DNA from: an uncultured bacterium
GTDB taxonomy: Bacteria > Planctomycetota > SZUA-567 > JAKLDR01
NCBI GenBank assembly: GCA_965370045.1
Contig: CBDUSI010000003.1
Coordinates: forward strand, 11,256 to 75,255
DNA: 64,000 bases
Reading direction: 5' to 3'
Every line of letters starts with the position of its first letter. Position 1 is the first letter of the stretch. This document shows positions 1 through 64,000 of the stretch, piece after piece. The notes beneath the pieces were generated by a model. That model was not told where the DNA came from, did not search any database, and saw only the letters and a program-made list of their open reading frames with translations. Position numbers and translations under genes: made by a program.

Positions 1-229
1 CCTCGCGGCCGCGGAGCCGGTCGGCGCGCGCGGCGTAGATGATGTTCACGATGGGCAGCGGCGCGTAGAGCACGCGGAGGGGCGCTCGCCGCAATCGGCG
101 CAGGACGGCCAGCAGGCGCACCAGCGGCCAAAGCAAGAGGTAGGGCAGAGCCAGGATCGCGACGGAGAGCGCGCCCAGGAGCGCCGGCGCGCACCCGCAG
201 CGCCGCGGCGAGTCGCCGGGAGAACTCAC
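1..229 (-). CDS. partial CDS (first 76 codons; continues past window start); hydrophobic N-terminus, possibly a paralog of the adjacent glycosyltransferase-like gene
   Basis: GTG at 229 overlaps the TGA (226-228) of the upstream gene (GTGA) and the frame is open to position 1. Translation is VSSPGDSPRRCGCAPALLGALSVAILALPYLLLWPLVRLLAVLRRLRRAPLRVLYAPLPIVNIIYAARADRLRG. The RVLY..I.N..Y.AR segment echoes RVLFIGNIANNAYLNARFLND of the 226-1827 protein. Confidence 0.35.
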   Translation of the reverse strand, partial: MSSPGDSPRRCGCAPALLGALSVAILALPYLLLWPLVRLLAVLRRLRRAPLRVLYAPLPIVNIIYAARADRLRGRE

Positions 230-1827
230 ACTTTCATCTCCGTGGGAGCGGTCTTTCCCTTCATGATGTTCTCGTACATTTCGAGGTGCCGCTTGACGAC
301 CACCTCCGCCGAGTGGTGGCGCCGGTACCAGTCGCGACCCGTCTCCTCCAGTTCCCGTCGGAAGTCCGCGTCGGAACTGAACCGCCGCAGCCTCTCGAAG
401 ACCTCGTCCGGGGTGCGCGCATTGAGCACCGGCGGAAGCTCCGGGAAACACCAGCGGTGGGTGTCCTCGTTCAGGTAGATCATGCAGGCCCGGCCGCAGG
501 CCAGGGCCTTGGGCAGCGTGCTGCCGAAGGCGCCCAGGAAGAACTGGTCGGCGACCAGGTCGCAGGCCTTTACGTAGCGGACCATCTTGAGATGTGGTTG
601 CGGCGGGACCCAGAGAACGCGGTCCGCGATGCCCAGCTCGGCGAGCAGCGCCTCGGTTTCCGGCACCTTCCGGCCCCAGCGCACCAGGACTGCGCCGGCT
701 TTCGGATTGACTTCCTTGACGAAGCGCGCCAGGCCCCGCAGGAAGATGTCGTTGCCCTTCTCCCAATCGGGGTGCCGGCGCTCCTCCCAATGCTGGCGGG
801 CGGGATGGAATACCAGGAAGTCGGCGTCCAGCTTGCCGGCGAGCTCCTCGCGCAATTGAGACACGCCATCAGTGCCGTCGACACCCGCCGGGTTCACCGG
901 GTGGGGGATGAACCGGTAGTTGTCGAGTTCGAGTTTCCTGGCGGCCTCGATGTTGTCGCAGTTGGTGATGACCACGCCATCGGCCAGGCGGTAGGCCAGG
1001 GCGGTGAGCCGCCCCGTGGCGTCGTCCTGGAAGGGAATGCTGCGCAGGGTGCCGTGCTCGAAGGCCACGTAGGGCCGCGCGCCGCAGATCATGGGAAAGA
1101 TCGGATCGGTGGAGCAGGCCTGAACGATATCGTAGCGGGCGAAGAGCTTCTTCCAGAGGGACAGGCGTGAGGAGCAGGAAACCAGGTCCTCCGCGGACAC
1201 CGCGTCCGGCCGATCCGGAAATGCCCGGCGGTAGGCGTCGGCCAGTCGAGCCACCAGTCCTTCGGGCGGAGCCCGCCGGGCGCCCGGCTCCCGGGGTGCG
1301 CCGGCCAGCGCCCGCGCCCACTTGCGAGCGCTGCGTGTCGGCAGGAACACCAGCCACACTATGAGTTCCCACGCCCAGCTGCCCAGAGAAAGTATCCGGG
1401 CCCACTTCCGGCACCTGAGCCAGCGGTAGGCTTTGAGGGCCTTCCACCAAATCCGCACCCAGCGCTCATCGCCCCGCCGGCGGGCCAGCAGGTAGCGAAC
1501 GCACAGCTTCAAGGGGCCCTGCGCGAACCACTCGGGCCTGGCGAATCCGTTGAGATTCATCGACGACCAGTCCGGCGAAAAATGCTCCCCGACCTCGCCC
1601 TCGAAATCGGCGTCCTCCCACTCCGGGCAGCCCATTATGTGATAGTAGTCGTGGCAGATGACGTCGCAGTCCAAGCCGGCATCATTGAGAAACCTGGCGT
1701 TGAGATATGCGTTATTGGCGATGTTGCCTATGAACAGGACGCGAAGCGGGCGGCCCTGGGGGCCCTTGAGCTTGGCGTTCCGTTGCGCAGGCATGACTGT
1801 AAGCGGGCCGGCTACCCGCTCAGGCAA
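226..1827 (-). CDS. glycosyltransferase, GT-B fold (family 1/4-like), 533 aa
   Basis: Track ORF. The C-terminal half has a GT1-type pattern (DADFLVFHPARQ..GNDIFLRGLARF..LVRWGRK..LGIADRVLWVPPQPHLKMVRYVKACDLVADQF.LGAFGSTLPKALACGRACM). It sits in a glycan locus. Confidence 0.6.
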   Translation of the reverse strand: MPERVAGPLTVMPAQRNAKLKGPQGRPLRVLFIGNIANNAYLNARFLNDAGLDCDVICHDYYHIMGCPEWEDADFEGEVGEHFSPDWSSMNLNGFARPEWFAQGPLKLCVRYLLARRRGDERWVRIWWKALKAYRWLRCRKWARILSLGSWAWELIVWLVFLPTRSARKWARALAGAPREPGARRAPPEGLVARLADAYRRAFPDRPDAVSAEDLVSCSSRLSLWKKLFARYDIVQACSTDPIFPMICGARPYVAFEHGTLRSIPFQDDATGRLTALAYRLADGVVITNCDNIEAARKLELDNYRFIPHPVNPAGVDGTDGVSQLREELAGKLDADFLVFHPARQHWEERRHPDWEKGNDIFLRGLARFVKEVNPKAGAVLVRWGRKVPETEALLAELGIADRVLWVPPQPHLKMVRYVKACDLVADQFFLGAFGSTLPKALACGRACMIYLNEDTHRWCFPELPPVLNARTPDEVFERLRRFSSDADFRRELEETGRDWYRRHHSAEVVVKRHLEMYENIMKGKTAPTEMKV

Positions 1828-1860
1828 GTGAAAAGGCGGAGGGGGTTGCGCTTCAGCATG

Positions 1861-3225
1861 TCATCGTCCACCTGTCAGCTCGGCGGAGGCGTCCCCGTCG
1901 CCCTCCGTGAGTTGCCGGACCTTCACGGTGCAGTTCATATTGTAGTCGCCCATGAACTTAACGGTAGTGCTCACTGTGAAAACGAGGACGCTGTGCGCCA
2001 GGTGAAGGACCACGAACCTGCCCAGATGGTCCAGCGTCTTGGCGACACCGGCGTTCAAGACGTACTGCCCGTTTTGCAGATTGCATTGCCAGTCAAAGTC
2101 CACCTCCACCGCATGCCCCGCGCGTATGGGGATGGTCATGTCATAGTTCTGAGTACTGGTGCCGTACAGCGTGGACCCCTGGGGCTTCTGAATCCGAAAA
2201 CCGACGCTGATGTTGTCGTGGTCCACCAGGCTCCGGCAGCGCACACGTACCGTGTAGCGCTTGCCGTGCTCCAGGACGGACGCGCCGCTTCCGTCAGCCG
2301 CGTAGACCCCCATGCCCTCGACGTAGGTGGGAGAATCCTCGGGCCTGGGCACCTCTACCCAGGCTCCGTCAGACTGTATCTCGCCCGCCGGCTCGGCGCT
2401 CCGGTCAGCCTGAGCCTGTTCGGCTTGCCTCTCCCCTCCGTCGGGTCCAGGCGGGCCCCAAGACCAGCGCATGGCCTTGGCCCGGTCCCTGCGGAGAACG
2501 TCCTCGTAGGTCGCGCCCACGTCCTTGGGGTGCCCGATGGCCACCAGGGCGCCCTGGTGCAGCAGAATGGCACGGTTGCAGAGCTCGTATATGGACTGAA
2601 ATGCATGGGTCACGTACAGGACTGTTGCGCCGCCGGCCGCTATCTCGCGGATGCGGTTGTAGCACTTCTCCGCGAAAAGCGCGTCTCCCACGGACAAGGC
2701 TTCGTCAATGATCAGGACGTCGGGCTCGACGCTGGCGGCCACCGAGAAGGTCAGCCGGGCCTGCATCCCGCTGGAGTAGGTCCTGAAGGGCTGGTTGATC
2801 ACCTCCCGCAGCTCGCTGAACTCGATGATGGAATCGACCTTGCTCTCGATCTCCTGGCGGCTCATGCCCAGGCACAGGCCGCCCATGATAACGTTCTCGC
2901 GGCCGGTGTATTCGGGATGAAAGCCGGTGCCCAGTTCGAGGATCGCCGAGACCTTCCCGTTGACCACGGCGTCGCCGGAGGTCTTGTCCAGCGTCCCGGC
3001 CAGGATCTTGAGCAGGGTGCTCTTGCCCGCGCCGTTGCGGCCGATGATCCCCACGACCTCGCCGCGCCGCACCTCGAAGGACACGTCCTTCAGCGCCCGG
3101 CACTCGGTGTGGCGCGGCCTGCGCGTGATCAGCTCCCAGAGCATGTCTCGCGGCCGGGAATAGACCTTGAACCTCTTGGAGAGGCCCCGGACGCTTATGG
3201 CCACGTCGCCGCCCGCGCCGCTCAC
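1861..3225 (-). CDS. wzt: polysaccharide/O-antigen ABC exporter ATP-binding protein with C-terminal glycan-binding (Wzt_C-type) domain
   Basis: GTG 3225 overlaps the wzm stop (GTGA). Walker A GRNGAGKST, signature YSSGMQARL, Walker B VLIIDEALSVGD. About 200 aa extend beyond the NBD. The N-terminal part of the 576-aa track ORF lies inside wzm and is discarded. Confidence 0.9.
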   Translation of the reverse strand: MSGAGGDVAISVRGLSKRFKVYSRPRDMLWELITRRPRHTECRALKDVSFEVRRGEVVGIIGRNGAGKSTLLKILAGTLDKTSGDAVVNGKVSAILELGTGFHPEYTGRENVIMGGLCLGMSRQEIESKVDSIIEFSELREVINQPFRTYSSGMQARLTFSVAASVEPDVLIIDEALSVGDALFAEKCYNRIREIAAGGATVLYVTHAFQSIYELCNRAILLHQGALVAIGHPKDVGATYEDVLRRDRAKAMRWSWGPPGPDGGERQAEQAQADRSAEPAGEIQSDGAWVEVPRPEDSPTYVEGMGVYAADGSGASVLEHGKRYTVRVRCRSLVDHDNISVGFRIQKPQGSTLYGTSTQNYDMTIPIRAGHAVEVDFDWQCNLQNGQYVLNAGVAKTLDHLGRFVVLHLAHSVLVFTVSTTVKFMGDYNMNCTVKVRQLTEGDGDASAELTGGR

Positions 3226-4049
3226 AGCACGTTCCCGAACATTGGCTTGAGCCTGCGAAAGGCCAGGTACCCCGCGTAGAAAGTCCCCAGGCTCAGCGCC
3301 GCGAAGACGCCCCAGGCCCAGGGGTGCTCGAATCTCCCGAAGTAGCAGGCGTCCTGGTAGCACCAGACCATGTAGCTGAAGGGGTTGGCGTAGATGACCG
3401 GCTTGAACAGCGCGGGCACCTGGTCGGGCAAGTAGAACACCGGCATCAGGAAAACGCCGACGAAGGAGAAGACCTGGACGACGTCCTTCAAGTCGCGAAA
3501 ATAAGCTCCGATGGATGACAAGAGAAAGCCAAGGCCGATCATCCCGATACACTGCAGGATCATCAGTACTGGCAGCAGCAGGTAAGTCCACCAGAGCCTG
3601 CCGTCCGGCGCCGCCAACACGTAGACGATCAGGGCAACCGTGCCTACGAGTTGCGGCAGCATTGAGGAGAGCGCGCCCTTTATCGGCAGCACTTCCAGCG
3701 GGAAGACCACCTGCTTGACCAGGTTGGCGTTAGAGGTGATCGCCGCCGCGTTCTTGTTCATGGATTCCTGTACGGCCAGCCAGGGCAGAAAGCCGCTGAG
3801 GAAGTAGATCGTGAAGAGCGCTTTGCTGCCTTCCATCTCCGCCTTGTGAACGATCACGAAGAGGAAGAAGTAGACCGCCACGAGGATCAGCGGGTGACAT
3901 ACTGCCCAGGCCGCGCCCAGGATGTGCCGGGTGTAACGGTCCCGGACCTCCCGCTTGGTCATCTCCCAGGTGAGTTCGCGATGCCGGCTGGGCAGGCCGG
4001 CGAGTTCCCGGACCGCCGCCCAGTGGTCTCTGGGGCTCAGGAAGGCCAC
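3222..4049 (-). CDS. wzm: ABC-2 type polysaccharide exporter permease
   Basis: GTG 4049 gives a 13-nt overlap with the asnB end. Motif LTWEMTKREVRDRYTRHILGAAWAVCHPL is followed by about 6 hydrophobic helices. The rest of the 548-aa track ORF is Arg/Pro/Ala-rich shadow inside asnB. Confidence 0.88.
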   Translation of the reverse strand: MAFLSPRDHWAAVRELAGLPSRHRELTWEMTKREVRDRYTRHILGAAWAVCHPLILVAVYFFLFVIVHKAEMEGSKALFTIYFLSGFLPWLAVQESMNKNAAAITSNANLVKQVVFPLEVLPIKGALSSMLPQLVGTVALIVYVLAAPDGRLWWTYLLLPVLMILQCIGMIGLGFLLSSIGAYFRDLKDVVQVFSFVGVFLMPVFYLPDQVPALFKPVIYANPFSYMVWCYQDACYFGRFEHPWAWGVFAALSLGTFYAGYLAFRRLKPMFGNVL

Positions 4050-6037
4050 GCTGTCACTTTCTTGTCCACGAAATGCCGCTGGAGCCACTCCAGACTCAGC
4101 AGCGACCAGATCAGAAGCCGGTGATTGTGCTGTCCGTTGAAATGCTCGTCGAGCGTGCGTTTCACGCCCCCCTGGTCGAACCAGGGACGCGCCAGGGTTC
4201 GCTCGTCGAAGAGAATCTCCTTGATGTAATCCATTGACGGGCCGCGGTACCAGTTGGCGTCCGGCGGACTGAAGCCCTGCTTCTTCTGCTGGGTGTACTC
4301 CGGCGGCAGGAAGCGCTCCATGGCCCGGCGCAGCACCTGCTTGCCATCGGCGGTCTCCATGTGCGCGTCGTTCCGTTTGCGGCGGGTGTTCTCGACGTCC
4401 ACCTTGTGGCTCGGCGGGATTGAAAGCGCGCAGGCCGCCAGGTCGTTGTCCAGGAAGGGCACCCGCGCCTCCAGCGAATGGGCGCTGCTCAGGCGGTCCT
4501 CGATGACCAGCAGCCCGTGCAGGAAGGTGGTGTAGTCGATGTAGAAGGCGCGGCGCAGCATGTTGCCAACGCGGTCGAGGCGCCCGTCGGGCTCCGGAGC
4601 GCCCCGGAGCATCTCGCCGAAGCGCTCCCGGGCTCCGGCCAGGCGGGGCCGAAGGTCCCCGGAGAAAATCTCCGGCAGGCGCTCGGGGGAAAGCAGCCGG
4701 TGCCAGTAGCGGAAGGCCCGCTTCTCGAAATCGTTCCCGTCCGGCGCGTCGATGAACAGCCGGTAGCGCCAGGGGTAGCCGCCGAAGAGCTCGTCCCCGC
4801 CGCCGCCGGCGAGGCAGACCTTTACGAAGCGGCTGGCCAGCTTGGCGGTGTACCAGTTCTGGTGGCACATCCCGCAGCGGGGGTCGTCCAGGTGCCAGGT
4901 GAGCCGTTCCATCGCGGCGGGCATGTCCCCGGCGTGCAGGACCACGTCGTAGTGCTCGGTCTGGAGGATGTAGGAAAGCCGCTCGGCCTGCCGGCGCTCG
5001 TCAAAGCCCTGTTCGATGCCGTTGACGTTGGTCATGTCGAAGCCGCCGGTGAAGGTCAGGAGGCGCGGAATGTGCCGGCCGGCCACGGCCACGATCGACC
5101 CTGAGTCCATGCCGCCGGAAAGGTAGGAACCCACCTCGACGTCGGCCACCAGCTGGCGCTCGACGGCCTGCTCGAACAGATCGGCCACCCGCTCGGCGGA
5201 AGCCTCGGGACTCTCTTCCGAGAACTCGCCGGGGAACACCTCCACGTAGCGCCGCGGTTCGCTGGCCCCCGCCCCCGCTCTCCCGCCAACGGGAACCTCG
5301 AGATACGAGCCCTGGGGAAGCAGACGGATCCCCGAGAACAGCGTTTCCTCGCCGTAGAGGTTCTGGAAGGTCATGTAGGCGGCTATCGCGTCGGGGGAGA
5401 GCTGGGGTTCGACCAGGCCGCTGGCCAGGATGCCCTTTATCTCGCTGGCGAAGACCAGAAAATCCGCCGTCCGGGCGTAGTAGAGCGGCTTCACACCGAA
5501 GCGGTCGCGGGCCAGGGTGAGCATCCCCCGATCGCGGTCGAAGATCGCAAAGGCGAACATGCCGTTGAGCAGCGGCAGCCCCTCGGCGCCGTGCTGCGCC
5601 CAGAGGTGCAGAATAACTTCCGCGTCGGTCCGTGAGCGAAAGACGCGCCCGGCGGCGCCCAGTTGCGACCTGAGCTCCTGGAAGTTGTAGACCTCGCCGT
5701 TGTAGGAGAGCCACAGACGCTGGCCCGGGCCGCTCATCGGCTGGTGGCCGGCGGGCGAGAGGTCGATGATCGCCAGCCGCCGGTGGCCGAGGGCCAGGTC
5801 GAAGTCGTGGCCGGCCAGTTCCTCGCGGCAGCGGCCCTCTCCGAGGGGCGGCAGGTCTTCGTTGGAGTGGCGGAACTCCGGGTCAGTGAAAGCGCAGCAT
5901 CCGCTGTCGTCTCTCCGGAAGAAGGCGTAACCGGCATCGTCGGGCCCGCGGTGGGCCATGACGTCGCACATGGCCTTGATCCGGTCCGTGGGAACCGGAC
6001 GGTCGCCGAGCCTGACGATTCCCGCTATGCCGCACAC
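4037..6037 (-). CDS. asnB: asparagine synthase (glutamine-hydrolysing) family amidotransferase
   Basis: N-terminal MCGIAG nucleophile Cys. PP-loop YLSGGMDSGSIV. 666 aa. Confidence 0.92.
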   Translation of the reverse strand: MCGIAGIVRLGDRPVPTDRIKAMCDVMAHRGPDDAGYAFFRRDDSGCCAFTDPEFRHSNEDLPPLGEGRCREELAGHDFDLALGHRRLAIIDLSPAGHQPMSGPGQRLWLSYNGEVYNFQELRSQLGAAGRVFRSRTDAEVILHLWAQHGAEGLPLLNGMFAFAIFDRDRGMLTLARDRFGVKPLYYARTADFLVFASEIKGILASGLVEPQLSPDAIAAYMTFQNLYGEETLFSGIRLLPQGSYLEVPVGGRAGAGASEPRRYVEVFPGEFSEESPEASAERVADLFEQAVERQLVADVEVGSYLSGGMDSGSIVAVAGRHIPRLLTFTGGFDMTNVNGIEQGFDERRQAERLSYILQTEHYDVVLHAGDMPAAMERLTWHLDDPRCGMCHQNWYTAKLASRFVKVCLAGGGGDELFGGYPWRYRLFIDAPDGNDFEKRAFRYWHRLLSPERLPEIFSGDLRPRLAGARERFGEMLRGAPEPDGRLDRVGNMLRRAFYIDYTTFLHGLLVIEDRLSSAHSLEARVPFLDNDLAACALSIPPSHKVDVENTRRKRNDAHMETADGKQVLRRAMERFLPPEYTQQKKQGFSPPDANWYRGPSMDYIKEILFDERTLARPWFDQGGVKRTLDEHFNGQHNHRLLIWSLLSLEWLQRHFVDKKVTAWPS

Positions 6038-6038
6038 G

Positions 6039-7469
6039 CTATTTCTTCCCCCCCGCAGCGGCCCTGTCCTTCAGCTTGCCTTTCGTTTCTCGCAGGTCGA
6101 CCACGAAATGCGTGCGGCTCCAGGGGGACACCCGAGCGCCGCGAAAACTCTTTGGCTGCTCGGTCACGGGAGCCAGGCGGATGCCGGGTCCAATAACATA
6201 TCGGGCCCGACAGTGAATCTTCAGCTCGTCGGGGATGACCTCGTCCACTCCGTAGTTCCGCGACAGCTTCGGCAGCTTCCAGTCCAGCCCGTAGTTCGAC
6301 TCCCGGGCGTCGAGTTTCTCGCCCTTGACCATGCCCTTCCTGCCCATGTAGTCGAGATAGGTCCGCCGGTCGAACTGGTCCTGGAGGTAGACGGCATCGC
6401 CGTAGACGGCATGGTCAAACTGCTTCTCCACCTTGAAGACCAAGACGCGCGGGCCCAGGTTCTTCTGGCCGATTTCGCGGGCGCTGTGGCGACAGAGGGG
6501 CACGTCATAGTACGGGTCGACGTAGCGCCACTTGCCGTCGAGATGGACTTCGAGCGCGGAGTGCCCGCGGTCGGGATATATCGGCTCCAGGCGCGGGCAA
6601 TACCCGGCCACGCCCCTGCAGCGCAGTCCCTGGTACTCCAGGAAGGCGGCCAGGAGCCCGTTGACGTGTCCGCACTCTCCGAGGCCCCGCTTGAACGTGT
6701 CCAGGGGCTTTCTCATCCAGGTATCGCTCGCCCAGGAATACGTCTGGCGCACGTAGGAGAAGGTTTCTCTGACTGCTTCCTCCCTGGAAAGTCCCAGACC
6801 CAGCGCGACGGCCTGCTTCTGAAGTTCCTCCTTGTTGAGCTTGGCGCGATCACGCGGCAGACGCAACAAGAAGGCGCGGAAGGGAAGCTTGACTCGCGGT
6901 CCGCCACCGATGTCGCTGCGATGCTGGCTGCGGGTCATGGAGTAGTATCTTCCCCGGGGAGAGTCGAGGTCTTCGGAAAGAGTGAGCGGAAGAAGCAGAG
7001 GCATTCTGACCAGGTTGGGGCTGTCGAAGTCCTTGGACGTATCCAGTTCGAAGTAGTATATGGTGTTGAGTTCGGCGACGCCCTTCGTGAAGCTTGCCGC
7101 CAGCGCCTGCCTGTCCACCGGCGCAACTCTTATCAGCGGATGAAGGTCCCGAACGACGGCGCCCCTTCGTGGCGGAGAGACAAACTTGAGCTTGGGAAGG
7201 GACGTGTCCGGGTAGGCCACCTGGAACGTCAGGAAGTAGCGACTGTAATCTCCCTCCGTGTACAGGACCTTGTCGGACTTCTTGACCAGGCGAGACCTGA
7301 GGTCCGCCGCCTCTGCTTCCAGGCGTCCGCGGTCCGTCCTGAGAGCCTTGTGTTTGGCTCGGGAAGTCTTGTATTTCATCCGGTAGAGGTGCGCGGTCCA
7401 GCCCAACGCCGCAATAGCGGCGACGGCCGCGGCAGCTGCGCTCCAGGGCAGTACCCGACGAAGTCTCAT
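6039..7469 (-). CDS. membrane-anchored transglutaminase-like (Cys-His-Asp core) protein
   Basis: ATG 7469 gives the signal-anchor MRLRRVLPWSAAAAAVAAIAALGW, and the 42 upstream codons of the track ORF run up against the gene ending at 7507. Charged coiled segment, then LGECGHVNGLLAAFLEYQGLRCR...GHSALEVHLDGKWRYVDP. Confidence 0.65.
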   Translation of the reverse strand: MRLRRVLPWSAAAAAVAAIAALGWTAHLYRMKYKTSRAKHKALRTDRGRLEAEAADLRSRLVKKSDKVLYTEGDYSRYFLTFQVAYPDTSLPKLKFVSPPRRGAVVRDLHPLIRVAPVDRQALAASFTKGVAELNTIYYFELDTSKDFDSPNLVRMPLLLPLTLSEDLDSPRGRYYSMTRSQHRSDIGGGPRVKLPFRAFLLRLPRDRAKLNKEELQKQAVALGLGLSREEAVRETFSYVRQTYSWASDTWMRKPLDTFKRGLGECGHVNGLLAAFLEYQGLRCRGVAGYCPRLEPIYPDRGHSALEVHLDGKWRYVDPYYDVPLCRHSAREIGQKNLGPRVLVFKVEKQFDHAVYGDAVYLQDQFDRRTYLDYMGRKGMVKGEKLDARESNYGLDWKLPKLSRNYGVDEVIPDELKIHCRARYVIGPGIRLAPVTEQPKSFRGARVSPWSRTHFVVDLRETKGKLKDRAAAGGKK

Positions 7470-7506
7470 GTTACCCTCGGTCGCCAAGGGATAGCCGTGC
7501 CCCAGG

Positions 7507-8493
7507 CTACGGCGTCTTGCGCGACAACTCCACGGTGTCTCTGTGGTTCCGGCGCCACTCGACCAGCCGCTGCATTCCTTCGCGAAGATCCACACTCCAC
7601 TTGAAGCCCAGGTCGCGTTCGGCCGCTTCGGTTGAGCCGACGCGGTTGGTCACGAAGGTCCGCCCCGCGGGCTGGTATTCGATCTCCAGGTCCGAGCCGC
7701 GGAGGCTCAGGAGCAGCTCGGCCAGTTCCCGGATGGAGGTCTTGACCCCCCGGCCCACGTTGTAGAGGCCGAAGGGCGCCTCGCTCTTGAGCGCGCAGAT
7801 GTTGGCCCGGGCCACGTCGGAAACCTCGACGAAGTCGTAGGCCTGGGCACCGTCGCCGAATACTTTGGGCCGCTCGCCGCGGTCGATGCAGTCCAGTATC
7901 TTCATCATCACCGCGATGTAGGCCCCGCGGTAGTCCTGCCGCGGGCCGTAGACGTTCATGTACCTGAGGCCCACGCCCTGGAGCCCGTAACGCTTGTGAA
8001 AGGACCTGAGCATGTGCTCGCCGGCGATCTTGGTCGCGCCGTAGAAGGTCCAGTTGTTGTAGGGATGGGCCTCGGTCATGGGCTCCTCGGCCGCGTCGCC
8101 GTAGACCGAGGCCGAGCTGGAGTAGACCAGCCGCTCCACCCCGTGCTTCACGCAGGCCTGGAGCACGTTGAAAGTGCCGCGCACGTTGACCTCGAAAGCC
8201 GACTCCGGGAACTCGTGGCAGTGCAGCAGCCACAGCGCGGCCAGGTGCACCACGGCATCAACGCCCTCGAAGGCCTGGTCCAGAATGTCGGTCTGGCAGA
8301 TGTCGCCGCCGAGCGGGAAGACGCCGCAGCGCTTATCCTTGAGAGCCTCGGCGAGGTTCTCGCGGGTGCCGCGCACGAAGTTGTCGTAGACCACCACCTC
8401 GCGCACCGGCTCGGCCAGCAGCTGCTCAATGACGTGCGACCCGATCAGGCCCGCGCCGCCGATCACGAGAATCTTCTTATCCCCAATATCCAC
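7507..8493 (-). CDS. NAD-dependent sugar-nucleotide epimerase/dehydratase (SDR)
   Basis: Rossmann motif VIGGAGLIGSH. Catalytic YGATKIAGE (YxxxK). 328 aa. Confidence 0.88.
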   Translation of the reverse strand: MDIGDKKILVIGGAGLIGSHVIEQLLAEPVREVVVYDNFVRGTRENLAEALKDKRCGVFPLGGDICQTDILDQAFEGVDAVVHLAALWLLHCHEFPESAFEVNVRGTFNVLQACVKHGVERLVYSSSASVYGDAAEEPMTEAHPYNNWTFYGATKIAGEHMLRSFHKRYGLQGVGLRYMNVYGPRQDYRGAYIAVMMKILDCIDRGERPKVFGDGAQAYDFVEVSDVARANICALKSEAPFGLYNVGRGVKTSIRELAELLLSLRGSDLEIEYQPAGRTFVTNRVGSTEAAERDLGFKWSVDLREGMQRLVEWRRNHRDTVELSRKTP

Positions 8494-8571
8494 AGCCGGT
8501 TAGCATCCCCCCTTCGTGCTGCCAGCGCAGTTCCCGGTTTGGCGGTCGTGAGGGCTCCGCCTAATCTTGGC

Positions 8572-8599
8572 GATTCTATCGGCCTGCGTATTAGAATCA
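8572..8599 (-). promoter_or_regulatory. candidate sigma70-type promoter for the 7507-8493 epimerase gene
   Basis: Minus strand reads TTGATT-16 nt-TAGAAT. The -10 and -35 regions lie in a 7-bp inverted repeat gattcta(8571-8577)/tagaatc(8591-8597), so the plus strand also shows TAGAAT at 8591-8596 facing the GT gene. Confidence 0.45.
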
Positions 8600-8652
8600 A
8601 GCGAGGGCGAACACGGCTTGCAAATCCCGCCGCGGTTCGCGATAAGTACGGC

Positions 8653-9903
8653 GTGACGCAGAAACGCATCCTGATGCTCACGCCGGACGTTTACTACCTC
8701 GACCGGCGCATCGTGCAGGAGGCCGGATCCCTGGCCTCCCGGGGATGTCGGGTCGACATCTATCCCACCAATCCCGCCCTGCGGACCGACGGCGCCTCCC
8801 TTCCCGAGGAGGTGAGCCTGCTGGCCAATCCTCGCGAGGGCCGGGGGCCGGCGGGCCTTGCGGTGAAGCTTCGCGGCCTCAAGCGCTTCCTCAGCGAGGC
8901 CTCCCCGGCGCTGCACCGCATGACGGATTCCCTGCATCACTGGGCGGTGGACCGCTGCCAGCAGATCGTTTCCGGCAACCTGCCGTTTCTCATCTCGCGG
9001 GAGAAATACGACGGCGTCTTCGCCCACGACATTCCCGTGCTGCCCCTGGCCGCGCGCCTCAAGCGGGAATGGAACTGCGCGCTGGTCTGCGACCTGCACG
9101 AGATCTTCCCGGAGATGGAGGAGACCTTCACCTCGACGCGCGCCCGGAACTACTGGCGGTCCGTCGAGAAGGAATATCTGCCGTCCGCCGACGGCATCAT
9201 CTGCGTCAATGAAGCCGTGCAGGACTACGTCCGCGAGCGCTACGCGCCGAAAGCACCGGGCATCGTCCTGCACAACGCCGCGCCCTACGTGGAGCCCGCG
9301 GGTTTGAGCGGCGCCTCGATTCGCGAGCTTTATCCCGTGCCCGAAGGCGCGCGTGTCCTGGTTTACGTCGGAACCCTCATTCAGCACAGGAACCTGGAAA
9401 CCCTGGTGGCCGGTTTCGAGCGGGCCGCTCCTGAGGGTTGGGTTTTGGCCTTCCTGGGCACGGGCCCGCTGGCCGGGCGCCTGGGGCGCCTGATCGACCG
9501 CCCGGGCCTGGCCGGCAAGGTGTTTCTGGGAAAGGACGTTCGCCAGGACGACGTGGTCAAGGTGGCCGGCTCGGCGGACGCCGGAGTGATCCCCTATCAG
9601 GCGGTGGGCTACAACCACCGAATCGCCACGCCCAACAAGCTCTTTGAGTACGCCCAGGCCCGCCTGCCGATACTGGCCTCCGACTTGCCGATGATCGCCC
9701 GGCTCCTGGCCGCGAACGGCAACGGGGTCTGCGGCGATATGTCCACGCCGGAGGCGGCCGCCGGCACGCTGCGGCGCTTTCTCAGTGAAGAATCGGGGAA
9801 GATTACCCCGGAGGTCCTGGAGCGCGCCGCGCGGGAGCTTTCCTGGGAGGAGGAGGAACCCCGGCTCCTGGAGCTGGTCGATCAGTTACTGCCGGCTTCC
9901 TGA
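8653..9903 (+). CDS. glycosyltransferase family 1 (GT-B)
   Basis: Real part of the 635-aa track ORF. GTG 8653 (or ATG 8674) gives VTQKRILMLTPDVYYLDRR. C-terminal GT1 pattern VYVGTLIQHRNLETLV..LGTGPL..IPYQAVGYNHRIATPNKLFEYAQARLPILASD. The upstream part is antisense to the epimerase gene. Confidence 0.82.
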   Translation: MTQKRILMLTPDVYYLDRRIVQEAGSLASRGCRVDIYPTNPALRTDGASLPEEVSLLANPREGRGPAGLAVKLRGLKRFLSEASPALHRMTDSLHHWAVDRCQQIVSGNLPFLISREKYDGVFAHDIPVLPLAARLKREWNCALVCDLHEIFPEMEETFTSTRARNYWRSVEKEYLPSADGIICVNEAVQDYVRERYAPKAPGIVLHNAAPYVEPAGLSGASIRELYPVPEGARVLVYVGTLIQHRNLETLVAGFERAAPEGWVLAFLGTGPLAGRLGRLIDRPGLAGKVFLGKDVRQDDVVKVAGSADAGVIPYQAVGYNHRIATPNKLFEYAQARLPILASDLPMIARLLAANGNGVCGDMSTPEAAAGTLRRFLSEESGKITPEVLERAARELSWEEEEPRLLELVDQLLPAS

Positions 9904-9916
9904 CCTTGCCGTCTAG

Positions 9917-10915
9917 CTAGCCGTCTATGCGGTCGCCGCCCTTGACCGGCTTCCACCAACCGGGGTTCTCGCGATACCAGCGGACGGTTTCGACCAGCGC
10001 CTTTGGCCAGGCCGAGCGCGTCGGGCGCCAGCCCAGCTCGCGCTCTATCTTGGAGCAGTCAAGGGCGTAGCGCAGGTCGTGGCCGGGGCGGTCGGCGACG
10101 TGTTCGATCATCTCCTCGCCGTGGCCGGTGATTTCCAGAATGGCGCGGGTTAATTCCAAGTTGGTGCGACCGTTGTCCGCGCCGATGTTGTAGGTCTCTC
10201 CGGCCCGGCCGCGCTCCAGAACGGCGAGCAGCGCCTCGCAGTTATCCTCGACGTGCAGCCAGTCGCGCACGTTGCGGCCGTCGCCGTAGAGCGGGACCTT
10301 CTTGCCTTCCAGCAGATTGGTCGCGAAGAGGGGGATGACCTTCTCCGGGAGTTGGTAGGGGCCGAAGTTGTTCGAGGAACGCGTGATTATCGCATCGAGA
10401 TCGAAAGTCCGGTGGCAGGCACGGACCAGCATATCCGCCGCAGCCTTGCTGGCGGCATACGGGTTATTGGGCCTGAGCGGAGAGTCCTCCGTGAACTTGA
10501 GCGTCGGGCCTTCCAGCGGCAGACTGCCGTAGACTTCGTCAGTGCCCACCTGCACGAAACGCCGGCCGCCGGCGCGACGGGCGGCGTCCAGCAGCGTCTG
10601 GGTTCCCCCGACGTTGGTCCTGACGAAGGGCCGGGAATCCACTATCGAACGATCCACGTGGCTCTCGGCCGCGAGGTGCACTACTGCCGAGCACTCGGCC
10701 ATCAGATCCTCGACCAGGGCCGCGTCGCAGACGTCCCCGCGGACGAAGCGGTGGCGCTTCTCGCCCTCTAGATCGGCGAGATTTTCCAGCCTGCCGGCAT
10801 AAGTCAGCGCGTCGAGGTTGATAACGGCCACGCCGGGCCGCTCGCGGAGCAGGAAGCGCACGAAGTTCGAGCCGATGAAGCCGGCGCCCCCGGTGACCAG
10901 AACCGTGTTGCTCAT
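9917..10915 (-). CDS. rfbB: dTDP-glucose 4,6-dehydratase
   Basis: VTGGAGFIGSNF, YAASKAAAD, overall RfbB-like sequence, 332 aa. The ATG overlaps the upstream stop (ATGA). Confidence 0.92.
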   Translation of the reverse strand: MSNTVLVTGGAGFIGSNFVRFLLRERPGVAVINLDALTYAGRLENLADLEGEKRHRFVRGDVCDAALVEDLMAECSAVVHLAAESHVDRSIVDSRPFVRTNVGGTQTLLDAARRAGGRRFVQVGTDEVYGSLPLEGPTLKFTEDSPLRPNNPYAASKAAADMLVRACHRTFDLDAIITRSSNNFGPYQLPEKVIPLFATNLLEGKKVPLYGDGRNVRDWLHVEDNCEALLAVLERGRAGETYNIGADNGRTNLELTRAILEITGHGEEMIEHVADRPGHDLRYALDCSKIERELGWRPTRSAWPKALVETVRWYRENPGWWKPVKGGDRIDG

Positions 10916-12231
10916 GCTCCCGTCACCTCGCCGGACGCGCCGGGCGATTCCGTCTCTCGCCCGGCTTCCGGCGGAGCGTCTTCAACGCCCCCGACTCCCC
11001 AGGCGAAGGCCAGGCCCACCACCAGCCAGGTCAACCGCCCGCCGATCTTCCAGAGCGTGTACTCCACTTGGCTCAGGGCGGCAATAGTCAAAAGGGTGAC
11101 GAACAACGTGCCGGCGATCGTGGCCGCGGCTCCGCGCCCGCGGTGCCAGGCCGAAAAGGCCGCCCAGGCCGCCACGCACCAGACCAGCAGCAGGGCGGCC
11201 ACCCCCAGAACGCCGGTCTCTATGAGAGTCTGGCTCAGCACGTTGTGAGAGTGCAGCATCGTCTCTCCCACCGAAACCGGGAGCTCCGTGCGGTAGTGCG
11301 CGGCGGCCCCCGGGAATATCCGGCTGCTGCGCCCGTGGCCGATGACCACCCGGTACCACGGGCCCCGGGCCATGATCTGCGCGCATATCTTCTGGGCGCG
11401 CAGCCGAGAGTTAAGCGTGTCCATCGACCGGCGGGAGGGGCTGGCCAGGCACCACCAGGCGAGCCCCGCCGCCGGGACCACCAGGAAGAACCACAGGCAG
11501 ACAGCGATGATCCTCTGTTTCCGGGTGCCGAACCGCGCCTGGAAGAAGGCAACTCCGGGCACGGACACCAGGGCGATGCTCAGGAGCGCGCCCCGGGCCC
11601 TGGTCAGGTAAAGCAAAGCCCCGCTCAAGAGCGCCGCGGCCAGCGAGGCCAGACCCGGCCAGCGATGCCTGGCCGCCAGCGCGCAGCCCAGGTACAGGCA
11701 GCACAGCACGACCAGTTCCCTGGCGAACTGCATGTGGTACTTGCGAAAGCCCTTGAGGCGCTCGCCATCGAAGGCGGAGTCCGCGCGCCAGGGAAGGCTG
11801 GCGGCCTCGAAGACGTACCAGGCGCCGAAGGCCACCAGGAGCGTCAGGAGAACGCGCCTGGCCGCGGCGCGGCCGCGCAGGCCGACCCCCGCCGCCAGGG
11901 CGATGGCCACCCCGGGGACGTGCAGCCGGTAGTAGCTGAAGTTCCCCCTGTTCGGGAACTTCTCGGCGAGGAGCGCTGCCAGCATGTTAAGCGCCAGGAA
12001 GCCGAGCAGCCCGCCGACGAAGGCCCAACGCAGCCGCGACAGACCTCCGCGACGCGAGCGGACGAAGAACATGGCCAGGCCAATGAGCGCCGCGGCGGTG
12101 ACGACGTAGTTCGCGGTGTTCCGGGCCTTGTCGCATACCGTTAACAGGAGGAAAAGGGCCAGCAGCGCCTCGACGGCGCCACAGGCCCAGTGCCGCCACT
12201 TCCGTGTCGCTCTCGTCGGGTCCTCAGCCAT
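10912..12231 (-). CDS. O-antigen ligase/polymerase-like polytopic membrane protein (Wzy_C-type)
   Basis: About 10 hydrophobic segments. Characteristic loop MLHSHNVLSQTLIETGVLGVAALL. Confidence 0.7.
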   Translation of the reverse strand: MAEDPTRATRKWRHWACGAVEALLALFLLLTVCDKARNTANYVVTAAALIGLAMFFVRSRRGGLSRLRWAFVGGLLGFLALNMLAALLAEKFPNRGNFSYYRLHVPGVAIALAAGVGLRGRAAARRVLLTLLVAFGAWYVFEAASLPWRADSAFDGERLKGFRKYHMQFARELVVLCCLYLGCALAARHRWPGLASLAAALLSGALLYLTRARGALLSIALVSVPGVAFFQARFGTRKQRIIAVCLWFFLVVPAAGLAWWCLASPSRRSMDTLNSRLRAQKICAQIMARGPWYRVVIGHGRSSRIFPGAAAHYRTELPVSVGETMLHSHNVLSQTLIETGVLGVAALLLVWCVAAWAAFSAWHRGRGAAATIAGTLFVTLLTIAALSQVEYTLWKIGGRLTWLVVGLAFAWGVGGVEDAPPEAGRETESPGASGEVTGA

Positions 12232-12289
12232 CGTCGCTCACAAGGCTAGCCGGGCGTCCCGGGGCCGCAAGGGGATTTCGTCCCGGGCA

Positions 12290-13786
12290 TCAGCCCGCGC
12301 GTTCCCGCGGGTCCGGGCGGCCGGCGAGGACCACCCCGGCGGTGCGCAGCAATATGCGGTAGTCGAGAAAGAGCGAGCCCTGGCTCAGGTAGTAGATGTC
12401 CATCAGTGCCACCTGGTCGAACTCCAGCAGGTCGCGGCCGAATATCTGCCACATTCCGGTGATGCCCGCCCGGCCCTCCAGCCGCTCGCGGTGCCAGGGC
12501 TCGTACTCGGCGACCTCGCCGGGGAGCGGCGGCCGGGGGCCGACCAGCGACATCTGGCCAGCCAGGACGTTCAGCATCTGGGGGATCTCGTCCAGGCTGA
12601 AGCGCCGCAGCCACCTCCCGAACCAGGTGATCCGCGCGTCGCCGGGCGCCTTGAACATCGGCCCGCGCATCACGTTCCCGGACCCGCCCGGCGCGTCGCC
12701 GTTGGCTCCCCCGCCGTTGCGCATGGTCCGGAACTTGAACATCGGGAAGGTACGTCCCCCGGTGCCCACGCGCTCCTGGGTGAAGATCACCGGGCGGCCG
12801 CTGGTGATGAGAACTCCGGCGGCAACCGCCAGCCACAGCGGCAGGCCCAGTATCAAAATCAACCCGGCGCCGACGATGTCCAGCGCACGCTTGATCGCCG
12901 CGCGCGCCCCGCCGAAGGGCCGGAGGGCGTAGTCAATGATGGGGATGCCGTCAATCTCGTCGAACTGCAGGCCCAACTTCTCGCGCAGGACGGAGAAGGA
13001 ACGGGAAACCACTCGCGAGCGAATCCCCAGGCGCTTGAGCATCGCCAGCGTCCCGGCCAGCTCGGCCAGCGGGGCGTCCGGCTTGCAGATGACCACTTCG
13101 TCCGCCCGGCCGGCCTTGATGTAACGGACCAGGCCGCGCTCGTGGCGCAGGATCTTGACCTCGTGGCGTCGGCGCTCTTTCCACTCGGTGCCCACCACCG
13201 CCACCGGTGTGAGCGGCCACTCCGGATGAGATTTCAACCTCTCGAGCAGCCGGTCGGCGGTCTGATTGTGGCCGACGATGATGGCCCGGGTGAGGTCCAG
13301 CCCCGCGGCCCCCCGCAGGCGCATGCGCAGTCTCTTGAGCTGCCGGCGGGCCATGGTGACCAGAAGAAGGGACAGCAGCAGGTAGATGCCCAGGAACATT
13401 CGCGAAACGTGCAGGCCCTTGATGCCAAAAAGCAGGATGACCGAAACCGCGAAGGCCGCCAGCAGACCCTTGACCACCTCGCCGAGGTCGGAGCCCTCGT
13501 ACATCAGCCGGCGGTCCTCGTAGCGGCCGCAGGCCTTCAGCGCCAGGAACGCCGTGACTAACAGGATAATCAGAGCTGCGGGGTAATGGGCGCCCTCCGG
13601 ACGTCGCCCGATAACGTGGAAGGTCAGGCCGTAGCTGGCGGCGTAGGCGCAGCCCACCATGATCAGGTCGGCCAGCACGGCAACCGCGAAGTAGAGCCTT
13701 CGCCAGGGATAACGACGCGGGTAGGCCTTGTCCGGGAGCACCCGATCCAGGCGAGCAGCCAGGGCCGTGATCCAGCGGCCGAACAT
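12290..13786 (-). CDS. polyprenyl-phosphate glycosyl-1-phosphate transferase (WbaP/exopolysaccharide initiating sugar transferase)
   Basis: C-terminal bacterial sugar transferase domain: PVIFTQERVG..RTFPMFKFRTM, SLDEIPQMLNVLAGQMSLVGPRP, GITGMWQI. ATG 13786 (MFGRW) is chosen because the promoter at 13933-13961 would start transcription downstream of the track ATG at 13945. Confidence 0.85.
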   Translation of the reverse strand: MFGRWITALAARLDRVLPDKAYPRRYPWRRLYFAVAVLADLIMVGCAYAASYGLTFHVIGRRPEGAHYPAALIILLVTAFLALKACGRYEDRRLMYEGSDLGEVVKGLLAAFAVSVILLFGIKGLHVSRMFLGIYLLLSLLLVTMARRQLKRLRMRLRGAAGLDLTRAIIVGHNQTADRLLERLKSHPEWPLTPVAVVGTEWKERRRHEVKILRHERGLVRYIKAGRADEVVICKPDAPLAELAGTLAMLKRLGIRSRVVSRSFSVLREKLGLQFDEIDGIPIIDYALRPFGGARAAIKRALDIVGAGLILILGLPLWLAVAAGVLITSGRPVIFTQERVGTGGRTFPMFKFRTMRNGGGANGDAPGGSGNVMRGPMFKAPGDARITWFGRWLRRFSLDEIPQMLNVLAGQMSLVGPRPPLPGEVAEYEPWHRERLEGRAGITGMWQIFGRDLLEFDQVALMDIYYLSQGSLFLDYRILLRTAGVVLAGRPDPRERAG

Positions 13787-13932
13787 CAGGCTTTTCCCTT
13801 CACGACCGGCGCCACCCGGCGCCGCCCGGCGGAGCCGCTGCAACTGGCGCGGGCGAGGAAGAGCCCCGGCTCCGCCCCTGGCGCTCGCCCTATCAACAGT
13901 ACTGTGAACGTCCACATCCTTAACGGCGGGAA

Positions 13933-13961
13933 ATCCTAAGCTCAATTAGGGCCATTATCAA
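13933..13961 (-). promoter_or_regulatory. candidate sigma70-type promoter for the WbaP-like gene
   Basis: Minus strand reads TTGATA-17 nt-TAGGAT. It is divergent from the promoter at 13984-14011, with a GC hairpin GGGCGG-cgtt-CCGCCC (13965-13980) between them. Confidence 0.5.
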
Positions 13962-13983
13962 GGAGGGCGGCGTTCCGCCCCGC

Positions 13984-14011
13984 TTGATTCCGCCCCTCGG
14001 AGGCCTATCAT
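13984..14011 (+). promoter_or_regulatory. candidate sigma70-type promoter for the ArnT-like gene
   Basis: TTGATT-16 nt-TATCAT. The track ORF's ATG at 14010 lies inside the -10 element, which favours the ATG at 14103. Confidence 0.5.
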
Positions 14012-14102
14012 GCGGACGGATGGCGGTCTGGACCCTTCATCTGATGTGGTTTCCGGCTGTCCGGCGTGCCGGGCGCCGGCTCGAGGAGTTCATGGCGGGC
14101 GG

Positions 14103-15836
14103 ATGAACGCGGATACCGTTCCAGGCAGAGAGACCCGGCAGACCGCGCGTCTGGTGCTGCTGGTCTTCGCCGCGGCCACCGTGCTGAACCTGGTTTGGCT
14201 GGGGGGCGCTCCGCTGGCCGACTCCACCGAGGCCCGCCACGCGGAGGTCGGCTTTGAGTTCGCGGAGTCCGGCCGCTGGCTGGTGCCCACCCTCAACTAC
14301 CGCCCGCACCTCACCAAGCCGCCGCTTACCGATTGGCTGGTCGCGGCGGGGATACGGGCCTTCGGCGCGAACGAGTTCGGGGCCAGGTTCTCAAACGCGA
14401 TAGTCGCGGCGCTGGGGCTGGCGCTGGCGGCCGGCTTCGCCTGCCGGCTGGGCGGGCGGGTCGCGGGCCTCGCCGCCGCCGCGCTGTATTTCACCTCGCC
14501 GCTGTACCTGGCCCTGTCCCGCACCATCTCCATTGACATGCTGCTGGCCGCGCTGGTTACGGCCGCCTGCTGGGCCGCGTGGGAGGCCTCCCGCGAGGAC
14601 TGCCGGCGTCCCTGGACCGCCGCCGCGGTCTTCTGGCTCGCGCTGGGGCTGGGGGCGCTGGCCAAGGGTCACCTGGTTCTCCTGCTGGCCGCGCTGCCGG
14701 TGATCGCATGGATTCTCATCGGGAAGCGCTGGCGCCTGGCCCGCCGATTGGCCTGGCCGCCGACCTGGCTGATCTTTCCCGCGATCGCGCTGCCCTGGTA
14801 CCTCTGCATTCATCGCGCCTTCCCGGAGTGGCTCGGATGGATGACCGGCGTGGAGTTCGGCAAGCGGCTGGTCGGCGCGCGGGCCGGTGAGCACGCCTAC
14901 GGGGCGGCCATTCTGTTCCTGCTGTTCGCAGCGCTCCCCGCGGTCCCGCTGGCCTTCTTGGGATTCCGTCGGCGGCGTGAAGAAGACGGGAAAGGAAGAG
15001 GCGCGCGCGGGCTGCTGCTCGCCAGCGTGCTGATCCCCCTGGCGGTCTTCAGCCTGGCCAACTTCCAGCGGCCTAATTACATTGCCCCGCTGGTGCCGGC
15101 CCTGGCCGTCGCGGCCGGCCTGGGCTGGAGCCGGCTGGCTTCCGGGTGGTCCGGGGCGACGCGCCGCCAGCGGCTCGCCGCCTGCCTGACGAGCGCAAGC
15201 CTGCTGCTGCCGGGCCCGGCCTGCATGGCGGCATTCCTGTTCAGGCCGGAGGTCGACGGGCTCACCCTGACGCTGGTGGCCTGCGCGGCGGCGGCGGCGA
15301 CGCTGTGCGCGACCGCTTGCCTCCTGGCCCTGCTTCGAGACAACCCCCGAGCAGCGACGAGATGCTTCCTCGCGGCGGGGCTGGCCTTCTGGGCGCTCTC
15401 GGTGCCCATGCACGGAGCGGCCAAGAGCTGGCTCACCTCGCGCGAGACCTGCCGGTGGATTGAGCTCAACCTCCCGCCCGGCGAGAAAGTGCTGTCCTAC
15501 AAAGGCTACGTGGCCAGCAGCGGCTTCTACCTGGCGAAACCGCTGCGCCCGATGCGGCACGTCAAGCGTCCACCGGCCTGGACCGTCACGTGGAAAGGCA
15601 CCCGTACGCCCGCCGAGATCACCACCTACACGGAGCTCTTCCGCATCGCCGAACAAGAGGGCGGGGTCTGGCTTATCTACGACCGGCGCCGGATAAAGAA
15701 CATAACCTACCACTACGACCAGCTGCGCAAGCAGCGGGCCCATCACGGAGTACCCCTCAAGCTGGCCCTGAGCACCGCGCGGCTGGAGCACGCCGTGGGG
15801 CTGGCACACCTTTACCCCTGGAAGCCGGCGGATTAG
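14103..15836 (+). CDS. GT-C glycosyltransferase, ArnT/PMT (family 39/83)-like
   Basis: MNADTVPGRETRQTARLVLLVFAAATVLNLVW...EARHAEVGFEFAESGRWLVPTLNYRPHLTKPPLTDWL matches the ArnT/PMT_2 N-terminal loop pattern. More than 10 TM segments plus a soluble C-terminal domain. Confidence 0.75.
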   Translation: MNADTVPGRETRQTARLVLLVFAAATVLNLVWLGGAPLADSTEARHAEVGFEFAESGRWLVPTLNYRPHLTKPPLTDWLVAAGIRAFGANEFGARFSNAIVAALGLALAAGFACRLGGRVAGLAAAALYFTSPLYLALSRTISIDMLLAALVTAACWAAWEASREDCRRPWTAAAVFWLALGLGALAKGHLVLLLAALPVIAWILIGKRWRLARRLAWPPTWLIFPAIALPWYLCIHRAFPEWLGWMTGVEFGKRLVGARAGEHAYGAAILFLLFAALPAVPLAFLGFRRRREEDGKGRGARGLLLASVLIPLAVFSLANFQRPNYIAPLVPALAVAAGLGWSRLASGWSGATRRQRLAACLTSASLLLPGPACMAAFLFRPEVDGLTLTLVACAAAAATLCATACLLALLRDNPRAATRCFLAAGLAFWALSVPMHGAAKSWLTSRETCRWIELNLPPGEKVLSYKGYVASSGFYLAKPLRPMRHVKRPPAWTVTWKGTRTPAEITTYTELFRIAEQEGGVWLIYDRRRIKNITYHYDQLRKQRAHHGVPLKLALSTARLEHAVGLAHLYPWKPAD

Positions 15837-15878
15837 ACGGCAGGTCCGGGCAAGCTGCTCCCGGAGCGAGAGTCCGAA

Positions 15879-15896
15879 GCGCGCGGCGCGCCTTTT
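15879..15896 (+). terminator. weak candidate intrinsic terminator after the ArnT-like gene
   Basis: GCGCG-cgg-CGCGC short GC hairpin followed by CTTTTCC, about 40 nt after the stop. The stem is only 5 bp. Confidence 0.3.
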
Positions 15897-15905
15897 CCTG
15901 ACGGA

Positions 15906-17318
15906 CTAACGCGGGGCCGCGCGGAAGCTGGGGTCCAGCGCGAAGCGGCGCTTGCCGCGCAGGATGTCCCGCAGCGTCTCGCGATCCGCGGCGAAGATCA
16001 CGTCGCGGGCCGGACGCAGCCGCCGGCCGCCGAGCCTGATGCCCCCCAGAATACGCTCGACCCGGCGCAGCCAGCCCTTTATTCGTCGCCCAGTCAGCGC
16101 GTTGGAGTCGTGCATGGTCACCACGATGTCGCTGTGCCCGGCCTCGACCGCCCGTTGGATAGTGAGCCTCAACTCCCACTTTTCCGGCACGAACACGGCG
16201 ATCACCGAGTGGCCTCCGTCGCCCAGCCGGGCGTCGGTGAGCGTGGGTTTGAGCCTCAGCCGCCGGTAGGTGGCCAGCACCGCCGGGCCGGTTTCGGGGT
16301 GGTCGCGATCACGCCAGGCCCACTCCGGGGGACGGACGAACTCCGGCTGGAGGCCTGTCGTCGCCCTGATTCTGTTGACGCACTCCAGCAGGTCGCTCTC
16401 CAGGGCGTTGGCGCCGTCGGGCTTCCCGTCGCCGGTGACGTCATAGGGCGCGTCCTCGTCGGCCCTCCCGTCGCCGTCATCGTCTTTCCCGTCGCCGTCG
16501 AAGTCCACGCGGCTGGTGTGGTGCCGGCTCTGCTTGCCGTAACGCCCGCCCCAGTGGACCTCGACCAGGTGGCCCTCGCGGGCCATGCGCTCGAGCAGGA
16601 CGCGGCCGTCCCGGGTCTCGCCCCGGGGATGGTTGAAGCCCATGAACTCCTCCGGGCCGGTGAGCACGAAGAAGGCGGCCTTGATTCCCCGGCGGGAGCG
16701 CCCCGGCCCGTGGCGATGGGCGGCGAGGGCGTCCAGTATCTTCTTCGTGGAGCTGCCGGCTACCTTGCCGTCGGCGGGGTCGCCATCGGTGTCGGGGCCG
16801 TCGTCGAAGGTGAAGGCCACGCGCAGCTTCTCGACGACGCGAAGGGCATAGTCGAATTCAAGGCGCCGCCCGCCGCGGGCGGTCTGGTCGATGACCAGCT
16901 TCTTGTAGCCGGTCGCGTCGGCCGGAACCTCGGGCACGGCGACGGTCATCCGTCCGAAGCGGACGCGCACCCGGCCGACGGGGACGTCCCGGCCGCCGGC
17001 GTGGCCCAGTATCTCGATGCGGTCCCGGGGGTCGAAGCGGTAGTCCCCGGGCAGGAGGCTGGTGTCCTCCAGCTTGACGCGCACCCGGACCCGCCGGCTC
17101 CCGGCCAGCAGCAGCCGTGGCCGGCACTCAAGATGATGCCGCTCCCTGTCGGTGCCGGTGGTCAGCCTGACCCTGGTGGTGACCACCGTTGGGAAGTCGT
17201 GGAAGTCGAGCTCGGTGCGGCGCGCGGCCGGCTGCGGATCGATGGGCGGGGAGGGCGGCAGGCAGCCGGCCGCCCAGACGAGCGCCAGCGCCGGCCCCAG
17301 GAGGCGGCAGGGTCTCAT
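15906..17318 (-). CDS. lipoprotein polysaccharide deacetylase (NodB homology domain) with acidic Ca-binding-type repeats
   Basis: ATG 17318 overlaps the upstream stop (ATGA). Lipobox LVWAAGC. NodB motif FTFDDGPD. The DFDGDGKDDDGDGRADEDAPYDVTGDGKPDG stretch resembles thrombospondin type-3 / EF-like Ca sites. Confidence 0.8.
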   Translation of the reverse strand: MRPCRLLGPALALVWAAGCLPPSPPIDPQPAARRTELDFHDFPTVVTTRVRLTTGTDRERHHLECRPRLLLAGSRRVRVRVKLEDTSLLPGDYRFDPRDRIEILGHAGGRDVPVGRVRVRFGRMTVAVPEVPADATGYKKLVIDQTARGGRRLEFDYALRVVEKLRVAFTFDDGPDTDGDPADGKVAGSSTKKILDALAAHRHGPGRSRRGIKAAFFVLTGPEEFMGFNHPRGETRDGRVLLERMAREGHLVEVHWGGRYGKQSRHHTSRVDFDGDGKDDDGDGRADEDAPYDVTGDGKPDGANALESDLLECVNRIRATTGLQPEFVRPPEWAWRDRDHPETGPAVLATYRRLRLKPTLTDARLGDGGHSVIAVFVPEKWELRLTIQRAVEAGHSDIVVTMHDSNALTGRRIKGWLRRVERILGGIRLGGRRLRPARDVIFAADRETLRDILRGKRRFALDPSFRAAPR

Positions 17319-17986
17319 CGCTCCGACGCCGCCCTGAGCGTCTCCAGCCGGCCGGCCAGCGCTTTCCTGTAGTCGCGTTTCTTCATGTGGTGCACGCGCG
17401 CCGGCCAGCGTGAGTCGATTTCCGCGAGCGTCTTCTCGTAGATGGCCACCGCCCGGGGGTCGCCCAGGAGCCACAGCGCGCCGAGCAGCTCGTAGCGGAC
17501 CTCGAAACTCTTCGAACGTTCAAGAGCCGCGGAGATGGTCTCGAACGCGCCCGGCGGGCGGAGCGCGGCCAGCGCGTAGGCCGCCGAGGCGGGGTGCTGG
17601 TCGGAATTGAGCTTGGACGCCAGAAAGGCGCTGGCGACCTTGTCGCCCCGCCCGGCCTCGCGCAGGCAGAGGGCCAGGAGCACCGCGCGGGTCTCGGCGC
17701 TGGTCTCCGTGGCATAGTGGTCCATCAGCGCGCGCGCGTGACGCCGGGCGGTTTTCTCGTCGCCCCCCGCGCGGGCCTCGCGGGCCATGACCGCCAGGGC
17801 CCGGCAGCCGATCTCGCGCTCGTCGGCCCAGCGCGACTTCATGCGCCGCAGCGCGGCCTTCTCGCCCTCCGCGTAAACAGGGCGCAGGTAAGGCTCGTCG
17901 CGCCACTCGTAAAAAGCGCGCCGCTTGCAGCCGGCCAGGGTCAGGGCCGCGAGGACGGCGACGAGCAGCGCGCGTCGCGTTCTCAC
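17315..17986 (-). CDS. HEAT/ARM-like helical repeat lipoprotein
   Basis: GTG start overlaps the upstream stop (GTGA). Lipobox LTLAGC. Repeated helical motifs include AAYALAALRPPGAFETISAALE and VRYELLGALWLLGDPRAV. Confidence 0.6.
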   Translation of the reverse strand: MRTRRALLVAVLAALTLAGCKRRAFYEWRDEPYLRPVYAEGEKAALRRMKSRWADEREIGCRALAVMAREARAGGDEKTARRHARALMDHYATETSAETRAVLLALCLREAGRGDKVASAFLASKLNSDQHPASAAYALAALRPPGAFETISAALERSKSFEVRYELLGALWLLGDPRAVAIYEKTLAEIDSRWPARVHHMKKRDYRKALAGRLETLRAASER

Positions 17987-18741
17987 TTCTTACTTCCCAC
18001 AACAAAGGCCCGGCGGACGTCCTCGGCCACCAGCTCGGCAATCAGGTTGTCGAGGTTGCCGTGGCCCGGCTCACGGCCGGTGTCCAGCCAGACTTCGTGG
18101 TTCTCGGTGGCGGTGGGTATCGGCGCGCCGCAGAGGTGCGGGCTGTCGACCTGGTAGTAGTTGACGTGGCGCAGCAGCGTCTTCCCGTCGGGCTTCGGCG
18201 TCCCGCGATAGGCGACGAACTTCAACCGGTGGGGGAAGACCATCTCCAGGCTGAGCACCGAGGGCAGCATGCACAGGGCGCTCTTGACGTAGCCCTTCTT
18301 GATCGCGTCGATGGTCACCAGCAGCGTCACCTCGTCGACGAGCTTCGTGGCAATCGCCTCCCGGGCGAAGTCGCCGGCGGCCTGCCCGCCCCAGCTGTGG
18401 CCCACCAGCGCGAGGCGCGCCCGCCCGCCGGCCGCGCGGCGCCTGGCCGCTTCGCGCCCCACCCACGCGCGCGCCGAGGCGTAGACCTTCCAGCTGAAGA
18501 TGGCCGTGCTGCCCTCGGTCTTCTCGGCGATGAGCAGCGCGGTGCGCCTGATGCCCAGAGTAACGTCGTCGGTCGGCGCCGAGCGGCCCGGGAAGATGAG
18601 GACTATCGGTCCGGTGCGGTTCTCCTCGACGATGAAGGAGAGCTTCCCGGCGCGGCCCACCGGGGGAACCTCGACACCCCGCCGCGACGCGCAGCCGCAG
18701 AAGAGCCCGGCGGCGAGAACCAGCAGTCCGGCGCGCCTCAT
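17983..18741 (-). CDS. lipoprotein alpha/beta-hydrolase (esterase/lipase-like)
   Basis: Signal MRRAGLLVLAAGLFCGC. Nucleophile elbow LVGHSWGG (GxSxG). Confidence 0.6.
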   Translation of the reverse strand: MRRAGLLVLAAGLFCGCASRRGVEVPPVGRAGKLSFIVEENRTGPIVLIFPGRSAPTDDVTLGIRRTALLIAEKTEGSTAIFSWKVYASARAWVGREAARRRAAGGRARLALVGHSWGGQAAGDFAREAIATKLVDEVTLLVTIDAIKKGYVKSALCMLPSVLSLEMVFPHRLKFVAYRGTPKPDGKTLLRHVNYYQVDSPHLCGAPIPTATENHEVWLDTGREPGHGNLDNLIAELVAEDVRRAFVVGSKK

Positions 18742-18750
18742 GCTTTTCTC

Positions 18751-20016
18751 CTATATGGCGTTCGGGTCGGTGACTTCCCCGGTCAGCGCGCTGGCCGCGG
18801 CCACCGCCGGACCGGCCAGCAGCACCTCGCTCTTGGGATGGCCCATGCGCCCGACGAAGTTCCGGTTGGTAGTCGCCAGGCAGCGCTCGCCGGCGGCCAG
18901 AATGCCCATGTGCCCGCCAAGGCAGGGACCACATGTTGGCGTCGAGACCACCGCGCCGGCCTCAACGAAAGCTTCGATCCACCCGTGGCGCAGGGCGTCC
19001 AGGTAAATGGCCTGGGTCGCGGGGATGATGATCACCCGAAGCCCCTTGGCGACCTTGTTGCCGGCGATGAAATGCGCGGCGACCTCCAGGTCCGAAATCC
19101 GCCCGTTGGTGCAGCTGCCGATGACCACCTGGTCGATGTGCGTGCCAACCACCTCGCCGACCGGCTTGGCATTACTGGGCAGATGCGGCAGAGAAACCTG
19201 CAACTCTATTTCCGCAGCGTCGTACTCGTGCACCGAGTGATACTCGGCGTCCGCGTCCGAGGCGTAAAGCCGCGGCTCGCGCTTGGCGCGGCCCTTCTCG
19301 TACCCGGCAGTCACTTCGTCGGGAGCCACGATGCCGTTCTTGCCGCCGGCCTCGATGGCCATGTTGCACATCGACAGGCGGTCGTCCATAGGCAGCGCGG
19401 CCACCGCCTCGCCGGTGAACTCCATGGCCCGGTAGAGCGCACCGTCCACGCCGATTCTTCCTATCGTGTAAAGGATGAAGTCCTTGCCGCCGACCCACTT
19501 CTTTCTCTGGCCGCTGAAGACGAACTTCATGCTTTCGGGCACGCGCAGCCAGACCTCCCCGGTGGCCATGCAGGCGGCCAGGTCCGTGGAGCCCACCCCC
19601 GTGGAGAAAGCGCCCAGGGCGCCGTAGGTGCAAGTATGGCTGTCCGCGCCGATGACCAAGTCGCCGGTGACCACGATGCCCTGCTCGGGAAGGAGCGCGT
19701 GCTCGATGCCCATCTCGCCGATTTCGAAGTAATGCTCCAGCTCGTGCTTGCGGGCGAAATCACGCAGGAGCCTGGCCTGCTCGGCGCTCTTGATGTCCTT
19801 GTTGGGCGTGAAGTGATCGGGCACCAGGGCGATCCGCGAGCGGTCGAAGACCGACTCCGCGCCGAGCTTCTCGAACTCGCTTATGGCGATGGGCGCGGTG
19901 ATGTCGTTGCCCAGGCACATGTCAACCTTGGCCTCGATGAACTCCCCGGCGGTGACGGACTCCCGGCCGCAGTGCGCGGCCAGGATCTTCTCGGTGATGG
20001 TTTGAGGCATGGTCAC
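18751..20016 (-). CDS. leuC: 3-isopropylmalate/homoaconitate dehydratase large subunit (aconitase family, short type)
   Basis: Fe-S ligand motifs IGSCTNGR and PTCGPCLGGHMG. 421 aa. GTG 20016 overlaps the stop of the upstream small ORF (GTGA); an alternative ATG lies at 20010. No small-subunit gene is adjacent. Confidence 0.88.
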   Translation of the reverse strand: MTMPQTITEKILAAHCGRESVTAGEFIEAKVDMCLGNDITAPIAISEFEKLGAESVFDRSRIALVPDHFTPNKDIKSAEQARLLRDFARKHELEHYFEIGEMGIEHALLPEQGIVVTGDLVIGADSHTCTYGALGAFSTGVGSTDLAACMATGEVWLRVPESMKFVFSGQRKKWVGGKDFILYTIGRIGVDGALYRAMEFTGEAVAALPMDDRLSMCNMAIEAGGKNGIVAPDEVTAGYEKGRAKREPRLYASDADAEYHSVHEYDAAEIELQVSLPHLPSNAKPVGEVVGTHIDQVVIGSCTNGRISDLEVAAHFIAGNKVAKGLRVIIIPATQAIYLDALRHGWIEAFVEAGAVVSTPTCGPCLGGHMGILAAGERCLATTNRNFVGRMGHPKSEVLLAGPAVAAASALTGEVTDPNAI

Positions 20017-20330
20017 TCCAGTTCCTTCTCGACTTCCTCAGCCTGGCCGTTCCTGCCCAGCGGGTCGGCCTGAAGTTCCTTGCGGCAGTCGGCGCAGAGG
20101 TCGAACTTTCGCGCCCAGTGGACGGAGTCCTCGGCCTCCTGCCGGGTCTGCCTGGCGGCGTCTATCAGGGTGTTGACGTATTCGCCGTGGAGGTCGCGCT
20201 TTCCGAGCTTGCGGCGCGAGCCGATCTCGATGACGTCGTAGGCCGCCCAGACCCTCATCTCCGCCACGTAGCGCACCTCAGCGCCCAGCAGGTCGGCTCC
20301 GCAGCGGTCGCAAGTGGCCGAATCAGCCAT
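20013..20330 (-). CDS. small zinc-ribbon protein (two CxxC pairs), function unknown
   Basis: ATG 20330 gives MADSATCDRCGADLL...FDLCADCRKEL. The stop is coupled to leuC. The 10 extra N-terminal codons of the track ORF fall in the repeat element. Confidence 0.5.
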   Translation of the reverse strand: MADSATCDRCGADLLGAEVRYVAEMRVWAAYDVIEIGSRRKLGKRDLHGEYVNTLIDAARQTRQEAEDSVHWARKFDLCADCRKELQADPLGRNGQAEEVEKELE

Positions 20331-20345
20331 GCAGTTGCCCTCTAA

Positions 20346-20500
20346 CCACAGAAAGTTCAATCCACAGATTTCACAGATGGCACGGATCAGGAGGTTTGAG
20401 CGCGGCTGGCGAGGTCAGGTAAACCGCTCGCGCTTCCCCGCGTATCAAGTCCATCCGTGCAATCTGCGTCATCTGTGGATTCATCCCGTGCAGTTCATCC
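20346..20500. repeat. solo copy of the inverted-repeat element family also found at 25063-25642
   Basis: 5' arm CCACAGATTTCACAGATGGCACGGATCAG and 3' arm CATCCGTGCAATCTGCGTCATCTGTGGATTCATCCCGTGCAGTTCATCC are mutually complementary. They share the CxCAGATGrCrC / GATGAAC words of the array units. The 3' end overlaps the gatB stop region. Confidence 0.6.
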
Positions 20501-21949
20501 CCCGCAGAGCTCGTCGAGCTTCTTCTCGAGAAGCTCGCGGACCACGCCGGCGTTGGCCTTGCCGCGCGTCTCCCTCATCACCTGGCCGATGAGGAAGGTG
20601 ACGGCCGTCTTCTTGCCCTTCCTGTAGTCCTCCAGCGCCTTGGGGTTCTTCTCGATGGCCGCCGCGACCGCGCCCTCGATGGCGCCCGCGTCGGTGACCT
20701 GGGCGAGGTTGAGCTCCTTCACCAGCTGGGCGGCGCCCTTGCCGGTCTCGAACATGGCGGGGATCAGCTTCTGCCGGGCGATGGAGTTGTTGATGGTCTT
20801 CTTCCGGACGAGATTGATCACCGCGGCGACCTCGGAGGGGGGCACCGGGAAGTCCGCGAAGTCCAGGTCGCGCTCCTCGCGCTCCCGGAGGCAATCGTTG
20901 ACCACCCACTTGCCGGCCTCGGTGGCCGGCGCGCCGGCGGCAACCACTGCCTCGTAGTAGTCCGCCACCGGCTTTTCCGCCGTGAGCACCGCGGCGGCCT
21001 TGGCGTCCAGCCCCAGCTCTTTCTGGAAGCGCGCCCGCCGCGCGCGCGGCAGCTCGGGAAGCGTCGCGCGGATCCTGGCTACGTCTTCCTTGCTGACCGT
21101 GAAGGGAGGGAGGTCCGGCTCCGGGAAATAACGATAGTCCTGGGCCTCTTCTTTCGAGCGCATCGCCTCGGTGCGCTCGGCGTCCACATTCCAGAGCATG
21201 GTCTCCTGGCGGACGCGCTCGCCCTCCTCCAGGAGCTTGGCCTGGCGCTTTACCTCGTACTTGATGGCCGCGGCCACGTGCTTGAAGCTGTTGAGGTTCT
21301 TGATCTCCGTTTTGGTGCCCAATTTCTCCTGGCCCTTGGGCCGTATGGACACGTTGGGCTCGCAGCGCAGCGAGCCCTCCTGCATCTCGCAGTCGGAGAC
21401 GTCCAGGTATCTCAGCAACTGTTTCAGGACCGCCAGGTAAGCCACCGCCTCCTCGGCGCTGGACAGGTCCGGCTCGGTGACGATTTCGAGCAGGGGAGTG
21501 CCGGTGCGGTTGAGGTCGACCAGCGATCCGCTGCCGCCGTGGGGGTCGTCGTGGAGCAGCTTGCCGGCGTCCTCCTCCAGGTGCGCGCGGGTGATGCGCA
21601 CGGTCTTCTGGGCGCCATTAACGTCAAAGGTGATGCTGCCCCCGTGCGAGAGGGGAATGTCGTACTGCGAGATCTGGTAGTTCTTGGGCAGGTCCGGGTA
21701 GTAGTAGTTCTTGCGGTCGAACTTGGTCTGCGGGGCAATGTCACAGTCGAGGGCCAGCGCGGCCTTGATGGACTTTTCAAAGGCGTCCTGATTCAGGACC
21801 GGCAGGACGCCGGGCTGGCCCAGGCACACCGGGCAGACCTGGGTGTTGGCCTCGGCGCCGAACTTCGTCGAGCAGGAGCAGAACAGCTTGCTCTCGGTGT
21901 TGAGCTGGACATGAACCTCCAGCCCGATTACCGTCTCGTACTCGGCCAT
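20495..21949 (-). CDS. gatB: Asp-tRNA(Asn)/Glu-tRNA(Gln) amidotransferase subunit B
   Basis: ATG 21949 gives MAEYETVIGLEVHVQLNTESKLFCSCS, preceded by GGAGGA. 484 aa, with a GatB/YqeY C-terminal domain. The 60 upstream codons of the track ORF are discarded. Confidence 0.93.
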   Translation of the reverse strand: MAEYETVIGLEVHVQLNTESKLFCSCSTKFGAEANTQVCPVCLGQPGVLPVLNQDAFEKSIKAALALDCDIAPQTKFDRKNYYYPDLPKNYQISQYDIPLSHGGSITFDVNGAQKTVRITRAHLEEDAGKLLHDDPHGGSGSLVDLNRTGTPLLEIVTEPDLSSAEEAVAYLAVLKQLLRYLDVSDCEMQEGSLRCEPNVSIRPKGQEKLGTKTEIKNLNSFKHVAAAIKYEVKRQAKLLEEGERVRQETMLWNVDAERTEAMRSKEEAQDYRYFPEPDLPPFTVSKEDVARIRATLPELPRARRARFQKELGLDAKAAAVLTAEKPVADYYEAVVAAGAPATEAGKWVVNDCLREREERDLDFADFPVPPSEVAAVINLVRKKTINNSIARQKLIPAMFETGKGAAQLVKELNLAQVTDAGAIEGAVAAAIEKNPKALEDYRKGKKTAVTFLIGQVMRETRGKANAGVVRELLEKKLDELCGG

Positions 21950-22100
21950 TCTTTTCAGTTCCTCCAGTTCCGCCGGATTATAGCGTTCGCCCAACGGGGA
22001 GCAAGTGAGGGGGGATGGAAGGAGGGGGAAAGCGTGCTGGCCACGCCGCGCGGCGCTATTATGATGTTCGGTGGCTGGAATAGTCCACCTGTCATGTTTG

Positions 22101-22135
22101 CAAAACAGCCGCGTAGGTGAGAAGCGCACCGCGGC
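22101..22135 (-). terminator. candidate intrinsic terminator after the 22149-23579 gene
   Basis: Minus strand reads GCCGCG GTG cgcttct CAC cta CGCGGC followed by TGTTTTGC, beginning 14 nt after the stop. Confidence 0.45.
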
Positions 22136-22148
22136 GGGCCCGAATACT

Positions 22149-23579
22149 CTAGCCGCCGAAGGACTCCTTCTTGCCGTCCGCGTAGATGACTTGGTCGGTC
22201 TCGAACTCCACTTTCAGATCCTTCTTGGCAATGGTCCTTAGTCGTGTATGCGAGTTCATGAACTGGTTGTATGCCACGCCGCCTTTGACCCTGGCGGTAC
22301 CACCGGCAGGGATGTTCACTTCTTCGGTCCAGCCCACACGCATGATCACTTTTCCAAACAGATCCTTAAAGATCACGGTCCCTTTGAAAGCGCGGATGGG
22401 CTTCTTGAGATTGTTAGCGACCTCTAGTTCAAGGGAAATGCGGGCCTTGTAACGGCCCGCGCCGATGTCCACATCGGAGAACGCTTTCTCAATGAGCTTG
22501 ATCCCCAGAGCGATTACCTGCGCTTTGGCCGATTCGCGATCAATCATGCTCTTGGGAATCCTTATCTTCATCTCTCCCTTGCCGCCCAAGGCCGCAACTG
22601 GCAGGCGCAGGTCCAGGTGCTTTGCGGCTTCGACCGGCACTTCAAACACCAGGACATCGCTCACCGATTTGCCTGGATATACAGAAGTCGCCGTCCGAAT
22701 CTGTCCTTCGACCTTTGTGCCCACGCCGAAGGTAATCCGCTTGTAGGAATTCCCGGCGTTGTCTTTGAGCGAGGCTGCCCTGTTCGCAAGCGAAAACCGC
22801 TCCCTGGTGCCCCATCCCTTGAAGTCGAGCTTCTTGGTACTGCTCTTGTTGGCGACGCGCATGACAATCTTGAGCAATCTATCCTTGGAGCGTGACTCCT
22901 CGCCGAACAGGTCCTTGACCTTGACGTGGCCTACCTTGACCTCCCTCACCGAAACCTGGACAGCTTCCCAGGTGGCTGCTTCTTTGCCCGCCACGACCCA
23001 GGTCTCTTCAGCGGAGGGCGGTTTTTCGTCAGGGACATGCGTAGGCCCGGGTTTCTCCCGCTCTCCGGAAGTCGGTCCCTCAGGCAACCTAGTCTTGCCA
23101 ACCTTCCTCTGGGCCTCCTCGCGGGCCTTCTCCTCTTGCTTTTCAGCTTCATCGATGGCCTCGCTGACCGCCGCGCCTGTGCCGGCCACGCAGCCGCCAG
23201 TGAGCACAACGCAACCGCCGACAAGCAGGGCAATCACGAAAATGATCGCCGCAATGATTCCGCATGTGATTCCAAAACCCCAGCCGAAGGGCCCGGCCCT
23301 CCTCGGGGCTGGCGCGGGTGACTGGGCTACGGGGATGACCTCGGCCTCGACGACCTGCGCCGGGAGTATCTCGACTTTGGGCGTCCGCCGGGCCAGCTTG
23401 GCTTGGCGGTCAGCCTCGCGCTGGCGCTGTTGCTCGACCTGGGCGCGCTTCTTCTCGTCCTTGAGCTGCTGTTTGACGGCCGGGACGCAGCGGGGACAGA
23501 CCACCACGCCGCCGATTCTGCGCGCGGCCTCGCTGGAGACCTTCCGTCCACAGTGCTTGCAGTTCAATAGTTCGGGCAA
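22149..23579 (-). CDS. membrane protein: N-terminal zinc ribbon, charged coiled segment, one TM, two extracytoplasmic beta-rich (DUF4352-like) domains
   Basis: TTG start at 23579 preceded by GGGAGGAA. CKHCG..CPRC; KQQLKDEKKRAQVEQQRQREADRQ; TM FGITCGIIAAIIFVIALLVGGCVVL; pattern VSVREVKVGHVKV...LLKIVMRVANKS...LKDNAGNSY...YPGKSVSDVLVFEVP. Sampled lines are 29/60 and 31/60 G+C, well below neighbours. Confidence 0.7.
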   Translation of the reverse strand: MPELLNCKHCGRKVSSEAARRIGGVVVCPRCVPAVKQQLKDEKKRAQVEQQRQREADRQAKLARRTPKVEILPAQVVEAEVIPVAQSPAPAPRRAGPFGWGFGITCGIIAAIIFVIALLVGGCVVLTGGCVAGTGAAVSEAIDEAEKQEEKAREEAQRKVGKTRLPEGPTSGEREKPGPTHVPDEKPPSAEETWVVAGKEAATWEAVQVSVREVKVGHVKVKDLFGEESRSKDRLLKIVMRVANKSSTKKLDFKGWGTRERFSLANRAASLKDNAGNSYKRITFGVGTKVEGQIRTATSVYPGKSVSDVLVFEVPVEAAKHLDLRLPVAALGGKGEMKIRIPKSMIDRESAKAQVIALGIKLIEKAFSDVDIGAGRYKARISLELEVANNLKKPIRAFKGTVIFKDLFGKVIMRVGWTEEVNIPAGGTARVKGGVAYNQFMNSHTRLRTIAKKDLKVEFETDQVIYADGKKESFGG

Positions 23580-23659
23580 AACCTATTCCTCCCGATCACC
23601 GCCAAGTCCACACCCCCCGTTATTATCTGAAGCCAACCGCTCCCAGTTTCCCTCTCAGT

Positions 23660-23688
23660 AATATAGCTCGCCGAGGTCCGGAAGTCAA
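23660..23688 (-). promoter_or_regulatory. near-consensus sigma70-type promoter for the 22149-23579 gene
   Basis: Minus strand reads TTGACT-17 nt-TATATT, about 75 nt upstream of the TTG start. Confidence 0.6.
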
Positions 23689-23690
23689 GA

Positions 23691-23723
23691 CTCGCAACGA
23701 AATTTCGAGTTTCGCGTTGCGAG
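23691..23723. promoter_or_regulatory. perfect 9-bp inverted repeat (operator-like) abutting the -35 of the minus-strand promoter
   Basis: CTCGCAACG-15 nt-CGTTGCGAG. The spacer contains the palindrome CGAAATTTCG. Confidence 0.45.
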
Positions 23724-23763
23724 TTCCGCCATGCGTCGCGATTCGGGGTACACGTGGCAGCTC

Positions 23764-23784
23764 GGTTTTCGGTTTTCAGTTTTC
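23764..23784. repeat. three tandem T-tract heptamers
   Basis: GGTTTTC GGTTTTC AGTTTTC in the divergent intergenic region. Confidence 0.5.
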
Positions 23785-23902
23785 CGTCCCGGCCCGACGA
23801 GCAAGTTCATTCTTTCAGCGCTTCCCGTTTCGCGTATATGCCAGTATATCAGTCAGTTGCGTACTGTGGGGCCGACCGGGAGAATATTATATCAAAATTT
23901 AC

Positions 23903-23931
23903 TTGACACTCTGGCGACTTCGGTGTACAAT
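23903..23931 (+). promoter_or_regulatory. consensus sigma70-type promoter for the 23955-25058 gene
   Basis: TTGACA-17 nt-TACAAT, then GGGGAG 5 nt before ATG 23955. The line 23881-23940 is 22/60 G+C. Confidence 0.65.
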
Positions 23932-23954
23932 ACTGGTAGGTCTGGGGAGTTGAC

Positions 23955-25058
23955 ATGCCTGAAGCGGTTGAGGACGGGGTCCGGCGGGTACTGCGCCAGG
24001 TGGCCTGCCTGCGCTTGCAGGGGGTCCACTGGGCGGGTGCGGCCGAGCAGGTCGATGGTTTGTCCGCCGACGAGCTTCTGGACATCTGCTGGGAACACGA
24101 AGAGCTCTGGGAGAAAACCTGCGCCCGCGCCGAGCGCGACATGGTGCGCCGTCTGGCCGGCCGGGCGCTGACCATTCTTGAAGAGGTCATGACGGGCGGC
24201 GATGAGTCGCTGGCCGCCCGCGCCTCGGAAGCGGTGCTGCTCCACCAGCGCCACCTGGACCGTATGAACGGGGAGAGGGAACTGTCGACTCCCGGAGCGG
24301 CGCCCCTGGGCGCCCGAGGGGAGGCGATTCTCTTGCCTGAACCACGCCAGGGAGGGCGGAACCTCGACGGCTTGACAGGAGGTCAAGAGACATCGTTTGG
24401 GGAGGGGCCGCAGAACGGCAATGAACCGCCAACCGACTCCCCCGAAGAAATCAGGGAGATCGCCCTGCGGGCCATGCGCCGGCTGGACGAACTCTTGCCC
24501 GAGGCGCCGCCCACCGCGCTGCGCGCCGCCGAGGGGATACTGCGGCATTACAGGTACTGGCACTGGTCGAACGCGGTCATTTCCCGACGTGGCCGGGCGG
24601 CGAAGACGCGCAAAGAACCCGACTGGAAGGCCATCCTGCCCTGGCAGGAGGAGGACGCACCGCCGCCGCCCGACAGGATTTCAATCCACGAGAACGGGGC
24701 GCTGATCGGCCAGGAGGGCAGAGTAGTAGAGTTCGCGCGGCCCGGCGTCTCCAGCGAGTCATGGGAGAAGACCGGCGCGGAGGCCGACGAGTACATTCGC
24801 GAACTCGTTCAGGGCGAAAAGCCCGGCGTGGAGTTCATGTGGTACGGCCACTGGCTTACGACGCACCTTGAGCGCATCGCCGGTCGCGACAACATTCCCT
24901 GGCCGCCGCCCGAAGAGATGGTTTCCGGCAGATGGTACGCCGTCTATGACGAAGAGCTGCGCGATCTGAGAGTGAAACCGCTGCCAGATGCATGGCAAAC
25001 CGGCGACCCCGAACCCCCCGACGGCTGGGGCCCTAATTCGCGGGCAAGCCCCAACTGA
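23955..25058 (+). CDS. hypothetical acidic, Trp-rich cytoplasmic protein (367 aa), no recognisable domain
   Basis: Promoter plus SD plus ATG. High third-position G+C throughout, read codon by codon. Preferred over the antisense 223-aa ORF at 23892-24563. Confidence 0.6.
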   Translation: MPEAVEDGVRRVLRQVACLRLQGVHWAGAAEQVDGLSADELLDICWEHEELWEKTCARAERDMVRRLAGRALTILEEVMTGGDESLAARASEAVLLHQRHLDRMNGERELSTPGAAPLGARGEAILLPEPRQGGRNLDGLTGGQETSFGEGPQNGNEPPTDSPEEIREIALRAMRRLDELLPEAPPTALRAAEGILRHYRYWHWSNAVISRRGRAAKTRKEPDWKAILPWQEEDAPPPPDRISIHENGALIGQEGRVVEFARPGVSSESWEKTGAEADEYIRELVQGEKPGVEFMWYGHWLTTHLERIAGRDNIPWPPPEEMVSGRWYAVYDEELRDLRVKPLPDAWQTGDPEPPDGWGPNSRASPN

Positions 25059-25062
25059 TTAG

Positions 25063-25642
25063 CCGCAGATGGACGCAGATAGACGGAGATTGGGACTTGG
25101 ATCGCGGATAACGATGCCAGTGGGGCGGAAGGCTCCCGCCGCGGATAACTATCACCGTTCATCGGCGTTTATCCGCGGTTCCAACAGCCTGTCTTCCGCA
25201 GATAGCGTGGATTGTTAACCACCAAGACACCAAGACACGAAGAGGGGCTTGGGTCGCGGATTTCGGCACTCGGTTAAGCGAAAGACGCCCGCCGCGGATA
25301 GCTGTCTCCGTTCATCTGCGTTTATCCGCGGTTCCCAAAGCCTGTTTTCCGCAGATGGACGCAGATAGCGCAGATAGAATAGATAGAGGGATTTGAACCG
25401 CGGATGAACGGTTACGGTTCACCCGAGTCATCCGCCGCGGAAGCTCAACGGCGTTCATCTGCGTTCATCTGCGGTTCCCAACTGCTGCGGTTCCAACAGC
25501 CTGTTTTCCGCAGATGGACGCAGATAGCGCAGATTAGGATTTAGATCGCGGACATGCCAGCTCGGTCAAGCCAGGGCTCCCGCCGCGGAACTATCACCGT
25601 TCATCGGCGTTCATCCGCGGTTCCCAACTGCTGCGGTTCCAA
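25063..25642. repeat. BIME-like array of four tandem composite inverted-repeat units
   Basis: Units lie at 25063-25195, 25196-25348, 25349-25507 and 25508-25642. Each has a 5' box CCGCAGATGGACGCAGATAG, an internal CGCGGAT word, a hairpin such as CCGCGGATAA-20 nt-TTATCCGCGG (25139-25178), and a tail GGTTCC(C)AA(CTGCTGCGGTTCCAA)CAGCCTGTYTT. The 5' box is the reverse complement of the 3' ATCTGCGTTCATCTGCGG box. Confidence 0.85.
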
Positions 25643-25649
25643 TCTCCCC

Positions 25650-25677
25650 TTGAATCGCCGCAGAGGTGTGCTATCAT
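25650..25677 (+). promoter_or_regulatory. candidate extended -10 sigma70-type promoter for rplC
   Basis: TTGAAT-16 nt-(TGc)TATCAT immediately after the repeat array. Confidence 0.5.
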
Positions 25678-25693
25678 GCCCTCTTCGTCAAAT

Positions 25694-25779
25694 CCGGCTT
25701 TCGTCGCGGGGGGGCGAGTGAGCCGGCCCCTTGAAGATTCACCCCGCAAACTGACCGGCCCTCCCCCGCACCGGGTCAG
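25694..25779 (+). promoter_or_regulatory. structured 5' leader of rplC (two hairpins)
   Basis: Hairpin 1 is CCGGCT...AGCCGG (25694-25726) with inner TCGC/GCGA pairs. Hairpin 2 is CTGACCGG-12 nt loop CCCTCCCCCGCA-CCGGGTCAG (25751-25779). The SD GGAG lies at 25787-25790, and the C-rich loop contains CCTCC-like anti-SD sequence. Confidence 0.4.
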
Positions 25780-25797
25780 GCGGTTTGGAGAGAAGCC

Positions 25798-26484
25798 ATG
25801 CATAAACCCGCTATTCTCGGCAAGAAGCTGGGTATGACCCAGATCTTCGTGGACGGCCAGCGCATCCCGGTCACGGTCATCCAGGCCGGGCCCTGCCACG
25901 TAACGCAGGTGAAGAACGCCGAAACAGACGGCTACAACGCCCTGCAGCTGGGCTTCATCGACAAGCCCGAGCGGCTGGTCCGCATGCCCGAGGCCGGCCA
26001 CGCCAAGAAGGCCGGGGTCGCCGCCAAGCGCCACCACCGCGAGATCCGCTACCCCGCCGACGTCGAGCCGGACCTCGAGCTTGGCGCGGAAGTCAAGGTC
26101 GACGTGTTCGAAGGCGTCGTGAAGTTGGACGTCACCGGAGTCAGCAAGGGCAAGGGCTTCGCCGGGGTCATGAAGCGCTGGAACTTCGGCGGCGGCCGCG
26201 CCTCGCACGGCGCCAGCAAGAGTCACCGTCGGCCCGGGGGCATCGGCCGCGCGGGCAGCACCTCCCGCGGCGTATTCCTGGGCAAGAAGATGCCCGGCCA
26301 CATGGGCGCCGAAAGGGTCACCCTGCGCTGCCGGCTGGTCAAGATCGACGCTGAGAAGAACCTGCTCCTGGTAAAGGGCCCGGTGCCCGGCGCGGACGGC
26401 GGCCTGCTCTTCATCCGCCGCTCGGTGCGCGAGTACGGCCCCATCCAGAAGCCCGAGAAGAAAGAGGAGAAGGCCGAAGAGTAG
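25798..26484 (+). CDS. rplC: 50S ribosomal protein L3
   Basis: MHKPAILGKKLGMTQIF..IPVTVIQ...VTGVSKGKGFAGVMKRWNFGGG..HG.SKSHRRPGGIG...NLLLVKGPVPGA is a clear L3 pattern. No rpsJ is upstream and no rplD downstream. Confidence 0.93.
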   Translation: MHKPAILGKKLGMTQIFVDGQRIPVTVIQAGPCHVTQVKNAETDGYNALQLGFIDKPERLVRMPEAGHAKKAGVAAKRHHREIRYPADVEPDLELGAEVKVDVFEGVVKLDVTGVSKGKGFAGVMKRWNFGGGRASHGASKSHRRPGGIGRAGSTSRGVFLGKKMPGHMGAERVTLRCRLVKIDAEKNLLLVKGPVPGADGGLLFIRRSVREYGPIQKPEKKEEKAEE

Positions 26485-26510
26485 CGCGCGCTTCTGAACG
26501 TGAAAACAAT

Positions 26511-26536
26511 GCGGCCCGGTCAAGTGACCGGGCCGC
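26511..26536. terminator. intrinsic terminator hairpin between convergent rplC and the GH20 operon
   Basis: Perfect 11-bp stem GCGGCCCGGTC-aagt-GACCGGGCCGC. On the minus strand it is followed by ATTGTTTTCAC, a T-run for the GH20 operon. There is no clear T-run on the plus side. Confidence 0.6.
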
Positions 26537-26562
26537 GGCAATATCGAACTTAAAAGCAGAAC

Positions 26563-27996
26563 CTAGCCTATGGCCCGGAGGATGTACAGCATGGACTGAC
26601 TGGCGCGGCCATGCGGTTTGGCGAAGCGCAGGGGGTCGCCCGGATGGCGGTCGCGGCCCCAGGCCTTCTCAACGCGTTTGTAGAGCGCCTTCGCCCCGGG
26701 GACGCCCTTCTTCCTGCCGCGCATACCGTAGCGCGCCAGGGCCAGAATGTTCTCGGCGGCCAGGACCACGTCCCCGTAGCGCTCGCGGTTGCGGCGGACC
26801 TTGGGGCGCTCGCGCTTCAGCGCGGCGACGGCCGTCTTCATCTTCTCGGCCATCAGCCGGCAGCGGCGGAGGTCCTCGCGACCGAAGGCGTTGCCCGGCC
26901 GGTCGCGGCCCAGCGCCAGGCGCTGCAGGAAGCGCTGGTCGAGGCCCGAGTCGTAGAGGCCGGCCAGCGCCGCGCCGACGGCCCGGCCGCTCTTGAGGCC
27001 GTAGAAGCGCGCGGCGAAGCGCGTGGCGAGGTCCGGGTCCTCGGCGTTGGAGGTAAAGAGGTGCCCGCCCAGGGCCAAGCCGTAGTCGATGGCCCCGGGC
27101 AGGTAGCGCCAGGGACACCACACGGTATTGACCAGGCCGACCAGGCCGCGCTTCCTCGCCGCCAGGCTGCGCGAGCTGGCCGTGCGCATGTTGGCCAGGT
27201 TCTCGGCGTAGGGCGCGAAGACCGTGCCGGCCTTGCTGAGCGCCGGACAGGCGGCGACCTCGAAGCCGGCGGAGAGGAAGAGGTCCGCGTTGCGCTCGTT
27301 GTACTCGGCGGCGTAGTCCCAGTTGAACATGAGCACGTCGCGCTCCAGGCGCTTCATGATTTCGGGATGGTGGACCACGTGATCACCCCACATGGCCGGC
27401 CGGCGGCCGAGCTTGCGGACCTCGGCGTGGACCCAGCGGGCGTGCGAGGCGTAGCGCTTCCAGTCGGGGGCGCGCGCGCCGTACTTCCGGCGGCAGCGCG
27501 GGCAGTTGCCCAGCTGGACCTCGTCGAGGCCCACGTGGATTACGGGATAGTCGAAGATCGCGGCCACGTCGGCCAGCAGCTCGGAGATCAGCTCCCGGGT
27601 CCCGGGGTGCGCGGGACACAGGGCGTTGTAGTCGTGGTCGGGCAGCCCCCGGGGCGGCGGCTCGGCCAGCTGCCGGTGCCGGCGGTGGGTGAAGATCAAC
27701 CGGGAGTGGCCCAGGGCCTCGATCTCGGGCATGACCGCGATGCCCAGCGAGCGGGCCAGTTCCACGAACTCGCGCATCTCATCGGCCGTGAAGGCGCCGG
27801 GAGAGGCCAGCTCGGGGTGCGCGGGGAAGCGCAGCGCGCAGCGCTCGTCGTCGATGAGGTGAAGGTGAACCAGGTTGTAGCCCCACTCGGCCAGCCAGGG
27901 CAGGAGCAGCGTGTAGTACTCCTTGCGCTCGACGACCCGGCCGGGGTCGAGCATGACCCCGCGCAGCTTGAAGGCGGGCGACTTCCTCTTGCTCAA
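26563..27996 (-). CDS. glycoside hydrolase family 20-like (beta-N-acetylhexosaminidase catalytic domain)
   Basis: TTG start overlaps the regulator stop (TTGA). FKLRGVMLDPGR, VHLHLIDDE, MPEIEALGH and IHVGLDEV match GH20 TIM-barrel motifs. Confidence 0.7.
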   Translation of the reverse strand: MSKRKSPAFKLRGVMLDPGRVVERKEYYTLLLPWLAEWGYNLVHLHLIDDERCALRFPAHPELASPGAFTADEMREFVELARSLGIAVMPEIEALGHSRLIFTHRRHRQLAEPPPRGLPDHDYNALCPAHPGTRELISELLADVAAIFDYPVIHVGLDEVQLGNCPRCRRKYGARAPDWKRYASHARWVHAEVRKLGRRPAMWGDHVVHHPEIMKRLERDVLMFNWDYAAEYNERNADLFLSAGFEVAACPALSKAGTVFAPYAENLANMRTASSRSLAARKRGLVGLVNTVWCPWRYLPGAIDYGLALGGHLFTSNAEDPDLATRFAARFYGLKSGRAVGAALAGLYDSGLDQRFLQRLALGRDRPGNAFGREDLRRCRLMAEKMKTAVAALKRERPKVRRNRERYGDVVLAAENILALARYGMRGRKKGVPGAKALYKRVEKAWGRDRHPGDPLRFAKPHGRASQSMLYILRAIG

Positions 27997-29417
27997 GACT
28001 TTTCTCCCAAGTCGAACTCCTCTATCTTCTTGCGCAGCGTGGTGCGGTGCATGCCCAACAGCTTGGAGGCCCGCACCTGGTTGCCGCCGACGGCGGCGAG
28101 CACCTCGGCGATGGCCGCCCGTTCGGCCAGGCGCACGGCCTCGGCGTGGATGTCGGCGGTTTCCTTGCCCTCCGCGCCGGCGGCCTCGAAGCGCTCGCGG
28201 GCCAGGCGGCCGACCAGCCGTTCTATGTTCCCGGCCAGGCCCCCGGCGGCGGCGGCCGCGCCGCCGGCCGCACGGACCACGTGGCCGGGCAGGTGCTCGA
28301 CGGCCACGGTCCCCGAGCCGCGGGCCAGGGCGGCGGCGTGCTCCAGGCAGTTCTTGAGTTCGCGGACGTTGCCCGGCCAGTCGTACCGCTCGATGACCGC
28401 GAGGGCCTCGGGGCTGATCTCCACGCGCTCGGAGAGGAAGTGAGCGACCAGCAGGGGCACGTCCTCGGAGCGTTCGCGCAGGGGCGGCAGCTCTATGCGC
28501 AGGACGTCCAGGCGGTAGTAGAGGTCCTCGCGGAAGAGGCCGGCGGAGACCAGCTCGCGGAGGTCGCGGTTGGTGGCCGAGACCACCCGGGCATCGACCT
28601 CGCGGGTCTCCGACTCGCCCACGCGCTCGAAGCAGTGCGACTCCAGGAACCTGAGCAGCTTGACCTGCATGGCCGGGCTCATCTCGCTGACCTCGTCGAG
28701 GAGCAGCGTGCCGCCATCGGCGGCCTCCAGGCGTCCGGTGCGGCTAGCCACCGCGCCGGTGAAGGCCCCGCGGGCGTGGCCGAAGAGCTCGCTCTCCAGC
28801 AGCGTCTCGGGCAACCCCGCACAGTTGACGGCCACGAAGGGCCCACCGACGCGCTGGGAGTGGAGGTGGATGGCCCGGGCGGTGAGCTCCTTGCCGGTGC
28901 CGCTCTCGCCGAGGAGCAGCACGGTGGCTGCGCCCGCCGCGGCGGCGGCGATCTGGCGATAGAGCTCCTGCATGAGGGCGCTCCTGCCGACCAGCAGCGC
29001 CTCCGGCGGGAAGTCGGCGAGCTGCTCGCGGGCGGCCTGGAGCGTCGGCTGGCCAGCGCGCGCGGCCAGCGCGCGGCGGACCGTGGCGCGCACCGTCTCC
29101 AGACTGACCGGCTTCAAGAGGTAGTCGAAGGCCCCCCCGCGCACCGCCTCCACCGCGGTGGAGAGGGTGCCGTGGCCGGTCATGACCACCACCGGCGTGC
29201 CCGGCAGCATCCCCCGGAGCTTCTCGGCGGCGGCCAGGCCGTCCATGCCCGGCAGGCGCACGTCCATGAAGACCAAGTCCGGCTTCTCGCTCTCGGCCAG
29301 CTCCAGGCCCTCCTCGGCGCTGGAGGCGGCCAGCGCCCGATGCCCCTCCTTCTCGAGGAATCTCGCGAAAGCCCAGGAGACGCCGCTGTCGTCATCGACA
29401 ACCAGGACCGTGGCCAC
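27993..29417 (-). CDS. sigma-54-dependent response regulator (NtrC family)
   Basis: Receiver VLVVDDD..DLVFMDVRLPGMDG. AAA+ motif GESGTGKE. GAFTGA loop. C-terminal Fis-type HTH RASKLLGMHRTTLRKKI. Confidence 0.92.
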   Translation of the reverse strand: MATVLVVDDDSGVSWAFARFLEKEGHRALAASSAEEGLELAESEKPDLVFMDVRLPGMDGLAAAEKLRGMLPGTPVVVMTGHGTLSTAVEAVRGGAFDYLLKPVSLETVRATVRRALAARAGQPTLQAAREQLADFPPEALLVGRSALMQELYRQIAAAAAGAATVLLLGESGTGKELTARAIHLHSQRVGGPFVAVNCAGLPETLLESELFGHARGAFTGAVASRTGRLEAADGGTLLLDEVSEMSPAMQVKLLRFLESHCFERVGESETREVDARVVSATNRDLRELVSAGLFREDLYYRLDVLRIELPPLRERSEDVPLLVAHFLSERVEISPEALAVIERYDWPGNVRELKNCLEHAAALARGSGTVAVEHLPGHVVRAAGGAAAAAGGLAGNIERLVGRLARERFEAAGAEGKETADIHAEAVRLAERAAIAEVLAAVGGNQVRASKLLGMHRTTLRKKIEEFDLGEKS

Positions 29418-29420
29418 GCT

Positions 29421-30833
29421 CTACTCCTTCCAGGCCTCGAGCTCCAGGCGAAAGACCGCGCCGCCGCCCTCCGCCGTGCGGCAGACCAACGACCCGCCGT
29501 GCTCTTCGGCTATTCCGCGGGAGACGGCCAGGCCCAGCCCGGCGCCGCTCTGCTTGGTTGTATAGAATGGCGCGAAGATCTTTTCAAGCTCGGCGGCCCC
29601 CACCCCCGGCCCGCTGTCGGCGACCTCGACGCTGACGCGGCCCTCGCCGGCCGGCTCGACGCGCACGCTGACCCGGCCGCCCCGGGCCTGGGCCTGCATG
29701 GCGTTCAAGACCAGGTTGACCAGCACCTGCTTGATCTTGTTGCGGTCGGCACGCGCCGCGGGCGCGCTCTGGGCCTCGACCACCTCGGCCTTCACGTGGG
29801 CGTGTTCCAGCTGCCGCCTCATGAACTCCAGGACCTCGTGGGCCACTTCGGCGAGCTTCACCCGGGCGAAGACCGGCGGCGCCGGGCGCGCGAAGGAGAC
29901 CAGTTCATCGACCACCAGCTCCAGGCGCCCGAGCTCCTCGCGCACCGAGCGAAGCTCCTCGCGGCGCGACTCGTCCCGCTCCTCGGCGAGCAGCATCTCC
30001 ACGGTCATCTTGGCGCCGGTGAGGGGATTGCGGACCTCGTGGGCCAGGGCGGCGGCCATCTGCCCGGCGGCCGCGGCGCGCTCGCTCTTGACCAGCTCCG
30101 CGCGGCTCCTGGCCAGCGCGGCGGTCATGCGCTCCAGGCTCTCGGAGAGTTCCTCTATCTCCCGGCCGCCGCCGGACACATGGCGGAACTCCAGCCCGCC
30201 CTCGGCGGCGCGGCCGGCCTCGGCGGCCAGGCGGCGGACCGGCCGGGCCACGCCGGCGGCCAGCATCCAGGCCAGCAGCACCACGGCGCCGGCGCCGAGC
30301 AGCGCGGCCAGGAGCGCCGGCGTCACCGCCGCGGAGCGCACCCGGTCAATTTCCTCCTGGGGCACCAGCAGGAGCACCAGCTTGCGCCGGCCGCCCTCGG
30401 TCTGCCAGGCGCCGAATATCTGGAACCTGAGCCGGGGGCCGGCGGAAGCCCGTGGCAGGTCCTTGGCCACGGGGCCGGGCACGTAGGCCTCCGGGGTCTC
30501 GCTGATATACGGGGACTTGTCGGCGGTCAGCACATAGACCAGCTCGAAGTGGTCCGCCGAGGAAAGCGAGGAGATCAGCTCGTTTCTCTCCGGGTCGTAG
30601 CTGGCCACGTCCACGCCGACCACGCTCTTCATCTTGACCAGGATGTCCCGGTTGACCGCGAAGCCGGCGCCGCTGAGGCCTCGGGCCAGTTTCTCCATGC
30701 GTTCGTGGTAGGCGCGCTCGGCGGCCTCGCCCGCCCGCCAGAAGGCCAGGGCGGCGCTGGCCGCGCTGACCGCCAGGAAGAGCCCCCCGAAGGCCAGGGC
30801 CAGGCGGCTGGCGAGGCTCAGCGGCCGGCGCAC
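29421..30833 (-). CDS. sensor histidine kinase (two TM, periplasmic sensor, HAMP, HisKA, HATPase_c)
   Basis: H-box LAHEVRNPLTG, N-box LVNLVLNAMQA, DSGPGV, GAGLGLAVS. Confidence 0.9.
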   Translation of the reverse strand: MRRPLSLASRLALAFGGLFLAVSAASAALAFWRAGEAAERAYHERMEKLARGLSGAGFAVNRDILVKMKSVVGVDVASYDPERNELISSLSSADHFELVYVLTADKSPYISETPEAYVPGPVAKDLPRASAGPRLRFQIFGAWQTEGGRRKLVLLLVPQEEIDRVRSAAVTPALLAALLGAGAVVLLAWMLAAGVARPVRRLAAEAGRAAEGGLEFRHVSGGGREIEELSESLERMTAALARSRAELVKSERAAAAGQMAAALAHEVRNPLTGAKMTVEMLLAEERDESRREELRSVREELGRLELVVDELVSFARPAPPVFARVKLAEVAHEVLEFMRRQLEHAHVKAEVVEAQSAPAARADRNKIKQVLVNLVLNAMQAQARGGRVSVRVEPAGEGRVSVEVADSGPGVGAAELEKIFAPFYTTKQSGAGLGLAVSRGIAEEHGGSLVCRTAEGGGAVFRLELEAWKE

Positions 30834-30842
30834 GCGGACCCC

Positions 30843-31556
30843 TCAGTCCGCGATCCGGTAGCGGACGATCCAGTAGAGCGCGGCCAGCCCGTCGCGCCAG
30901 GTGATCTTCTTGCCCTCCTGGTAGGTGCGCCCGTGATAGCTGATGGGCACCTCGTAGATGCGTGCCCCGGCGTGGGCCAGCTTGGCGGTGACCTCCGGCT
31001 CGAAGCCGAAGCGGTCGCAGCGCAGCTCGAACTTGACGAGCAGGTCGCGGCGGACCGCCTTGTAGCAGGTCTCCATGTCGGTGAGGTTCAGGTTGGTGAG
31101 GACGTTGGAGAGCAGGGTGATCAGGCGGTTGCCCACGTAGTGCCAGAAGAAGAGCACCCGGTGCGAGCCGCCCAGGAAGCGCGAGCCGAAGACCGCGTCG
31201 GCCGCCCCGGACTCGATGGGCGCGATGAGCTTCCCGTACTCGGCGGGGTCGTACTCCAGGTCGGCGTCCTGGATGATCACGATGCGCCCCCGGGCCGCGG
31301 CGAACCCACGGCGCAGGGCCGCGCCCTTGCCGGCGTTCTTCTCCTGGTAAAGGACCTGGTAGCCGGGCCGCGACTCGTAGGCGGAGAGCAGGTCCCGGCT
31401 GCCATCGGTGGAGCCGTCGTCGACGACCACGATCTCCTTGTCGGCGGGCTCGGCGCGCTCCACCCGGGAGAGCAGCTCCGACAGCGTCTGCCGCTCGTTG
31501 TAGACCGGCACGATCACCGAGAGGCGCGGCGCGCGCTCGGCGCTCTCCTGGTTCAC
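30843..31556 (-). CDS. glycosyltransferase family 2 (polyprenyl-phosphate sugar synthase-like)
   Basis: GTG 31556 overlaps the lgt stop (GTGA). [32 protein letters not shown]. The remaining 500 codons of the 745-aa track ORF are shadow over lgt/panC. Confidence 0.88.
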
Positions 31557-32458
31557 GACGCCTCCTTCCGTGCGGGCCGGGGCTTCTCGCCCTCCGGCGG
31601 GGGTTGGTACGGGGCGCGCCCGCGGCGCCAGGCGACCGCCAGCGCGACGGCGAAGCCGGCGAAGAGCAGGATGCTCATGCACTGGAAGACGGTCAGGGAG
31701 CCGAACTCCGGTCGCCAGGGCCCGCTGTCCGCCCGGAAGAACTCGTTGCAGAAGCGCCAGGCGGAGTAGAGCAGGCCGAAAATGGCGGCGATCTGGCCGG
31801 CGAACTTGCGTTTCGGGTACAGCAGCCAAAGCGTCAGGAAGATGCTCAGCGCGGCGAGCGTCTCGTAGAGCTGCACGGGGTGCACCGGGAGCGGCGGGTC
31901 GCCGTAGGTGATCAACCCCGCGATGCGCTGCTGGGTGTGGACGTGGGAGTACTCCGGGAAGCGCACCGCCCAGGGCAGCGAGCTGGGTTTCCCGAAGCAG
32001 CAGCCGTTCAGGAAGCAGCCGATGCGGGTCATGGCCAGGCCCAGCGCCGCGCCGGGGACTGAGAAGTCGAGCATGTCCACCAGGGGAATCTTCCTGCGCC
32101 GCGCGTAGATCCACAGCGCCAGCATGGCCCCGCCGAGCCCTCCGTAGAAGACCAGCCCGCCTCTCCATGTGGAGATGACCCGGACGAAGCTGGCCCCCAC
32201 CCACTTGAAGAAGCCGACGTCCTCGGGCCACTCGAAGTAGAAGCCCAGGTTGAGGCCGACGTGCAGCAGCCGCGCGCCGAGGATGCCGCCGATCACCGCG
32301 AAGAAGCCCAGGTCGAAAATCTGGGCCTTCTCCAGGCCCAGGCACTTGGCCCGCCGGCGGGTGAAGAGGACCCCCAGCAGGAACCCGATCATCAGCATGG
32401 TCCCGTAGGCGGGTACGCCCCTGTTGATGAGCGGGATTCTGAAGAGCTCCGGGTACAT
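31553..32458 (-). CDS. lgt: prolipoprotein diacylglyceryl transferase
   Basis: [40 protein letters not shown]; polytopic. Confidence 0.9.
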
Positions 32459-32461
32459 GGC

Positions 32462-33331
32462 TCAGGCCTCTCGCCCCGGCGGCGCCAGCAGCTGGTTGTC
32501 GATCAGCCGGGCCTTCCCGACATGCACGGCCAGCGCGGCCAGCGCCGGGCGGTCGAGCCCGCTCATGTCCTCGAACGATTCGGGGTCTACCACCGCGGCG
32601 TAGTCCAGCTCGCAGAGCGGATCCATGACTACTTCCTCGGCCATGGCCGCGGCGATAGTGGTAGCGCGCCGCTCGCCGCCCGCGACCATCTCCGCGGCCT
32701 TCTCCAGCGCGCGGTGGAGCGCCAGCGCCGCCTCGCGCTCGGCGGGCGAGAGATAGGCGTTCCGCGAGCTCATGGCCAAGCCGTCGGGCTCGCGGACCGT
32801 GGGGCAGACCACTATCTTGGCACCGAAGTCCAGGTCGCGGACCATCCCCTTGATGACCGCGGCCTGTTGGGCGTCCTTCTGGCCGAAGTAGGCCCGGTCC
32901 GGAAGGACTATGTTGAAAAGCTTGGCGACAACGGTGCAAACCCCCCGGAAGTGGCCGGGGCGGCTCATGCCATCGAGGCGCTGGGCGACCGCGCCGGCCT
33001 CCACGAAGGTGACCGCGTCGGCCGGATACATGACCCCGGTCTCCGGCGCGAAGACCGCGTCGACCTTCTCGGCGGCGCACAACTCCATATCTTCTTCCAG
33101 CTTCCGGGGATACTTCCCGTAGTCATCACCGGGACCGAACTGCGCCGGGTTGACGAAGACGCTGACCGCCAGGAAGTCGTTCTCCTCCCGGGCGCGGCGC
33201 ACCAGCGACATGTGCCCGGCGTGCAGGGCGCCCATAGTAGGCACCAGCCCCACGGTCTTGCCCGCGGCGCGCATCTCCAGCGATAGCTCGCGCATCGCGG
33301 CGGGGTCGGCGATCTCGCGGGGAGCCGCCAT
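32462..33331 (-). CDS. panC: pantoate--beta-alanine ligase
   Basis: [26 protein letters not shown], 289 aa. Confidence 0.93.
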
Positions 33332-33334
33332 CGC

Positions 33335-34474
33335 TCACGTCCCCGCCGGCGGCCAGGGAAGTTGGTTGAGCCCCGGCCGTAGCTGGCCGAGGGCCTCGAG
33401 GACCGCGGCGAGCTCGCCGGAGCCGCGGACCAGGTCCATGTGGTCGGTGTCGATGACCAGAACCGGCTGGCCGGCCGGCCGGCGGAAGTGCTCGGCGTAA
33501 GCCATCGACAGGCGCTCGATGTAGGCCGGCAACTCATCGCCCAGCTCGTAGGCGATGCCCCGGCGGCGGACGCGGTCGAGAAGCTCCGGCAGCCCGGCGC
33601 GCAGGTAGATGACCGCGTCGGGCTCCGGCAGCCGCTGGCTGATACCCTCCTCCAGGCGCAGGTAGAGGACCAGCTCCTCGACGGAGAGGTTGATGCTCGC
33701 GAAGATGCGGTCCTTCGCGAAGAAGTAATCGGCTACCGCGCCGGGACTGAAGAGGTCGCCCTGGGCCAGCTCGGAGAGCTGCCGCCAGCGGTCGAGCAGG
33801 AAGGCCACCTGGGCGTGGAAGGCCCAGCGCCGCCGGTCCTTGTACATCAGCGGCAGGAAGGGATTCGACTCCGGGGCCTCCAGCACCAGGCGGTAGCCCA
33901 GCTCGTGGGCCAGGCGCGCGGCCAGCGTGGTCTTGCCCACGCCCATGGGGCCCTCAACGGCGATGTGCTTGAAAGCCAGCTTGGCATGCGGACTCTCGGC
34001 CGGCCCGCGCCCGGCGCTGAAGGCCGCCCACAGCTCGGCGACGGTCTTGCCCGTGCCGGGCACGGCCAAGCCGGGCGCGATCTCCGCCAGGGGTCCGAGC
34101 ACGAAGCCGCGCTCGGCAATGCGCGGGTGGGGTACGGTGAGGTCGGGGGCGTCTATCACCCGCTGGCCGTAGACCAGAATGTCCAGGTCCACGGTGCGCG
34201 GCGCGTCGCGCCCGCCGGAGCGGTCCCGGCCCAGAGCGGTCTCCACCTCGCGGCAGACTTCCAGGAGCTCCCGGGGAGAGAGGTCGGTCTCGACCAGCGC
34301 CGCGCCGTTGAGGAACCGGGGGCCCCCCGCCGGGCCGCCGACCGGGTCGCTCTCGATCAGCGCGCTGACCACGCGCACGCCCACCCCGCGCGCGCCGAGC
34401 ACCTCCAGGGCCTGGCGGATGTTGGCCTCGCGCTCGCCGAGGTTGGCACCCAGACCCAGGTAGACTGTGGGCAT
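33335..34474 (-). CDS. folK: fusion protein: 6-hydroxymethyl-dihydropterin pyrophosphokinase (FolK) + deoxynucleoside-kinase-family P-loop domain
   Basis: The N-terminal ~160 aa read VYLGLGANLG..R.LDLDILVYG..TVPHPRIAERGFVLGPL (HPPK). The C-terminal ~210 aa read IAVEGPMGVGKTT, ADYFFAKDRIFA, LDRVRRRGIAYE (dNK P-loop, DRx-like and LID motifs). It is a single uninterrupted frame. Confidence 0.8.
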   Translation of the reverse strand: MPTVYLGLGANLGEREANIRQALEVLGARGVGVRVVSALIESDPVGGPAGGPRFLNGAALVETDLSPRELLEVCREVETALGRDRSGGRDAPRTVDLDILVYGQRVIDAPDLTVPHPRIAERGFVLGPLAEIAPGLAVPGTGKTVAELWAAFSAGRGPAESPHAKLAFKHIAVEGPMGVGKTTLAARLAHELGYRLVLEAPESNPFLPLMYKDRRRWAFHAQVAFLLDRWRQLSELAQGDLFSPGAVADYFFAKDRIFASINLSVEELVLYLRLEEGISQRLPEPDAVIYLRAGLPELLDRVRRRGIAYELGDELPAYIERLSMAYAEHFRRPAGQPVLVIDTDHMDLVRGSGELAAVLEALGQLRPGLNQLPWPPAGT

Positions 34475-34522
34475 GTTTACTCCAGTGGCCGGTTGTCAGT
34501 TACCGGTTGCCGGTTCCGCCGG

Positions 34523-35692
34523 CTACCAGGCTATCTTTCCGATGCGCTCGGCGGCCTCGGCCAAGCGCTCCTCCGGGACGGTCAGCGCCGCGCGCAGGAA
34601 GCCCTCGCCGGGCTCGCCGAAGCCCGCCCCGGGGATGAGCACCACGTCGGCCTCCTCCAGGATACGCCCCGCGGCGTCGAAGCTGGGCAGGCCCTTGGGG
34701 GTCGGGAACCACACGTAGAAGGTGGCCGCCGGCTTGGGGGCCTCCAGGCCCAGAGCGGCGAGGTTGTCGCAGAAGGCATCGCGGCGCTTCTGGTACATGG
34801 CGCGCAGCCGGGGCACGAACTCGTCGTACTTCTCAAGCGCCTTTATGGCCGCCAGCTGGATGGCCGTGAAGATGCCGCTGTCGAGGTTGCTCTTGATGCG
34901 CCCCAGCCCGGCGCAGAGGTCGGCGGCGCCGGCCGCGAAGGCCACCCGCCAGCCGGTCATGTTGAAGGTCTTCGACCAGGAGTGGAACTCGATGGTGCGC
35001 TCGCGGGCGCCGGGAATCGAGAGCAGGCTTATGGGTTCGGCGCCGTCGAAGGCCAGCTCCGCGTAGGCCGCGTCACTGGCTATGATCAGGTCGTGCTTCC
35101 CGGCGAAGGCCACCAGCTCCTTGTAGAACTCCTCGGTCGCGACGGCCCCGGTGGGGTTGTTGGGATAGTTGACGTAAATGAGGCGCGCGCGCTTGGCGTC
35201 GGCCGCGCTGATGGCCGAGAGGTCGGGCAGGAAGCCATTTTCACGTTTGAGGGGCATGTAGACCGGATCGGCGCCGGCGAAGATGGTCCCCGAGCGGTAG
35301 GGCGGATAGCCGGGCACGGGGATCAGCGCCGCGTCCCCGGGGTTCAGGAAGGCCAGCGGCAAGTGGCCGATGGCCTCCTTGCTGCCGATGGTCGGGAATA
35401 CCTCCGCGTCGGGATCCAGCTCCACGCCGAAGCGCTTCGCGAACCAGCCGGCGGTGGCCCGGCGCAGCTCGGGTTGGCCGTCGTCCAGGGCGTAGGTGTG
35501 GGTCCTGGGATCCTGGGCGAACTTGTACAGCGCGTCGATGACGAACTTGGGCGTGGGCGTGTCCGGGTCGCCGATGCCCAGGTTGATGACGTCGCGACCA
35601 GCGGCCATCGCCGCCTTTTTCTTCTTGTCGATCTCCGAAAAGAGATACGGCGGCAGCTTCTGGAGGCGTTCGGCAACGCTGAACTTGGCCAC
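34523..35692 (-). CDS. dapL: class I aminotransferase, LL-diaminopimelate aminotransferase (DapL)-like
   Basis: GTG 35692 preceded by GGGAGGGAG. LQKLPPYLFSEIDKKK, NYPNNPTG, PLP-lysine motif SWSKTFNMTGWR. Confidence 0.7.
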   Translation of the reverse strand: MAKFSVAERLQKLPPYLFSEIDKKKKAAMAAGRDVINLGIGDPDTPTPKFVIDALYKFAQDPRTHTYALDDGQPELRRATAGWFAKRFGVELDPDAEVFPTIGSKEAIGHLPLAFLNPGDAALIPVPGYPPYRSGTIFAGADPVYMPLKRENGFLPDLSAISAADAKRARLIYVNYPNNPTGAVATEEFYKELVAFAGKHDLIIASDAAYAELAFDGAEPISLLSIPGARERTIEFHSWSKTFNMTGWRVAFAAGAADLCAGLGRIKSNLDSGIFTAIQLAAIKALEKYDEFVPRLRAMYQKRRDAFCDNLAALGLEAPKPAATFYVWFPTPKGLPSFDAAGRILEEADVVLIPGAGFGEPGEGFLRAALTVPEERLAEAAERIGKIAW

Positions 35693-35732
35693 GGGCTCCC
35701 TCCCAACGGTGTCGGATTTCTGTCCAGCGCCT

Positions 35733-35761
35733 ACCTTAGCGCCGGACCGGGCGCCAGTCAA
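35733..35761 (-). promoter_or_regulatory. candidate sigma70-type promoter for the dapL-like gene
   Basis: Minus strand reads TTGACT-17 nt-TAAGGT, about 40 nt upstream of GTG 35692. Confidence 0.5.
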
Positions 35762-35791
35762 CATATTTGGCCGAAGTCGTCCTGGTCGCGC

Positions 35792-36955
35792 TCACTTCGT
35801 TTCCCCCTCGGACTCGCCAGGGCCTTCGCTGCTCGTCTCGGGCTGCCGGGTGACCGGTTCGCCGGAGCCGGGCTGCTTGCGCCAGGGCAGGGCCACCAGC
35901 CGGAACTCCTCGTTGGCCAGGCGGTCGAAGGCCTGGAAGGCGGTGAGGGCCTCGTCCGCCGGCCGGCGCAGCAGGGTCTGCCACCACAGGAAAGTGAAGA
36001 AAGTCGCCCCCAGCAGCACCGCCAGCACCATCCCTATCACCAGGGCCACCTCTCCGCCGATCTCCGAGGAAAGCCCGGCGCAGGCCAACGGAAGCAGCCC
36101 GACTACCACGCCTCCCAGCAGGCAGAGCCCCACGATGATCGCCGTGAAGAAGAGCTGCAGCGCCAGGCGCAGCGCCACCCGCAGAAGCGAGCGCTCCCTG
36201 ATGGCGAAGGCCGCGCCCCACAGGGCCGCGCCCCAGACCAGGGATAGGTCGGTCAGGCACATCAAGGGGCCCACGCCCATGACCCCCGCGCCGCTGGCCC
36301 GCAAGCGCCAGTCTATCGGCCACAGCGCCGCCAGGGCCCTGATCGGCCAGAGGATAAACGGAGTGGGAACGACTCCCTCGATGAGGAAGGGCTCCGAGCC
36401 GCCGGTCCACATATAGAGCGGCAACGCGGCCAGGATTCCCCAGAGATACGGCCGGACTCGCGGCAGTATCTTGGCGGCGGCCAGCGGCCGCGCGGCGAGG
36501 GGGGTCAGGACCAGCTGCAGGGCGGTGTCGCCGTCTATCTCCTCGGTCACCGCCCCGGCGGTGCTCCAGGCCGCGCCCAGGTACATGAGCAGCGGCCACA
36601 GGCAAACGAAGAGGGCGGCGATCGCCTCCGGGTAGTCCGGAACCGGCAGGCCGAATGAGTAGATTGGCGATGAATCCCACAGTCTGCCCTCAGTATGCAT
36701 CCACAGGACGACGCCCGCGAACAGGAAGAGCGGGATCGCCACGCATATCGCCGTGGCGATGCGCCGTCCCCGCCGGGTGCGGAGCATCTCCGCGCGAACC
36801 AGCCGGTGCTTCCGCTCGGCCAGCAGCTCGAAGGGGCTGCCCGCCCGGCGGGAGAACCACCAGGGTAGCCAGCGCCCCAGCCGCTCGACCCAGTCCTCCC
36901 CCGGCCGGCGCGCCGGGCGCGGCTTGGCGGGCTTTTTCGACGAGGCATCTTTCAT
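35792..36955 (-). CDS. ABC-2/NosY-like polytopic membrane protein (paralog 1)
   Basis: ELLAERKHRLVRAEMLR..., EEIDGDTALQLVLTPLAARPLAAAKIL (the ExxxGTxExLLxTP-type ABC-2 motif), about 7 TM, C-terminal FDRLANEEFR. Confidence 0.65.
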   Translation of the reverse strand: MKDASSKKPAKPRPARRPGEDWVERLGRWLPWWFSRRAGSPFELLAERKHRLVRAEMLRTRRGRRIATAICVAIPLFLFAGVVLWMHTEGRLWDSSPIYSFGLPVPDYPEAIAALFVCLWPLLMYLGAAWSTAGAVTEEIDGDTALQLVLTPLAARPLAAAKILPRVRPYLWGILAALPLYMWTGGSEPFLIEGVVPTPFILWPIRALAALWPIDWRLRASGAGVMGVGPLMCLTDLSLVWGAALWGAAFAIRERSLLRVALRLALQLFFTAIIVGLCLLGGVVVGLLPLACAGLSSEIGGEVALVIGMVLAVLLGATFFTFLWWQTLLRRPADEALTAFQAFDRLANEEFRLVALPWRKQPGSGEPVTRQPETSSEGPGESEGETK

Positions 36956-36998
36956 TCTTGCACCAGATTAACCGCCCGGCGCGCCGGTCACAAGGCGC

Positions 36999-38075
36999 TC
37001 ACGAGCGCGCCGGGCCCTCGCCCCGCGGCCCCCGCCGGAAGCGCTTGAAGTAGCCCGGGCGGAAGTCGTCGTCGGCCAGCCGGTCGAAGAGGGCGAACTC
37101 CCTGATGACCGCGCGAACCGGCGCGCGCAGCAGCCAGCGCCGGTAGAGGACGAAGGTGCCCCAGAGGACCAGAATCCCCAACCCCACCATGCCGCAGATG
37201 ACCGCGATGACCAGAACCCCGAGCTCAGAGGGGTGCTCCAACATCCACCCGAAGACGGGGATGCAGGCAAGGAGGTACACCACCGGCGGAACCAGGCAGA
37301 CCGCGATCTGTAGGCCGACGAGCGCCAGCCGTCCGATCATGGCCAGGCCCACCCGCCCGAAGCTGCCCAGCCGCACCGCGCAGGCCGCGCCCCAATGCGC
37401 CGCGGCCCAGGCCAGCACCATGTCGCCCGCGCACATCACCGGGCCCAGCAGCGCCCCGGTGGCGGAGAATCCCCCGCCTCCCAACACCCCCCCGAACCCG
37501 AACAGACCCAGCAGGCGCAGGGGCAGGAATGCCAGGGGCACGACGGCCAGCGAATCCGGGTACGCCAGGCTTCCACCCATCACGTAGAGCGGCAGGCAAA
37601 GCAGGCAGCAGAGCGCCGTGCGGAAGGCCGCCGGCAGCACCTTGCCCGCGGCGATGACCCTGCGGGGCATGGGGGTGAGCACCAGTTGCCAGACGGTGTC
37701 CTTCTCCCGCTCGTTCAGGACCGATCCGGCCGAGCCCAGGAACGCGCCGATGACCACGCCCAGGGGCAGAAGGTTCACCCACAGGGCCGCAAGGGTGCTC
37801 GCGAAGTTCCCTTTGCCCCCGGCCAGGGAAAGAGCAAAGAGCGCCGCGGCCATCCCCAGCGCGGCGAATCCGAAGCCGGCTACGCCCAGCATGTTCCGGC
37901 GGCTCCGCTTCAGGCCGAGCGCCACCAGCGGGTGTTTTCGATCGGCAAGCAGCGTGAACGGTCCGGGATTGGCCGCCCGGACGGCCCTGGCGACCTGCGC
38001 GTACCAGTCCGCCTCGCTCTCGCCGGGCAGGCGCACCAGCTCGTCCCTGTCGAGGAGATTATCGGGGGCGTCCAC
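36999..38075 (-). CDS. ABC-2/NosY-like polytopic membrane protein (paralog 2)
   Basis: Same landmarks as the neighbour: TLLADRKHPLVALGLKR, NEREKDTVWQLVLTPMPRRVIAAGKVL, FDRLADDDFR. Confidence 0.65.
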   Translation of the reverse strand: MDAPDNLLDRDELVRLPGESEADWYAQVARAVRAANPGPFTLLADRKHPLVALGLKRSRRNMLGVAGFGFAALGMAAALFALSLAGGKGNFASTLAALWVNLLPLGVVIGAFLGSAGSVLNEREKDTVWQLVLTPMPRRVIAAGKVLPAAFRTALCCLLCLPLYVMGGSLAYPDSLAVVPLAFLPLRLLGLFGFGGVLGGGGFSATGALLGPVMCAGDMVLAWAAAHWGAACAVRLGSFGRVGLAMIGRLALVGLQIAVCLVPPVVYLLACIPVFGWMLEHPSELGVLVIAVICGMVGLGILVLWGTFVLYRRWLLRAPVRAVIREFALFDRLADDDFRPGYFKRFRRGPRGEGPARS

Positions 38076-38152
38076 GAAGCCTTCTCCAAAACCGTTCTGG
38101 TAACATTCTGACGCGAATCGGCTCCCGGCGCAAGGGGCGAAGCGCGCGCCGC

Positions 38153-38181
38153 TTGCGGCCGCGCTTGCGCGCGGCTATAAT
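38153..38181 (+). promoter_or_regulatory. candidate sigma70-type promoter for the HIT/tldD/pmbA run
   Basis: TTGCGG-17 nt-TATAAT, then GGAGG 5 nt before ATG 38213. This supports the shorter start. Confidence 0.55.
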
Positions 38182-38212
38182 CCCCGCCGTTCCGGCCGTC
38201 TGGAGGCTCCCG

Positions 38213-38548
38213 ATGGACTGTATCTTCTGCAAGATAGCCGCCAAGGAGATTCCCGGCCAGATCGTCCACGAAGACGAAGTCACCGTCGCCTTCCGGGACG
38301 TCAACCCGGCCGCGCCCACGCACGTCCTGATAATCCCCCGCGAGCACGTCGCCCGGGTCAGCGACCTCGAGGAGAAGCACGCCGGGCTGGTCGGCAGGCT
38401 CTTCCTGGCGGCCAGGAAGATCGCCGCGGCCGAGGGCCTGGAGGACTACCGCCTGGTGATGAACTGCGGCGAAGGCGCCGGGCAGAGCGTTTTTCACATC
38501 CACCTGCACTTGCTCGGCGGCCGGCGGATGACCTGGCCACCGGGTTAG
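38213..38548 (+). CDS. histidine triad (HIT) nucleotide-binding protein
   Basis: MDCIFCKI..., FRDVNPAAPTHVLIIPREH, HIHLHLLGG (HxHxHxx). Confidence 0.9.
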   Translation: MDCIFCKIAAKEIPGQIVHEDEVTVAFRDVNPAAPTHVLIIPREHVARVSDLEEKHAGLVGRLFLAARKIAAAEGLEDYRLVMNCGEGAGQSVFHIHLHLLGGRRMTWPPG

Positions 38549-38581
38549 TCGTTTCCCCTGTCACCCTTCCGGAGGACCTTC

Positions 38582-40027
38582 ATGCAAGAGATACTGAAAA
38601 GCGCCCTGGACGCCGCGCGCGCCGCCGGCGCCTCCTTCGTCGAGGCCCGCTTCGTGGAGACGGGGGCCGAGGGTTACGAGGTCAAGAACGGCACGCCCGC
38701 CCGGGCGTCGAACTCAGTCGACCGCGGCCTGGGGGTGCGCGCCATCGTCGATGGCTGCTGGGGCTTCGCCTCGCTGGGCGACGTGACCCGCAAGACCCAG
38801 GCCGCGCGGGTCGCCAAGCTGGCCGTCAAGGTCGCCCGGGCCAGCGCCCTGGCGCCCGCCGCCGAGCCCGCCAAGCTGGCTCCCAACCCGCCGGGCAGCG
38901 GGGAGTACGCCACCCCCGTCGCGGAGGACCCCTTCGCCGTCCCGGTTGACGAGAAGATGGGCCTGCTCGCCGAGGCCGAGAAGAAGCTTCACGGCGAGGC
39001 GCTGGCCGTCACCCAGGCCTTCATGAACCTCTACCGCAAGCACACCTGGTTCGCCAACACCGAGGACGTGAGCTTCGAGCAGCGGATCACCGAGAGCGGC
39101 GCTGGGCTGGCCGCCACCGCGGTCCGCGGCGGCGACGTCCAGGTGCGCAGCTACCCCAACAGCTTCCGGGGCAACTTCGCGGCGGCGGGGTTTGAGTTCG
39201 TGCGCGGAATGCAGCTTGCCGAGAACGCCGAGCGGGTGGCCGCCGAAGCCAGGGGGCTGCTCGACGCCCCGCAGCTGCCCGCCGGAACGCGGGACGTGAT
39301 CCTGGAGGGCGGGCAGCTGGCCCTGCAGGTGCACGAGTCCATCGGCCACCCCATAGAGCTCGACCGCGTCTTCGGGACCGAGGCGGCCTACGCGGGCACC
39401 AGCTTCCTGACCACGGAGAAGCTGGGCAACTTCCAGTACGGCTCGGAGCACGTCAACGTGGTCGCCGACGCCACCGAACCGCTGGGCCTGGGGACCTTCG
39501 GCTTCGACGACGAGGGCACCCCGGGCAAGCGCATCGACGTCATCAGGAACGGGAAGTTCGTGGGCTACATCTCCGACCGGGAGAGCGCCGCGCGGCTGGG
39601 CCTGGAGAGCTCCGGCACGGCCCGGGCCATGAGCTGGAACCGCATCCCCATCGTGCGCATGTCCAACATCAACCTGCTCCCCGGCGAGTGGACGCTGCCC
39701 GATCTGCTGGCCGACACCGACGGCGGGGTCTACATGGCAACCAACCGTTCCTGGAGCATCGACGACCGCCGGCTCAACTTCCAGTTCGGCACGGAGATCG
39801 CCTGGGATATCTCCGGCGGCAAGCTCGGGAAGATGTACAAGAACCCCACCTACACGGGGATATCCCCGGAGTTCTGGAACTCCTGCGACGCGGTCTGCTC
39901 GCGGGACTTCTGGCGAATGTGGGGCACGCCCAACTGCGGCAAGGGACAACCGGGCCAGGCCGCTCACGTGGGGCACGGCACCGCGCCGTCCCGCTTCCGG
40001 AACGTCCGGGTGGGGGTAGTGAAATGA
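38582..40027 (+). CDS. tldD: TldD-family metalloprotease
   Basis: PmbA_TldD family layout with the metal motif VHESIGHPIELD. 481 aa. Confidence 0.88.
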   Translation: MQEILKSALDAARAAGASFVEARFVETGAEGYEVKNGTPARASNSVDRGLGVRAIVDGCWGFASLGDVTRKTQAARVAKLAVKVARASALAPAAEPAKLAPNPPGSGEYATPVAEDPFAVPVDEKMGLLAEAEKKLHGEALAVTQAFMNLYRKHTWFANTEDVSFEQRITESGAGLAATAVRGGDVQVRSYPNSFRGNFAAAGFEFVRGMQLAENAERVAAEARGLLDAPQLPAGTRDVILEGGQLALQVHESIGHPIELDRVFGTEAAYAGTSFLTTEKLGNFQYGSEHVNVVADATEPLGLGTFGFDDEGTPGKRIDVIRNGKFVGYISDRESAARLGLESSGTARAMSWNRIPIVRMSNINLLPGEWTLPDLLADTDGGVYMATNRSWSIDDRRLNFQFGTEIAWDISGGKLGKMYKNPTYTGISPEFWNSCDAVCSRDFWRMWGTPNCGKGQPGQAAHVGHGTAPSRFRNVRVGVVK

Positions 40028-41385
40028 TCGGTCGAACGAGAGCCGAGAAGATTCTGGAAAGCGCGCTGTCGGCCCTGGAGCGCGCCGGCGCTGAGGAGTC
40101 CCACGTCACCCTCTTCGTCGAGGAGCAGGGACTGACCCGCTTCGCCAACAACTACATCCACCAGAACGTCAGCGAGAACGACGCGGGGCTCGGCCTGGTG
40201 GCCGCGCTGGGCAAGCGCCTGGGCAGCGCCGGCACCAACCGCCTGGACCGCGCGGGCATCTCGGCCTGCGCCAAGCAGGCGGTGGCCATCGCCCGGCAGT
40301 CCGTCGAGAACCCCGACTTCCCGGGGATGGTCAAGTCGGGGGCCGCCCCGGAAGTGGCCGATGGCCTCGACGCCAAGACCGCGCGGATGAGCCCGGCGGG
40401 GCGCGCGCGGATCGTCGCGCGGGCCACCAAGCGCTCGGCCAAGAAGGGCACCTCGGCCTCCGGCAAGGTCTCCTCCAGCGCAACGGAGATCGCCGTGGCC
40501 AACAGCGCCGGGACGGTGCAGTACTGCGCGCTGAGCGGCTTCGGCGCGACGGCCACGGCGATGATCGACGGCGCGGCCGGCTCGGAGAGCTGGTCGGCGG
40601 GCTCGGCTGCCGCGCTCAAGGCCCAGCTCGGCAAGTTCGGCGCCGGAGCGGTCAAGACCGCGCTCAAGGCCCGCAAGCCCAAGCGCGTCGAGCCCGGCGA
40701 GTGGACCGTGGTGCTGGCTCCCCGCGCGGTCTCCGAGATGCTCGACTTCCTGTCCTACCTGGGCTTCAACTCCCAGGCGCACGTCGAGGGCCGCTCGTGC
40801 CTGGCCGGCAAGATGGGCACCAAAGTAGTAAGCGAAAAGATCACCCTGCGCGACGACGGGCTCGCGCCGGAGGGGCTACCCCTGCCCTTCGACTTCGAGG
40901 GCGTGCCCCGCAGGCCGCTCACGCTCATTGAGAGGGGCGTGGCCAAAGAGCTGCCCCACTCCACGAGAACGGCGAGGAAGATGGGCGCCGAGCTCACCGG
41001 CCACTCCTTCGGGCCGACCTCCACCATGGGAGGAATGCCCATGCACCTGGTCCTGGACCCGGGAGAGGCCTCGCTCGACGAGATGATCGCCTCCACCGAG
41101 AAGGGGCTCTTCGTCTCCCGCTTCTGGTACACCAACGTGGCCGAGCCGGCCAAGGCGGTGATCACCGGCATGACCCGCGACGGCCTGTTCCTGGTGACCA
41201 AGGGCAAGCTCCGCCGGGCGGTCTGCAACCTGCGCTTCACCCAGTCGGTGCTGGAGGCGCTGGGCAACGTGGAGATGGTCGGCTCCGAGATGGTGGGGGT
41301 CGGCGGCGACTGGGGCGCGGGGCAAACCCGCTGCCCGGCGCTCAAGATCCGGGACTTCCGCTTCACCGGCGCCACGGAATTCTGA
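40024..41385 (+). CDS. pmbA: PmbA/TldE-family protein (TldD partner)
   Basis: ATG 40024 overlaps the tldD stop (ATGA). LTRFANNYIHQNVSE, GLFVSRFWYTN. It has no HExxxH motif, as expected for the partner subunit. Confidence 0.85.
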   Translation: MIGRTRAEKILESALSALERAGAEESHVTLFVEEQGLTRFANNYIHQNVSENDAGLGLVAALGKRLGSAGTNRLDRAGISACAKQAVAIARQSVENPDFPGMVKSGAAPEVADGLDAKTARMSPAGRARIVARATKRSAKKGTSASGKVSSSATEIAVANSAGTVQYCALSGFGATATAMIDGAAGSESWSAGSAAALKAQLGKFGAGAVKTALKARKPKRVEPGEWTVVLAPRAVSEMLDFLSYLGFNSQAHVEGRSCLAGKMGTKVVSEKITLRDDGLAPEGLPLPFDFEGVPRRPLTLIERGVAKELPHSTRTARKMGAELTGHSFGPTSTMGGMPMHLVLDPGEASLDEMIASTEKGLFVSRFWYTNVAEPAKAVITGMTRDGLFLVTKGKLRRAVCNLRFTQSVLEALGNVEMVGSEMVGVGGDWGAGQTRCPALKIRDFRFTGATEF

Positions 41386-41414
41386 GGGTCGCGATCTGGG
41401 GTTTGGGGATTTGC

Positions 41415-42209
41415 ATGGTTGAACCTTTGACCTGTGGCAAGACAGGCACATATGCTCCCGGGAACTTGGGAGATATTATTAAGCACAGTTGGTTAATAGA
41501 AGTCACCCGTATCTTGCTGTACGGGGTGAGAGACAAACCTTTTGTGTATGCCGATGTTTTCGCTGGCTGCCCTGAGTATCCGCTTGCTTCCGGAGACAAG
41601 GGGTGGACCGCTTGGGGAAGCAAGATTCAGACAAGCCTTCTAGCAAGGCTCCAACAAGATTTCGAACTCCGCGGCAAGTACGCTGGGTCAACAACCTTAG
41701 TCCGTCTTGTCTGCAAAGAGGCATCTGCGCCGTTGGAAATACTAGCTTACGACGCGGACGGGGGGCGTTGCGAAGTTCTTACTGGTTCCGGCACGGTCTT
41801 GCTCGACCTCAAGTCGGGTTATGATATTCTGGACGACGCTACCTTGTTGCACCGAGCAGACCTACTCTTGCTTGATCCCTACAATTTCCTTCCGCGAAGT
41901 AACTGGGAAAAACACATCGGCGGACTTGTCAGCGCAGCAGAAGATGCACCCACGCTGCTGTTCCTTTACAACAAGATGCGCTTCCATAAGAACTACGATT
42001 CCTTCAGGACTAAACTGGCAGAACTCACGCGAGATAAAGTTACCGGATGCGTCGGTCGGTTGCGTGGAGCTTCAGCATGGTATGAGATGATGCTCCTCTA
42101 CAAGAAAGGCATTGAATGGGACTCACCCGTCTCGAAGGCACTTGAGAGTATGACCCATCAACTGACAGAGGCAACAGATGTAGAGTCGAAGTTCGAACCG
42201 GTGGGGTGA
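41415..42209 (+). CDS. RlmJ-like (N6-adenine methyltransferase fold) protein with altered catalytic motif; compositionally foreign
   Basis: ATG 41415 preceded by GGGGA. APGNLGDIIKHSWLIEV...KPFVYADVFAGCPEYPL parallels the RlmJ N-terminus (HAGNHADVLKH...KPFLYLDTHAGAGRYQL, from memory). LLLLDPYNF stands where RlmJ has LIDPPYE. Sampled lines are 24/60 and 31/60 G+C versus 39/60 and 47/60 in the flanking genes. Confidence 0.6.
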   Translation: MVEPLTCGKTGTYAPGNLGDIIKHSWLIEVTRILLYGVRDKPFVYADVFAGCPEYPLASGDKGWTAWGSKIQTSLLARLQQDFELRGKYAGSTTLVRLVCKEASAPLEILAYDADGGRCEVLTGSGTVLLDLKSGYDILDDATLLHRADLLLLDPYNFLPRSNWEKHIGGLVSAAEDAPTLLFLYNKMRFHKNYDSFRTKLAELTRDKVTGCVGRLRGASAWYEMMLLYKKGIEWDSPVSKALESMTHQLTEATDVESKFEPVG

Positions 42210-42215
42210 TTCACC

Positions 42216-43688
42216 ATGCCCATAACCCGCGCCTTCTTTGAAACCGCCGCCCGCTGTCCGGGGAGCACCGCCGTCCTGGACGGTGAACGTTTGTTGACCT
42301 ACGGCGAACTCGCGGTCCTCGCCCGGCGCGCGGCACTGCGCATCGCCGGAGCCACCGACCGGGAGCACGTGGCGGTTTACCTGCCGAGCTCCGCCGGGTT
42401 CCTGGTGACCTTTCTGGGCGTGCTGGCCGCCGGCCGGGCGGTGGTGCCGCTCAACCTGTTCCTGGCGCCCGACGAACTGGCCGCCGTCATGGAACACGCC
42501 GAGACCGACCTGGTTATTACGTGCGGGGAGCTGGCCGACCGCCTGCCGGCCGGCGCCGCGAAGCAAATCCTCGTCGAGGAGCTGATTTCCTCCGAGGACG
42601 CCGCCGAGCCGGCCTCCCGGGAGCCCGACGACCTGGCCGTGCTGCTTTACACTTCCGGCTCCACCGGGCAACCCAAGGGCGTCAGGCTCAGTCACCGGAA
42701 CCTCCTGGCCAACGCGCGGGCCGCGGCCCAGGCCGCCGGCTTCCGCTCCGACGACCGCGTGCTGGGGGCCCTGCCGCCCTTTCACAGCTTCGCGCTGACC
42801 GCCACGCTGCTGGCCCCGCTGCTGACCGGGGCCGCGGTGAGCACCCTGGCGCGCTTTCACCCCGAGGGGGCCCTGGACCTCTGCGAGGAGTGCGAGGCCA
42901 CGGTCATCCTGGGAGTGCCCTCCATGTACCGGCTGATGGCCCGGTCCCAGAAGGCCCGGCCGCGGCAGCTGCGCGGCCTGCGCATGGTGTTCTCGGGCGG
43001 CGAGCGCCTGCCCCAGAAGATCCGCGCGGAGTTCGAAGCCGTCTTCGGCACCGAGATCCACGAGGGTTACGGGCTCACCGAGTGCTCGCCGGTGGTGGCC
43101 ATCAACCGTCCCGGCGCCAACCGTCCGGGCACGGTGGGCCAGCCGCTGGAGCACCTCGAGGTGCGCATCGTCGGCCAGGACGGCCTCTCTCTGCCGGCCG
43201 GCGAGGAGGGCGAGATATGGGTGCGTGGCGACAGCGTGATGTGCGGCTACCACCGCGACGAGAAGGAGACCGATGGCGCGATCTCTTCCGAGCGCTGGCT
43301 GCGCACCGGCGACCTGGGCCGCCTCGACGCGGACGGCTATCTCACCATCACCGGGCGGATCAAGGAGCTGATCATCGTCGCCGGCGAGAACGTGCACCCC
43401 GGCGAGGTGGAGGAGGCCGCCACCTCCCACCCCGCGGTGGCCGAGTGCGCGGCGCTGGGCGAGCCCGACGAGCAGCGCGGCGAGCACGTGGTGCTCTTCG
43501 CCGTGGCCCGCCCGGAGGTCGAGCTCCGCCCCGAGGAGCTCAAGGCCCACTGTCGCGAGCGGCTGGCCGGCTACAAGGTCCCCCGCAGGGTCCTGATCGC
43601 CGACGAGCTGCCCAAGCTCCCCACCGGCAAGGTCAACAAACGTGCGCTGGCGGCGCAGCTCGCCGGGAAGGACGGTCGCTCGGCATGA
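42216..43688 (+). CDS. AMP-dependent acyl-CoA/acyl-ACP synthetase (FadD/Aas-like)
   Basis: LYTSGSTGQPKGV, EGYGLTE, TGDLGRLDADGYLTITGRIKE, PTGKVNK. Confidence 0.88.
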   Translation: MPITRAFFETAARCPGSTAVLDGERLLTYGELAVLARRAALRIAGATDREHVAVYLPSSAGFLVTFLGVLAAGRAVVPLNLFLAPDELAAVMEHAETDLVITCGELADRLPAGAAKQILVEELISSEDAAEPASREPDDLAVLLYTSGSTGQPKGVRLSHRNLLANARAAAQAAGFRSDDRVLGALPPFHSFALTATLLAPLLTGAAVSTLARFHPEGALDLCEECEATVILGVPSMYRLMARSQKARPRQLRGLRMVFSGGERLPQKIRAEFEAVFGTEIHEGYGLTECSPVVAINRPGANRPGTVGQPLEHLEVRIVGQDGLSLPAGEEGEIWVRGDSVMCGYHRDEKETDGAISSERWLRTGDLGRLDADGYLTITGRIKELIIVAGENVHPGEVEEAATSHPAVAECAALGEPDEQRGEHVVLFAVARPEVELRPEELKAHCRERLAGYKVPRRVLIADELPKLPTGKVNKRALAAQLAGKDGRSA

Positions 43689-44149
43689 ACGGCCGCGGCC
43701 TCACCGTGATCGTCCCCGGCCGCCTGGCGGTGATGCACCGCCCGGGAATGTACACCTCGCTGCGCGAGGACCTGGCCTTCCTGCGCAAGGAGCGCGTAGT
43801 GGCTATCGTCTCGCTGACGGTCTCCGCGCTGGACGCCGCGGAGCTCCGCGGGGCCGAGATGGAATGCCTCCACGAGCCGGTGACGGACTTCACCGCGCCC
43901 GCTCCCGAACAGCTCGAGCGCATCATCGAGTTCATCGCCCGCCAGAGCGAGAAACCGGGCCGGCTGGTCCTGGTGCACTGCGGCGCGGGCCTGGGCCGCA
44001 GCGGCACGGTGGCCGCGGCCTTCCTGGTCAGGGAGGGCATGGCGCCCGGCGCGGCCATCGAGCGGGTCCGCGAGCTCCGGCCCTTCTCGGTGGAAACCGA
44101 GGAGCAGGAAACGGCGGTCGAGGACTACGCCCGGCGGCTGCGAGGCTGA
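43685..44149 (+). CDS. dual-specificity/PTP-like protein phosphatase
   Basis: ATG 43685 overlaps the ligase stop (ATGA). Active site VHCGAGLGRSG (HCx5R). Only the last 154 codons of the 542-aa track ORF are real. Confidence 0.8.
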   Translation: MNGRGLTVIVPGRLAVMHRPGMYTSLREDLAFLRKERVVAIVSLTVSALDAAELRGAEMECLHEPVTDFTAPAPEQLERIIEFIARQSEKPGRLVLVHCGAGLGRSGTVAAAFLVREGMAPGAAIERVRELRPFSVETEEQETAVEDYARRLRG

Positions 44150-44185
44150 GGAACGACGCCTCCGGCCCCCTGGCATCATTCTTGC

Positions 44186-44213
44186 TTGCAAGTCGCCTCC
44201 CTGGAGCTAACAT
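44186..44213 (+). promoter_or_regulatory. candidate sigma70-type promoter for metG
   Basis: TTGCAA-16 nt-TAACAT, 25 nt upstream of ATG 44239. Confidence 0.4.
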
Positions 44214-44238
44214 CCCATGGGGAGGGGTCTTTACGCCC

Positions 44239-45918
44239 ATGAGCACGCCGGCCAGATACCTGGTAACCAGCGCCCTGCCTTACGCCAACGGGCGCATCCA
44301 CGTGGGCCACGTGGCCGGGGCCTACTTGCCGGCGGACATCTACGTGCGCTTCCTGCGCTCGACGGGCCGCGACGTGATCTACGTTTGCGGCTCGGACGAA
44401 AACGGAGTGCCCATCACCCTCACCGCCGAGAAGGCCGGGGTCTCGCCCCAGGAGATAGTCGACAAGTTCCACCCGGCCAACGAGGCCGCCTTCCACAGCC
44501 TGGGCATAGACTTCGACGTTTACGGCCGGACGACGAGCAAGCACCACGCGAAGGTCAGCCAGGACTTCTTTCTGAAGCTCCACGCGGCCGGGCACATCGA
44601 GGACAAGGTCGGCGAGCAGCTCTACTGCCCGGCCTGCGAGCGCTTCCTGCCCGACCGCTACGTCTCCGGGACCTGCCCCAACCCGGCCTGCGGTTTCAGC
44701 GACGCCAAGGGCGACCAGTGCGAGGCCTGCGGCCGGACGCTCAGCCCGCTTGAGCTGGTCGCGCCGCGCTGCGAGATATGCAAGAAGACCCCCGAGCCGC
44801 GCGAGACCCGCCACTGGTACATCAAGCTGGGCGACTTCCAGAAGAAGCTCGATGAGTGGCTGGCGACCAAGACCGACTGGCGCGAGAACATCGGCCGCTT
44901 CTGCAAGGGCTGGCTCCAGGAGGGACTCAGGAGCCGGGCCATCACCCGGGACATCACCTGGGGCATCCCCGCGCCGCTGGCCGAGGCCCGGGGCAAGGTG
45001 CTCTACGTGTGGTTCGACGCGCCCATCGGTTACATGTCCTTCACCCAGGAACTCTTCGCCGAGCGCGGCGACGCGGCGGGCTGGAAGAAGTACTGGTGCG
45101 ACCCCGAAAGCGCGAGGATCCACGTCATCGGCAAGGCCCATATAGTATTCCACGCGCTGAGCTGGCCGGCCATGCTCATGGGCCACGGGGAGATCAACCT
45201 GCCGGCCAACGTGGTGGCCAACGAGTTCCTGAACGTCAGGGGGCAGAAGAGCTCCAAGAGCCGCAACTGGGCGGTGTGGCTCGACGAGTACCTGGAACGG
45301 TTCCCACCCGACCCGCTGCGCTACTACCTCACCGCCAACGCCCCCGAGGGCCGCGACGCGGACTTCCGCTGGGAGGACTTGCAGAGCCGCAACAACACCG
45401 AACTGGCCGCGGCGCTGGGCAACTTCGTGCACCGCACGCTCTCCTTCGCCGGCAAGTACTTCGAGGGCAAAGTGCCCCAGCGCGGCGCGCTCGACGGCCA
45501 GGCCGAAGCCGCCCTGGCCGAGGCCGAGACCGCCGGAAGGGAAGTGGCCGCCGAGCTGGAGGCCTTCCGCTTCAAGGCCGCCCTGCAGCGGCTCATGAAA
45601 CTGGCCAAGAACGCCAACCGTTACTTCGACGCCGCCGCCCCCTGGAAGACCCGCAAGACCGACCTGGCCGCCTGCGGGACGGCCATCAACGTATGCCTCG
45701 CGCTGGTCGACCGCCTGGCCGCGCTGATGTATCCCTTTCTGCCCTTCTCGGCGGCCAAACTGGAGAGCTTCCTGGGCCGCTCGGGCCGGGAGCTGCCCCG
45801 CCGCTGGGACGCGCTGGGCGACGGGCTCGCCGCCGACACCACGCTGGGCAAGCCGGAGCCGCTCTTCAGGCAGATCGAGGACGAGGAAATAGTGGCCGCG
45901 GAGGCCAAGCTGGGTTAG
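44239..45918 (+). CDS. metG: methionyl-tRNA synthetase (short form, no C-terminal tRNA-binding domain)
   Basis: SALPYANGRIHVGHVAG (HIGH), zinc knuckles CPACE..CPNPAC..CEACG, KSSKS (KMSKS). 559 aa. Confidence 0.93.
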   Translation: MSTPARYLVTSALPYANGRIHVGHVAGAYLPADIYVRFLRSTGRDVIYVCGSDENGVPITLTAEKAGVSPQEIVDKFHPANEAAFHSLGIDFDVYGRTTSKHHAKVSQDFFLKLHAAGHIEDKVGEQLYCPACERFLPDRYVSGTCPNPACGFSDAKGDQCEACGRTLSPLELVAPRCEICKKTPEPRETRHWYIKLGDFQKKLDEWLATKTDWRENIGRFCKGWLQEGLRSRAITRDITWGIPAPLAEARGKVLYVWFDAPIGYMSFTQELFAERGDAAGWKKYWCDPESARIHVIGKAHIVFHALSWPAMLMGHGEINLPANVVANEFLNVRGQKSSKSRNWAVWLDEYLERFPPDPLRYYLTANAPEGRDADFRWEDLQSRNNTELAAALGNFVHRTLSFAGKYFEGKVPQRGALDGQAEAALAEAETAGREVAAELEAFRFKAALQRLMKLAKNANRYFDAAAPWKTRKTDLAACGTAINVCLALVDRLAALMYPFLPFSAAKLESFLGRSGRELPRRWDALGDGLAADTTLGKPEPLFRQIEDEEIVAAEAKLG

Positions 45919-45929
45919 GAGGTTCTCAG

Positions 45930-47126
45930 TTGCCGGTAACAGACGTTGATATCGACCGCCTGATCGCCGCAGCGGAGAGCCGTGAAGCGGAGATCGTCCA
46001 GCTGACCTGTGACCTGATCCGGGCCAGGAGCGTCAACCCTCCCGGCGACGAGCACCGCCCCGCAAAGGTGGTCGAAGCCTTCCTGAAGGAACTGGGCGTC
46101 GAGAGCCGCAAGTACGAAGCGGCGCCCGGACGCACCAACCTGATCGCCTCGGTCGGGACGGCCGGCGGGCGGCGCCTGCTGGTCCCGCTGCACCTGGACA
46201 CGGTGCCCGCCGGCGACTCGTGGGGTGATGCGGCCTTCGAGCCCCGCGCCGAGCACGGCCTGATCGTGGGCCGCGGCGCGGTGGACGACAAGGGCCCGCT
46301 GGCCGCGGTGCTGGTGGCCATGAAGATACTGCTGGCCGAGAGCCAGCCGCTCGGCGGCGAGCTGGTGCTGATCGCCGCCGCCGACGAGGAGTGCGGCAAC
46401 CAAGCGGGCATGGACTACCTGATCGCCGAGGGGCTGATCAAAGGCGACTGGGCGCTGGTCCCGGACATCGGCCACTCCATGGCCGCGCTGGACATCGCCG
46501 AGAAGGGCGTGGCCTTCGTCGAGATCGAGTGCCGCGGGCGGGCCGCGCACGGCTCCACCCCGGAGCAGGGCGCCAACGCGGTGCTGGCCCTGGCCGAACT
46601 CCTCGCCGAGGTCGAGGCCTGGGCACCCCAGGAACGTCACCCCCTCCTGGGCCGGCCCACCGCCAACGTGGGCGAGCTCCACGGCGGCAGCGCCCCCAAC
46701 ATGGTCCCCGACCTGGCCCGCGCCCGGGTGGACTGCCGCTACCTGCCGGGCATGAACTCCGGCGACGTCGTGGGCCAGTTCCAGGAGTTGGCCCGGCGGG
46801 TGGCCGACCGGCGCGAGGGGATAACCTTCGACTTCAACGTCTCTGTCGACTGGGCCCCCAGCGAAGTGGACGCGGCCAGCCCCATCGTCGCCGCGGTGCG
46901 CGAAATCGCCCCCAAGGTGACCGGCCGTCCCGTGGAACTGATCGGCCTGGGCGGGGCCACCTTCTGCAAGTCGTGCCTGACCGCCGGCGTTCCGGCGGTG
47001 GGCTTCGCGCCGGGGCGCGAGGGCGCCGCGCACACCGCCGACGAATCCGTGGAGGTGCGCGAGCTGGTCCAGTTCGCGGCCTTCACCGCCGCCCTGGCCC
47101 GGCACCTGTTGGGGACCAAACCGTGA
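45930..47126 (+). CDS. M20 family metallopeptidase/deacylase (ArgE/DapE-like)
   Basis: TTG 45930 lies 7 nt after AGGAGG. HLDTVP, GRGAVDDKG, ADEECG, HGSTPEQGANA. Confidence 0.82.
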   Translation: MPVTDVDIDRLIAAAESREAEIVQLTCDLIRARSVNPPGDEHRPAKVVEAFLKELGVESRKYEAAPGRTNLIASVGTAGGRRLLVPLHLDTVPAGDSWGDAAFEPRAEHGLIVGRGAVDDKGPLAAVLVAMKILLAESQPLGGELVLIAAADEECGNQAGMDYLIAEGLIKGDWALVPDIGHSMAALDIAEKGVAFVEIECRGRAAHGSTPEQGANAVLALAELLAEVEAWAPQERHPLLGRPTANVGELHGGSAPNMVPDLARARVDCRYLPGMNSGDVVGQFQELARRVADRREGITFDFNVSVDWAPSEVDAASPIVAAVREIAPKVTGRPVELIGLGGATFCKSCLTAGVPAVGFAPGREGAAHTADESVEVRELVQFAAFTAALARHLLGTKP

Positions 47127-48679
47127 GCCCCGAAGCGCACGCGCTGCCTCCCGGCGCCGAGAAGCTGGGCCTGCGCCCCGAGCCGGAGTTCGAGGAAGAG
47201 ACCGACAACTACCGCCTGGCCGGCTACACCAACCAGGACCGGACGAAGGGCTTCCTGCTCCTGGAGAAGAAGCAGTCCGATCTGGAGCTGGAGCTGGAGG
47301 AGGTCCAGGCCAAGATACAGGCCGGCGGCATCGTCTTCGGCGTGGACGAGAACGCGGTCAAGCGCTGCCTGGCCCGCGCCGCGGCGCGGAGCAAGATCGA
47401 GATCGTGGAGATCGCCCGCGGCCGGGAGCCGGAGGACGGCCTGGACGGCAAGATCGAGTTCTACGTGCAGCCTTCCAGCGAGGAGGCCCGCTACGCCAAG
47501 GACGCCTCCGGTCGGGTCAACTACCACGAGCTCAACCTCATCGAGAACGTGGCCCCGGAGCAGGAACTGGCCCGCCTCCTGCCCCCCAAGCCGGGGGTGG
47601 CCGGCAGCACCGTGCTCGGAGAAGTGATGGCCTCGCGGAACGGCGAACCGGCGCGAGCCCGCGCCGGCAAGAGCGTGACCGTGGCCGAGAACGGCGAGGT
47701 CTTCCTCGCCGAGGTGCCCGGGCGGCTGGTCTATGAGGACGACTCCCTGGAAATAAGCCAGGAGTTCGAGGTCAAGGGCGACGTCGACTACTCGGTGGGC
47801 AACATCGACTTCCTGGGCAAGGTGACTATCACCGGCGAGATACTCGACGACTTCAACGTCAAGGCCGACATGGGCCTGGAGGTGCGCGGCCCGGTGGGCA
47901 ACTGCCGGCTGGAGTCCTCCGGCGACATCGTCCTGGCCGGGGGCATTTCCGGCAAGACCAAGGGAAGCGTGAAGGCCGGCGGCGACGTGCGCGCCCGCTA
48001 CCTCAACGAGGTCACCGTGGAGGCCGGCGGCAGCGTGACCGTGGAACGCGAAGCCTACAACTCGATCATACGTACCGGGGGCGCTTACCGCTCGCCCGGC
48101 GGCAAGGTGCTCGGCGGGGACATCACCGCGCTCAAGGGCATCGAGGTGGGCACCGCCGGCAGCGACCTGGGCGTGGCCACCAAGCTGTGCGCCGGCATCG
48201 ACTACCGCAGCGCCGGGCGCCGCCGCCGGATGGCGGAAGAGCTGGAGGCCACCGACAAGGAGATCGAGCGCATCAGCACGGCCATAGGCCCCCTGCTGGC
48301 CGACCCCACGAAGGTCCAGGCCCTGCCGATCGAGAAGAAGAAGGCGGTTCTCAATCTGGTCAGCCACCTCAAGAAGCTCAAGGAGAAGCGCGAGGTGCTG
48401 AGCGGGCAGCGCACGAGCGGGGCCGCGCCCGAGTCTCAGGAGGCGGTCAAGCAGATCAACGTCAAGGACACGGTCTTCACCGGGGTCACCGCGGAGGTCA
48501 GCGACTGCCGCCTGCTCCTGAAGAAGGACGCCACCGGCCCCCTGACCATGGTCGAGGACATCGCCGGCGGAACCGTCAGGCTGATGCCCTACCGCGAACT
48601 GGGCCAGGCCGCCGAGGCGCCCGAGGGCGACCCAGCCACCGGAGAACTGCCCGCGCCCCCACCGCCGCAGAAGGAGTAA
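47123..48679 (+). CDS. FapA/DUF342 family protein
   Basis: GTG 47123 overlaps the M20 stop (GTGA). GVAGSTVLGEV, then beta-helical repeats (VKGDVDYSVGNIDFLGKVTITGEI..VRGPVGNCRLESSGDIVLAGGISG..VKAGGDVRARYLNEVTVEAGGSVTV), then a C-terminal coiled coil. Confidence 0.75.
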   Translation: MSPEAHALPPGAEKLGLRPEPEFEEETDNYRLAGYTNQDRTKGFLLLEKKQSDLELELEEVQAKIQAGGIVFGVDENAVKRCLARAAARSKIEIVEIARGREPEDGLDGKIEFYVQPSSEEARYAKDASGRVNYHELNLIENVAPEQELARLLPPKPGVAGSTVLGEVMASRNGEPARARAGKSVTVAENGEVFLAEVPGRLVYEDDSLEISQEFEVKGDVDYSVGNIDFLGKVTITGEILDDFNVKADMGLEVRGPVGNCRLESSGDIVLAGGISGKTKGSVKAGGDVRARYLNEVTVEAGGSVTVEREAYNSIIRTGGAYRSPGGKVLGGDITALKGIEVGTAGSDLGVATKLCAGIDYRSAGRRRRMAEELEATDKEIERISTAIGPLLADPTKVQALPIEKKKAVLNLVSHLKKLKEKREVLSGQRTSGAAPESQEAVKQINVKDTVFTGVTAEVSDCRLLLKKDATGPLTMVEDIAGGTVRLMPYRELGQAAEAPEGDPATGELPAPPPPQKE

Positions 48680-48682
48680 GCC

Positions 48683-51760
<3,078 letters not shown>

Positions 51761-51821
51761 GTTGCGGCAGGCCTAAACACCTGGCGCGCAGGCACGTGGA
51801 GTCGAGCGCCCGGGAATAACA

Positions 51822-51851
51822 TTGACCGGCCCCGGCTTGTAAGTGTATAAT
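51822..51851 (+). promoter_or_regulatory. near-consensus sigma70-type promoter at the head of the 51.9-63.2 kb cluster
   Basis: TTGACC-18 nt-TATAAT (TG immediately upstream), then AGGAG 8 nt before ATG 51893. Confidence 0.6.
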
Positions 51852-51892
51852 GAATGTGCTTGAGTTCATCGAGTCATTTAGGAGAAAGCTTC

Positions 51893-52867
51893 ATGTGGCG
51901 CAAGCTCGTTCTGGTAGTGGTTTGCCTGTCCTTCCCGGCCGCGGCCCTGGCCCATCTGTGCAACGACGTCTTCGTGCAGGCCAAGGATAACCTGGCCGTG
52001 AAGGTCGACGTGCGCGACGGGCAGCTGCGCATCGGCAAGAAGGCCTCTTTCCGGGTGTACCTGCTCAACACCATGGACCGGGGCATAGTCAACATCAAGC
52101 TGGAGGTGCGCACTTCCGGGAAGTTCCGGGCCGCGGTCAAGCCCGGGCCGGGCTGGAAGCGCGCCCCCTACCTGCAGTGCGTCCGCAAGGGAGGGAAGAA
52201 GCAGTACTATGAGGTGACCCTCACGCGCAATCCGGGGGTGCCTGACGGCCGCTACAAGATCGACCTGCACCTCTTCAACGGCAAGCGCAAGTCCATGGTC
52301 TTCAAGACCGTGGACCTGGGCAAGGCCGCCAGCATCTGCGACGTGCCCAAGGCCGCCAAGGTCGCGGTCGACGGCAACGCCAGCTCCACCGAGTGGGGCA
52401 AGAGCTTCCTGGCCACCGGCTTCTACTCCTACGTCAAGAAGGGGCGGTTCTTCGTAAACGTCCCCGCCGCGGACCAGAGCCTCTTCCGGGTCACCGCCGA
52501 CAAGGACAACCTCTACCTCTACCTGGGCTTCCAGGGGGGCGCCGGCGCCACCAGCGACGTGGCCAGCTTCTACCTGGCCCCGACCGTCGACGCGACGCCC
52601 GTCAAGTTCAGCGTTGACCGCCTGACCGGCAAGGTGGCCTGCTCCAAGGGCACCGCCGGCGTGGAGTGCAAGGTGGGCGCGGGCAAGACCGCCGTCGAAC
52701 TCAAGATTCCGCGCAAGCTGGCCGGCGTGGCCGGGTCCAAGGGCTTCTACGCCAACTTCACCCGCACGCTGACCAAGGCGGACAAGAAGCTGGTCACCTA
52801 CTGGCGCGGCAACAAGCACTCGGCGGACAAGCCGGTGGAGTTCGCCCACTTCAAGGTCGCCGAATAG
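51893..52867 (+). CDS. exported Lys-rich protein: Ig-like domain + CBM9/DOMON-like domain
   Basis: Signal MWRKLVLVVVCLSFPAAALA. The second half (AVDGNASSTEWGKSFLATGFYS...FRVTADKDNLYLYLGF...) resembles the carbohydrate-binding family 9 / DOMON superfamily pattern. Confidence 0.6.
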   Translation: MWRKLVLVVVCLSFPAAALAHLCNDVFVQAKDNLAVKVDVRDGQLRIGKKASFRVYLLNTMDRGIVNIKLEVRTSGKFRAAVKPGPGWKRAPYLQCVRKGGKKQYYEVTLTRNPGVPDGRYKIDLHLFNGKRKSMVFKTVDLGKAASICDVPKAAKVAVDGNASSTEWGKSFLATGFYSYVKKGRFFVNVPAADQSLFRVTADKDNLYLYLGFQGGAGATSDVASFYLAPTVDATPVKFSVDRLTGKVACSKGTAGVECKVGAGKTAVELKIPRKLAGVAGSKGFYANFTRTLTKADKKLVTYWRGNKHSADKPVEFAHFKVAE

Positions 52868-52967
52868 GCAACGGGGCGGCTGCTCCACCCGAGTCGGGAC
52901 TCAAGCGCGGAGGTGACAATGAGCACAGGGGCCGCGGCCGGCAACTCCTACTCCTTGCGAAGGCCCG

Positions 52968-53687
52968 TTGTTTACGGACGGTTCACCGTCTCCGACTGAG
53001 AGCTTGACCCGCCGCGCGCGGATCGCTCTCTTTCTGGCGCTGCTCGGCGTCATCGCGGCCGCGCCGGCGCTCGCCGTCGAATCCGCCAAGCTCGAGCTCT
53101 TCTCCGCAGGCGACCACCTGTTCGAAAGCGGAGAGAAGCCCACCGCGGTGCCCGGCGACCCCGGCCGCGTGCTGGTGGTCGGCCGCTGCGAGGGCCCGGA
53201 CTTCGCCATCGACGACATCAGCCAGGTGGAACTGCTCTCGCCCGGCGGCCGGCGGGTACCGCTCCACGTGGAGGAGGCCAGGATATACCGGGACCCCGTC
53301 GCCGACAACAAGATCGTTTCCCTGCGCGTCTACTTCCTGGCCGCGAAGTCGGACCTCACACCCGCCGCGGGGAGCTTCGAGCTGCGCTGGGGAGCGGGGG
53401 TCAAGGCCGCCAACAAGAAGGTCGCCGCGATAGTCCTCGACCCCGGCCGCCGGGCCGGCTACCGCGAGTTCCGCCGCCGCAAGCCCCCGCCCGCAGCCGG
53501 CGGCGACGGCCAGAGCTCCGCCCTCTGGGTCATCGCCGACAGCAAGGCCGACTACTACTTCCTGTGGTACCTGGTGCCCATGGCGCTGATCTTCGTGCTG
53601 CTGACCGTGAGGAAGATCCGCGGCAGCAGCAGCCCATCTGACGACGGGAAACCAAGCGGTGGTCCAACTCCTCGATCCCCTCGTTAA
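52968..53687 (+). CDS. exported protein with C-terminal membrane anchor, unknown function
   Basis: TTG 52968. An alternative TTG at 53004 gives the classical signal (M)TRRARIALFLALLGVIAAAPALA. C-terminal TM YYFLWYLVPMALIFVLLTV. Overlaps the next gene by 29 nt. Confidence 0.55.
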   Translation: MFTDGSPSPTESLTRRARIALFLALLGVIAAAPALAVESAKLELFSAGDHLFESGEKPTAVPGDPGRVLVVGRCEGPDFAIDDISQVELLSPGGRRVPLHVEEARIYRDPVADNKIVSLRVYFLAAKSDLTPAAGSFELRWGAGVKAANKKVAAIVLDPGRRAGYREFRRRKPPPAAGGDGQSSALWVIADSKADYYFLWYLVPMALIFVLLTVRKIRGSSSPSDDGKPSGGPTPRSPR

Positions 53688-55179
53688 CCTGGCCCGCCCG
53701 CTGACCAGTCCCTTCCTGGCGCTGCTGGTGGTGGGGCTGATTCCCTGGCTGGCCGGGAGTCGCCGAAGCGCCGCCTTCAAGGCCGCGTTCCTGGCCGGCG
53801 TCCTGCTGGTCTTCTCGACGGCATATCATCTGCTGTGCCGCAGCCGGGGCTTCGCCGACTGGCTGACCGGGACCACCAGCCCGCTGATCGCCGTCCTCCT
53901 GGTGATCGTTCTGCCGGCCATGTACCTGCCCCGCAACCGGTGGTACAAGCTCTTCCTGCTGGTGCCCGCCGCGGTGCTGGGGCTCGGCGCTCTCTCGGTG
54001 ATTGAGAACTACCGCGCGGTGCCGGCCGGGAAGGACGGCTGGTACTGGCTGCTGATTCGTCCGGCGTGGCTGATGGGCGGGGTCGCCTCGCTGCTGGTGC
54101 TGGTCCAGCCCCTGCTGCGCCTGGCCGACCTCCGCAGGCTGGTCCGCTTCGCCTGCTTCCTGGTGCTGGTCTACGGGGGCATGGCCCTGCGCGCCAGCTA
54201 CACCGACTACCGCGCGACGGTCGAGCGACGGCCCCAGGTCGAGCAGGACGTGATGAAGCTCTCCGAGACCATCCCGGTGCTCCAGAACGACCAGCGCATG
54301 ACCCACCTGCCCGCGGCGCCCTGTCGCTTCACCTCCGACGGCGGCTACGTGCAGGGCTGCAACATGGAGCTCTTCCAGCGCGTCCTCCAGGTGAACTGGG
54401 CCAGGCTGTGGCGCGGCGAGGGCTCGGCCGACGACCGGGGCGCCATGCGCCTGGCGCTGGGGGCGCTGCTCTTCTTCCTGATCGTCAGCTTCCTGCTGGC
54501 CCGCTGGTTCTGCGGCTGGCTCTGCCCGCTCTCCTCGATCGGGGACGTGCTCGACTGGATCCGCCGCAAGCTGCGCCTGCCGCACCTCAAGCCGGTCCGG
54601 CCGGTGAAGCTGGCCTATTTCTTCTCCGGCGCGGGGCTGGCGACCCTCACCCTGGCCATGTCCAAGGCCTATCCGCACATCGACGAGAAGACCGGAAGTT
54701 TCGCCGGCTGCAAGATTCCCATCTATCCATTCTGCAAGATGTGCCCCAGCCAGCAGGTCTGCCCGGTGGTCGCCGGCGGGCCGGACAACTATCCCGGCTT
54801 GCCCTCCTGGGAGGATTGGGCTTTCTTCCGGACCATGGTGTTGATCCTGCTGGTGGTCTTCGGTATCAGCTTCATGATCGGCCGGCGGCTGTGGTGCCGG
54901 CTGTGTCCCATGGGCATCATTTCGGGAATATTCAACCGCGGGGGGATGATTACGCTGCGCAAGGAGCCCGGCAAGTGCAACCGCTGCGGGGTCTGCGCGG
55001 AGGTCTGCCCCATGGACATCGACCTGGTCCGCGCGGAGATGACCGACACCGACGTTACCAGCTACGACTGCGTGCTCTGCCTCAAGTGCGTCGAGAAATG
55101 CCCGCGCGACGGTTGCCTGGCCCTGGAGCACGCCGGGGTCCGGGTCACCGAGTCGCGCTTTGACGGGAAGAACCGATGA
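53659..55179 (+). CDS. polytopic NapH/NosR-type membrane polyferredoxin (copy 1) with ~250-aa N-terminal membrane extension
   Basis: CGWLCP and CRLCP membrane Cys motifs. Two ferredoxin motifs, CNRCGVCAEVCP and CVLCLKCVEKCP. Confidence 0.75.
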   Translation: MVQLLDPLVNLARPLTSPFLALLVVGLIPWLAGSRRSAAFKAAFLAGVLLVFSTAYHLLCRSRGFADWLTGTTSPLIAVLLVIVLPAMYLPRNRWYKLFLLVPAAVLGLGALSVIENYRAVPAGKDGWYWLLIRPAWLMGGVASLLVLVQPLLRLADLRRLVRFACFLVLVYGGMALRASYTDYRATVERRPQVEQDVMKLSETIPVLQNDQRMTHLPAAPCRFTSDGGYVQGCNMELFQRVLQVNWARLWRGEGSADDRGAMRLALGALLFFLIVSFLLARWFCGWLCPLSSIGDVLDWIRRKLRLPHLKPVRPVKLAYFFSGAGLATLTLAMSKAYPHIDEKTGSFAGCKIPIYPFCKMCPSQQVCPVVAGGPDNYPGLPSWEDWAFFRTMVLILLVVFGISFMIGRRLWCRLCPMGIISGIFNRGGMITLRKEPGKCNRCGVCAEVCPMDIDLVRAEMTDTDVTSYDCVLCLKCVEKCPRDGCLALEHAGVRVTESRFDGKNR

Positions 55180-56429
55180 ACCCCCAGCAGTTCGACGAGA
55201 GATACCGCCTGGAGCCCCTGCGGGGCGAGGACCCCGGGGTCGCCAAGCGCGCGCGCTTCGTGGAGAGCGAGCAGCGCCGCGTGCAGGCCGAGATCAGGAA
55301 CCGCCCGGAGAACATCTCCTGGTTCGAGGACCGCCTGGCCGCTCCGGCCGGGTCCGGCGGCGGCAAGCTGGTCGGCTACTTCTGCAACATGATTCCCCCG
55401 GAGATGATTCGCGCGCTGGGCGCGCTGCCGGTTCGACTGGGCTGCGGCAACCCCGCGCTGGTCCAGCCCGGCGAGGAGGTCTTCTCCGGGGAGATCTGCC
55501 CGCTGGCCAAGGCCTCCTTCGCGGCCTTCATGGACGAGAAGAGCGCGGCCAACAAGTGCGACGCCCTGCTGGTGCCCACCAGCTGCGACGCCAAGCGCAA
55601 GCTCGGCGAGGTGCTGGCCGATTTCAAGCCGACCTTCATGCTCAACCTGCCGCCGGAGCAGGACGCCGCCCGCTACGGCAAGAGCGCCGCCGAGGAGTTC
55701 GGGCGGATGGCCGACTTCCTCTCGGGGGTGCTCGGCGAAAAGCTCTCCAGGGGTCGGCTGCTCCGCGAGATCGAGCTGGGCAACGACCGCGCCCTGCTGG
55801 TCCGCGAGCTGCAGGCCGCCCGCGCCGCGAGGCCCGCCGCGCTCTCGATCCGCGACATGTTCGTGGTGCTCCAGAGCTCCTTCGCGGCGGTGGACCTCGG
55901 CGAGTGGCTGCGCCAGGCCGAGAAGGTGCTGGCCGGCGTGCGGAGTTTCGAGGCCTCGCGCCGCCGGCTCCGGCCGCGGCTGGTCCTGACCGGCGCGCCG
56001 ATCATCTGGCCGAACTTCAAGGCGCTTAACCTCATTGAGGAGTCCGGTGCCGACGTGGTCGCCGACACCCTGTGCAGCGGGGCGCAGAGCGTTTTCGATC
56101 CGGTGCTCTTCGACGAGAAGAGCCGCGGGGCGCTGCTCCGCGCGCTGGCCCAGCGCTACGTCTTCGCCTCGCCCTGCCCCTGCTTCATCTCCCAGGGCAC
56201 GCGCCTCAGTCGGGTGCTGGATCTCGTCGATGAACTCGACGCCGACGGCGTGGTCAACTACAGCCTGCGCCTCTGCCAGCTCTTTGACATGGAAGCCTAC
56301 CGCCTCTCGCGTATCATGAGGGAGCGCAAGGTGCCGTTCATGATCATGCGCACCGACTACAGCCTGGAGGACACCGAGCAGCTCCGCGTGCGCCTGGAGG
56401 CGTTCCTGGAAACGCTGGGGGAGGACTGA
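55176..56429 (+). CDS. HGD-D family Fe-S protein (2-hydroxyacyl-CoA dehydratase/BcrC-like; single-subunit, double-cubane-cluster-protein type)
   Basis: ATG overlaps the upstream stop (ATGA). KLVGYFCNMIPPEMIRALGALP, LVPTSCDAKRK, GAPIIWPNFK, ASPCPCF, VVNYSLRLCQLFDME. Nine Cys. No second dehydratase subunit is nearby. Confidence 0.75.
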   Translation: MNPQQFDERYRLEPLRGEDPGVAKRARFVESEQRRVQAEIRNRPENISWFEDRLAAPAGSGGGKLVGYFCNMIPPEMIRALGALPVRLGCGNPALVQPGEEVFSGEICPLAKASFAAFMDEKSAANKCDALLVPTSCDAKRKLGEVLADFKPTFMLNLPPEQDAARYGKSAAEEFGRMADFLSGVLGEKLSRGRLLREIELGNDRALLVRELQAARAARPAALSIRDMFVVLQSSFAAVDLGEWLRQAEKVLAGVRSFEASRRRLRPRLVLTGAPIIWPNFKALNLIEESGADVVADTLCSGAQSVFDPVLFDEKSRGALLRALAQRYVFASPCPCFISQGTRLSRVLDLVDELDADGVVNYSLRLCQLFDMEAYRLSRIMRERKVPFMIMRTDYSLEDTEQLRVRLEAFLETLGED

Positions 56430-56433
56430 CGAC

Positions 56434-57249
56434 GTGATTTCCGTCGGCGTGGACATCGGCTCGACCACCACCAAGGGCGTGGTCCTGGACGGCGAGGAAG
56501 TCCGCGCCTCGCTGGTGGTGCCCAGCGGCAACCTCCCGGGTGAGACCGCCAGGGAGGTCCTGGCGCGGGTCATGCGCGAGGCTGGCGTCGCCGAGAAGGA
56601 CGTGGAGGTCATCGCCACCACCGGCTACGGGCGCCGCATGGTGGACCTCGGCGACATCGTCATGACCGAGATCAAGGCCTGCGCGCTGGGCGCGCTCTTC
56701 CGCGACCCGGGCGGCGCCGGGAAGCTGCACACCGTCATCGACGTCGGCGGGCAGGACACCAAGGTGGTCGCCCTGGCCGACGGCGGGGACATCGAAGACT
56801 TCAGCATGAACGACAAGTGCGCCGCGGGCACCGGGCGCTTTCTGGAGATGCTGGCCGACAAGCTGGAGATGACCTACGAGGGCTTCGTCGCCGAGGCCCT
56901 GAAGAGCGAGACCATGATCCAGATGAGCGCCACCTGCGCGGTCTTCGCCGAGAGCGAAGTAGTCGGCCTGCTGGCCCGCAGCGTCTCCAAGGCGGACATC
57001 GCCGCCGCGGCGCACAACGCCATCGCCACGCGGGTGGCCTCCATGATCCGCCGGGTGGGCCAGCGCGGCACGTACTCGTTCGTCGGCGGGGGCGCGCGCA
57101 ACGCCGCCCTGGTCAGGGCGGTGGAGGAAACCCTCAACAAGCCGGTGTACGTGCCCGCCGACGCCCAGATTATCGTCGCCCTGGGCGCGGCCATCGGCGC
57201 CCAGCGCAAGGTCCGCAAGATGCGCGGGAAGGAGCAGGCCGCCGAATGA
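56434..57249 (+). CDS. HgdC/BcrAD_BadFG-type ATPase (dehydratase/reductase activase)
   Basis: GTG start. GVDIGSTTTKGVVL, DKCAAGTGRFLE, TCAVFAESEVV (the bridging [4Fe-4S] Cys positions of activases). Confidence 0.88.
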   Translation: MISVGVDIGSTTTKGVVLDGEEVRASLVVPSGNLPGETAREVLARVMREAGVAEKDVEVIATTGYGRRMVDLGDIVMTEIKACALGALFRDPGGAGKLHTVIDVGGQDTKVVALADGGDIEDFSMNDKCAAGTGRFLEMLADKLEMTYEGFVAEALKSETMIQMSATCAVFAESEVVGLLARSVSKADIAAAAHNAIATRVASMIRRVGQRGTYSFVGGGARNAALVRAVEETLNKPVYVPADAQIIVALGAAIGAQRKVRKMRGKEQAAE

Positions 57250-58193
57250 GGTTCGGGCTGCTCCTTCCGGCCGCGCTGCTCGTCGCGGGCCTCGCCGCCG
57301 GTTGCGGGGACGGCGACGCTCCCGAGAAGAAACTCAAGAACCTGACGGTGTTCCACGCCGGGGGGCTCACCCCGGTCCTGGAGGCGGTCCGCAAGCCCTG
57401 CGAGAAGGAGCTGGGCATCAAGCTGCGCACCGAGGCCTCCGGCAGCCAGGTGGCCTGCCGCAAGATCGCCGAGCTGGGCCGGAAGTGCGACCTGGTCATG
57501 CTCGCCGACGCGGGCCTGGTCGCGAGTCTGCTCAAAGGCAACTGTTCCTGGCGACTGGACTTCGCCAGCGACGAGGTGGTGCTGGCCGTGGGCCAGCGCG
57601 CGCCGCGCGTCGCCGAGGCCGAGAAGGACTGGACGAAAGTGCTGACCGCCGGAAAGGTCAAGCTCGGGCGCGTGGACGAGAACCAGGGGCCCATCGGCTA
57701 CCGGACCCTGATGGTCTGGAAGCTTCAGGAAAAGCTGGGCGCGAAGAACCTGCATGATCGCCTTAGGGCCAAGGGCGGCAAGGTGGTTGATCATGTAGCC
57801 CGGCTTACTCCCTTGCTCAAGTCCGCCGAGATCGACTACGCCTTCGTCTACCGCTCGATCTGCATCGCCCATGACGTCCGCTACATCCGCCTGGAGAAGC
57901 GCGTGAACCTGGGCTCGGCGGACCACGACTACTCCGCGGCAAAAGTAACCTACGGGAAGGCCAGGAAGAAGATAACCGTCAAGGGCGCGCCGATCATCTG
58001 GACCCTGAGCATCCCCGACCGCAGCGCGGACGAGGAGTCCGCGCGGCGCTTCGTGCGCTGGCTGCTGTCCGACAAGAAAAAGCTCCTCGAGAAGCACGGT
58101 TTCCGGCCGCTGGCCCGTCCCCGGTTCCACGGACCGAAGAAGGCCTTCGGCGCCCTCAAGGACTTCGCCGGGAACTCCGGGAAGCTGAAGTGA
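57246..58193 (+). CDS. lipoprotein substrate-binding protein, WtpA/ModA-like (tungstate/molybdate-type oxyanion binding family)
   Basis: ATG overlaps the upstream stop (ATGA). Lipobox GLAAGC. LTVFHAGGLT, EASGS....RKIAELGRKCD, GPIGYRTLM and EIDYAFVYRSI resemble my recollection of archaeal WtpA landmarks. Confidence 0.7.
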   Translation: MRFGLLLPAALLVAGLAAGCGDGDAPEKKLKNLTVFHAGGLTPVLEAVRKPCEKELGIKLRTEASGSQVACRKIAELGRKCDLVMLADAGLVASLLKGNCSWRLDFASDEVVLAVGQRAPRVAEAEKDWTKVLTAGKVKLGRVDENQGPIGYRTLMVWKLQEKLGAKNLHDRLRAKGGKVVDHVARLTPLLKSAEIDYAFVYRSICIAHDVRYIRLEKRVNLGSADHDYSAAKVTYGKARKKITVKGAPIIWTLSIPDRSADEESARRFVRWLLSDKKKLLEKHGFRPLARPRFHGPKKAFGALKDFAGNSGKLK

Positions 58194-59629
58194 AGGAGTA
58201 CTACTCCTCCCGCGCGCGGCTGGCGGTGGTGGCCGGGCTGCTCGGCGCGCACTCGATCGCCTACATCGCCTGCGGGCTTACCGGTTACATAGACCCATTC
58301 GAGTTCTTCAACGTGCTGCTGCTGGCTGGCAACTTCCTCATCGGGGCGGTCCTCTTGCGCGGGGAGCATGACCTGCTCCTCGGCGGGGGGACCATGCTCC
58401 TGGTGGCCGCGCACGGCTTCGTCGGGCACCGCCTGGCGCCCCAGGCGCTGGACAGCGGCGCGCTGCTGATGGTCAGCATCATGGTGCTCTACGTGGGGGT
58501 CAAGGTCAACACCCTGCTCCCCGCCAGATACTGGTACGCGCTGGTGATCAGCTACCTGCTGCTCTTCTTCATTTTCGTGGAAATCAACTGGGCGACGCTC
58601 TTCCCGAAGCTGGGAGAGATGGGCATCACCAGGACCGGCATCGCCAACGCCGTGCCCCTGCTCCTGCTCTTCCTGCTGGGCCTGGCGGCCTGCGCGCGCT
58701 CCTTCCGGCTGCTGGCCTACTTCTGGGCCATCGTCATCAGCTTCACCTTCTGCCAGCCCTACGCCTGGGAGGCGGTGCTCATCGCCTTCTTCTCGCTCAC
58801 CGCGGTCTTCAGCGCGCGGGGCCGGGCGCCATCTCGCACGGCGATCGTCTTCCTGTCCTGCGGGCTGGCCCTGACCTTCCTGGTGCTCTTCCCGGTGGTG
58901 GCCATCGTGCGCAGTGAGAGCCTGCACAGCATGAAGTTGGTCGTCGAGGACCCCGGATTCCGAAAGGCGGTGTGGACCACCCTGAAGACCGCCACCTTCT
59001 CGACGCTCTTCCTGGTGGTCTTCACCGTCCCGCTGGCCTACGCGGTGAGCCGGCTGCGCTTCCGGGGCCGGACGCTGCTGCTCTCGCTGATAGACATCCC
59101 TATCGTGATACCCCAGTCGGTGGCGGCGGTGGCGCTCCTGAGAGTTTTCGGCGAGGAGCAGTTCCTGGGCGAGCTGTTCTCCCGCTACTTCGGGATCAAG
59201 TTCAGCGGCGCGCTGGCGGGCATCTGCCTGGCGCAGGTCTTCGTGGCCATGCCCTTCATCACCCGCAGCGCGGTGGCCGCCTTCGACGCGGTGCCCGAGC
59301 GCCTGGAGCTGGCCGCGCGGACTCTGGGCACCAGCTCCTGGGGCGCCTTCTGGCGAGTCGCCCTGCCGCTGGCCTCGCGCGGGGTGTTCCTCGGCGCGGT
59401 GCTGGCCTGGGCCCGGGCCGCCGGGGAGTTCGGCGCGCTGTGGCTCATCGCCGCGACCCCTCGGACCGCCCCCATGGAGGTCTACTACAAGTTCCATAGC
59501 GACGGCGTGGTCCAGGCCGCCCCCATGGGCGCGGCGCTGCTGCTGTTCAGCCTGGCCATGTTCTTCCTGCTGCAGTTCGTCTCGCGCACGCTGCCCTCGG
59601 TGCACGGCACGCGGGAGCGACTGCTGTGA
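58190..59629 (+). CDS. ABC permease (ModB/WtpB-like) fused to an extra ~210-aa polytopic N-terminal domain
   Basis: GTG overlaps the upstream stop (GTGA). The C-terminal half is a canonical type-I permease with EAA loop ELAARTLGTSSWGAFWRVALP. The N-terminal half has about 6 additional hydrophobic helices. Confidence 0.8.
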   Translation: MKEYYSSRARLAVVAGLLGAHSIAYIACGLTGYIDPFEFFNVLLLAGNFLIGAVLLRGEHDLLLGGGTMLLVAAHGFVGHRLAPQALDSGALLMVSIMVLYVGVKVNTLLPARYWYALVISYLLLFFIFVEINWATLFPKLGEMGITRTGIANAVPLLLLFLLGLAACARSFRLLAYFWAIVISFTFCQPYAWEAVLIAFFSLTAVFSARGRAPSRTAIVFLSCGLALTFLVLFPVVAIVRSESLHSMKLVVEDPGFRKAVWTTLKTATFSTLFLVVFTVPLAYAVSRLRFRGRTLLLSLIDIPIVIPQSVAAVALLRVFGEEQFLGELFSRYFGIKFSGALAGICLAQVFVAMPFITRSAVAAFDAVPERLELAARTLGTSSWGAFWRVALPLASRGVFLGAVLAWARAAGEFGALWLIAATPRTAPMEVYYKFHSDGVVQAAPMGAALLLFSLAMFFLLQFVSRTLPSVHGTRERLL

Positions 59630-60684
59630 GCGCGCTGCTGGAGCTTCGCGGCCTGCGTCTCGCGCTGGGCGAGTTCCGGCTGGGGCCGCTCTCGCTGGAG
59701 CTGGCCGCCGGGGACTACCTGGTGCTCCTGGGGCCCTCGGGCTGCGGCAAGACCTCCCTGCTCCGCGCGGTGGCCGGCATTTACCCCAACCAGCCGGGGC
59801 AGCTCTTTCTTGAGGGGCAGGACGTCGGCCGGCTGGCGCCGCACATGCGCCGGGTGGGCTACGTCTCGCAGACCGCCGACCTCTTCCCGCACAGGAGCGT
59901 GGCCGCTAATATCGCCTTCGGGCTGAGCTACCTGCCGCTTTCCCGCCCGGAGCGCCGCGAGCGCGCCCGGGACATGGCCGCGGTGCTGGGCGTCGAGGGC
60001 CTGCTGGGGCGCAACCCGGCGACGCTCTCGGGCGGAGAGGCCAAGCGCGTGGCCCTGGCCCGGAGCCTGGTGGTCGACCCCCGGGTGCTGCTGCTGGACG
60101 AGCCGCTCTCCATGCTGGACCACAACGCGCGCCGGCGGATGCTGGACCTCCTGCGAATCGTCCACGACCGGCTGGGCACCGCCACCATCCACGTCACCCA
60201 CGACCGCGAGGAGGCCTGGGCCATGGGCGGCGGCTGCGCGGTGATGGACGCCGGGCGCATCGAGGGCAGCGGGGGCGTCGAGGAGCTCTTCCGCCGGCCG
60301 GCGCGGCGCTTCGTGGCCGAGTTCCTGGGGGGCGAGAACCTGTTCTCCGCGCGCTTCGAGCGCCGCGGCGAGAAGTGCTTCGCGGTCCTGGACTGGGCCG
60401 AGCTCCCACTGGCCGGGACGGTCGACTTCGCGGACGGCTGGGTGCAGATCCGCCCGGAGAGCCTGCTGGTCGCCGGGCCGGAGTGCCCCGAGGCCTTCGG
60501 GGTCACGGTACTCTCGGTCACCGACCGGGGCATCTACCGCGAGATTCGCGCCTCGACCCGCAGCGGGAAGGTCCTGGTCTGTCACGCGGTCATGACCGGT
60601 GAGCGGGTGCCGGCGCCCGGAGAAATGCTGATGATGCGCCTGGCGGACCCGCCCCATGCCATCGAAGGTGAAGGCCATGCCTGA
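59626..60684 (+). CDS. ABC transporter ATP-binding protein with C-terminal TOBE-like domain
   Basis: GTG overlaps the upstream stop (GTGA). GPSGCGKTS, LSGGEAKRVALARSL, LLLDEPLSMLD, and a ~110-aa beta-rich tail. Confidence 0.9.
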   Translation: MSALLELRGLRLALGEFRLGPLSLELAAGDYLVLLGPSGCGKTSLLRAVAGIYPNQPGQLFLEGQDVGRLAPHMRRVGYVSQTADLFPHRSVAANIAFGLSYLPLSRPERRERARDMAAVLGVEGLLGRNPATLSGGEAKRVALARSLVVDPRVLLLDEPLSMLDHNARRRMLDLLRIVHDRLGTATIHVTHDREEAWAMGGGCAVMDAGRIEGSGGVEELFRRPARRFVAEFLGGENLFSARFERRGEKCFAVLDWAELPLAGTVDFADGWVQIRPESLLVAGPECPEAFGVTVLSVTDRGIYREIRASTRSGKVLVCHAVMTGERVPAPGEMLMMRLADPPHAIEGEGHA

Positions 60685-61762
60685 GTGGCTGCGCCGGGTC
60701 GAGGAGTGGATCGAGAGCGCCTCGGCCAACATCAAGTTCGTGGACCAGGCGCTCACCGGCCTGGAGGGCAGCTACGTCGAGCTGCTCACTATTCTGTCGC
60801 TGGGTCTGCTGGCGGTGATTCCCGCGGTGGTCCCCGCCAAGCGCCGGCAGTTCTACCGGCATCTCAACCAGATATTCGGGATCGCCGTCTTCGTATTCGT
60901 GGTCTTCACCTGCCTGGGCGTCTTCGGGATGATCCGCAACTTCCACCGGGGTCTCAGCGAGATCGGCCGCGAGAACATCATCGCGCTGTACTACTGCTCG
61001 GTGCCGGTCACCATACTGACCACCTCCATGCTCTTCGGGCCGACCTTCTGCGGCTGGATATGCCCCACCGGCGCGCTGCAGGAGTTCGTGGGCATGATCA
61101 CCGGCCGGTGGCACCGCGCGCGGCGCAGGGCCGGCTATCCCTTCTCCCGGGGATCGTTGACCATGGCCCTGGGCGTCGCCGGGGTATTCCTGCTGTGGAT
61201 GGCCTACCTCTCGGCCACCCGCATCTTCTTCGTGGAGGACGCCAGCATCTACTGGTCGGAGGTGCTGATCCTCCTGCTCCTGGTGCTGGTCTGGAAGATG
61301 CGCGACTGGGACAAGCGTCTGCGCAGGCTCAGGGTGCTCTCCTTCTGGATCATCGTGGCCGCGGCGGTGGCCAGCATGAGGATCACCTCGCCGGTGCACT
61401 TCGGCTTCAGCAAGGTCTACGACCCGGCCTCGGTGCTGTCCACGGTGATGGTCGCGCTGGCCGCGCTGACCGTGCCCCACGTCTGGTGCCGGTACCTGTG
61501 CCCCTGGCGCGAGGCCATCGCCTGGGCCGGCAAGCACAGCGTGCGCCGCCTGGAGACCGATCATGAGAAGTGCATCCACTGCGGGAAGTGCACCGAGGTT
61601 TGTGGCGTGGAGGCGGTCCTCGACGGGAAGATCGACCCCCACGAGTGCCACATGTGCATGAAGTGCGTGGACATCTGCCCCACCGGGGCCATAAGCGTGG
61701 TGGACAAATGGAGACCTGAGACTTGCGAGTCCGACTGCGAGTCCTGCTCGCCCTCGCGCTGA
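60677..61762 (+). CDS. NapH-type membrane polyferredoxin (copy 2)
   Basis: ATG 60677 (MPEWLRR; track start 60656 is also possible). CGWICP, CRYLCP, CIHCGKCTEVC, CHMCMKCVDICP. Cys-rich tail CESDCESCS. Confidence 0.75.
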   Translation: MPEWLRRVEEWIESASANIKFVDQALTGLEGSYVELLTILSLGLLAVIPAVVPAKRRQFYRHLNQIFGIAVFVFVVFTCLGVFGMIRNFHRGLSEIGRENIIALYYCSVPVTILTTSMLFGPTFCGWICPTGALQEFVGMITGRWHRARRRAGYPFSRGSLTMALGVAGVFLLWMAYLSATRIFFVEDASIYWSEVLILLLLVLVWKMRDWDKRLRRLRVLSFWIIVAAAVASMRITSPVHFGFSKVYDPASVLSTVMVALAALTVPHVWCRYLCPWREAIAWAGKHSVRRLETDHEKCIHCGKCTEVCGVEAVLDGKIDPHECHMCMKCVDICPTGAISVVDKWRPETCESDCESCSPSR

Positions 61763-63213
61763 TCTCCGCTTCGGCGCGGGCGGCCGACACCCTGTGGAGA
61801 TCGCCGCGGGGAGACCCCGCCGGGCGGGCGGTCTGCCGCTGGCCCGCCGACCGGCCCCCACCGGTAGTCAAGGAATGGCACTTCCAGTCCAAACGGGGCC
61901 GCCGCTACAAGATGGGGCTGGCGGTGTGGGCCTCGCCGGCGGTGGCGATAGTCGACGGCCGGCCGGTGGTATTCATCGGCGGCTACGACCAGACCATGCA
62001 CGCGCTGGACCTGACCAGCAAAGAGCGCCTGTGGCGCATCATCACCAACGGCGAGATCGCCGGCCCCCCGGCCGTCGGGCTGGTGGACGGCGAGCAGGTG
62101 GTCTTCTGGGGCTCGGCGGACCGCTTCGTGTACGCCTACTACGCCGACAGCCGCGGGGAGGTCGAGGGCCGCAAGTTCTGGAGGGGAATGCGCGAACTGG
62201 TGAAGTCCACCAGCACCCAGGGCGACGTCAGCCTCTCGGCCCCGCTGCTCCACGACGGGAAGCTGTACATCACCTGCTTCGTCTTCGACCGGGCCATGGC
62301 CCGCAGCCAGCAGAAGGGCTGGCTTTTCTGCCTCGAGATGAAGACCGGCGAGGTGCTCTGGCAGCAGGAGGTCAGCCAGGGGCCGGTGGGGCATCCCGTC
62401 GGGCGGGTCATCGACGGGCGCTTCACGGTGTTCGTGTGCGCGCGCAAGGGACGGCTCCAGGCCTACGACGTTTCGGGGGTCAGGCCCGCGCTCCTCTGGG
62501 ACCACCAGATGCCCCACGAGGTGATGGGCTCGCCGGTCCTCAACCAGAGCGCCGGGAACCCGCTGCTGTTCCTGGGCTCCAAGTTCGGCTACCTTCACGC
62601 CATCGACGCGCGCACCGGGAAGGGCGTCTGGAAGCGCATGTCCGGCAACTGGATCGACAACAGCGCCTGCGTGGGCACGCTCGACGGCGAGGAGCACGTC
62701 TTCGTGGGCTCGCACGACTATAACGTTTACGCCTACCGGGCCGCGGACGGCGAGCTCCGCTGGAAGCGCCACCTGGGCGGGGAGGTCTACACCGCGCCGA
62801 GCTTCTTTCACATGGAAGGCCGGGCGATGGTGACGGTCGCGGCGCTGGACAACCACCTCTACGTGCTGTACGCCGACACCGGCAACGTGGCCACCTCCTA
62901 CTACACGGGCACGCCCATCTGGGACAAGGTCGCCAAGGGCGAGACCCTGTGGGGCTCCTCGGCGGTCTTCGAGGCCGGTGAAGAGACCGCCATCGTGCAC
63001 GGGTCCTTCAACGACTTCGTCTACGTCTACCCGGTGAGCGCCACGAAATACTGCGGGCTGCGCAGCAAGGTCCAGAGCCCCAAGCGGCTGTGGTGGGGGC
63101 TGCTGGTGACCCTGGTGGTCTTCGGCGGGGTGGTGCTGCCCATCGTGCTCAAGCTGCCGGCGCGCGACGGCGGGCGCCGGCCGGGAAAGAAACAGGACGG
63201 CGCAACAGCTTAG
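61723..63213 (+). CDS. exported PQQ-like (BamB-type) beta-propeller repeat protein with C-terminal TM anchor
   Basis: TTG 61723 gives the signal (M)RVRLRVLLALALISASARAA. Repeated blades read ...MHALDLTSKERLW, LFCLEMKTGEVLW, LHAIDARTGKGVW, VYAYRAADGELRW. C-terminal LWWGLLVTLVVFGGVVLPIVL. 40-nt overlap with the upstream gene. Confidence 0.8.
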   Translation: MRVRLRVLLALALISASARAADTLWRSPRGDPAGRAVCRWPADRPPPVVKEWHFQSKRGRRYKMGLAVWASPAVAIVDGRPVVFIGGYDQTMHALDLTSKERLWRIITNGEIAGPPAVGLVDGEQVVFWGSADRFVYAYYADSRGEVEGRKFWRGMRELVKSTSTQGDVSLSAPLLHDGKLYITCFVFDRAMARSQQKGWLFCLEMKTGEVLWQQEVSQGPVGHPVGRVIDGRFTVFVCARKGRLQAYDVSGVRPALLWDHQMPHEVMGSPVLNQSAGNPLLFLGSKFGYLHAIDARTGKGVWKRMSGNWIDNSACVGTLDGEEHVFVGSHDYNVYAYRAADGELRWKRHLGGEVYTAPSFFHMEGRAMVTVAALDNHLYVLYADTGNVATSYYTGTPIWDKVAKGETLWGSSAVFEAGEETAIVHGSFNDFVYVYPVSATKYCGLRSKVQSPKRLWWGLLVTLVVFGGVVLPIVLKLPARDGGRRPGKKQDGATA

Positions 63214-63300
63214 ACCCTTGCGTTCCGGCGGTGTATAGAGATATATACCGGGAGACGCCGCGGACCGGGGAGGGGGGGCGCAGAGCGCCGGGAGGCATCC

Positions 63301-64000
63301 ATGAAGGTTCTCAACTGGGGGGTTCTGGGCACCGGAATGATCGCCGACCGCTTCTCGCGGGGCCTGGCCTCGACGGACCAGGCGGCGCGCTACGCGGTGG
63401 GCTCGCGCGAGAAGGAGCGTGCCCAGGACTTCGCCATGAAGTTCGGCTTCGCCCGGGCCTACGGGAGTTACGAGCAGGTGCTGCGCGACGAGAGCACCGA
63501 CGCGGTCTACATCGCGCTGCCCAACAGCCTGCACGCCGAGTGGGCAACCAAGGCCGCCGAGGCCGGCAAGCACATCCTTCTTGAAAAACCCGCGACGGTC
63601 AACACCGCCGAGCTGGAAGCGGTGCTGGCCACCGCGAAGAAGAACGGGGTCTTCTTCATGGAGGCCCTCATGTACCGCTGCCACCCGCGGATAGCGCGCC
63701 TCAAGGAGATACTCTCCGACGGGCGGATCGGCGAGGTGCGGGTTATTGAGACCAGCTTCGAGATCGACATGGGCTTGAAGCTCGCCAACTACCGCATGAA
63801 GAACGCCATGGGCGGCGGGGCGCTGATGGACCTGGGCTGCTACTGCGTCTCCTTCTGCCGCATGGCCGCCGGCGCCGAGCCGACCGCCGCCCGGGGCGTC
63901 GCCTGCATCGACCCGGCCACCCGCGTCGACTGGCAGTCGGCGGGGCTCATGAAGTTCCCGAGCGGAGCGGTGGCCTCCTTTACATGTGGCAACCAGTGCG
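63301..64000 (+). CDS. Gfo/Idh/MocA family NAD(P)-dependent oxidoreductase (partial, runs off window end)
   Basis: Not in the ORF track because it is open-ended. ATG 63301 gives MKVLNWGVLGTGMIADRF (Rossmann), HILLEKP (EKP motif). I read 233 codons with no stop. Confidence 0.85.
   Translation, partial: MKVLNWGVLGTGMIADRFSRGLASTDQAARYAVGSREKERAQDFAMKFGFARAYGSYEQVLRDESTDAVYIALPNSLHAEWATKAAEAGKHILLEKPATVNTAELEAVLATAKKNGVFFMEALMYRCHPRIARLKEILSDGRIGEVRVIETSFEIDMGLKLANYRMKNAMGGGALMDLGCYCVSFCRMAAGAEPTAARGVACIDPATRVDWQSAGLMKFPSGAVASFTCGNQC

Follow-up and report, generated by a model that had tools for sequence, protein, structure and literature searches.

An operon of ten genes, conserved among anaerobic PVC bacteria, couples a double-cubane-type reductase with membrane polyferredoxins, exported proteins, and an importer

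Ten genes (g1-g10) in the 64-kb stretch of DNA analysed here (the window) form, judging by their gene order in related genomes, a real operon that is widely conserved in anaerobic PVC bacteria. It couples an ATP-driven, very-low-potential iron-sulfur reductase with electron conduits in the membrane, with exported proteins, and with an importer, and it provides the first conserved gene neighbourhood in which the role played by an enzyme of the double-cubane-cluster protein (DCCP) type could be tested. The best reading, which we put forward tentatively, is that ATP-energised electrons exit the DCCP via the polyferredoxin g3 to a periplasmic thiol/metal site; if so, the locus would encode one envelope-spanning iron-sulfur redox machine. 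A literature search found no published description of the ten-gene system, in agreement with an earlier sequence-only reading of this DNA that had called it previously undescribed.

Layout and distribution of the operon

According to the ORF list of the window, the ten genes run in the same direction over 51893-63213 (+) and mostly overlap. The junctions from g1 to g10 are +100, -29, -4, +4, -4, -4, -4, -29, and -40 nt. The lengths given earlier stood except at g8/g9, where the called start gives -29 nt and a later g9 start gives -8 nt. When 51000-64000 was scanned, TTGACC-18-TATAAT was the sole promoter-like match (11/12 positions), and the ORFs lay where the sequence-only reading had placed them. 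Coupled junctions and a single promoter indicate that the ten genes are one expression unit. An alternative g1 start, the ATG at 51854, was rejected: the -10 box ends only 2 nt upstream, so the start must be the ATG at 51893, which the gene callers also picked. GC3 was 0.87-0.96 for nine cluster genes, g6 being left out because it is nested in a longer ORF. Pfam and NCBIfam searches confirmed the assigned HGD-D, BcrAD_BadFG, two Fer4_5/NapH-like, WtpABC-like importer, and PQQ_2 propeller proteins. The reported absence of CoA-ester, Mo/W-enzyme, and cytochrome genes held for the cluster and for the 20 other window ORFs scanned.

Table 1. Positions of the promoter and genes in the window, with the main supporting match.
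Feature	Position	Strand	Evidence
sigma-70-like promoter TTGACC-18-TATAAT	51822..51851	+	11/12 matches to sigma-70-like consensus
g1, exported two-domain beta-sandwich, 324 aa	51893..52867	+	signal peptide; no Pfam family
g2, bitopic protein, no known family	52968..53687	+	N-terminal signal/anchor, periplasmic domain, C-terminal TM 196-214
g3, NapH-type membrane polyferredoxin, 506 aa	53659..55179	+	Fer4_5 5.6e-15
g4, double-cubane-cluster-type HGD-D protein, 417 aa	55176..56429	+	HGD-D 264.9 bits, 1.9e-78
g5, archerase-type ATP-dependent electron-transfer activase, 271 aa	56434..57249	+	TIGR00241 231 bits, cut-off 125
g6, lipoprotein solute-binding protein (SBP), WtpA-like scaffold	57246..58193	+	SBP_bac_11 3.6e-26; lipobox LAAG/C20
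g7, WtpB/ModB/CysT-type ABC permease, 479 aa	58190..59629	+	BPD_transp_1 at 282-466
g8, ABC importer ATPase, WtpC/CysA/PotA-like	59626..60684	+	ABC_tran 4.6e-30
g9, second NapH-type polyferredoxin, 368 aa, ~7 TM	60656..61762	+	Fer4_5 5.2e-12
g10, exported eight-bladed PQQ_2/BamB-like beta-propeller	61723..63213	+	PQQ_2 8e-27; C-terminal TM anchor 453-477

All ten genes were collinear in 16 of the 37 species-level loci, and contig ends truncated others. This order is shared by Planctomycetota, Lentisphaerota, Verrucomicrobiota, Kiritimatiellia, Auribacterota, and Brocadiia (16 species-level genomes), and g4 identity over six PVC lineages was 49-69%. In Victivallales the cluster occurs in two parts, g1-g4 and g5-g10, which lie 5.4 Mb apart and are both retained. 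The gene association that the sequence-only reading wanted tested therefore holds in at least six lineages of PVC bacteria, even where the genome carries it in two parts. Four divergent minimal loci (L047, L050, L051, and L052), which break at the same point as the Victivallales split, contain g1-like, g2-like, NapH-like, and DCCP genes, with the activase adjoining this group in three of the four. No importer, g9, or propeller gene was found in their DNA, which covered ±10 kb for L047 only; L050, L051, and L052 are on short contigs, and importer genes could sit nearby or elsewhere in the genome. In a further locus, L041, the SBP is missing. Wherever genes had been called, g3 and g4 were direct neighbours that either overlapped or were separated by 1-16 nt, and g5 was encoded away from g4 in some loci. 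Because the minimal loci keep only g1-g4 and usually g5, the importer, second polyferredoxin, and propeller appear accessory, and the invariant core, as defined by this comparison of loci, is g1-g2-g3-g4 plus the activase g5.

The double-cubane protein, its activase, and the polyferredoxins

The best NCBIfam match of g4 was NF040772 (double_cubane) at 265 bits, under the 350 cut-off. The single HGD-D domain and nine cysteines noted earlier were confirmed; the predicted ligand set is C70, C90, C108, C137, C300, C334, and C367, all invariant in 20 homologues. In Carboxydothermus hydrogenoformans, DCCP/DCCP-R (CHY_0487/0488; PDB 6ENO, 7YYL) has the same lone HGD-D fold of about 420 aa and shares with g4/g5 the N-terminal extension, which is class I-like in g4, the seven motif cysteines, and an adjacent archerase-type ATPase with two cluster-bridging Cys. 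The cysteines of g4 aligned with those of 6ENO/7YYL, although the E-value (about 1e-43) and the sub-cut-off family score mark a distant relation, Cys spacings are 1-4 residues off, and an extra invariant C128 has no 6ENO counterpart. No second HGD-D gene was found in the window or within ±10 kb of any fetched locus. Together with the presence of all seven DCCP cysteines, this supports the proposal, already made in the sequence-only reading, that g4 is a DCCP-type protein with a lone subunit, as opposed to an ordinary dehydratase. In all cases the g4 gene shares its operon with genes for a NapH-type membrane protein and for exported proteins, an association on which the DCCP papers examined are silent. 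Public annotation names these proteins 2-hydroxyacyl-CoA dehydratase or BcrC/BadD/HgdB. The activase g5 matched BcrAD_BadFG (6.9e-52), 4EHT (2.5e-51), and DCCP-R (7YYL_E, 4.2e-33) and is nearer HadI/MbdQ than DCCP-R; its cluster-bridging Cys129 and Cys168 were assigned by homology.

The g3 stop overlaps the g4 start (ATGA). The g3 protein combines two CX2-3CP motifs and a 2x[4Fe-4S] domain with six additional TM helices at its N-terminus, and it scored 89.6 bits with the napH_ model (cut-off 213). By NapH topology, which reportedly goes back to Brondijk et al. 2004, the 2x[4Fe-4S] domain would be cytoplasmic. In g3, 21 Cys are conserved at 90% or more, and six invariant cysteines, C222/C234 and C351-X7-C359-X2-C362-X5-C368-P, map to predicted periplasmic loops on the basis of conservation, hydropathy, and NapH topology. 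Each of the five locus types that contain g1, the minimal loci included, encodes a NapH-like protein with these Cys loops, and neither g1-less locus has the complete 4-Cys loop, a correlation of 5 vs 2 locus types only. In L052, the NapH-like protein beside the DCCP lacks the loops, whereas a second NapH-like copy has them. The second polyferredoxin, g9, has no periplasmic Cys loops and is the most conserved cluster protein (65-76% identity across phyla).

In modules of the NapH/NosR/PceC type (PF12801), too, a protein with several TM helices bears two CX3CP motifs and, at the C-terminus, a 2x[4Fe-4S] domain, and is encoded beside periplasmic partners (Meheust et al. 2021, PMC8238504); in some of the described clusters, a NapH-like protein is found together with a propeller oxidase of the PQQ type (PMC8238504). 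In contrast, the present cluster contains no FMN-binding domain, ApbE, NapG, or known terminal oxidoreductase; g3 adds the periplasmic Cys loops and six TM helices and scores below the NapH and NosR cut-offs; and the cytoplasmic partner is an ATP-driven DCCP, not quinol or ferredoxin. The analogy once drawn with the nos cluster holds at the level of a NapH/NosR-type conduit with periplasmic partners and fails beyond it.

The exported proteins and the importer

The signal-peptidase site of g1 (A-L-A/H) gives the predicted mature N-terminus H21-L-C23-N-D25. Residues H21, L22, C23, N24, D25, M61, D62, and R63 were invariant in 51 sequences, and distant paralogues keep or lose the H-x-C and M-D-R motifs jointly. 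H21-L-C23-N-D25 and N59-T-M61-D62-R63 are a candidate metal/thiol site. An AF2 model of g1 (pLDDT 91.5) matched only generic Ig-like structures in the PDB. Of the former label 'CBM9/DOMON-like', the CBM9 half was retained through a remote CBM9_1 profile link of the C-terminal domain, and the DOMON half was dropped for want of profile support. The g2 protein is poorly conserved, with a start placed at 53004 by gene callers, and its orthologue was recognisable in the minimal locus L050 (E 2e-6). For g10 (AF2 pLDDT 92.9), Foldseek returned BamB, tetrathionate hydrolase, and PQQ-ADH at TM 0.5-0.6; no evidence of PQQ in g10 was found, the PQQ-dehydrogenase models being far below cut-off.

WtpABC gave the best family matches for g6-g8, with the shared motifs E-x-SGS, GYR, and Y-K/R-S and a lipoprotein SBP, but all three proteins were under the family cut-offs (WtpA models for g6; WtpB, 189.6 bits vs 340, for g7; WtpC, 246.6 bits vs 440, for g8). 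The g6 protein aligned with 3CG1/2ONK (E 2e-34). However, the Asp of the octahedral W/Mo Asp/Glu pair, at the WtpA 'D-P-C-G-Y-R' position, is G/A/S in 27/27 g6 orthologues, the FHAGS Ser is lost, and g6 has a conserved Cys81/Cys206 pair. By this alignment the ligand site is remodelled relative to WtpA; the WtpA-like scaffold claimed for the binding protein stands, without the tungstate-binding Asp ligand. Relative to WtpB, g7 carries an N-terminal membrane extension of roughly 220 aa with 6-7 TM, a conserved H75, and no Pfam match. The TOBE domain expected of g8 was not detected in the window's own protein and was weakly detected in orthologues.

Direction of electron flow and competing explanations

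In the outward-flow reading, ATP hydrolysis by g5 would push an electron onto the [8Fe-9S]-type double cubane of a homodimeric g4, by homology. As gene coupling and the literature suggest, g4 would dock on the cytoplasmic domain of g3 and pass on energised electrons, which g3 would move across the membrane to its periplasmic Cys loops. They may then reach exported g1, whose N-terminal His-x-Cys and Met-Asp loop would be a metal/thiol acceptor or catalytic site, with g2 as the presumed membrane tether. The ten-gene PVC version would add an accessory module (SBP g6, permease g7, ATPase g8, conduit g9, propeller g10) that most likely captures and imports an anionic product or substrate, that is, reductive mobilisation then uptake. 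Neither dithionite nor Ti(III) citrate reduces the DC cluster in the characterised DCCP; only its ATPase does (PMC9351452). For an Fe-S partner coupled tightly to it, the role of acceptor is therefore a simpler assumption than that of donor. There is precedent in BzdN, whose [8Fe-9S] cluster relays and stores electrons (PMC11971306), and in NapH-like proteins, which serve as modular conduits for electrons across the membrane (PMC8238504). In class I benzoyl-CoA reductase (BzdNOPQ/MbdNOPQ), an archerase-driven electron enters [8Fe-9S] and is relayed to another Fe-S centre, and the proposed step from g4 to g3 would share this logic. That reductase is, however, a soluble heterotetramer acting on a CoA ester, whereas here a single HGD-D protein occurs without a BzdO-like catalytic subunit or CoA genes, and a membrane polyferredoxin would take up the electrons. 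The g3 loop cysteines and jointly kept g1 motifs count for a periplasmic end point. What goes beyond gene content, including cofactors, complex, topology, and electron direction, we infer. Handing electrons from below about -600 mV to ferredoxin-type clusters of the ordinary kind would be wasteful unless a potential that low is required by the final acceptor, and no periplasmic acceptor of that kind was found. Nor can g1 and g10, being Sec-exported, bring along Fe-S or Moco cofactors that were assembled beforehand.

In C. hydrogenoformans, small molecules are reduced by the DCCP directly at the cluster. The class I N-terminal extension, which g4 retains, goes together with narrow channels for small molecules, so that a substrate in the cytoplasm would be equally natural. 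In the import-and-reduction reading, g6-g8 might bring in a small solute, a tetrahedral oxyanion or something related, for ATP-dependent cytoplasmic reduction by g4/g5 at the double cubane; g3/g9 would either supply electrons, drawn from quinol or from a periplasmic donor that g1/g10 handle, or merely hold the reductase at the membrane beside the transporter. A binding-protein-dependent importer does lie inside the operon in PVC lineages, and in its SBP the scaffold motifs for oxyanion binding persist, as does a single acidic position, D182. At the SAO locus, a DCCP and its activase are likewise in genomic association with an ABC importer, and a chemistry of import followed by reduction has been proposed; DCCP was noted there to associate with ABC transporters and selenium in other bacteria (Haft and Gwadz 2022 preprint). 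That locus differs, however, in proteins (MerB-like SaoL, selenoprotein transporter subunits, an efflux pump) and taxa (spirochetes, deltaproteobacteria, Gram-positive spore-formers); its DCCPs score >400 bits to NF040772 vs 265 for g4, and the preprint mentions neither NapH nor polyferredoxin. We rate import and reduction below outward flow, as a standing rival. The importer is absent from the available DNA of the minimal loci and the SBP from L041; the loss of the WtpA Asp means that the ligand class is not established; and the invariant linkage of g4 to exported g1 and the g3 Cys loops is left unexplained. Moreover, g3 could not reduce g4 directly if the DC cluster takes electrons only from its ATPase, and the g3 gene is tied to g4, not to the sometimes distant g5. 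As core logic, the oxyanion import and reduction hypothesised in the sequence-only reading was thus not sustained.

Less probable still is metal or cofactor trafficking, in which a metal(loid) is acquired and reduced for cofactor assembly with g1 as periplasmic metallochaperone, g3/g9 as CcoG/NosR-like reductases, and g6-g8 as importer, or a heterometal (Mo/W-type) is supplied to a modified g4 double cubane, as mod accompanies nif genes. The His/Cys and Met/Asp motifs of g1 resemble metal-site chemistry, as in His-brace and NiSOD-type sites; the NapH family includes NosR, to which a weak match was seen, and the cupric reductase CcoG; and SBP, permease, and ATPase match Mo/W transporter families best. 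Yet no metal-dependent client enzyme was found in or near any locus, the sole Moco riboswitch found controls another gene and no regulator points to Mo/W, the WtpA ligand Asp is lost, and known metal reductions need no ATP-driven reductase below -600 mV. An ordinary 2-hydroxyacyl-CoA dehydratase or benzoyl-CoA reductase fragment beside unrelated genes, as the public names and the similarity of g5 to HAD/BCR activators would suggest, is effectively refuted. Each locus has one HGD-D gene in the DNA covered (the 64-kb window, and ±10 kb around every fetched locus) and no conserved CoA-transferase, ligase, or acyl-CoA genes nearby, and g4 carries the full 7-Cys motif, whereas dehydratase subunits bind single clusters. 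The BzdN, HadC, and BcrC models reached 51-80 bits against 265 for double_cubane, and ten-gene synteny across phyla excludes chance adjacency.

Operon structure and conservation

The ORF listing of the window confirmed ten co-directional ORFs on the plus strand, as an earlier sequence-only reading had proposed, and these are numbered here in order (g1 to g10). GC3 was 0.87–0.96 in nine of them, as expected for real genes in a genome of 68% GC; g6 does not appear in this GC3 survey of window ORFs because it is nested within a longer ORF. The junctions from g1 to g10 measured +100, −29, −4, +4, −4, −4, −4, −29, and −40 nt. They agree with those listed in the sequence-only reading except at g8/g9, where the previous value of −8 nt derives from a later ATG. 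The promoter proposed there (TTGACC-18-TATAAT) was also found, matching at 11 of 12 positions; it is the sole promoter-like match in 13 kb, and a scan of the cluster DNA found no convincing internal terminator. Since only 2 nt separate its −10 box from the ATG at 51854, g1 must start at the ATG at 51893, from which the protein begins MWRKLV with a signal peptide; the public gene call agrees.

The window belongs to a 77.7-kb metagenome scaffold. Its remaining genes are housekeeping and exopolysaccharide genes, and the flanks of the cluster carry different genes in each lineage, so the ten genes form a self-contained module. The protein encoded directly upstream (1025 aa) ends 62 nt before the promoter and has a Ser/Thr kinase domain and FGE-sulfatase-type domain(s) in its C-terminal half, according to the Pfam annotation of the public gene call; it is not kept beside the cluster in other genomes. 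A PADLOC scan gave no match, and thus the cluster is not a known defence system. An Rfam scan of the window detected no riboswitch. The related locus L018 contains one of the Moco class (molybdenum/tungsten cofactor; 55.4 bits), and the gene that follows it is DUF1559/N-methyl pilin-like and not a Mo/W transport or cofactor gene. It was ruled out as a regulator of the cluster because it heads that gene and a tmRNA gene intervenes.

Coordinates of features in the window and in related loci
Sequence	Positions	Strand	Feature
Window	48683-51760	+	Gene for 1025-aa kinase/FGE-sulfatase-type protein
Window	51822-51851		Promoter TTGACC-18-TATAAT
Window	51893	+	Start codon (ATG) of g1, exported protein
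Window	57246-58193	+	g6, solute-binding protein
L016	10001-17900	+	g4-g10
L016	17898-20076	-	g1-g3
L018	3275-3388	+	Moco riboswitch
L043	16269-17873	-	ORF with fused SBP_bac_11 and SAM methyltransferase domains
L046	8244-8936	+	230-aa ORF between g8 and g9

Homologues of g4, the HGD-D protein, are abundant in metagenomes at 52–79% identity, and the named ones carry the labels 2-hydroxyacyl-CoA dehydratase or BcrC/BadD/HgdB. A scan with one genome per species yielded 37 loci, all from uncultured Planctomycetota, Lentisphaerota/Victivallales, Verrucomicrobiota, Kiritimatiellia, Auribacterota, Brocadiia, or unclassified bacteria. All ten genes were collinear, with identical order and strand, in 16 of the 37, which answers positively the test of neighbour conservation put forward in the sequence-only reading; most of the others are interrupted by contig ends, and the remainder of each is consistent with the same order. 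Identity across the loci was highest for g9 (65–76%) and lowest for g2 (27–49%). In an 8.6-Mb Victivallales chromosome, g1–g4 lie at 2.90 Mb and g5–g10 at 8.29 Mb. The retention of both halves is stronger evidence of functional linkage than inherited order alone. A Victivallis vadensis MAG (L033) contains g1–g4.

Distant relatives of g1 could be placed on contigs at four loci (L047, L050, L051, L052). All four contain a g1-like gene, a small g2-like anchor, a short NapH-like gene, and a gene encoding a DCCP (double-cubane cluster protein), which is ~40% identical to g4 in the two compared (L047 and L050) and has 7 Cys visible in L047. An activase gene is adjacent in three of the four, and a second NapH-like gene is present in one (L052). 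In L047, the 10 kb to each side encode no ABC importer, g9-type protein, or propeller, and none of these was seen in the shorter contigs of L050, L051, and L052. Thus, g1-g2-g3-g4 with g5 is the invariant core, and g6–g10 is an accessory module of the PVC version; the boundary coincides with the split point in Victivallales.

Variations in arrangement were seen at individual loci. In L016, a Planctomycetota MAG, g1–g3 are inverted and lie downstream of g10, with g4–g10 collinear and all ten genes still together. The Victivallales locus L046 carries between g8 and g9 an additional ORF with no family match, which is missing from the window.

The double-cubane-type protein and the membrane polyferredoxins

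Profile searches against Pfam and NCBIfam bore out the domain calls of the sequence-only reading; g1 and g2 match no family. g4 matched PF06050 (HGD-D) with 264.9 bits over residues 70–414, and its residues 62–413 aligned with the solved DCCP (6ENO, 7YYL; E about 1e-43). Its top NCBIfam match was the double-cubane model NF040772 (265.3 bits, not reaching the curated cut-off of 350), and the BzdN, HadC, and BcrC models scored 80, 53, and 51 bits against cut-offs of 420–700. g4 is therefore outside the curated NF040772 equivalog, though this is by far its best-scoring family. The 7-Cys motif of DCCPs in the literature is CX19CX18-19CX29CX166-170CX32-34CX32C. All seven motif cysteines are present in g4 (C70, C90, C108, C137, C300, C334, C367), with spacings of 19/17/28/162/33/32 that are off the literature motif by 1–4 residues, and they are invariant in 20 homologues. 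In the phmmer alignment, six of the seven were column-matched to 6ENO, and C90 was one column off a 6ENO Cys. The sequence-only reading had noted a lone HGD-D subunit, and indeed no second HGD-D gene turned up, either across the 64-kb window or in the ±10 kb around g4 of each fetched locus; among related loci, only the activase is duplicated, and this at a single Armatimonadota locus. g5, an activase of the acyl-CoA dehydratase type, exceeds its family cut-off and carries both cluster-bridging cysteines, and the activase either adjoins g4 or is encoded elsewhere in the same genome. By its predicted HGD-D fold, 7-Cys motif, and single-subunit type with a cognate archerase ATPase, g4 is read as DCCP-type, a putative homodimer with a putative [8Fe-9S] cluster.

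In profile searches, g3 and g9 are Fer4_5/NapH-like, with a NapH-type TM core, two CX3CP motifs (the second one in g3 is CX2CP), and a C-terminal 2x[4Fe-4S] domain, which in g3 spans about residues 408–506. We rejected their assignment as true NapH, because their scores, 89.6 and 50.8 bits, fall short of the 213 cut-off and NapG, NapA, or a Tat-exported partner was found in none of the loci. A PDB sequence search matched ferredoxin domains only and no solved structure over the g3 or g9 membrane core, so it provided no NapH or NosR core to fix their topology. Brondijk et al. (2004) reportedly assigned E. coli NapH a four-helix topology in which the Fe-S domain and both CX3CP motifs face the cytoplasm, and the topology of g3, in which six extra N-terminal helices precede the NapH-like core, was predicted by mapping onto this arrangement. 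One predicted periplasmic loop of g3 (180–261) contains the invariant C222 and C234 in the motif C-R-F-x3-G-G-x4-C, and another (339–388) contains the invariant C351-X7-C359-X2-C362-X5-C368-P. The periplasmic cysteines are absent from g9. Among the short NapH-like proteins, those of L047, L050, and L051 and the second one of L052 carry the 4-Cys loop, and all of these except L050 carry the 2-Cys motif. The complete 4-Cys loop is absent from L041 and L043, distant loci without g1.

Exported proteins and the importer

The AlphaFold model of g1 consists of two beta-sandwich domains (pLDDT 91.5). The fold was set aside as a functional lead because a PDB fold search gave generic Ig-like sandwiches alone (TM ≤ 0.35). 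The predicted signal-peptidase site (A-x-A↓H, the arrow marking cleavage) makes H21 the mature N-terminus, and H21-L-C23-N-D25 and N59-T-M61-D62-R63 are invariant among 51 homologues. The family is small: among 1.84 billion representative proteins, a profile search found no more than 184 relatives. Distant full-length relatives retain both A-x-[AGS]↓H-[LI]-C-D-[ND]-V and M-D-[RQ], and three relatives without H-x-C have lost M-D-R too. Because the two motifs are kept or lost together, we read them as one joint candidate site, plausibly metal- or thiol-based, which may resemble His-brace or NiSOD-like N-terminal sites. Window g1 has no CBM9_1 (PF06452) match, and two of the 51 family members do (best E 0.001). 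The g1 family profile reaches CBM9_1 proteins: in P0493 and P0494 (E about 3e-6) the matched stretch falls on the CBM9_1 domain, and in P0501 it adjoins that domain. The C-terminal domain of g1 thus appears remotely CBM9-like, and no DOMON family match to g1 was found; the former 'DOMON-like' description finds remote profile support for CBM9 and none for DOMON itself.

Two g1 relatives, P0376 and P0388 (550–569 aa), contain two stretches matching the g1 profile, P0376 without H-x-C. The homologue pairs P0124/P0136 and P0127/P0138 each consist of two different proteins, about 70% and 60% identical to window g1. Within each pair the longest contig has the same size (110,736 bp in the first pair, 3,270 bp in the second), a sign that g1 may be tandemly duplicated in some relatives.

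g2 is bitopic and weakly conserved. g10 was modelled with confidence as an eight-bladed propeller carrying a C-terminal anchor; its nearest structures in the fold search were BamB, tetrathionate hydrolase, and PQQ-ADH (TM 0.5–0.6), and only three His are invariant. A PQQ-dependent dehydrogenase was rejected on profile scores (TIGR03075, 59 bits against a cut-off of 480; PF01011, 28.7 bits with no significant stretch). The likeness to tetrathionate hydrolase was likewise dropped as a sulfur lead, being fold-level similarity to a generic 8-blade propeller.

The importer proteins g6, g7, and g8 had WtpA, WtpB, and WtpC as best matches, every one below cut-off: two WtpA models gave g6 167 bits (cut-off 355) and 151 bits (cut-off 243), WtpB gave g7 190 bits (cut-off 340), and WtpC gave g8 247 bits (cut-off 440). 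g6 has a lipobox and is kin to archaeal WtpA (E 2e-34). In WtpA-type proteins, octahedral W/Mo coordination comes from two acidic residues (Asp and Glu), which we take to be Asp153 and Glu218 in A. fulgidus WtpA, the Asp position in g6 being assigned by motif alignment and this numbering. Every one of the 27 cluster-associated g6 orthologues has Gly, Ala, or Ser in place of the Asp of the WtpA D-P-C-G-Y-R loop, and the FHAGS serine is lost; by gapped alignment and our own residue mapping, one acidic residue, D182, persists close to the Glu position. We rejected g6–g8 as a WtpABC tungstate transporter on the scores and the missing Asp ligand, and with both the Asp and the Ser lost, tungstate is not established as the ligand of g6. 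Two cysteines of g6 (C81 and C206) are conserved at ≥90% among the 27 aligned orthologues and are alanine in aligned archaeal WtpA. g7 carries a 220-aa additional membrane domain with no family found.

Candidate mechanisms and relation to known systems

We conclude that the cluster is an archerase/DCCP system with a new architecture, wired to the membrane and spanning the envelope. Literature searches found no description of the PVC cluster, the g1 family, or the coupling of a DCCP with NapH-like partners. Neither NCBIfam nor Pfam offers a model for g1, for g2, or for the g3 and g7 extensions, and relaxed Pfam scans gave nothing for g2 or the N-terminal extensions of g3 and g7. The closest systems are DCCP/DCCP-R, NapH/NosR/PceC-type conduits, class I benzoyl-CoA reductase (in its relay logic), WtpABC, and Haft's SAO-associated DCCP loci. 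The last differ from the cluster in proteins and named taxa, and Haft's SelD/DCCP co-occurrence statistic covers a >400-bit group, outside which g4 (265.3 bits) falls. The sequence-only reading had seen a likeness to the nos cluster, which extends no further than a NapH/NosR-type conduit with periplasmic partners. That cluster comprises NosZ, the NosD beta-helix, the NosFY exporter, and NosR with its FMN domain, whereas the g1–g10 ABC system is an SBP-dependent importer, the NosR model scored 21–43 bits against a cut-off of 1000, and g10 is a PQQ_2/BamB-like 8-blade propeller with three invariant His.

From gene content, conservation, motifs, and fold predictions we infer all of the electron flow considered here. 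In the characterised DCCP, the DC cluster is reduced by its own ATPase only and not by dithionite or Ti(III) citrate (PMC9351452). g3 and g4 overlap or lie 1–16 nt apart in every locus with called genes, and g5 can sit elsewhere. Class I benzoyl-CoA reductase has turned the [8Fe-9S] cluster type into an electron relay and store (PMC11971306), and NapH-like proteins are viewed as modular conduits through the membrane that serve partners in the periplasm (PMC8238504). Together, these points make g3 as the acceptor of g4 the simplest reading. g3 would take ATP-energised electrons from g4 and carry them to its own periplasmic Cys loops and then on to g1; the PVC-specific importer, second conduit (g9), and propeller (g10) would handle uptake of the resulting solute. 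We favour this outward path tentatively, at somewhat below an even chance. The sequence-only reading had instead proposed import of a small molecule and its ATP-dependent reduction. That is natural for DCCP chemistry, since the known DCCP acts on small molecules directly, and g4 retains the class I N-terminal extension, but it leaves both the importer-less core and the obligate periplasmic partners unexplained, and we regard it as unlikely.

A role in metal or cofactor trafficking is less probable again. For an ordinary 2-hydroxyacyl-CoA dehydratase or class I benzoyl-CoA reductase we see next to no probability: the HadC, BcrC, and BzdN scores are far below cut-off, no CoA-ester metabolism genes are conserved near the cluster in the fetched loci or among the other window ORFs, and the lone HGD-D gene with the full Cys motif excludes both for practical purposes, in line with the sequence-only reading. 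The probability left over belongs to mechanisms outside those listed. Elemental sulfur as a possible electron sink in fermentative PVC anaerobes was considered as a lead and put aside, the Kiritimatiella paper being silent on it.

DCCPs, nitrogenase-like reductases driven by ATP, have been without a known natural substrate or role since 2018. The conserved operon, above all its g1-g2-g3-g4 core, supplies concrete partners that can be tested, namely a polyferredoxin in the membrane, a new family of exported proteins bearing a candidate metal/thiol site, and a dedicated binding protein with a screenable ligand. There is a substantial chance that the cluster represents a new mode of ATP-energised extracytoplasmic reduction. 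If electrons do flow outward, ATP-energised periplasmic reduction would join the known bacterial transmembrane electron routes. It is possible, though doubtful, that this constitutes a new energy-coupled class of transmembrane electron transfer, in which an archerase/double-cubane pair uses ATP to pass extremely low-potential electrons via a NapH-type conduit to a periplasmic His-x-Cys/Met-Asp family. Strict anaerobes would then gain extracytoplasmic reduction beyond the reach of ferredoxin- or quinol-driven systems, for example to mobilise a refractory mineral, chalcogen, or metal(loid) species reductively before its uptake by the ABC system, and DCCPs would have their first physiological role. 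Under the import alternative, the SBP ligand would reveal the first physiological DCCP substrate. Either model corrects the widespread misannotation of these genes in PVC genomes as subunits of 2-hydroxyacyl-CoA dehydratase or benzoyl-CoA reductase, a label that can be mistaken for a sign of aromatic-compound or amino-acid fermentation.

In the Armatimonadota locus L043, an SBP_bac_11 oxyanion-binding domain and a SAM methyltransferase domain are joined in one ORF, which lies a few kb from a set of NapH-like, HGD-D, two activase, and DsbD_2 genes. A methyltransferase that binds anions would be unusual and might hint at metalloid chemistry.
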